From IMG/VR virus record IMGVR_UViG_3300012987_000017, positions 1 to 27,533 of that record: a stretch of 27,533 nucleotides of DNA; one strand, written 5' to 3'. A model generated the notes under the pieces. The model was not told where the DNA came from, searched no databases, and saw only the letters and a list, made by a program, of their open reading frames with translations. Both the position numbers and the translations under genes were made by a program. This DNA is from a virus. Taxonomy: Duplodnaviria > Caudoviricetes. Positions 1 to 27,533 of this stretch are shown here, one piece after another. Position 1 is the first letter of the stretch. Every line of letters begins with the position of its first letter.

Positions 1-343
1 AGCCGGCGGGGATGATGGTGCCGGGCAGGCCGCTCAGCTCGACGCCGGGCACGACCGAGCGCGTCGCCGCGAGCCGCTGACCGCCGGTCAGTTGCCAGAT
101 GGCATCCAGGAACACCCCGCCCGCGAGATTGGGGTTGATCTGGTTCGCCACGAGCGCGTTGTTGGAGAGCACCGCGGTGCGCGCGATCACCTCGGCCGTG
201 ATCATCGCGCCCTGAGGCGTGTTCGGGTCGACGACGATGTCTGCGCCGAGCGCCGCCCGGTACTCGTCCTGCACGTCGGCCAGCAGCGTCGAGGTGTCCG
301 GCACGATGGTGCCGGTGGTGGTCACATAGTCGAAGTCAGCCAT
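1..343 (-). CDS. Baseplate J-like wedge protein, N-terminal part (runs off the left end of the window)
   Basis: Not in the ORF track; translated by hand from ATG at 343: MADFDYVTTTGTIVPDTSTLLADVQDEYRAALGADIVVDPNTPQGAMITAE...NQINPNLAGGVFLDAIWQLTGGQRLAATRS...LSGLPGTIIPAG. The TPQG, A-G-FLD and GT-IPAG motifs are typical of baseplate J, and the gene follows the W-like gene. Confidence 0.85.
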   Translation of the reverse strand, partial: MADFDYVTTTGTIVPDTSTLLADVQDEYRAALGADIVVDPNTPQGAMITAEVIARTAVLSNNALVANQINPNLAGGVFLDAIWQLTGGQRLAATRSVVPGVELSGLPGTIIPAG

Positions 344-683
344 TGAGGGCCCCGGTTCCGTAGATGGTGCGAATGGTGGCGACGTACGACAGCACGCCGG
401 CCGCAGTCGAGATTGTCACCTCGTCCACCCCGAGCACGTCGGGCACGCCTTCGATAGCCCGGCGCAGGTACGCCTCGAACTGGGCCACGTTGGGCGCTCC
501 GTTCCAGACCGCGCCGAAGTTGGGCACGCCCTCGTCGACCGCATAGATCATCTCGGCGAGCTGCGTCTTCGCGGCCTGAGCGCACGAGTGCAGCACGGCC
601 TGCAGCCCCGTCGACACGTCGAGCGAGCCGGACGGCCCGATGAAAATGTCGTTGTTCTCGTCGACCGTGAGCGTGCGCGTCAT
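336..683 (-). CDS. Baseplate wedge subunit (gpW/gp25/Mu gp46-like), 115 aa
   Basis: C-terminal part of track ORF 336..920. The likely start is ATG 683 (MTRTLTVDENNDIF), which overlaps the spike stop (ATGA). Ends ...IRTIYG and lies between spike and J. Confidence 0.75.
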   Translation of the reverse strand: MTRTLTVDENNDIFIGPSGSLDVSTGLQAVLHSCAQAAKTQLAEMIYAVDEGVPNFGAVWNGAPNVAQFEAYLRRAIEGVPDVLGVDEVTISTAAGVLSYVATIRTIYGTGALNG

Positions 684-1414
684 GCCACGGGCCCTCCAGA
701 GTTGCCCGTCGGCAACGAGCCGTTCGGGTGCTTGTGCGTGCCGAACGGGATACCGTCGATGGTCACCCCGCCCGTGGAGGTCATCGCGCCATTGACCGTC
801 AGCGTGCCCGTGATCGTCGTCGGGCCCGTCAGGTTGATGGCGGGGGCCTCCACGTCGACCGAGCTGGGGCCTACCGTCACCGTCGACGTGGGGGTGCTGA
901 TCTTCACCTTGTCGGGCCACAGCGCGATCCGGACCGTTCCGTCCTCGGTCTGCAGCACGGCGTTGTCTTCGTCCTCGCCGTCGATCACCACATCGAAGGC
1001 CTTGTCGGGGTAAAACATGGCGTCCTGGAACGAGTGAAGCCGCACCGTGTTGGGTGCGTTCTCTCCGCCGCCGCCCTGCATCACCAGCGAGATGTCCCGG
1101 TCGTTGGCCTTGAGCCAGCCGAAATCGCCCGGCTTGAGCTTGAAGCTCAGCACCATGCCGCCCGCTCCGAAGCGGAAGACGGGCACACTCGCCACGCCCG
1201 CCCGGCCGATCTGCCGCCCATCCGTGGTCAGCACCCGCACGAGGGGCACCACCTGCGCGCGGTTGGCCTGCCGGTCGTACGAAACCACGCGGGCCGGCAG
1301 CATGTCGTCGACGCCCTGGAGGTGCTTCTGCAGGATCAGCTTCACCATGCCCATGATCGTGCCGTCATCGGCGGGATCACGGGAGGGCGGCGCGTGGGGT
1401 GGTTGGGTCGCCAT
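680..1414 (-). CDS. Baseplate central spike (gpV/Gp138-like)
   Basis: OB-fold-like N-terminus (LPARVVSYD...VPVFRFGAGG...KPGDFG...DRDIS), beta-repeat C-terminus and a terminal HKH metal-binding motif (FGTHKH). Confidence 0.85.
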   Translation of the reverse strand: MATQPPHAPPSRDPADDGTIMGMVKLILQKHLQGVDDMLPARVVSYDRQANRAQVVPLVRVLTTDGRQIGRAGVASVPVFRFGAGGMVLSFKLKPGDFGWLKANDRDISLVMQGGGGENAPNTVRLHSFQDAMFYPDKAFDVVIDGEDEDNAVLQTEDGTVRIALWPDKVKISTPTSTVTVGPSSVDVEAPAINLTGPTTITGTLTVNGAMTSTGGVTIDGIPFGTHKHPNGSLPTGNSGGPVA

Positions 1415-1423
1415 GGCTCGGGC

Positions 1424-2251
1424 TCAAGCCGAGCGCGTGGCCTCGGCGATGTAGTAGAAGGACGTGTCGCGCGAAGCAAGCTCGAACGACAGCTTGCTGA
1501 CAGTGTAATCGCCATCGGCCGCCGGGTTGAGCTTCGAGCGCACCCTCAGCGCGCCGCCCAGCACCGTTTGGTTGTCGAACAGCATACGCACTTTGATGCC
1601 CTGCTCCGTGAACTCGGGGATACCAATCATCCCGGTGTCAAGGTTGACCTCGCGGACGCGGTTCGCGAGCGGCGCGTTGTAATCCTTGACCACGAGCGAG
1701 CCGTCATCGACGTAGGCGTTCACCTTGCCGTAGGTGCCCAGCATCTCGACCTGTTTCGCCGCGCTGCCGGTGTAGCTGAAGTTCTGGATGTTCTTGTCCT
1801 GCGCCTGGAACACGAGGGAGAGGCCCAGGTCCGCGGCCACGCTGCGCGCAATGGCGCTCAGCGGCATGGTGCCCGGCATGGACCGCGAGATGATGTCGCC
1901 CTTCGCGTAGTCGCCCGCCTTGGCCTTGAGGGTCAGCGTGATGTCGGGCGGCTGACCGCCGGTCACGTTCGTGATGTCGCCTTGGAAGACGAGGCTGTAC
2001 CCCGTGGACACCCGGCCGGCCTCGACGATCAACAGCTTCTTCGACTTGTTCTTGTTGAACGGGCTTGTCTCGGTCAGCAGGTAGTCGCGCGTCGTCTTGT
2101 CGAGGTTGGTGATCTTCACCTCGCACTCGTTCTGGTTGGCGTTGGCGAACTTCGTGCCGCTCGCGGTCATCGCGAGGCCGTCGTACGTCTTGAGCTGGCC
2201 GTTCACCTCCACCGAGATGCGCAGCAGCCGGGGGTCAAGCTCGGCGGTCAT
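1424..2251 (-). CDS. Baseplate hub protein
   Basis: 275 aa with NECEVKITNL, VEAG, FQGDI and TGMIGIPEFT motifs as in myophage hub proteins; position immediately before the spike. Confidence 0.75.
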   Translation of the reverse strand: MTAELDPRLLRISVEVNGQLKTYDGLAMTASGTKFANANQNECEVKITNLDKTTRDYLLTETSPFNKNKSKKLLIVEAGRVSTGYSLVFQGDITNVTGGQPPDITLTLKAKAGDYAKGDIISRSMPGTMPLSAIARSVAADLGLSLVFQAQDKNIQNFSYTGSAAKQVEMLGTYGKVNAYVDDGSLVVKDYNAPLANRVREVNLDTGMIGIPEFTEQGIKVRMLFDNQTVLGGALRVRSKLNPAADGDYTVSKLSFELASRDTSFYYIAEATRSA

Positions 2252-2562
2252 GCTGCGGCACGGAGCGAGACGATCTCCGCCTCGGTCACGTAGACGAGGA
2301 ACTGCGTCACGCCGAACTGTTGCCAGTCGGGCAGTGCGTCACCGTCGGTCAGCAGCATGAGGTTGCCCGCCTCCAGGTAGCGGTACGGCAGCACGGGGGT
2401 GCCCGGGGTGAGCCGCACGCCGTCCACGACCGTTGCGCCGTCGCGCGTGAGGCTGAGCGCCATGCACCCTGCCGCCTCGTGAACGGTGATGTCGTACGGA
2501 CGCCCTTCGAGCTGGACGAAGAACTGCTGATTCGGCACGGCGGCCAGCGCGACGTCCATCAT
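2248..2562 (-). CDS. Small baseplate/tail protein (104 aa)
   Basis: VPNQQF...FGVTQFLVY pattern; ATGA-coupled on both sides within the baseplate module. Confidence 0.65.
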   Translation of the reverse strand: MMDVALAAVPNQQFFVQLEGRPYDITVHEAAGCMALSLTRDGATVVDGVRLTPGTPVLPYRYLEAGNLMLLTDGDALPDWQQFGVTQFLVYVTEAEIVSLRAAA

Positions 2563-3077
2563 TTGAAGAGCCCCGAGAGGACCGAGCCGCGCTTCTCAGG
2601 CGTGGGCGTCGGCTGCTGCTGGCCGCGCTTGGCGGTGTCGGAGTCCTTCGGCCGCGCGACCTTGGACGGCGGCAGCGCGGAGAACTGCGCCTGCACGAGA
2701 CGGGCTTCCTTCAACGACAGCTGCATCGTGATGCCGTCGAACACGTCCGTGGTCTCCTCGTGCGGCATCTTTTCGATGAGCATGTTCGAGAACGACGCGA
2801 CACGAGTCTGCACCGTCAGCAGCTCGCCGCGGTTGAACAGGTTCTCCACCTGCTGGTAGACGGCCTTGTAGTCAGCGGACGAGAGGATCAGCCCAAGGTC
2901 GACCGTATTGGGGTTGATGATCCGGTGATCGATGATCGTCGCGCCCGTCTCCAGTGGGTGCTCCATGGCCCGCGAGGTGCGCCCCACGCTGGCCTTGATC
3001 GCCCGCGCACGCGCGAAGACCTGGGAGAAGTCCGCCGCGAGCACGGCGACCACGTCCTGCGCGTTTGTGGGCGTCAT
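2559..3077 (-). CDS. Dit-like / tail tube initiator protein (172 aa)
   Basis: C-terminal part of track ORF 2559..3569. Start ATG 3077 (MTPTNAQDVV) overlaps the TMP stop. EHPLETGATIIDH motif; directly downstream of the tape measure gene. Confidence 0.7.
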   Translation of the reverse strand: MTPTNAQDVVAVLAADFSQVFARARAIKASVGRTSRAMEHPLETGATIIDHRIINPNTVDLGLILSSADYKAVYQQVENLFNRGELLTVQTRVASFSNMLIEKMPHEETTDVFDGITMQLSLKEARLVQAQFSALPPSKVARPKDSDTAKRGQQQPTPTPEKRGSVLSGLFK

Positions 3078-4651
3078 GCTGCCACCCCGTCGTCGTACTG
3101 GCTCGCCGCCTGCGTCATCTGAGATTGCAGGTTGCTGCCGATGGCCTTGCTGATGCCCTGGGCGTCGGATGCCTGCGTGTGCACCTCGACCTTGCCGACC
3201 TGCACGTTCGTGCTCTTGCTGACCTGCTTCGCGTTGTTGATGCTGTTGGAGGTCTGCCCCGCCATGGGGCTCGCCGCTGCCGCGCCAAGCTGCGACTGCC
3301 CCGCGGCAACCGCCTGCGCTGTGACCGCGCTGCCCGCATCGCCGCTCTCGCCGCCCAGACCCACGAGGGACTTCGCCTTCTCCCAGCCGGAGGCGATTGC
3401 GTTGATGGCCCCCATGACCGAGTCGACGATGCCCTGCCAGATGCTTGCGATGAATTCGCCGGCCGCCTGCATCGCCGCCATGAGTCCCTCGGTGAACGCC
3501 TGGAAGGCGGCGGCCGGGTCGTTCCACACGTCGACGAGGAACCCCGCCACGGACTTGATGACTTCCCACGTGGTCATGAACGCCGCGCCGACGGCCTTCA
3601 CCACCTCGCCGATCATCGGGTACTTCTCCAGGATCTGGCCGATCAAGGAATCGTTCCCGTCGATGAAGTTCATGACGTCGTCGTACAGCAGCGCGAACGC
3701 GACGGCCACGGCTGCGAGGATGGCCGCCAGGGCGATGAACGGGGCGAACGCTGCCACCGTGGCGATGGCGAGGCTGATCATCGGGGGGATCGCGAAATAG
3801 GCGATGGCCGCACCGATGGCGATGAAAAGCCCCTTGATGAAGTCGGCGTGCTTGCGCATCCAGATAGCCACCTGCTGGAACTTCTCCGCCATCCAGGTGA
3901 GGGGCGGCAGCACGTACTCGGACACGCCCAGCAGGATCGAACGGAACGCGTGCCGTGTGTCGTCGAGCTGGTCATTGAACTCCGCGGCGATCTTGCCTTG
4001 CTCGGCCGTGACCACGCCGAGTTCCTTCTCTTTCTGCAGCAGCTCTTCCACCTCGCGGCGGCCCTGTCGAAGCGTCATGATCGTGGCTTGGTCCAAGCCT
4101 AGCCGCGAGCCCAGGGAGATGGCCTTTTGCGCGCTCAGGCCGGCGAACGAGTCGGCCAGCTCGGGGAGGAAGTCCATCGCGGACTTGCCCTTGTTCTTCG
4201 CGTCCTCCAGGTCGATTCCCAGCTCTTTGAGGAATGGCGCGGCGCGGGACTTGCCCGTCACCTCGACCTGCGCGAGTTGTTTGTTGAACGCCTCGATACT
4301 GCCGGCGAACGCATCCGTGCTGCCGCCCGCCTTCTTCGTGAGGTCGCCCCACACCGACAGCGTTTCCACGCTCGTGTCCAGACGCTCGGCCGTCTCGTCG
4401 AGATGGTCGGCCGCGTCGCTGGCCTCCAGCACCGCGTGCGTGAGCGCGGCGAATCCAACCGTGGCTGCGGCGGCAGCGGCGAGCCCCGCCAGCGCGCCCA
4501 CGAGCGACTTGCCCAGACCCCCGGCAACCACGTCCGTGGCCTTGAGGTCCTTCTGCAGGTCGTCGGTCTTCTTCTTCGAGTCGGTCAGCCCCTTGTCCAG
4601 CTTGGAGGCGTCCGACTCGAAGAGGATGAAGAAGCTGTCTAGGATGCTCAC
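3074..4651 (-). CDS. Tail tape measure protein (525 aa)
   Basis: Ala-rich helical protein with hydrophobic segments and spaced W/F residues; follows tube and chaperone genes; its GTG start overlaps the GT stop. Confidence 0.9.
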   Translation of the reverse strand: MSILDSFFILFESDASKLDKGLTDSKKKTDDLQKDLKATDVVAGGLGKSLVGALAGLAAAAAATVGFAALTHAVLEASDAADHLDETAERLDTSVETLSVWGDLTKKAGGSTDAFAGSIEAFNKQLAQVEVTGKSRAAPFLKELGIDLEDAKNKGKSAMDFLPELADSFAGLSAQKAISLGSRLGLDQATIMTLRQGRREVEELLQKEKELGVVTAEQGKIAAEFNDQLDDTRHAFRSILLGVSEYVLPPLTWMAEKFQQVAIWMRKHADFIKGLFIAIGAAIAYFAIPPMISLAIATVAAFAPFIALAAILAAVAVAFALLYDDVMNFIDGNDSLIGQILEKYPMIGEVVKAVGAAFMTTWEVIKSVAGFLVDVWNDPAAAFQAFTEGLMAAMQAAGEFIASIWQGIVDSVMGAINAIASGWEKAKSLVGLGGESGDAGSAVTAQAVAAGQSQLGAAAASPMAGQTSNSINNAKQVSKSTNVQVGKVEVHTQASDAQGISKAIGSNLQSQMTQAASQYDDGVAA

Positions 4652-4890
4652 GACTTGCCCTTGTTCTTCGCGTGCTCGATGGCTAGGCGTTCGTTTTCCT
4701 GGGTCACCGCGATGATCTCCCAGAGGTCGAACGCGTCTTCAAGCGTGTAGACGGTCTTCAGCTCGTGGAGGCTGGCTTTGCCGGCCGCGACGATTGCGCC
4801 TGCAAATCCGTCAACATTCTCGAAACCAACGTGGGGACTTTCTGGGCGACGGCCTCGAAGAAAGTGGAGGCGACGCCGTTCGCGAAAAAA
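4648..4890 (-). CDS. -1 frameshift extension of the tail assembly chaperone (T part of G-T)
   Basis: The -1 frame from slippery T TTT TTC (4890-4884) is open to TGA 4650-4648: ...FRERRRLHFLRGRRPESPHVGFENVDGFAGAIVAAGKASLHELKTVYTLEDAFDLWEIIAVTQENERLAIEHAKNKGKS*. Confidence 0.75.
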   Translation of the reverse strand, partial: FFRERRRLHFLRGRRPESPHVGFENVDGFAGAIVAAGKASLHELKTVYTLEDAFDLWEIIAVTQENERLAIEHAKNKGKS

Positions 4891-5198
4891 CTGCAGTTGT
4901 ACTCCAGCATCGCCATTTCGATGCGGCCGAGCGTCTCCCAGGAGTCGACGTGGTTGTCGACGAGGGCGCGCGTCGTGAGCTGCAGGGCCGTGCCGTCCTC
5001 GCGGGGGACGGCCACGTAGGCCATGAGCTTGAGCATCGTCTCTTCGCTCACGCCGTAATCGCCCAGCTTCGGTAGGGCGGACAGCGGGTACTTTGCGATG
5101 ATTTCGCGCCCCGCGATGGCGGGGAACTTCGACAGCACGAAGGTCTTTTCGCCCCCGTCTTGCGTCTTGATCTGGACTTCCTTGGGCTGCAGCATCAC
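4758..5198 (-). CDS. Tail assembly chaperone (G-like)
   Basis: 146 aa between tube and TMP; contains an in-frame slippery heptamer at YNCSFF. Confidence 0.8.
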   Translation of the reverse strand: MMLQPKEVQIKTQDGGEKTFVLSKFPAIAGREIIAKYPLSALPKLGDYGVSEETMLKLMAYVAVPREDGTALQLTTRALVDNHVDSWETLGRIEMAMLEYNCSFFANGVASTFFEAVAQKVPTLVSRMLTDLQAQSSRPAKPASTS

Positions 5199-5199
5199 G

Positions 5200-5640
5200 T
5201 CACCCGTTCATGTTCTCGAAGGCGAAGGCGTACGTCTTCGACTTCAGGCGGCCGGCGCTCGACGGGCTGTTGGCCGGCGGGCCGTCCGTGATCGCGCCGG
5301 AGGTGAAGTTCTTCGTCTTGCCGTCCGGGTAGACGGCAGTGAAGGTGATCACGTCGCGCGCGCCTTGCTTGCCCTTGCCGACGCGGTTCGCTTCGAGCAG
5401 GGCGGAGAGGTTCTTGTCGTCGTCGCTGTTCGGGATAACCGACAGGTTGACGATGATCGGATTCGCCTTGCTCCAGGTGATGAGGTCGCCATTGACCCCC
5501 ATCGCCTTGTCGCGGATCTGGATCGAGGGCGTGTCGAAGGGGTCCGCGTCGTCCGCGAACTGCGTGATGTTGACGCCGGACGGGAAGGTCTCCGACGCGA
5601 CGACCTGGACCCGGAGGCCAAATACTGAGATGTCAGGCAT
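5200..5640 (-). CDS. Tail tube protein
   Basis: 146 aa directly after the sheath; [10 protein letters not shown] and MGVNGDL motifs and a terminal YAFAFE strand. Confidence 0.8.
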
Positions 5641-5656
5641 GGTGTTCCCCGTGCGT

Positions 5657-7162
5657 TTAGATCAGGATGTGGGAGCCCTCGACCTTGCGGATCGCGTCGT
5701 CCTTGGAGTAGATGAGGGTGTAGACGGCCTTCCATTCGGTTCGGCTGTCCACGGTCGTGTAGCTCTGCAGCACCACGTCCACCCAGTAGCCGAGGCGGAA
5801 GACCTGCTGCCACGCGAGTTCATCGTTGGTCAGGTTGGTGATGTAGAGCTTCTGCGTCGTCGTGAGCGGCTTGCCGACGCTGATCGTCCCGTTGAACGTC
5901 GCTTGCGTGATCACGGATTGGATGATCGCCAGGAGCTGACTGCGCCCCGTAGCGTTGGCGGACACGCGGGCCAGCGACAGCAGCAGGCCCATGATGGCCG
6001 CGCCCATCGCATCCTTGAGCCACGCTTCATTGGCGTAGACGTTGATGTCGACCGGGTCCGTCGCGAGGCCCATCATCACGCCGCGCTGATAGAAGTCCAG
6101 GAATTGGCCGGCGGTCTGGGTGCGCCCGTAGTAGTTGACCCGGTTCGCGTCCATCGTGTCGGCCACGCTGTCAGACGACACCGAGGGCGTCAGCGCCGCG
6201 ATCTGGAACATGTAGTTCTGCACGCTGTTGCGCCGGCTGTAGTCGGTCGCAGCGAGCACCGCAGCGGGCAGCAGCTCGGGGAACTCGGTCGCCAGCGGGG
6301 CGAGCGTGACGGCCACGCCGGACAGGCCCTTCAGCGCCGCGTACGTGGTCGCCGCGTCGGCCGCCTGGATGGGAACGAGGTAGATGAACTTCACGTTGTA
6401 CGTGTCATTCTGCAGGGCCACCGCGGCGATCTGGTCGGCGGTGAGCGTCGGGATGAAGGCGAACGAGCCGAAGTTGTCCGTCGCCGAGGCGCTGCGGATG
6501 AAGGCGTCGAGCGGCTGTTCGGCGGCCACGCCGGGCGAGAAGATCGCGCCGCCGTTCCAGCCCAGCAGGGCGCGGATGTCCGTCCCCGTGCCCGGCGCAG
6601 CCGTGGCGACTGCCGCGACCCCCGGCGTGCCGCCGACCAGCTCGAAGCGCTGCGCTACCGCGTTGTAAGTCACCGTCGCGCCGGTCCAGTTGGCACCGCC
6701 CGCCACCACAGCCTGGATGGCGGTCTGCAGGATGCTTGCGACCTGCGAGAGGGATGCCGCCGCGGCGAAGTTGATGCCCGTCACGTCGGCGGTGTACGTG
6801 CCGATGGTGAGCTTGAGCGCGCCGGTCGTAATGGGGGTGAAGGACGAGACGAGCCGGGCGGCCGAGGAACCGTAGATGCGCGCCGCGGCGACGGCGTCGG
6901 CGTAACGCGAGAAACTGATCTTCTTCGCGTTGGTGATGAGCTTCGAGATGAACCCGAAGTAGAAGACGGCGCGTGCGTACTCAGGCGACGAGGTGCCGAA
7001 GTAGGCCCCGACCGAGTCGGCGCTCGTCATCTCCAGCACGCCGTCAGCGGGCACGAGAGGCGACGTGGAGAAGAGGCGCAGGATCAGGTCGCGCGTGCGG
7101 ACGGCGACGCCCCCGCCGACCCCGCTCACGATGTCGACATAGCGCTTGAAGGAAATCGTCAT
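5657..7162 (-). CDS. Contractile tail sheath protein (DUF3383-like)
   Basis: 501 aa; [12 protein letters not shown] and NYYG motifs, C-terminal [17 protein letters not shown]; synteny. Confidence 0.9.
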
Positions 7163-7171
7163 GATGGCCCC

Positions 7172-7714
7172 TTAGACCCGGTGAATATTGGCGTCGTACG
7201 TGACGACCGTCGGGACGGTCGCCGCAAGGACTCGGAAGTGCGTCACGACGATGTCGAAGGACGGCACCGCCTCGAACCTGTCGCGGTCATCCACGACGAA
7301 CGGGTTTCGCACTTCGGTGACTCGTTGGAGCCCCACGCCTGCAGCCCTGAACGCTTGAACGACCGTGTCGGACTGGATGATACCGGAAACGGTGTTCAGA
7401 ACATCCGACTCTGTGGGCGCGGTGGCTTGCGCAGGATCCTGCGGCACCCACGCGTCGAACTGGATCGTCGTCTCGTACTGCTGGCGCAGCTCGTGGTCGA
7501 ACACCTCGCCCGCCTCGTTGAACAGGTCGAACCGCTTCGGCCAACCATAGCGCTTGTCGCCGACCTTGAAGAAGAACAGCGCCGCGCCGCTGGGCGTGCC
7601 TGCTTGCCGCGGTTGGAACGAGCGTGCGAGCTGAACGCCGGCCGTCTCGGGGTACAGCGCGAACTGCGGAAGCAGCGTCGAGCGGATGAGGGCGAAAAGG
7701 GCCTTGTCGTTCAT
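7172..7714 (-). CDS. Neck / tail terminator protein (180 aa)
   Basis: Start ATG 7714 (MNDKALFAL), ATGA overlap with the upstream gene; last neck gene before the sheath. Confidence 0.65.
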   Translation of the reverse strand: MNDKALFALIRSTLLPQFALYPETAGVQLARSFQPRQAGTPSGAALFFFKVGDKRYGWPKRFDLFNEAGEVFDHELRQQYETTIQFDAWVPQDPAQATAPTESDVLNTVSGIIQSDTVVQAFRAAGVGLQRVTEVRNPFVVDDRDRFEAVPSFDIVVTHFRVLAATVPTVVTYDANIHRV

Positions 7715-8082
7715 GGCGAAGGCACCTCGATGCACAGCATCCGCTTCCAGCCGTCGGCGGTGGTCCAGTCCATGTCGCTCTGGCACTCCCAGAACCGGCC
7801 GCCGTACTCGATGATGTCGCCGCGCCGGTCACGCGACAGGGGCTGCACCGCCGCGGAGGTCCAGAGACGCGAGTAGCTCTTCTCGAACGTCAGGCCCAGT
7901 TGCTGGTACTGGTCCTTGTTCACCGGCTGCATCGAGCCCGTGATTCCGACCGGGTCCGCGTAGGTGTCCACGTAGTCGCCGGCCGGACCGATGACGCGGC
8001 CGGTCCAGGCGCGCCACTGCGGGGCCTGCCGGGCGATGGGCCCCATCGCGAGGTTGAGTAGGTTCGAGCCAGGGACGATCAT
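7711..8082 (-). CDS. Head closure / head-tail joining protein (123 aa)
   Basis: C-terminal part of track ORF 7711..8352; start ATG 8082 (MIVPGSNLL); GSMQPV, GDIIEYGGRFW and DW...GW motifs. Confidence 0.7.
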   Translation of the reverse strand: MIVPGSNLLNLAMGPIARQAPQWRAWTGRVIGPAGDYVDTYADPVGITGSMQPVNKDQYQQLGLTFEKSYSRLWTSAAVQPLSRDRRGDIIEYGGRFWECQSDMDWTTADGWKRMLCIEVPSP

Positions 8083-8570
8083 TTCTTGGTCACCTGAGAC
8101 GTGAGCGTGGCGAGCATCAGCCCGGTATCCACGAGGGGCTTCGCGATGCTGGCCTTCGCGCCCTTCCCTTTGTTGGCGAGACGGCGCTTGCGCGCGGCCA
8201 CGGTCTTGGGCGACAGCGCGGGCGCGGTCAGCTTCGTGATCGCCACGCGCACGTTGCCTTCCGCGGCCAGCGCGAGGCCTTCCATCACAGCGTCCGGCGC
8301 GATCTCTCCGCGCATGGCGGCCCGCGAGAGGCCTGCCGCGGTCTTCGCCCACGACTCCGACTTCTCGGCCGCTGTGGGGCGCATGAACGGGCGCGCGGGA
8401 ATGCTGTGCTTGGGGCTCCCGTGTTCCTGCACGAACGCCACGCCTGCTACGGGCTGGCCGCCCTCATAGCGCGCCGACTCGAACCAGCCCACCTTGCCCT
8501 CGGCGTTGCCCAGGGCCTTGACCGTGGCGGTGATCGCCGCGCGCTCCCCGCCCTTGCGCGTGATCTTCAT
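8079..8570 (-). CDS. Neck / tail completion protein (HK97 gp10-like), 163 aa
   Basis: C-terminal part of track ORF 8079..9077; start ATG 8570; EHG...IPARPFMRPT and KPLVDTG motifs. Confidence 0.75.
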   Translation of the reverse strand: MKITRKGGERAAITATVKALGNAEGKVGWFESARYEGGQPVAGVAFVQEHGSPKHSIPARPFMRPTAAEKSESWAKTAAGLSRAAMRGEIAPDAVMEGLALAAEGNVRVAITKLTAPALSPKTVAARKRRLANKGKGAKASIAKPLVDTGLMLATLTSQVTKK

Positions 8571-9040
8571 CGGAACCCCCGATTCGGTCCGAAGCCGCCG
8601 CCCACACGGCGGAAGGCGTAGCGCTCGGGCAGGCCGCCGAAGTACGCGCCGCCGACTGCCTGCGCCTCCAGGAGCGCGAGAAGCTGCTGCCCGTAGGGCG
8701 ACTGGTTGAGCCAGAAGCGCCACGAGCTGGTGCCGTACGGCGGCGCGGCGAGCGTCACCTGCACGTCGCCCACCTTGGAGCCCACGGCGATGCCGCCCGA
8801 GCCCGTGTAGGTGCCGCCGTTCGCCACGACGAGGTCGAGCCACAGCAGATGCGCCGTCATCAGGTAGAGCGCGGAGCGGCGCACGGCCTCGGTCATGTCG
8901 CCGCAGGTCACGACAGGCGAGATGAAGCCCGTCGCGAGATCGAACTTCAGTTGGATCAACTCGTCCGGGAACTTGAGCGGGTCCGCGAACTGAGGGAAGG
9001 TCGCGCGGAAAGCCGTGATGTCGAGTGTGATCGTGGTCAT
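8567..9040 (-). CDS. Head-tail adaptor (DUF4054-like)
   Basis: FRATFPQFAD, LMTAHL and NQSPYGQQ motifs; first neck gene. Confidence 0.8.
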   Translation of the reverse strand: MTTITLDITAFRATFPQFADPLKFPDELIQLKFDLATGFISPVVTCGDMTEAVRRSALYLMTAHLLWLDLVVANGGTYTGSGGIAVGSKVGDVQVTLAAPPYGTSSWRFWLNQSPYGQQLLALLEAQAVGGAYFGGLPERYAFRRVGGGFGPNRGFR

Positions 9041-9057
9041 TCAGCGCCCCAGGATGA

Positions 9058-9090
9058 GAAAAGCCGGGCACCCTCACGGGCCCCGGCCTT
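9058..9090 (-). terminator. Probable intrinsic terminator
   Basis: Minus strand GCCGGG(G)CCC-GTGA-GGG(TG)CCCGGC-TTTTCT: interrupted GC stem, GNRA loop, short U tract. Confidence 0.55.
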
Positions 9091-9111
9091 CAGTGTACCG
9101 CGCGGCGCGGC

Positions 9112-9525
9112 TTACTTGCGCTTGGGCTTGGCCGCCGCACCCGTCGTCGGGGCCGGGTCGTCGTCCGTGCCCTGGAAGTCGGCGTCCGTCAGCGGGGCCG
9201 AGCGGTCCTGCCGCTCCATGTCGGCCGCGATCTTTTCGGCGTCGACGCCGTCGCTCTCCAGCGTCTTGACGTAGCCGTTGCGCGTGTGGAGCTGGAAGAC
9301 TTTGTTGGCGTTCAGGTACTCCAGTTGCGCGGCGGTGACCTCGGTCGCCACGCCCTGCGGGGTGATCAGCCGGTCATTGGCGAGGCCCGCGCCACCCTTG
9401 ACGAGGACGCCCTCGTGGCCGTCGACCGTGACGGGCAGCGGGAGGTCGTTGCCGCTGTCGGTGTTGTGGTTGGTGTAGAGGTTGTCGCTCGTGAGCGTCG
9501 AGACGACGTAAAGCTTCTTTGACAT
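9112..9525 (-). CDS. Hypothetical head-module protein (137 aa)
   Basis: Start ATG 9525 (MSKKLYVV) with AGGAG RBS; lies between the major capsid and adaptor genes. Confidence 0.7.
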   Translation of the reverse strand: MSKKLYVVSTLTSDNLYTNHNTDSGNDLPLPVTVDGHEGVLVKGGAGLANDRLITPQGVATEVTAAQLEYLNANKVFQLHTRNGYVKTLESDGVDAEKIAADMERQDRSAPLTDADFQGTDDDPAPTTGAAAKPKRK

Positions 9526-9574
9526 GGGTTCTTCTCCTGCAGGGAGTGGGGTAGTTGAGCGGTCAGTGTGCCAG

Positions 9575-9601
9575 AAAAAAGCCCCCGGGATCACCGGGGG
9601 C
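9575..9601 (-). terminator. Intrinsic terminator after the major capsid gene
   Basis: Minus strand GCCCCCGG-TGATC-CCGGGGGC-TTTTTT. Confidence 0.85.
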
Positions 9602-9631
9602 CAAGCTCAGACAACTGCCCAAGGAAGAGAC

Positions 9632-10786
9632 TCAGATACCGGTCAGGCGCTGCACGGCGTACGGGCGCTTCAGCATGACGCCGGCCGTCGCGTTCGAGAA
9701 GTCCTCGACGTACGCCTTCGCCAGCTTCTCGGTGCCCAGGGCCATGAACTTCGTGGGCACGAGCTGCGCCCACACCGAGCCGCCGTCGCTGCCGCCGTCC
9801 ACCACCTTGTCGGCGTGGAGGTAGGCCACGTTCGCGCCGCCGTTGGCGAGGTTCAGCTCCGGCGCGGACACGATGCGCATCTTCGGGTACGTCTCGCGGA
9901 TCCACTGGCGCACCGAGATGCCGAAGTCGGACGTGACCGACAGGTACTGCGCGACGTTGGTCGCGAGGCCCAGAGTCATGGCCGTCGACTCGGGGTCGAT
10001 GGTGTCCTGCGACGCCGCCTGCAGACGCGCCACCATGCCGCGGATGTCGGCCGTGATGTTGAGGAACGTCTTCGTCGACCACGTGGTGGTCGAGCCCGTG
10101 CCCGTGGCCGCCGCGGTGACGTAGGCCGGCAGGCTCGGGTCGTTCAGGTAGCCATACGTGCGGTTGGTGCCGCCGTTGTACCCGATGAAGCCGATCTGAT
10201 TCCGGCGGATGTCCAGCGCCAGGGCCGCGGCGTTGCGCTTCTCCGACGCGGTGTTGACGCGGACGCGAGCGCTGCGGGCGTCTTCGAGGATGCCCACGCG
10301 CAGGCCACGTTCCCAGCGGATCACCGTGCGGCGCTCGAAGTTCAGGTTCCAGCTCGACAGCGGGACGTTCGTGTAGTCGCCGTACAGCACGGCGTCACCG
10401 GTCGGCTCCAGGATGCCCTGGATGATTTCCTCGTCCTCCCACGCGCCGACGGTCTGGATGCCGATCAGTTCATCGATCTTCCGGGCCGCCGTGATCGTGT
10501 GGACGAAGCCGGGGAGCCACGCCTGCAGGAACTGCACGGGGTTGGAGATGCTGGCCGTGGTGATCAGGCCGGTGGTGTCGTCGGCCGCGTACCCCGGCAG
10601 GTCCGCCGCGGCGTCCTGCGTGATGTGCGCGAGCTGGCGCGCCACGAACGCGGGCGAGAGGTGGATGCCCACCATCGCGAGCTGTTGCGTGAGGTCGGCC
10701 GCGGCGCAGTGCGACGCGTCCATGGCGACGGCGGCGAGGCCCGCGCCGTACCGGTGCGAGTGCACGACGGATGCTTTTTTGCTCAT
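9632..10786 (-). CDS. Major capsid protein (DUF2184-like, HK97 fold)
   Basis: 384 aa; YGDY, YGYLNDPSLP, WIRETYPKMRIVSAPEL and NATAGVMLKRPYAV motifs; GGAG RBS; followed by a strong terminator. Confidence 0.9.
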   Translation of the reverse strand: MSKKASVVHSHRYGAGLAAVAMDASHCAAADLTQQLAMVGIHLSPAFVARQLAHITQDAAADLPGYAADDTTGLITTASISNPVQFLQAWLPGFVHTITAARKIDELIGIQTVGAWEDEEIIQGILEPTGDAVLYGDYTNVPLSSWNLNFERRTVIRWERGLRVGILEDARSARVRVNTASEKRNAAALALDIRRNQIGFIGYNGGTNRTYGYLNDPSLPAYVTAAATGTGSTTTWSTKTFLNITADIRGMVARLQAASQDTIDPESTAMTLGLATNVAQYLSVTSDFGISVRQWIRETYPKMRIVSAPELNLANGGANVAYLHADKVVDGGSDGGSVWAQLVPTKFMALGTEKLAKAYVEDFSNATAGVMLKRPYAVQRLTGI

Positions 10787-10822
10787 GATTTCTGTTCTCC
10801 GGTGAGGTTCCGTCGTGGTGGA

Positions 10823-11311
10823 TCAGGCGCCGTTCAGGCTGACGAGCGCGAGGCCCGGGGCCGCGTTGGCGTAGCGAACCACCGTCGCGTTCGGGATCTG
10901 CGTTTGGCCCGCGCCCGCGGTGCCCGCGGCGAGCGTGCCGTCCGCCTGGACGAAGTACACGCCCGAGCCCACGGGGGCGGCGTTGGTGAGCTGCACCCAG
11001 ATGCCCGGGGTGCTCGTGACGAACTCGCCGTCGGTGCCGGCCAGCACGGTGAGCGTCGGGGCCAGCGCGCCACCCGCGGCGGTGCCGGAGGTGCTGTAGG
11101 CCTTGGGGTTCGCCAGAATGCCGCCGTACGGGTTCGTGCCGCCGGGGCTGAACTGACCGTCCGCCGGGTCGATGGTGAAGGCGCGGCCGATGACGATGTT
11201 CGCCGCGGTGCCCTTCAGCACGCCGGGCTGCGCGCGCAGCGGGCCTTCGAGGCCCAGTTCACCCACGACGCCGTCGGCGAGACGCAGGTTCACGGTTTGT
11301 TGAAACGGCAT
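10823..11311 (-). CDS. Capsid decoration/cement protein
   Basis: 162 aa, Gly/Ala/Thr-rich, MPFQQTVN start; between the protease and major capsid genes. Confidence 0.7.
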   Translation of the reverse strand: MPFQQTVNLRLADGVVGELGLEGPLRAQPGVLKGTAANIVIGRAFTIDPADGQFSPGGTNPYGGILANPKAYSTSGTAAGGALAPTLTVLAGTDGEFVTSTPGIWVQLTNAAPVGSGVYFVQADGTLAAGTAGAGQTQIPNATVVRYANAAPGLALVSLNGA

Positions 11312-11313
11312 GA

Positions 11314-12954
11314 TCAGGCCCCTTCTTTCTTCAGGTGGTCCGCGACGAAGCCGGCCGAGGGGCGGGCGGCGTCTTGGCCGGTGGTGTGAGCGGACGGCAG
11401 CTTGACGGGGCTCGCCTTGAGGAAGCCTTGCAGCATGGCCTTCTCTTGGCCCTTGGGGGCCTTGAGTTCGAGCTTGTCGCAGCCGTAGGCCACGACCTGG
11501 GCCAGCGTCATACGGCTGTGGTCGAACGCGCCGACGCGGCGCGAGATGCCCGATGCGAGTTCATCGCGTTCGGCCATCCGCAGCACGAACGCCGCTTCGT
11601 CCATGGCCGGGGCCGCGGGCGAGACGACTTCCTTGTCGCCGCCAGCGCCGGCCGGGGTGCCTTCGCCGCCCTCGCCTTCAGTGACGGCCGGCTTCACCGC
11701 GTCCAGCTCGACGACCTCTTCGGCCACCGGGGCGGCGCCTCCGCCACCCAGGGCCGCGAGCGTCTTGTTGATCTCGGCGATCTGCGGGACGATGGTCGAA
11801 AGAACCTTCGCCATCTCGGTGAGGGTCATTTCCCCCGAGGGTTCCGCGTCACCCGCGGGCTTCTTTTCGTCGGCCATGGTGGCTTCCTTTGCGTCAAGTG
11901 AAAACGTCATGCGGTCCATCACCGCGACATCAGGGCCCATTCGACCTTCGGCCACGAGCGCGAGGTGATTGCCGCGGATCTTGCGCTGCACGAAATCGTA
12001 GTTGGTGCCGTTCCAGACACCCGCCACGCGTTCGTAGATGCAGCGATATCCTGCGCTCAATTCGCGCTTGCCTGCCTCGATGAGTTGCGCCAGTGTAGAC
12101 GAAAAAGCCTTGAGGTTTGCGAGCAGGTAGCCCGACTCGGGATCGAAACGCACCTGCTCGCCGATGATCCCTTGAACGCCCTTCTGCTCGGCGGCCACAC
12201 TGCCGGGGATCTCGTCGACGGCGTTGGGGCCGATCATCGTGTGGTCATCGACCCACGGGATCAGCTTGAAGCTCTCGACGCACTCGGGGTCTGCGAGTTC
12301 TTCGGGCGGCCGGAAGACCTGGAAGATTCGGTCCGCGTCCTCGCCCCCGAGCCCGAGCTGCCGGCCGCTGTAGGGGAACACGCCGGCCTTGCTGATCGGG
12401 TTGTCCTTCACCTCGAACCAGCCGTTTCCGTCGACCGTGCGCTCGTCCATGGCCCCTGCCATCGCGACGGCTGCGGCGGTGAGCTGGACGCGTTCGAGGG
12501 TCAGCGCGCAGCCCGGATGCAGCGGCGCGGGCAACGAGGCGATGGGGGCCCACACGTAGCCCAGGTGCTCGTGGTTGATCACGGGCACGAAGGGCGCGGG
12601 CAGCTCGCAGACAAACGAGGTGAATCCGTTGCTCCAATCGAGGAAGCGAATCGGCAGCTCGGGCGTGTAGCCCGTCTCCTCCATACTCTCTCGAATGGCG
12701 GCCTGCTCGGGCGTCTCGCCCTCTTCGATCCCGCCGCCCGGGAATGCCCAGGTCAGCGGGTGGTCACAGTCGCCGTCGCGGCGCAGCAGGAGCAGCACCG
12801 AGCCCGCGCAGTGGAAGACGATGCCGGCCGCCCGGTTCACGCCCTCCGCGTACTGCGCGGCGATGGTCGCCGCCTGCACCGCGCCATGGCCGGCGGCCAT
12901 CAGCGTTTCGATGTTGCGCGCGATCACATCGGCGGTGATGCCCTGCTGAAGCAT
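11314..12954 (-). CDS. NUDIX hydrolase - prohead protease (DUF2213-like) - scaffold fusion
   Basis: Nudix box GGIEEGETPEQAAIRESMEETGY. DUF2213-type motifs ISKAGVFPY, VFRPPEEL, ELSAGY and NHLALVAEGRMG. Acidic, low-complexity scaffold-like C-terminal region. Confidence 0.85.
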   Translation of the reverse strand: MLQQGITADVIARNIETLMAAGHGAVQAATIAAQYAEGVNRAAGIVFHCAGSVLLLLRRDGDCDHPLTWAFPGGGIEEGETPEQAAIRESMEETGYTPELPIRFLDWSNGFTSFVCELPAPFVPVINHEHLGYVWAPIASLPAPLHPGCALTLERVQLTAAAVAMAGAMDERTVDGNGWFEVKDNPISKAGVFPYSGRQLGLGGEDADRIFQVFRPPEELADPECVESFKLIPWVDDHTMIGPNAVDEIPGSVAAEQKGVQGIIGEQVRFDPESGYLLANLKAFSSTLAQLIEAGKRELSAGYRCIYERVAGVWNGTNYDFVQRKIRGNHLALVAEGRMGPDVAVMDRMTFSLDAKEATMADEKKPAGDAEPSGEMTLTEMAKVLSTIVPQIAEINKTLAALGGGGAAPVAEEVVELDAVKPAVTEGEGGEGTPAGAGGDKEVVSPAAPAMDEAAFVLRMAERDELASGISRRVGAFDHSRMTLAQVVAYGCDKLELKAPKGQEKAMLQGFLKASPVKLPSAHTTGQDAARPSAGFVADHLKKEGA

Positions 12955-12956
12955 GC

Positions 12957-13277
12957 TCAGGCCTGCGCGGGTTTCGGTTCGCGCAGCACGAGCGACGCGC
13001 TCACGCCGAGCGAGACGGCCTGCACGGAGCTGGCGTTCACGCTCTCGTCGTGGCTGGTCGCCGTCTGGAGGAAGCCGTTCACCTGGAAGCTGACGTCACG
13101 CTCCTCGCCTTCCTTCAGCGGGGCCAGCACGGCGGCGGCGCGCTCGGCGGTGTCGAGCACGAGCTGGCGGTCGGCCGCGTGCGCCGGCTGGGCGGCCACG
13201 ACCTCGTTCATTTTCTGGGCCACGGCGGCGAGGGCGAGCGCGACGGTTGCGCCGCGAGCGTTGAACGAATACGACAT
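12957..13277 (-). CDS. Hypothetical protein (106 aa)
   Basis: Start ATG 13277 (MSYSFNARG) with GGGAG RBS; fills the gap in the late operon. Confidence 0.7.
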   Translation of the reverse strand: MSYSFNARGATVALALAAVAQKMNEVVAAQPAHAADRQLVLDTAERAAAVLAPLKEGEERDVSFQVNGFLQTATSHDESVNASSVQAVSLGVSASLVLREPKPAQA

Positions 13278-13310
13278 GGGGGAATCTCCCAAGGTTGTTG
13301 AGCTGCGATC

Positions 13311-14039
13311 TTACACGCTCAGGTCCTGCAGCATGCCGGCGAAGTACGCCTGCACGTCCTGCCCCGCGGCCCCGGCGGTCGCCGTCACGAGCACGTCGAA
13401 CGGCCCGACGATGCCGCCGGTGAACTGCTGGGAGAAGTGCACGCAGTTGGCCCCGTCGCGCTGGAGGGCCCACTGCAGGAACGCCCCGTAGTTCACGGAC
13501 GCGGCCGGCTTGCCCTTGATGGCGAAGGCGCACACGACGTTCGTGCCGCCGTCCTTGAGCAGACTCGCGATGAGGTCGGTGATGAAGAGCCGGAAGCCCG
13601 AGGGCACCGTGTAGCGGCTGGACCGCTGAACCTGCTGCGTGGCCGCCAGGAAGCCGCGCACCGCGGCAGAGCTGACGACCGTCACGTTCCCGGCCGTGTC
13701 GCCGGACACCCGGCTGATGCCGTTCACGCGCGTGAAGGGGCCGCCCGGGATGGCGACGGGCGTCGTTCCGTTCAAAGTCACGTCGATGGGCGCGAGACGC
13801 GAATAGTTCGGACCGAGCAGAGACAACCGCAGCACCGCGCCCACATCGCCCGCGCTCGCGCTGACGATGGTCATCGCTTCCCCGGCCGGCGACACAATGG
13901 GCGTGATCGCGATCTCTTCGATGATCGTCTCGACGCCGCTCGCCAGCGCTGTGCGCAGGGAGTTCACCGAGATCCCGCTCTCGCTCGGCGACGCCCCAAG
14001 CATCACGTCGCTTGCGGTCCGCATGGTGCGTGTCGTCAT
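13311..14039 (-). CDS. Hypothetical beta-rich, possibly virion-associated protein (242 aa)
   Basis: Start ATG 14039 overlaps the MuF stop (ATGA); beta-strand-like composition (VTLNGTTPV, YTVPSG). Confidence 0.65.
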   Translation of the reverse strand: MTTRTMRTASDVMLGASPSESGISVNSLRTALASGVETIIEEIAITPIVSPAGEAMTIVSASAGDVGAVLRLSLLGPNYSRLAPIDVTLNGTTPVAIPGGPFTRVNGISRVSGDTAGNVTVVSSAAVRGFLAATQQVQRSSRYTVPSGFRLFITDLIASLLKDGGTNVVCAFAIKGKPAASVNYGAFLQWALQRDGANCVHFSQQFTGGIVGPFDVLVTATAGAAGQDVQAYFAGMLQDLSV

Positions 14040-14920
14040 GATTCTTCCCCCTCTTTCTCGTCCGAGAAATCGAACACCGGGGACATCGTGCACCGACAGT
14101 TGGGTGCTTGTCCAGGGATGCCGCGCTCGCCCGTGCGCTCGTCGATCACCGGCAGGTCGTCGAAGCTGTAAACGTTGCCGTCCATCGCGATGTGGTCTTC
14201 ACGAGGGTGCGCGCCGCCGCCCGAGTGGTGCCACATGAACTTTTCGACGCCGGCCTTCTGCATTCGGCCCTTGTTGATCGAGTTGTATGCCTTGCGCGTC
14301 TGGTCGAGCGCGATGTTCTTCGCGCGGCGGTGCGTCTGCCCTTCGTACTTCTCCAGCGCAGGCACGAGGTCCTGCAGGCCGTTGCCCGTCGTGATGGAAC
14401 GCATCGTTGCGCCCTCCACGTCCTTCAAGTACTCGGACGGGATCGACTTGATCAGGTTCACGTTCTCCGAGACGCTGGCCTTGTAGATGTTGGAGAGCGA
14501 GGAGCCCGGCGTCATGGTCGGCACCTTGAGCGACAGACCGCCGCTCAGCGCCTCAAGGCTGGAGTGCAGCGCCGAGCCGCTGGCCTTGGACGCGCCGTTC
14601 ACCATGGACTCGGCCAGCACCTTGGCCTGCGATGCGAACAGGTCTTCAAACTTGGAGCGCAGCGCATTCAGCAGGATCCGCGACTGGCTCGCGATACTCG
14701 CGTCTTGCCCGAAGTGCGCTGTGCCCGTGTCGCTCTCGAAAAGGCGCTTCACCTCGCGGCTGACCTCGCGCGTCATCTGCTTAACGAGGCGGTCCAGCTT
14801 CTGGGCGTAGCGCGCCTGCACGCCCGCCGGCTCGTTAAGGGGCGTGCCCTTGAAGACGGGCGGCTCCTTGCGGGTCTCCGCCCAGTCGCGACGCTTACGC
14901 GTCAGGAGCTTCTTCGCCAT
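14036..14920 (-). CDS. Minor head protein MuF / SPP1 gp7 family
   Basis: [12 protein letters not shown]...REDH...DGNVY and PGQAPNCRC motifs; follows the portal. Confidence 0.9.
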
Positions 14921-16427
14921 CGCTCAGCCCGTCTTCGTCCGTCAGCGCCGGGACGCCGTTGTACCCGCTCTGCTCGTCGGATGCCACGCGGTTGCGGATG
15001 TCCGTCCCGTCGATGGCTCCCGCGTCCTTGAGCACCTTGTCCGTCTCGGCCTTGATCTTGTTGACCTCGGCTTGCTCCTTCGTGGTCAGCGTGGACAGCG
15101 GTTCCCACGTGCACTCGACGCTGAACGGCTGGATACCGAACTTCGGCGCGATCTCACTGCGGATCAGGCAGACCATGTGCCGGTCGATCAGCGGTTCGAG
15201 GTCGTTGGCCTGGATGCTCTCCAGCTCCTCGTGGTAGCTGTCGGTCTCGTAGTCGCCTGTCGAGTTGAATCCCTTAGGCGTCGTGCCGAGCAGCTTGGTC
15301 GCCGGCACGTTGGCGGCGGAGGCCACGAGCTGGTACTGCGTCATGATCACGACGTCCAGGTCGGCGAGCGATGTGTCCAGGCGCTCGACCTTGTCGGCCT
15401 CTTTGTCCGCGACCTTGACGCCGTAGTTGTCGAGCTGCGCGCGCCACCAATCCATTGCCTCTGCGAAGACGCTGGGGTTCGCGATGGCCGCGGCGACGTT
15501 CGTGTAGAAGATGTCCGCGCGCTTCGTCATGGCGAGTTGCGGGGCCTCGTTGGCCGTGCGCTCGGCCCCATAGACGCGCTCGAAGATGAGCTGCGGCACG
15601 CTGAGGCCGCCGTACAGGTAGGCCGGCTTGAGCACGTCGGCCACCTCGGGCCCGCGCATCACGCAGAGGTGGGACTTGTGGATGCGCTTGCCGTTGACGA
15701 TCCAGTAGGTGGGTTCGTAGAAGTCGAGGCTCGCCGGGTCCATGGCCGCGCTGTTGGTCAGCTCGGGCGCGGTCCAGTACGGGTCGATCTGGCTGATGCC
15801 CTTGTAGCTGCCGGGCGTGATGCTGTCGGGGTTGAACGGCTTCACGTAGTAGTCGGGGTCGGGGCTGGTGACCACGAACAGCGCGATGCGAATGCCGAAG
15901 ACGCGCCCCTGCTTCACGTACTCCACGAGCGTGCGGTTCAGGCGGAAGCGCTTGTTGGCGCGGTTGATCGCGTCGATGATCTTCGGGTCCACCACGGTGC
16001 CGTCGTTCACCGTGAACTTGTAGCCCTTGCGGATCGCGTCGCGTGCCGGGATCAAGCACGCCTTGTTGACGAGCCAGTGCTGCGCGATGAGCGCCATCAC
16101 CTGATACCCGATGAAGCCTTGCGAGCCGTACCATGCGGCCTGCACCTCGGGCATGCCGATTTGGTTGCCCAGGTTGAACCCCGCTTTGATGCCATCCGGC
16201 CAGTTGTTGGCGTCCATCGCCGTCACCGCGCCGTCCGCGCCGATCACGGCCATCTTGGGCACCGGCAGTGCGGCGGCCAGCCGCTGGAGGCGTTCCAGGC
16301 GCGTGCGGCCGGCGGGTAGGCCGCCGTCGGTCGACATGATTGACATGCGCTCGACGGGCTGCGCCTCGGCGCGCTTCGGCGCGGGCTCGTCGTTGCGGTG
16401 CAGCCAGCGGCGGAATCGAGAGAACAT
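14895..16427 (-). CDS. Portal protein (DUF1073-like), 510 aa
   Basis: [32 protein letters not shown] and YHEELESIQ motifs; follows TerL; likely ATG 16427 with AAAGG RBS. Confidence 0.9.
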
Positions 16428-16438
16428 GACGCGACCTT

Positions 16439-18049
16439 TCAAGCGATGTCGAACACGCCGCGGCGGCGCGGCTCGGCGGGAGCGTAGGCGATCATGACGC
16501 CGTCGGCGAGGTTGGGGGACTTCGCCCCATCGGGGGCCTTGTCGATCAGCAGTTTACCCGCGCCGTTCTCCGAGTAGGTGGGCTGGCTCAGCTCGGCGCA
16601 GAGCTTGACGAGCGACGGGAGCTTGCCGCTGATGCTGATCAGGCTGTCCAGGTCGGCGGGTAGCACCCCCGTGGTGACGGCGCGGTACGTGCGTTGGAAT
16701 CGCAGCCGCAGCGACCACCACGCCTGCGCCTTCGCGTTGGCGTAGTAGTCCTTGTTCAGCCGCCCGAGCTTGTCGCCGCCCGTGGTCGGGTCGATCTGTT
16801 CGATCAGCTTGTCAGGGCTCACGACGCCGCCCGAGCCACGGAAAGGCGAAACGTCCAGCTTCAGGCCGCGCCGCTGCTGCGTCACGCGCGCATCGCCCTT
16901 CACGCCCGCACCAAGACCGTCGGCATCGTAGCGGAAGCTCTCCCACCGCTCGCTCTCTGCGGTGTCGATGGCGCGTTCGGTCGTCGCCATGATGTCGGAG
17001 CCCTTGCCGCTGAAGGCCTCGGCGTAGTTCAGCAGGATGCCCTGCCGGCCGACAAGCGCGTTCAGGTCGGGCCCTTCGTCCGCAACATCCAGCGCACCGC
17101 GGCGAGCGCCTGACGGCTCGATGCCGAGCTTCACGTGGGCGTCAATGGCGGCTCGCACCCACTCGCTCGGGATGACCACACCTGTAACGCTGGCGCTGTA
17201 GTTGATGTCGTACTCCTGGGCCACGACGCGCGGGTCTTCAGTGGCGCACAGCTCGTCGTACCACTCCTGCGTGCGGCGCGGGTCCATCCGCCAATGCAGG
17301 ATGAAGATGCGGTCCTCGGGCCACGAGTGGGCCTTCTCCGCGAACGGGTTGCCCATGCCGTTCACGCTGCTCATGTCGATGCGGCAGTCGGTCGTGGCAG
17401 TGAGCGCGGCTTCGGCCAGCCGCGGGCGCTCAAGGTGGGCGCTCTCGTCGACGAAGTAGATGGACGTGCGGTCACCGCGCCCGATGTTGTCGCCGGCCTC
17501 TCCCGTCATCACCGCGCCCGACTCGGGGAACGTGATGCGCATAAACGTGCCGTTGCGGCTCTCGTCCCACCCGCCCCGGAACTCGCGCGGCAAGTTCTTC
17601 ATGAAGACGCGAGCCTTGAAGAACAGGCTCTTCGGGCTGTCCAGCCGGTCTACGTACTCTTCCTTTCGCGAGCCGAAACCAATCGCCATGCCCGGATAGA
17701 AGAGGCACAGCGTGCAGCTCAAGGCGATGGCGCACCACGACGCGCCCGTGTCACGGCTCTTGGGCACGATCCCGTTCTTCTTCCCCTTCCAGCTCGCCAC
17801 AATCCACTGCATCAGCTCGTGCTGCCTGTCGAACGGAATGAAGGGGATCGTCGCCATGCCCGCGTCGCTGCTCGTCAGCCGCGGGTCGTACGTCATGCCC
17901 CAGTCGCGCACGAAGACCCACGGATGGAGCTTGTAGTACGCCTTGAGCACCGCGAGGTTCTGCGGGCCCGTCTCCGGGTCGCGAATCTTTCGCAGCAGCT
18001 CAATGCGACGCCGGAAGATCGCCGCGTAGTCGGGGTTCAGGAAGTCCAT
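16439..18049 (-). CDS. terL: Terminase large subunit
   Basis: Walker A-like KSRDTGASW, Walker B YFVDE, nuclease motifs LDVADEG and SPNLAD. Confidence 0.95.
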
Positions 18050-18789
18050 CAGCCGGCGAGCTTCCCATAGAGCGCGGCCAGCGCAGCCGGATCACCCGCC
18101 AGCTCGGCGGGGATCTCGACGTGCGCGAGCGGGCCGCCGTTCTTGCCCGTCAGCTCTCGTTTCTCCACGAGCATGCCCAGGTACTTGGCGATGTTGGCGA
18201 CCGCGCCATCTTGGTCGCGCATCTTCACTTCGATGCCGTCCTTGGTCTTCTTCACGCTCGCAATGAGCCGACGTTCGGCGGGCCCTAGCTTGTCCATGTC
18301 CTCGAAGTAGGTCTGCGTGTGACCCTCGCCTTTGCAGTCGGGGCAGTCGGGATGCGGCGGGCGGTTGTGGGCCCAGCCCATGCCGCCGCTCAGGTCGGGC
18401 AGCTCGTAGGCGTCGGGGTCCTTGCTGTGGCGCTCGTAGGCCTCCGCATACTCGCGCTCGTGCCACTGGTAGGCGTGATCCTCGCCCCAGCAGTGGCGGC
18501 AGTTGACGTGCCGCACGCGCGAAATCTTCGTAGGGTCAGCCGTCGCAATCTGGGCCCAGTGGAGCAGCACCTGCGCGGCCTCGAACTCCACAGCCTGAGA
18601 GACCTTGGCCTTCGCTTCGTTGATCAGCGCTTGGACCTTGGGATCCGCTAGCAGCTTGGAGGCCTGCACGTCCGCCGTCTTCGCGCTGTAGCCAGCACGG
18701 ATGGCTGCCTGCGTTCCGTTCCGATCCTTCGCATACTCCTCCACGAACCGGTAAACGCGCTCAGATTTGATAGGTTTAGGTGCTTCCAT
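18049..18789 (-). CDS. terS: Terminase small subunit with a CxxC...CxxCxGxG insertion
   Basis: FVEEY...NGTQAAIRAGYSAKTA helix-turn-helix typical of Terminase_2; ELTGKNGGPL C-terminus; TGATG overlap with TerL. Start is ATG 18789 or GTG 18798. Confidence 0.9.
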   Translation of the reverse strand: MEAPKPIKSERVYRFVEEYAKDRNGTQAAIRAGYSAKTADVQASKLLADPKVQALINEAKAKVSQAVEFEAAQVLLHWAQIATADPTKISRVRHVNCRHCWGEDHAYQWHEREYAEAYERHSKDPDAYELPDLSGGMGWAHNRPPHPDCPDCKGEGHTQTYFEDMDKLGPAERRLIASVKKTKDGIEVKMRDQDGAVANIAKYLGMLVEKRELTGKNGGPLAHVEIPAELAGDPAALAALYGKLAG

Positions 18790-18798
18790 GATGCCCAC

Positions 18799-18807
18799 AC
18801 TCTAGCA
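18799..18807 (-). promoter_or_regulatory. Candidate late promoter, extended -10 (TG-C-TAGAGT)
   Basis: Minus strand TGCTAGAGT ends 9 nt before the terS ATG; no -35 consensus and no SD. Confidence 0.4.
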
Positions 18808-18826
18808 CGGGAGGTGACCACAACCT

Positions 18827-18868
18827 CTACCCGGCGATCTGGGTGGCTACCCGGATTTTTGGGTAGCC
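18827..18868. repeat. Two tandem 20-bp palindromic boxes CTACCC-N8-GGGTRG
   Basis: CTACCC ggcgatct GGGTGG (18827-18846) and CTACCC ggattttt GGGTAG (18847-18866). The second extends to the perfect inverted repeat GGCTACCC/GGGTAGCC. Confidence 0.75.
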
Positions 18869-18869
18869 T

Positions 18870-18882
18870 TAAGTTGTTGATT
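18870..18882 (-). promoter_or_regulatory. IHF consensus site
   Basis: Minus strand AATCAACAACTTA matches WATCAANNNNTTR exactly, with an A/T-rich tract on its 5' side (18883-18925). Confidence 0.6.
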
Positions 18883-19013
18883 TCACTCTCTTTTCTCTCT
18901 TTTTACCCAAATACCCAAGAAAAATAAGTCAGTCTCTGAAGAACAGTGACAACGTACACTAAGATGTACGCAGCGCCTTACTGTACCACTACACGATTCT
19001 TCCAGGCTGTGAC

Positions 19014-19043
19014 TTGAAAGTAGGGGTCGGTTAGGGGTAAACT
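19014..19043 (+). promoter_or_regulatory. Candidate sigma70 promoter P0
   Basis: TTGAAA-18 nt-TAAACT upstream of the AAGGA RBS and ATG 19078. Confidence 0.5.
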
Positions 19044-19077
19044 TATACCACCCTACACCCGGATTTAAAGGAATTGC

Positions 19078-19494
19078 ATGCTGTTCGCTAAGATTAGCCG
19101 CAAGGAAGCCTACGCCGGAGGCTTCAAGCGCTTCTACACCGGCAAGCTCTGCAGCCGCGGCCACGACGCCCAACGCTTCGTTTCGACTGGCGGCTGCACG
19201 AAATGCAACGCCGAGCGCGCCAAGGCCTTCCGCACCGGAGCTGATACTGTAAGTTCAGCCGTCCAACAAGGGGCGTTCCTCCACATGCTGCACCCCGACG
19301 ACCACGAGGCAGCCCGGGCGTACTGCCAAGCCCTCGACATGCAGCGGGGCCGCACACCGTGGAGCCCTCCAGAGCGGCGAGCCGCCCCCGCCGTGCCCTT
19401 CGATGTGGAGGCCGCTCGCGCTCGCGCCTTCGGTCTCGCCGCCAAGCTGCAGCCGGCCGTTGACCCCGACACCCTCCCGGACGGCATGCGATGA
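19078..19494 (+). CDS. Hypothetical protein with a putative Zn-binding N-terminus (138 aa)
   Basis: FYTGKLCSRGH...CTKC (C-H-C-C) motif; AAGGA RBS; first rightward gene. Confidence 0.75.
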   Translation: MLFAKISRKEAYAGGFKRFYTGKLCSRGHDAQRFVSTGGCTKCNAERAKAFRTGADTVSSAVQQGAFLHMLHPDDHEAARAYCQALDMQRGRTPWSPPERRAAPAVPFDVEAARARAFGLAAKLQPAVDPDTLPDGMR

Positions 19495-19763
19495 CTCCGA
19501 AGCAAATCCACACCCTGCGCCTGCTCGCCGTCCGGCCGATGTGGCGCAACGCCCTCCCCGATCTGGTCGCACCCCGTCAAGGCTGCAGCGGCCGGCAGCT
19601 CTACTGGTCTGCGCAGGCTTCGGCCCGCATGGGCGGTCGGCTGCTCGCCGCGCTGATCCGCGAGGGCTACGTACGGATGGAGTCGCCCTACAGCGGTAGC
19701 CGGAGGGACGTGGCGCACATCACACCGGAGGGAAAGAAAGTTCTTGACACCTTAGATAAGTGA
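19491..19763 (+). CDS. Hypothetical protein, possibly winged-helix-like (90 aa)
   Basis: ATGA overlap; LAALIREGYV...ITPEGKKVL resembles the C-terminus of a wHTH domain. Confidence 0.6.
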   Translation: MTPKQIHTLRLLAVRPMWRNALPDLVAPRQGCSGRQLYWSAQASARMGGRLLAALIREGYVRMESPYSGSRRDVAHITPEGKKVLDTLDK

Positions 19764-19773
19764 CACATAAACT
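19744..19773 (+). promoter_or_regulatory. Sigma70 promoter P1 with operator-like box
   Basis: TTGACA (19744)-18 nt-TAAACT; contains GTGACACATAA, which is shared with P2 and P3. Confidence 0.7.
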
Positions 19774-19803
19774 CGCGTCACCATCAACAACGGGGAGGTT
19801 CTA

Positions 19804-20655
19804 GTGACCTACGTTTCTCTCAAGCAAGCTGCCGAGGCCAAGGCCAACGGCTTCCAGAAGGCCACCTATTTCAAGCTCGACCCCAACGTCGTCAAGATCG
19901 AGGAGGGCTGGAACGGCCGGGACGAGACGCCCGACCTCCTGGAGTACCGCCAGCGCCTGAAGCAGGCCATGAAGGCCGGGGCCATGATCCCGCCCATCGA
20001 CGTCGAGATGGTCGACGGGGAGCCCATCGTGCGCGACGGCCACAGCCGCACCCTGATGGCCCGCGAGCTGGTCGCCGAGGGCGTGCCGTACGTGCTGGAG
20101 GCTCGCCAGTTCAAGGGCAACGAGGCGGAGGCCCGATACCACATGATCGGCAGCGCTGGAGGCCGCGCGCTGTCCCCGCTGGAGCAGGGCCGGCAGTTCA
20201 AGCTGCTGGTCTCCTACGGCCAGACGGTGGCCGACATCTCCAACCGCACCGGCATGCATCGCAGCACCGTGGAGAACGGCCTGCAGCTCGCCGACGCGCC
20301 CGTGGCGGTCCAGAAGCTCGTCACCTCCGGCAAGGTCGCCAGCCACCTCGCGCTCAAGGCCGTCCGGCAGCACGGCAAGGAAGCTGCCGCGGTGCTCAAG
20401 GCGGGGGTGGAGAAGGCGGAGGCCGCGGGCAAGACCAAGGCCACGGCCAAGCACGTGTCGCCCATGAAGGGCCGCAAGGTGCCGCTCGCCGAGCCGGGGG
20501 CGCGCGGTCAGACCCTGCCGCCGGCCTCCGCGCAGAACGACCTCTTCAACCTCGCGATGTCGCTGGCCGCCGTCAATATCCTCGTGACGGAACTGGACCG
20601 CGACACCATCGCCGGCCTCGTCCAGAAGGCCCGCACGCTGGTGGGGATGGCATGA
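19804..20655 (+). CDS. ParB/Srx-like domain plus HTH protein (283 aa)
   Basis: IPPIDV...IVRDGHSR (ParB box II-like), LSPLEQG, HTH TVADISNRTGMHRSTVENGLQL; GGGGAGG RBS and GTG start. Confidence 0.8.
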   Translation: MTYVSLKQAAEAKANGFQKATYFKLDPNVVKIEEGWNGRDETPDLLEYRQRLKQAMKAGAMIPPIDVEMVDGEPIVRDGHSRTLMARELVAEGVPYVLEARQFKGNEAEARYHMIGSAGGRALSPLEQGRQFKLLVSYGQTVADISNRTGMHRSTVENGLQLADAPVAVQKLVTSGKVASHLALKAVRQHGKEAAAVLKAGVEKAEAAGKTKATAKHVSPMKGRKVPLAEPGARGQTLPPASAQNDLFNLAMSLAAVNILVTELDRDTIAGLVQKARTLVGMA

Positions 20656-20945
20656 GCACGACCACCATCTACTGCGACGACCATTACTCGGACAGCATCA
20701 AATCGTTCGAGGTCGTGGGCGAGACGGATAAGTTCTGGAAGATCGCCGTCAAAGGCTGGCGTCCGGGCGATCCGGACCAGATCCGCCGCCAGGAGAAGAA
20801 GCCCAACGAGTTCCGTACCTGGATCGAGGCAAACGACCACCTGCGAATTCGTGTCACGCGCGAATTGCTGCGTGCCCAGGACAACGTCGACCGCCTGCGC
20901 GGCATCATCGAGCGTATCGACAAGCTGGAGGACCCCACGAAATGA
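20652..20945 (+). CDS. Hypothetical protein (97 aa)
   Basis: ATGA-coupled on both sides; C-terminal coiled-coil-like segment. Confidence 0.7.
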   Translation: MSTTTIYCDDHYSDSIKSFEVVGETDKFWKIAVKGWRPGDPDQIRRQEKKPNEFRTWIEANDHLRIRVTRELLRAQDNVDRLRGIIERIDKLEDPTK

Positions 20946-21826
20946 AAGGCACCAAGTACGACGACCCGCTGCTCGATCGCGTGTTGCATGGTGGTTCACG
21001 CCCCACCCCGACGAAGGCCGAGATGCTGGCGACACCATACGAGGACATTGGCCTATGCCTCCGCGACATGATCAACGCGCCGGGAATGAACAGCATCACG
21101 ACGCCGGACTACGTTGTCCGCGTGGCCGCGTGGCTGGACAAAGCCCCCGAGGCCCTGGCACCTGACGCGGCAGCCGTCTCAAACCTTCTCAAAGAGGCCG
21201 TGTTGGCGGCCATCCGTGAGTGGAACGGCAGCAACCACAAGCTCACCCTGTCCGAGTCGACCTATCTCGCGGAGCACGTCATGGGGTCGCTGGGCGTGGC
21301 CTTGAACGACAGTCCCGGCGCGGTCAAACATCTGCGCGTTCGATGGGAGGATGCGCTCGCCCATGTGCGCGCCGCGCTCGCCGCCCATCCGGTGGCGGGA
21401 GGGGTGCCGGCCGAGCCGTTCGCGTGGGTCGATGTCGAGGAATGGGCCGCCGGTTCGCCCATGGAAGATTGTTTCTTCCGTGTCGAGGAGGACAAGCCCA
21501 ACGATGACGCTGTGCTGTCGCCGCTCTACCTCGCCGCCCCTGTCGAGGTGCTGGGGGAGCAGGCGACGCGCTGCGAATACTGCGACGGAACCGGCGACGT
21601 GGTGAACCAGATCGGCGAGTGGCGCGGCACGTGCACGATGTGTGACGCCGCCCCGCCAGCGAAGGCCGAACTTCCGGGTCTGCTCGCGAGGCTGAGGGCC
21701 GAGATTGATCATGCTGTGCGGAACGATCAGCGATTGCCTCCCGAGTTCGGAAAGAGAAAAGGTCCGCTTGTCGTGCGCGCCGGCCTGCTGCGGGCCCTGA
21801 TGAAACATCTGAAGGACGCGAAATGA
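20942..21826 (+). CDS. Hypothetical mosaic protein with a CxxCxGxG...CxxC motif (294 aa)
   Basis: ATGA overlap and GGAGG RBS; AEPFAW...PLYLAAP linker motif and CEYCDGTG...CTMC. Confidence 0.7.
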   Translation: MKGTKYDDPLLDRVLHGGSRPTPTKAEMLATPYEDIGLCLRDMINAPGMNSITTPDYVVRVAAWLDKAPEALAPDAAAVSNLLKEAVLAAIREWNGSNHKLTLSESTYLAEHVMGSLGVALNDSPGAVKHLRVRWEDALAHVRAALAAHPVAGGVPAEPFAWVDVEEWAAGSPMEDCFFRVEEDKPNDDAVLSPLYLAAPVEVLGEQATRCEYCDGTGDVVNQIGEWRGTCTMCDAAPPAKAELPGLLARLRAEIDHAVRNDQRLPPEFGKRKGPLVVRAGLLRALMKHLKDAK

Positions 21827-22143
21827 TCACCATCGACGAAATGCACAAGGTGCCCGGGATCTACGTGATCCAGGGTCGGTCGAGTTGCTTCCTCGTCGAG
21901 ATCGACAGCAGCCGCAAATGCCACCAGCTCGAACTGCAGACGCTCAAGCGCGACGGCGTCCTGCACCGCGACGGGTGGCACGAGCCTTGGACGCTGCGCA
22001 TCATCGGCCCGCTCGGCCGGCCGGGCGCGGAGCTGTCGGACGACGTGATCAAGGGCGCGGCGTTGAAGTTCGCCCACGCAGGCACCGATGCCAACTACGC
22101 GTTTCGCGCGGGTGCGAAATGGGCCCGGGAGCAGCTGCGGTGA
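21823..22143 (+). CDS. Hypothetical protein (106 aa)
   Basis: ATGA overlap and AAGGA RBS; ends AFRAGAKWAREQL. Confidence 0.7.
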   Translation: MITIDEMHKVPGIYVIQGRSSCFLVEIDSSRKCHQLELQTLKRDGVLHRDGWHEPWTLRIIGPLGRPGAELSDDVIKGAALKFAHAGTDANYAFRAGAKWAREQLR

Positions 22144-22262
22144 GCATCCGCCGCCTCAAGCGCCGGGCGTACAGGCTGCAGCTCCATCACCACGTAGGCT
22201 TCATGCCGGCATCCGCCACCCATCGGGGTGTCTGCATCTTCTGGAACGTGCCGCGAAAATAG
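22140..22262 (+). CDS. Possible 40-aa basic peptide
   Basis: GTGA overlap and GGGAG RBS; MSIRRLKRRAYRLQLHHHVGFMPASATHRGVCIFWNVPRK*. Confidence 0.45.
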   Translation: MSIRRLKRRAYRLQLHHHVGFMPASATHRGVCIFWNVPRK

Positions 22263-22265
22263 TTG

Positions 22266-22295
22266 TTGACAGCCCCAATTACGTGACACATAATT
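22266..22295 (+). promoter_or_regulatory. Sigma70 promoter P2 with palindromic operator-like box
   Basis: TTGACA-17 nt-CATAAT; the palindrome AATTACGTGACACATAATT (22277-22295) overlaps the -10. Confidence 0.85.
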
Positions 22296-22321
22296 GAGCC
22301 ATCAACACCGGAGCAGACACC

Positions 22322-22525
22322 ATGACCACCGCCCGCAACTTCATCGCCGACAACACCCGCGTTTCCTTCCAGTACCGTCAGCACCCGCTGCTCGGCGGCG
22401 CGCTGGTGACGGGCACGGGCGTGGTGATCGGCCGCACGGTGGTCGGAGTTGAAGACGCCTACAGCATCAAGCCCGACAACGGCGACACGGTGCATGTCCG
22501 CTTCGCTGGCGTCCGCGCCGCCTGA
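22322..22525 (+). CDS. Small hypothetical protein (67 aa, SH3-like beta pattern), ends VRAA
   Basis: GGAG RBS; its stop lies inside repeat R1. Confidence 0.8.
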   Translation: MTTARNFIADNTRVSFQYRQHPLLGGALVTGTGVVIGRTVVGVEDAYSIKPDNGDTVHVRFAGVRAA

Positions 22526-22549
22526 CCCGCCACCCCTCGACTACTGGAG
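22517..22549 (+). repeat. Junction repeat R1
   Basis: GCCGCCTGACCCGCCACCCCTCGACTACTGGAG. Confidence 0.95.
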
Positions 22550-22557
22550 CAGACACC

Positions 22558-22731
22558 ATGACCCCCGCCCAGCAATCCGCAGAAATCGCTAAGGCTGTTG
22601 CTGAAATGGTCGGCGACTATAAGGCCGGTGCGCGCTTCACGGACGGCGACATCCGCGCCACCGCCAAGCGATTCAACGTGGACGCCTGCGCGCTGTACGC
22701 CGCATTCAACGACGCAATCCGCGCCGCCTGA
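22558..22731 (+). CDS. Small hypothetical protein (57 aa), ends IRAA
   Basis: Translated by hand: MTPAQQSAEIAKAVAEMVGDYKAGARFTDGDIRATAKRFNVDACALYAAFNDAIRAA*. It exactly fills R1-R2. Confidence 0.8.
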   Translation: MTPAQQSAEIAKAVAEMVGDYKAGARFTDGDIRATAKRFNVDACALYAAFNDAIRAA

Positions 22732-22755
22732 CCCGCCACCCCTCAACTACCGGAG
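22723..22755 (+). repeat. Junction repeat R2 (2 substitutions)
   Basis: GCCGCCTGACCCGCCACCCCTCAACTACCGGAG. Confidence 0.95.
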
Positions 22756-22760
22756 CCCAC

Positions 22761-22844
22761 ATGCCTCAACGCACCCAGGAGCAGCAGGACCTGCTTGATC
22801 GCGCCTACCGCGAGCAGTACGCTCGCAAGTGGGGCCAGCGATGA
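22761..22844 (+). CDS. 27-aa peptide
   Basis: MPQRTQEQQDLLDRAYREQYARKWGQR*; uses the R2 RBS and is ATGA-coupled to the next gene. Confidence 0.65.
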   Translation: MPQRTQEQQDLLDRAYREQYARKWGQR

Positions 22845-23038
22845 ACTGGCTTCACGCGCTCTACCTGCGCATGCGCATCAACAGCGCCCGGCGTGATGTG
22901 CGGTACTTCGAGCGAGAGGCCGCCCGCGCCCACAGCATGCAGCACGCGGAGTACTTCAAGGCCCAAGCCGCCGTTGCGCGCCAGTCCATCGGGCTGTGGC
23001 GCTGCGAGCTGGGCATCCTCGGGGAGGACATGGCGTGA
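22841..23038 (+). CDS. Small hypothetical protein (65 aa)
   Basis: MNWLHALYLRMR...GEDMA*; coupled by ATGA upstream and GTGA downstream. Confidence 0.7.
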   Translation: MNWLHALYLRMRINSARRDVRYFEREAARAHSMQHAEYFKAQAAVARQSIGLWRCELGILGEDMA

Positions 23039-23259
23039 GCGCAACCGACAGCATCAAGGACGTGACACTCCGCGCGATTCGTCGCGGCGCGAACTCACGG
23101 AGCCCCGTGGAGTTCTGGGCAAAAGACGGGGTTATCTTCGTGCTGGACTACTGGCGGGGCACCGACCTGCCCTACATCGCGCGACGTGTGGGAGCCCAGA
23201 CCAGCCGCCGCTTCTCCCGTCTGTGTGACCTGCGCGCCCACCTGGAGAACCCGGGATGA
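23035..23259 (+). CDS. Small hypothetical protein (74 aa)
   Basis: GTG start with GGAGG RBS; MSATDSIKDV...LENPG*. Confidence 0.7.
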   Translation: MSATDSIKDVTLRAIRRGANSRSPVEFWAKDGVIFVLDYWRGTDLPYIARRVGAQTSRRFSRLCDLRAHLENPG

Positions 23260-23426
23260 AGCGCAAGCCCCGCCAGCTCACCGAGGCACAGCAGCATCAG
23301 GCCGACGAGCTGCGGGCCAAGTACCGGACGCTCAAGGCGGCCGGCCTCCACGCCTCCGCCAAGCAAGTGCGCCGCCGTCTCGTGGCACTGCTGGGCAACT
23401 TTGAAGACGAAAGGCTACCGACATGA
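23256..23426 (+). CDS. Small basic helical protein (56 aa)
   Basis: Translated by hand: MKRKPRQLTEAQQHQADELRAKYRTLKAAGLHASAKQVRRRLVALLGNFEDERLPT*. GGAG RBS and ATGA overlaps on both sides. Confidence 0.7.
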   Translation: MKRKPRQLTEAQQHQADELRAKYRTLKAAGLHASAKQVRRRLVALLGNFEDERLPT

Positions 23427-23776
23427 ACCAACCCCCAGCCGTCGTCAGCGGCCGTGTGCGTCGCATTGCTAGCACGTCCCGATTCCTTGAAGAAGTGCGA
23501 ACCGGTCGCCTCTTCGTCCAGATGCCCTCGAACCACGCGCCCACGTCAGGCGACGTGCTGCGCTTCGAGCGGGCTCTCTACCCTGAGACGTCCATCGACG
23601 TCGTTGTGACGCGCGTCCACGCGGGCAAGATCCCGGGCCACTCGACCGTCTGGTTCGAGCCGATCCCGCAGCCCCGCGAAGTGAAGTGCCTACACCCGGG
23701 TTGCCCGAGCGTGGACGGCAGCGCCCACAGCCCCGAATGCGAGGCAGCGCACGCGCAAGCCTACATCGGCCATTGA
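23423..23776 (+). CDS. Hypothetical protein (117 aa) with a C-terminal Cys/His cluster
   Basis: ATGA overlap; CLHPGC...HSPEC; last gene before the hairpin and terminator. Confidence 0.65.
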   Translation: MNQPPAVVSGRVRRIASTSRFLEEVRTGRLFVQMPSNHAPTSGDVLRFERALYPETSIDVVVTRVHAGKIPGHSTVWFEPIPQPREVKCLHPGCPSVDGSAHSPECEAAHAQAYIGH

Positions 23777-23781
23777 TCCCC

Positions 23782-23855
23782 GGGCGGCGGAACTCTCTCC
23801 CTCCCCAACTATCCGCCGCTCTTCGCGCCCGTCCTAACCGATGGGCGTTTTTTTT
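23782..23855 (+). ncRNA. Candidate small RNA / 3'UTR element with an anti-SD-like loop
   Basis: 10-bp stem GGGCGGCGGA/TCCGCCGCTC with a 20-nt G-free loop ACTCTCTCCCTCCCCAACTA, followed by a terminator hairpin and T8. Confidence 0.45.
23826..23855 (+). terminator. Intrinsic terminator ending the P2 unit
   Basis: CGCCCGTC-CTAACC-GATGGGCG-TTTTTTTT (one G-U pair). Confidence 0.85.
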
Positions 23856-23856
23856 G

Positions 23857-23886
23857 TTGACAGCCGGAATTACGTGACACATAATA
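23857..23886 (+). promoter_or_regulatory. Sigma70 promoter P3 with palindromic operator-like box
   Basis: TTGACA-17 nt-CATAAT; nearly identical to P2 (GTTGACAGCCnnAATTACGTGACACATAATnGAGCCATC). Confidence 0.85.
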
Positions 23887-23920
23887 GAGCCATCGCAACA
23901 CGAAACCCGGAGCAGAGACC

Positions 23921-24082
23921 ATGAACGCATACACCTTCAAGCACGCACGTCGCAATTTCCGCGTGACACCCGATGGCCGGGTCGAAAAGCTCACGTACGA
24001 CGGCGCGGGCGCCCCCAAGTGGTTGAACGTTCCGGTAACTCCCGAACTCGCAGCTGCCGCGATTGCCTCGCGCGCCGCCTGA
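23921..24082 (+). CDS. Small hypothetical protein (53 aa), ends SRAA
   Basis: Translated by hand: MNAYTFKHARRNFRVTPDGRVEKLTYDGAGAPKWLNVPVTPELAAAAIASRAA*. GGAG RBS; stop inside R3. Confidence 0.8.
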   Translation: MNAYTFKHARRNFRVTPDGRVEKLTYDGAGAPKWLNVPVTPELAAAAIASRAA

Positions 24083-24106
24083 CCCGCCACCCCTCGACTA
24101 CTGGAG
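24074..24106 (+). repeat. Junction repeat R3
   Basis: Identical to R1 over 33 bp. Confidence 0.95.
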
Positions 24107-24112
24107 CCACCC

Positions 24113-24313
24113 ATGAAGACCGCAACCCACCGCCAAATCGCCAACGCCGTGTTTGCCGCGCAAGGCAAGCCCCGCACCTGGGTCGTGATTCAGCAATGGT
24201 TCGCGCAAAACGAGGGCAAGCCGTCGGCCCCCATGACGTATCGCGAAGCAAAGGCCATCGCCCGCGCAACCCGTCAAGCGGGCGGCTATGCGAGCGTGGA
24301 GCGCGCGGCGTGA
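24113..24313 (+). CDS. Small hypothetical protein (66 aa), ends ERAA
   Basis: Uses the R3 RBS; GTGA-coupled to the next gene. Confidence 0.8.
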   Translation: MKTATHRQIANAVFAAQGKPRTWVVIQQWFAQNEGKPSAPMTYREAKAIARATRQAGGYASVERAA

Positions 24314-24453
24314 GCTACGTTGTGATCGTGGAGCGCGGCCCGATGACCCGCGACGTGTACGGCCCCTACCGCAGCTTTAAACGCGCCGATGGCGATGCGA
24401 AGGCGTGGGGCGGGACCGTCGAGCCGATCCGCAAGCCTTCCGACGCCGCCTGA
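24310..24453 (+). CDS. Small hypothetical protein (47 aa), ends SDAA
   Basis: MSYVVIVERGPMTRDVYGPYRSFKRADGDAKAWGGTVEPIRKPSDAA*; GGAG RBS; stop inside R4. Confidence 0.75.
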   Translation: MSYVVIVERGPMTRDVYGPYRSFKRADGDAKAWGGTVEPIRKPSDAA

Positions 24454-24477
24454 CCCGCCACCCCTCGACTACTGGAG
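24445..24477 (+). repeat. Junction repeat R4
   Basis: Identical to R1 over 33 bp; continues TAGACACCATGACC, like R1 and the P2 leader. Confidence 0.95.
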
Positions 24478-24485
24478 TAGACACC

Positions 24486-24665
24486 ATGACCACCGAAATT
24501 TCCGGGCCATTCTTCGTGACGTATTACAACGCGCTGCTTGACCGGCGATGCACGTTGATCGACAACCTTGACGAAGAGACCGCCGACGCCGTGGTCGAGA
24601 AATACGGCGACAACGGTGACAAGTTTCACCGCATGCCCGAGGTGCGCAAAGAGCGCGCCGACTGA
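24486..24665 (+). CDS. Small acidic hypothetical protein (59 aa), ends ERAD
   Basis: MTTEISGPFFVTYYN...KERAD*; uses the R4 RBS. Confidence 0.75.
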   Translation: MTTEISGPFFVTYYNALLDRRCTLIDNLDEETADAVVEKYGDNGDKFHRMPEVRKERAD

Positions 24666-24702
24666 CCCTGCTCGCCCGCTGTTCCGACTGCCCCAACTGG
24701 AG
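24654..24702 (+). repeat. Degenerate junction repeat R5
   Basis: CGCGCCGACTGACCC...CCCCAACTGGAG: both ends resemble the repeat; the middle is diverged and longer. Confidence 0.5.
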
Positions 24703-24711
24703 AACCCCGCT

Positions 24712-24945
24712 ATGAGTCACCCTTATCCCATCGACAAAGGCATCCCGATGCCGCCCAAGCCCGTCGGCGAACACGAGCGCATCCGTGACACGTTGCTCCT
24801 GCTCGAAGTCGGCGAATCGTTCGAGTGCAGCGCCGACTACGCACAGAGCATGGTCGCCGCAGGCAGTGTGCCGCTCGCCCCGAAGAAGTTCGCCGTGCGC
24901 CCCGGCAGCACCACCGGCCGCGCCCGCATCTGGAGGACCGCGTAA
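24712..24945 (+). CDS. Small putative DNA-binding phage protein (77 aa)
   Basis: IDKGIPMP...LEVGESF...KFAVR...RIWR pattern of a common small phage protein family; GGAG RBS. Confidence 0.7.
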   Translation: MSHPYPIDKGIPMPPKPVGEHERIRDTLLLLEVGESFECSADYAQSMVAAGSVPLAPKKFAVRPGSTTGRARIWRTA

Positions 24946-25211
24946 TGGACCGCACAGAAGCCCTCGTGGGCGTAGGCATCTTCGGCACACTCTTCCTGCT
25001 GATCGCAGGAACCATCTGGCTCATTGTCGAGGACGGTCGAGAGTGGGCCCATTTCCGTGACGCCCACAACTGCCGCGTCGTCTCGAAGATCCGCGGTGAC
25101 ACGTTCAATACCTGGAGTGTCGGGCCGAACGGGCAGATGCAAGTCGGCATCGGCAGCACTCCCAGCAAGACCGGCTATCTCTGCGATGACGGCATCACCT
25201 ACTACCGCTGA
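24945..25211 (+). CDS. Small membrane-anchored protein (88 aa)
   Basis: TAATG overlap and GGAGG RBS; N-terminal TM helix (ALVGVGIFGTLFLLIAGTIWLIV); HNC...YLCDDGITYYR. Confidence 0.75.
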   Translation: MDRTEALVGVGIFGTLFLLIAGTIWLIVEDGREWAHFRDAHNCRVVSKIRGDTFNTWSVGPNGQMQVGIGSTPSKTGYLCDDGITYYR

Positions 25212-25220
25212 AAGGACCAC

Positions 25221-25436
25221 ATGAGACGCTACACCCACCAATCGCACACCGTGATGGCGCGGGCGCCCACGTACGACCTGATCGTGGCCGCCATCGCCCG
25301 CATGCACGGCACGAGCCCCGAGCGCGTCCAGATTCACGGGGAACGCGTGGTGGTCGAGGGCATCCGCAAAGCCCACTGCCGGGTCGTCGCGTACGGTCGA
25401 GAGTGGCGGTATGAGTCCGGCGCACCGAGGAGCTGA
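25221..25436 (+). CDS. Small hypothetical protein (71 aa)
   Basis: AAGGA RBS; fills the operon. Confidence 0.65.
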   Translation: MRRYTHQSHTVMARAPTYDLIVAAIARMHGTSPERVQIHGERVVVEGIRKAHCRVVAYGREWRYESGAPRS

Positions 25437-25437
25437 C

Positions 25438-25662
25438 GTGCCCTACCCCTTTGCCCCTTCACCGCCGACGATCCGCGACGTTGACAAGATGCCCGAAATG
25501 CAAGCCTTCGTCAGGCACCCCAATGACCTGATGGGCGACGCGTGCCCTGGCTGCGGGGCGTTCCGGATGGACGTTTCGTATTACAAATGTATGGGGGTGT
25601 GCGACGTGTGCGCGAACGAAGAGGCCGACGAGTGGGAACGTCTGGCGGAGAACGGGCAATGA
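25438..25662 (+). CDS. Small Cys-rich, zinc-ribbon-like protein (74 aa)
   Basis: GTG 25438 with GAGGAG RBS; CPGC...CMGVCDVC. Confidence 0.65.
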   Translation: MPYPFAPSPPTIRDVDKMPEMQAFVRHPNDLMGDACPGCGAFRMDVSYYKCMGVCDVCANEEADEWERLAENGQ

Positions 25663-25775
25663 GCCGCCGCGACCTCACCTTCTGCCTCTTCGCGCTGTTT
25701 CTTGTCTTCCTGTTCCAGGGAGACCCGAACGTGCGGGATCTGCTGCGCGCAGCAGTAATGCGCCACCTGGAATAG
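25659..25775 (+). CDS. 38-aa membrane peptide
   Basis: MSRRDLTFCLFALFLVFLFQGDPNVRDLLRAAVMRHLE*; ATGA overlap and GGAG RBS. Confidence 0.65.
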   Translation: MSRRDLTFCLFALFLVFLFQGDPNVRDLLRAAVMRHLE

Positions 25776-25800
25776 AAAAGGGCCCCTCGGGGCCCTTTCT
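25776..25800. terminator. Bidirectional terminator between converging operons
   Basis: AAAAGGGCCC-CTCG-GGGCCCTTTCT. Confidence 0.8.
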
Positions 25801-26060
25801 CACATCTGGCTGACTGCGTAATCCGCCGCCGCGTCGACCTCTTCCGGTGTCGGGTGCTCCGGATCTTTCGGCTCCTGCGAGGCCATCAGCTCGAAGAACT
25901 TCGGGTCGAGCGCCACGAAGGCGCGGCGTTGCGCACGCCAGCGGCGCGCGTCGGCCTCCAGGGCGTCGAGCTGGGCGCGGACTTCCTCGCGGTCTCCGTG
26001 ACATGCGGCGGCGGCACCGATGATCAGCTCGCGGAATCGGGCGTTGGTGAGAGAGGGCAT
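25800..26060 (-). CDS. Hypothetical protein (86 aa)
   Basis: Starts 3 nt after the primase/helicase stop and ends at the terminator. Confidence 0.7.
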   Translation of the reverse strand: MPSLTNARFRELIIGAAAACHGDREEVRAQLDALEADARRWRAQRRAFVALDPKFFELMASQEPKDPEHPTPEEVDAAADYAVSQM

Positions 26061-26063
26061 GGC

Positions 26064-27533
26064 TCAGGCTTTCATGGTCGTGGGGTTGATGACTTGAGCG
26101 GCGGCGTAGGCCCGTGCGATCTCGGCCGCGCCGCGCATGTGGAGCTGCGGGTGGTTGGCGATGACGTAGAGCTGAGGCTTCTTCCCGTCGGGCTGCACGG
26201 GGTTGTTGGTGCGGCCATCGGGCAGGCCCGGGTGCAACACGTAGCCCATGGCCTGCAGCATCTCGCGGCGCTTGTTGAGCGGCATCTTCGCGCCCACGCG
26301 CAGGGTGTCGGTCAGGAAGCGGTCGAGCATGACGGAGCTGATCCAGCCCCCCATAAAGCCCGGCGTCTCCTGGGCCACCAGCTCGGCAATCTGCTGCTCC
26401 ACGCCGCCCCGGCTCTCGACGATTGCCGCGTCTGTGGTCGACGTGTGGGGGGCACGATGCGCCACGCCAGTCGGGTCGAACTCGGGGTGAATGGGGTAGG
26501 TGTGCAGCAGCTCGTTGACGATGGCATGCCCGTTCTGGTGCTTGAGCCAGTGGAAGAGGCGGGGGAAGTAGTCGCCCGTCATGCCGTCGCGAGCGATGTC
26601 GGCGAAGGTCTGCTGCGCGGTGTAGAAGAGGCACAGCCGGCGCGCGTTGTCCGGCGTCTTGCGCACCGCCGCCTTGTAGTTCGTGTTGAGCATCAGGTTG
26701 ACGCAGACTTCCATGCTGAACTGATCGACGCCCTTCTTCTCGATGCCGATCCCTGAGCCGCCCGCGATGATCTCCTTCAGCGCTTCGATCACCTCGGCCG
26801 CGTGCTCCTGGACGTACATCTCTTCGACCGCGAGAAACAGCTTGTTCGCGAGGAACCCGTTGAAGTTGGTTGTCAGCTTGTTGGCCTTGATCCAGTGCGT
26901 GTAGTGCTGACTGACGGCCTCGGCGACCACGCGGGACATGAGCGTCTTACCGTTGCCCTCCGCGCCTTGCAGCACCGGGGCCCATTGGAACTTGACGCCC
27001 TTGTGCTGCACGCACGCCGCCATGTAGCTCAACAGGATGGTTTGATCGCGCTCGTCGGGCAGGATCTTGCGGAGGTGCGTCAGGAACGGCGTGGGGTCGC
27101 CCGTGGTGCGCGGCACGTCGGCGGGCCACCACGTATTGGCGAGCGAGCGGCCCCCGACCTTCACCAGCGCGCCGGGCGGCAAGTCGGGCTTGAAGCACGT
27201 GGAATCCGCGATGGGCGCGCGCAGCACCTGGGACTGCGTGAAGGCCTCCCACGCGTCGCGCGTCGTGCGCTCGTTGACGGTGTCGAGGGCGAACGTGTAG
27301 CCGCCGAAGATGACCCGGAATTGCTCGGACTTGATGAGCTGCCCGCCCGGCACCAGAACGCGGTGCTGGTCGGTGACGTAGCTGCAGCCCGTGAAGAGGC
27401 CGCGCTGCCCGTCAGCCGCAAGGAACGTGTTCCCGGTGACCACGGTCTGCGCAGGGGCGTCTGCGGCGGCCTGCGGCGTGCTGGGGGGCTCGGGCAACTT
27501 GTCGGTCAGCACGTCGCCCGGAGCGGCGAGGAT
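26064..27533 (-). CDS. Primase-associated SF3-type helicase (D5/DUF5906-like), C-terminal part; start lies beyond the window
   Basis: Walker A GAEGNGKT, Walker B LAVEE, IEKKGVDQF...NLMLNTNY...RR. The frame is open to the window end. Confidence 0.85.
   Translation of the reverse strand: MLAAPGDVLTDKLPEPPSTPQAAADAPAQTVVTGNTFLAADGQRGLFTGCSYVTDQHRVLVPGGQLIKSEQFRVIFGGYTFALDTVNERTTRDAWEAFTQSQVLRAPIADSTCFKPDLPPGALVKVGGRSLANTWWPADVPRTTGDPTPFLTHLRKILPDERDQTILLSYMAACVQHKGVKFQWAPVLQGAEGNGKTLMSRVVAEAVSQHYTHWIKANKLTTNFNGFLANKLFLAVEEMYVQEHAAEVIEALKEIIAGGSGIGIEKKGVDQFSMEVCVNLMLNTNYKAAVRKTPDNARRLCLFYTAQQTFADIARDGMTGDYFPRLFHWLKHQNGHAIVNELLHTYPIHPEFDPTGVAHRAPHTSTTDAAIVESRGGVEQQIAELVAQETPGFMGGWISSVMLDRFLTDTLRVGAKMPLNKRREMLQAMGYVLHPGLPDGRTNNPVQPDGKKPQLYVIANHPQLHMRGAAEIARAYAAAQVINPTTMKA

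Follow-up and report, generated by a model that had tools for sequence, protein, structure and literature searches.

The window analyzed here is a 27,533-nt stretch of DNA that forms part of a contractile-tailed phage (myophage). Within it, several small genes are bounded by a repeated sequence that runs from the stop codon of one gene to the Shine-Dalgarno sequence of the next, raising the question of what this junction does. Judged from sequence comparisons, it is likely a recombination handle through which phages swap genes that are ready to be expressed. The window features mapped below lie on the plus strand.

Four copies of the repeat occur at 22517..22549 (R1), 22723..22755 (R2), 24074..24106 (R3), and 24445..24477 (R4), where a sequence-only reading had placed them; dinucleotide shuffles gave none (0/100). 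R1, R3, and R4 are identical, R2 has two changed positions, and the reported spacings of 206 bp (R1-R2) and 371 bp (R3-R4) were reproduced. As that reading had also claimed, the TGA is the in-frame stop of the upstream open reading frame (ORF) at all four copies (genes A, B, H, and J; 67, 57, 53, and 47 aa), and GGAG precedes the next ATG by 8, 5, 6, and 8 nt at R1 to R4, respectively. The proposed degenerate copy past gene K (R5; 24654..24702) is present, with an alignment that needs a gap, and a gapless scan of both window strands returned nothing beyond the four copies with fewer than 13 mismatches. A fifth copy lies on L057, a second contig of the same phage, behind a gene (Q) whose protein ends in HTT; its identity to R1 begins just 2 nt before the stop. 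Ala-Ala had been regarded as an integral part of the repeat, but Q ends in Thr-Thr before this copy, and Ala-Ala at the junction is thus not essential. The idea that Ala-Ala is a designed degron or linker was discarded, as alanine ends 18 of the 43 first-gene families surveyed below (Ala-Ala, 5/43). Among core genes of the window, 9/22 end in alanine.

The array begins at promoter P1 (TTGACA-17-CATAAT; 22266..22294), with a GTGACAC box adjoining the -10 element. Its leader and start box GGAGCAGACACCATGACC (22295..22327; start box at 22310 to 22327) form the 5' boundary, with 20 bp identical to the leader of phage G001. Gene A (22322..22525), predicted to encode a small all-beta domain, belongs to a family with 10 homologs and ends at R1, whose core starts from CC-TGA at 22521 and which continues into a second start box (22546 to 22563). 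The orphan gene B (22558..22731) lies between R1 with its start box and R2. Genes C (27 aa), D, E, F, and G (117 aa) follow at 22761..23776 with stop-start overlaps and no repeat, and an intrinsic-terminator-like hairpin with a T run (23825..23858) ends the P1 unit. A C homolog also sits 3' of an A homolog at locus L063. Promoter P2 (23857..23885) again carries a GTGACAC box and is followed by the leader CCATCGCAACACGAAACCCGGAG, which is widespread in other phages, and a start-box variant (23886..23926). Behind it lie gene H (23921..24082), the overlapping genes I (66 aa) and J (24113..24453), and, after R4 has continued into a further start box (24474 to 24491), gene K (24486..24665; 59 aa), whose family is conserved through PEVRKE and has a variable tail. 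Gene I ends in ERAA without the repeat, and gene L (24712..24945; 77 aa) is the first gene past R5. Both promoters score 11/12. The start box recurs at 22310, 22546, and 24474, and a variant of it lies at 23909. A related promoter, P0 (19744..19773), has the same GTGACACATAA box and precedes a ParB-like gene with no junction repeat. Only three promoter-like sites occur in 19600-25900, and none lies within a junction.

The array is less regular than had been described. Not every gene is repeat delimited, as C-G and I-J are coupled by plain ATGA/GTGA overlaps, and G, at 117 aa, exceeds the 27 to 77 aa given for the cargo. Five genes (A, B, H, K, and Q) lie between a start box and a junction, and the junction-flanked ORFs are mutually unrelated. 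Pfam and PHROG profile scans gave no match for the cargo genes, and their PADLOC/NCBIfam matches were rejected as weak (E 0.002-0.006). For gene A, a PDB sequence search returned nothing and isolated phages gave no match; PDB sequence matches of gene K were dismissed as chance.

The clearest evidence that the junction marks an exchange boundary comes from gene Q. From leader to repeat end, 225/226 positions are identical between L057 and the lambdoid phage at locus L089 (G001), which encodes an Erf-like annealing protein, a RecE-like exonuclease, SSB, DnaC, and NinG. The shared unit ends in CGACTACTG, flank identity drops to 27/100 and 35/100, and on either side of Q each phage keeps a promoter and a downstream gene of its own. 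In this one case, the mosaic breakpoint coincides with the repeat end. Of the plug-and-play exchange that had been proposed, one part is thus supported, namely that the junction delimits the exchange of a small gene that is complete and ready for expression; the likeness to an integron is improbable.

Searches of other phages place the junction core beside different genes. A short core is common to the window and otherwise different phages (G001-G005), and the form CC-TRA-CCCGCCACC(C/A)CT precedes the ribosome-binding site (RBS) at L062, L063, and L074 with other neighbor genes. L062 and L074 share 26 bp spanning the core; at L063, an A homolog ends in VRAA-TAA-CCCGCCACC, in single copy. A scan for the 17-bp core gave 30 loci, eight with plausible junction context: L070 (= L062), L072 (= L057), L074, L075, L076 (= L063), L089, L067, and L080, the last two with an RBS and no upstream ORF. 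The other 22/30 look coding or chance. The start-box scan gave 22 loci, of which only the two Q loci are junction ended. The 22-bp repeat and promoter pattern had no matches among viral contigs, and 22150-25800 had none among isolated phages; no close relative was found in these searches. Two GTDB matches and L055 lie inside bacterial coding sequence and were taken as chance. The shared leader precedes varied first genes: 91 loci yielded 43 first-gene families, and 26 loci in same-leader phages have one common downstream gene yet 11 first-gene families.

How such exchange might proceed is suggested by the extent of identity. Perfect blocks measure 34 to 37 bp among R1, R3, and R4 and 26 bp to G001; for comparison, the cited account gives minimal pairing lengths of 23 to 27 bp for Red-beta and 31 to 34 bp for RecA (PMC3945230). 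On the left, identity to R1 breaks off at staggered positions (-11, -9, -7, and -2), which is the pattern that homology-based crossovers give. Together, the ragged edges, the 26- to 37-bp perfect blocks, and a set of scanned genes free of integrases favor exchange through homology, with phage annealing proteins as the likely agents, over an integron. In line with this, the relative B2 carries genes for an exonuclease and for a Gp2.5-like annealing protein; the "RecT-like" GenBank label on B2_18 was unsupported by Pfam or PHROGs. The repeat is probably a shared gene-boundary sequence that, with the promoter leader and start box, provides short homology for swapping or stacking whole small genes between phages of one host group, most plausibly via single-strand annealing proteins. 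The parts of this handle would be the stop codon, the C-rich unstructured spacer, and the Shine-Dalgarno sequence, plus the shared leader and start box. A first gene could be replaced by one crossover within the leader and another within the junction. Because a start box opens with ACYGGAG, the sequence in which the junction ends, unequal crossover there may produce stacked units (A-B and J-K) and a duplicated junction. The junction likely arrived with a gene-A-type unit, as its 3' end, an origin that would explain Arg-Ala-Ala, and it was likely retained because its stop codon and open RBS survive every exchange.

Several observations count against this exchange model. From P1 to L, seven window genes have no terminal repeat (C-G, I, and L). 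A core-like motif follows only 3/91 first genes behind the shared leader, two of which are Q itself, and the core is absent at 3/5 loci with an A homolog. Start-box homology, at 18 to 20 bp, falls under the minimal pairing lengths cited above. The single sharp-edged transfer concerns the L057 copy and none of the window copies, and, with no close relative found, no indel or reordering between R1 and R5 was seen. The phage's own recombination genes fall in the part of the genome outside the two contigs, which leave out a short baseplate gap and the stretch from helicase to polymerase.

An unlikely alternative is that the junction acts mainly at the RNA level, either as an open standby site for ribosomes or by binding a protein of host or phage origin, such as Rho, a nuclease, or an antitermination factor. 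Selection would then have kept and homogenized it at the first junction after early promoters, with recombination as a side effect. The spacer is indeed C rich (12 C, 3 A, 3 T, and 2 G) and unstructured, with R3 and R4 folding worse than or equal to 200/200 shuffles; no stable hairpin of a terminator or attenuator was found in the junctions (fold z, +0.5 to +2.2). The 13- to 17-nt core persists in phages of 56 to 68% GC, and at three promoters (P1, P2, and the one on L057) the first gene is followed by a copy. However, a signal alone leaves unexplained both the 225/226 unit ending at the repeat and the staggered coding-sequence identity 5' of the stop; moreover, most early genes have no junction, and Rfam gave no match. 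The RNA-signal and recombination roles are compatible and not exclusive.

It is quite improbable that the repeat is left over from duplication or gene conversion that took place locally in one phage lineage, with no role in gene traffic. The array was found at 0/31 family-relative loci, and its amplification is therefore lineage specific, but an unrelated lambdoid phage has the same junction together with a whole gene, and the ORFs between the copies are unrelated to one another. Least probable is a site-specific recombinase inserting cassettes behind the promoter at the junction, as in an integron: the promoter-proximal copies are intact and the distal ones decayed (two changes in R2, R5 degenerate), five genes span start box to junction, and the genome is seen in part, but the crossover point is not fixed, hairpin or inverted-repeat structure is absent, and a PHROGs scan of 25 + 30 proteins, including the relative's three genes located between helicase and polymerase, contained no integrase.

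A broader format can be tentatively proposed, although we consider it doubtful. GC-rich proteobacterial phages, lytic and temperate, may share a way of exchanging first genes in which the widespread leader (CCATCGCAACAC..AACCCGGAG) is the 5' handle and the stop-spacer-RBS junction the 3' handle; the array here would be a polarized, recombinase-free cassette stack, with newly captured genes entering on the promoter side and older junctions decaying. From the first slots, one could then read which host-interaction (anti-defense) genes were recently selected. The boundary-sequence model of mosaicism is old; here, a contractile-tailed and a lambdoid phage share a near-identical single-gene unit that breaks at leader and junction. 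The junction may thus be a short substrate by which likely lytic phages acquire small early genes from temperate ones, and the leader motif offers a sequence handle for mining first-slot genes as candidate host-takeover or anti-defense genes.

By title and abstract opening, none of the papers listed concerns the junction element; supplements could hold repeat lists that bear on it. Among known systems, integron arrays (attC/attI/IntI) place small cargo genes behind a promoter with a repeated site between them. The array resembles them in its small genes stacked behind a promoter with a repeated separator but differs in having neither a folded attC-like site nor a fixed crossover; no IntI tyrosine recombinase was seen among the scanned proteins, a subset of ORFs from part of the genome. 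Cluster K mycobacteriophages and Microbacterium phages carry start-associated sequences (SAS/ESAS), which are over-conserved RBS-start motifs before small nonstructural genes and which the cited accounts regard as possible recombination targets (PMC3203893, PMC7302621). The start boxes at 22310, 22546, and 24474 and their variants are likewise over-conserved RBS motifs before small genes. However, SAS are about 13 bp, and those accounts do not mention the upstream stop as part of them, whereas the junction contains it. ESAS carry 17-bp inverted repeats upstream; nothing of the kind appeared in the junction folds or in a list of the 25 longest inverted repeats. T4-type PeSLs also span upstream stop to Shine-Dalgarno/start, border small orphan early genes, and allow these to be swapped through homologous recombination, with mini-circles demonstrated, according to the cited accounts (PMC2839356, PMC4122927). 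As described there, PeSLs are AT rich and carry a sigma-70 promoter and stem-loop, whereas the junction is C rich and unstructured, has neither, and leaves the promoter-leader as a separate boundary in this phage. Lambdoid boundary or linker sequences are short, conserved gene-edge sequences at which homologous recombination has been proposed to generate mosaics (Clark et al. 2001; Susskind and Botstein 1978, cited in PMC3029335). The same source, as far as its account goes, holds them to be absent from most mosaic borders and shows, for phage LRRHood, a 1.35-kb insert bordered by a 29-bp direct repeat that lies at the 3' end of a gene (PMC3029335). In contrast to boundary sequences as described there, the junction is amplified in a single myophage (five near-identical copies and a decayed one) and links it to a lambdoid phage through a 226-bp single-gene unit. 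The junction is thus a variant of phage boundary-sequence or PeSL-type shuffling with an unusually clean cross-phage transfer.

The 33-bp pattern first noticed from the sequence alone was confirmed by count: it occurs four times in the window (22517, 22723, 24074, and 24445), against none in 100 shuffles, with R1, R3, and R4 identical and R2 carrying two changes. The proposed register likewise holds in all four copies: each TGA terminates a small ORF in frame (A, 67 aa; B, 57 aa; H, 53 aa; J, 47 aa), and the next ATG lies 5 to 8 nt past the GGAG. Alignment of the degenerate copy after gene K requires a gap. The promoters at 22266 and 23857 match 11/12 consensus bases and have a GTGACACATAA box in common with a third at 19744; a terminator-like hairpin separates the units of the first two. 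While A, B, H, and J end in the repeat, C to G and I-J are coupled by plain stop-start overlaps; thus, the region is repeat delimited only in part. A 90-aa ORF (19491 to 19763), for which no family match was found, ends right at the third promoter; it looks like a winged-helix protein that could regulate the GTGACAC promoters.

A metagenome scan retrieved four loci: the window twice, one chance match, and L057, which is a contig from the assembly that also yielded the window. Because baseplate J breaks off at residue 114 in the window and resumes near residue 170 at the start of L057, the two very likely represent one genome. Downstream of its DNA polymerase gene, L057 carries a fourth promoter followed by leader and start box, gene Q, and a junction (CC-TGA-CCCGCCACCCCTCGACTACTGGAG). 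Q encodes 57 aa ending in ...NRHTT; thus, the Ala-Ala that the sequence-only reading had built into the repeat is dispensable, and three promoters (two in the window, one on L057) have a junction behind their first gene. Ala ends are common anyway (18/43 first-gene families and 9/22 core window genes).

Scanning viral contigs with the 17-bp core gave 30 loci, among them one (L089) in the lambdoid phage G001, which encodes an Erf-like annealing protein, a RecE-like exonuclease, SSB, DnaC, and NinG. This locus matches L057 in a single block of 225/226 bases running from the leader through the whole of Q to ...CGACTACTG, whereas the flanks are only 27/100 and 35/100 identical and the gene after the unit differs. 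Each phage has its own promoter (4 mismatches between the -10 region and the leader), the L057 version resembling the window promoters. Outside the block, G001 and this phage have only short matches, namely, to window leader and junction copies and to 27- to 56-bp linkers in one mosaic gene. Leader and junction are common to different phages, and one unit has breakpoints at both. The test that the sequence-only reading had proposed (a search for relatives with different ORFs between the same repeats) came out positive this once, between unrelated phages; the Q unit is one clean case of cross-phage gene transfer.

The mosaic ORFs (window 20942 to 21826; G001 contig L097, 530 to 1615, minus strand), which we take to be ead/ea22-like, have only linkers in common (APEALAPDA, AAHPVAG, and AAPPAKAE), which suggests that intragenic linkers served as sites of domain shuffling and that the window phage and G001 underwent a second exchange. 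Back-to-back with the Q promoter, G001 also carries a 58-aa gene (L097, 1856 to 2130) whose product combines an RPRGRPP motif with a ribbon-helix-helix-like tail; its nearest named Atlas clusters are MobC/NikA-like (0.88), a lead only. GTGGC(A/G)C boxes lie upstream of both back-to-back -10 elements, where the window promoters have GTGACAC.

The leader motif was found at 119 loci, 98 of which have an SD and ATG within 40 nt; in 92 of these, a -10-like box lies directly upstream. The complete first ORFs (n = 91) belong to 43 families, and 26 leader loci with one common downstream gene have 11 first-gene families; swapping of the first slot is thus common in other phages. This second gene (L144, L153, L168, L181, and 22 others) starts MQPLRPIDY (CTCCGCCCCATCGACTAC), which resembles CCCGCCACCCCTCGACTAC of the repeat, a likeness that may reflect chance or common origin. 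A core-like motif followed the first ORF in only 3/91 leader loci (two being Q), a junction ended only the two Q loci among 22 start-box matches, and no junction array occurred in 31 loci of this phage's own family (the 27/51 primase loci that extend 5 kb or more beyond the primase gene, together with L058 to L061). These counts argue against leader plus junction as a universal format. Repeated 26-mers in 5/31 family loci were promoter copies (n = 3) or paralog-like (n = 2).

Several other elements were observed in these loci. A two-hairpin element after the first ORF stop (CCGCTGC..GCAGCGG, then CAAGCC..GGCTTG-like, then CCAGTGTCACC) is kept in 11/91 leader loci and 8 ORF families (L132, L145, L150, L151, L156, L178, L184, L186, L191, L199, and L245); five loci searched against Rfam gave no match, and the element is a candidate structured RNA or antitermination site. 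In one primase relative (L043, minus strand), two copies of a 68-bp intergenic repeat (11625 to 11692 and 12241 to 12308) precede RBSs, and many others (L004 to L024 and L049) have 15-bp tandem arrays of pentapeptide-repeat-like coding beside the primase gene.

As to origin, gene A has 10 homologs (61 to 87%), ending in VRAA in 6 and AA in 8; in the predicted structure of A (pLDDT 85, confident), residues 64 to 66 form the last strand. Among five loci with an A homolog, GCCGCC-TAA-CCCGCCACCACT stands right behind it as a single copy in L063, the core lies ∼100 nt beyond it in L062, and the core is absent in three. L063 has a gene C homolog farther along, with other genes intervening (65% over 23 aa; E 5e-4). 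At L074, the core follows an unrelated gene, with 26 bp common to L062. The left edge of identity to R1 lies at -11 for B, -9 for H, -7 for J, and -2 for Q. From the A-homolog ends, core loci, and staggered edges, we read the junction as a gene-A-type 3' end probably copied onto other genes via crossovers at varying points. The stretch between A homolog and core in L062 (5925 to 6022) has no significant fold (z 0.44).

Exchange between phages would be homology based. Perfect blocks span 34 to 37 bp among R1, R3, and R4; with the L057 copy they shrink to 29 bp and with G001 to 26 bp. Start-box identity is only 13 to 20 bp in most pairs. Minimal pairing lengths of 23 to 27 bp for Red-beta and 31 to 34 bp for RecA, and an Erf/exonuclease pair as efficient as Red, are given in PMC3945230. 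The relative B2 encodes an exonuclease together with a Gp2.5-like annealing protein, in a region that lies outside the recovered part of this phage's genome. ACYGGAG is both the end of the junction and the beginning of the start box. R1 and R4 can therefore be read as hybrids of the two, as would result from insertion of a unit ahead of a former first gene. Such promoter-proximal entry would fit the greater decay of the distal R2 and R5, few as the copies are. Since the spacer is C-rich and unstructured, any exchange would leave a stop and an open RBS; the junction may also play an RNA-level role.

Pfam and PHROG gave no family for the cargo genes, and PADLOC and NCBIfam matches were weak and rejected. 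B is an orphan, Q occurs on 2 contigs, and the K family has 23 representatives; an anti-defense function is a guess from position. The minus strand of the window encodes terminase, portal, capsid, sheath, tape measure, baseplate, and primase, in the gene order of Stenotrophomonas phage B2, with best isolate matches ∼45 to 55% identical. A head maturation protease (11317 to 12954, minus strand) has a NUDIX-like N-terminal domain by PHROG matches. Because no integrase or repressor was seen among genes scanned in the recovered part of the genome, terminase matches are headed by Bordetella and Burkholderia phages, and the SSB of G001 is, among plasmids, closest to Collimonas (only 57%), we infer that the phage is probably lytic, with a betaproteobacterial host.

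Literature searches found no description of this junction element, a stop-spacer-RBS boundary whose amplification is real and specific to the lineage. It fails the test for an integron attC site. Like PeSLs, it runs from an upstream stop to an SD and start codon (as described in PMC2839356), but the promoter and stem-loop inside a PeSL are both absent within it; thus, it is not a PeSL. Both testable features of a phage boundary sequence, as given in PMC3029335, are present, and the junction probably works in a manner like that of PeSLs and boundary sequences.
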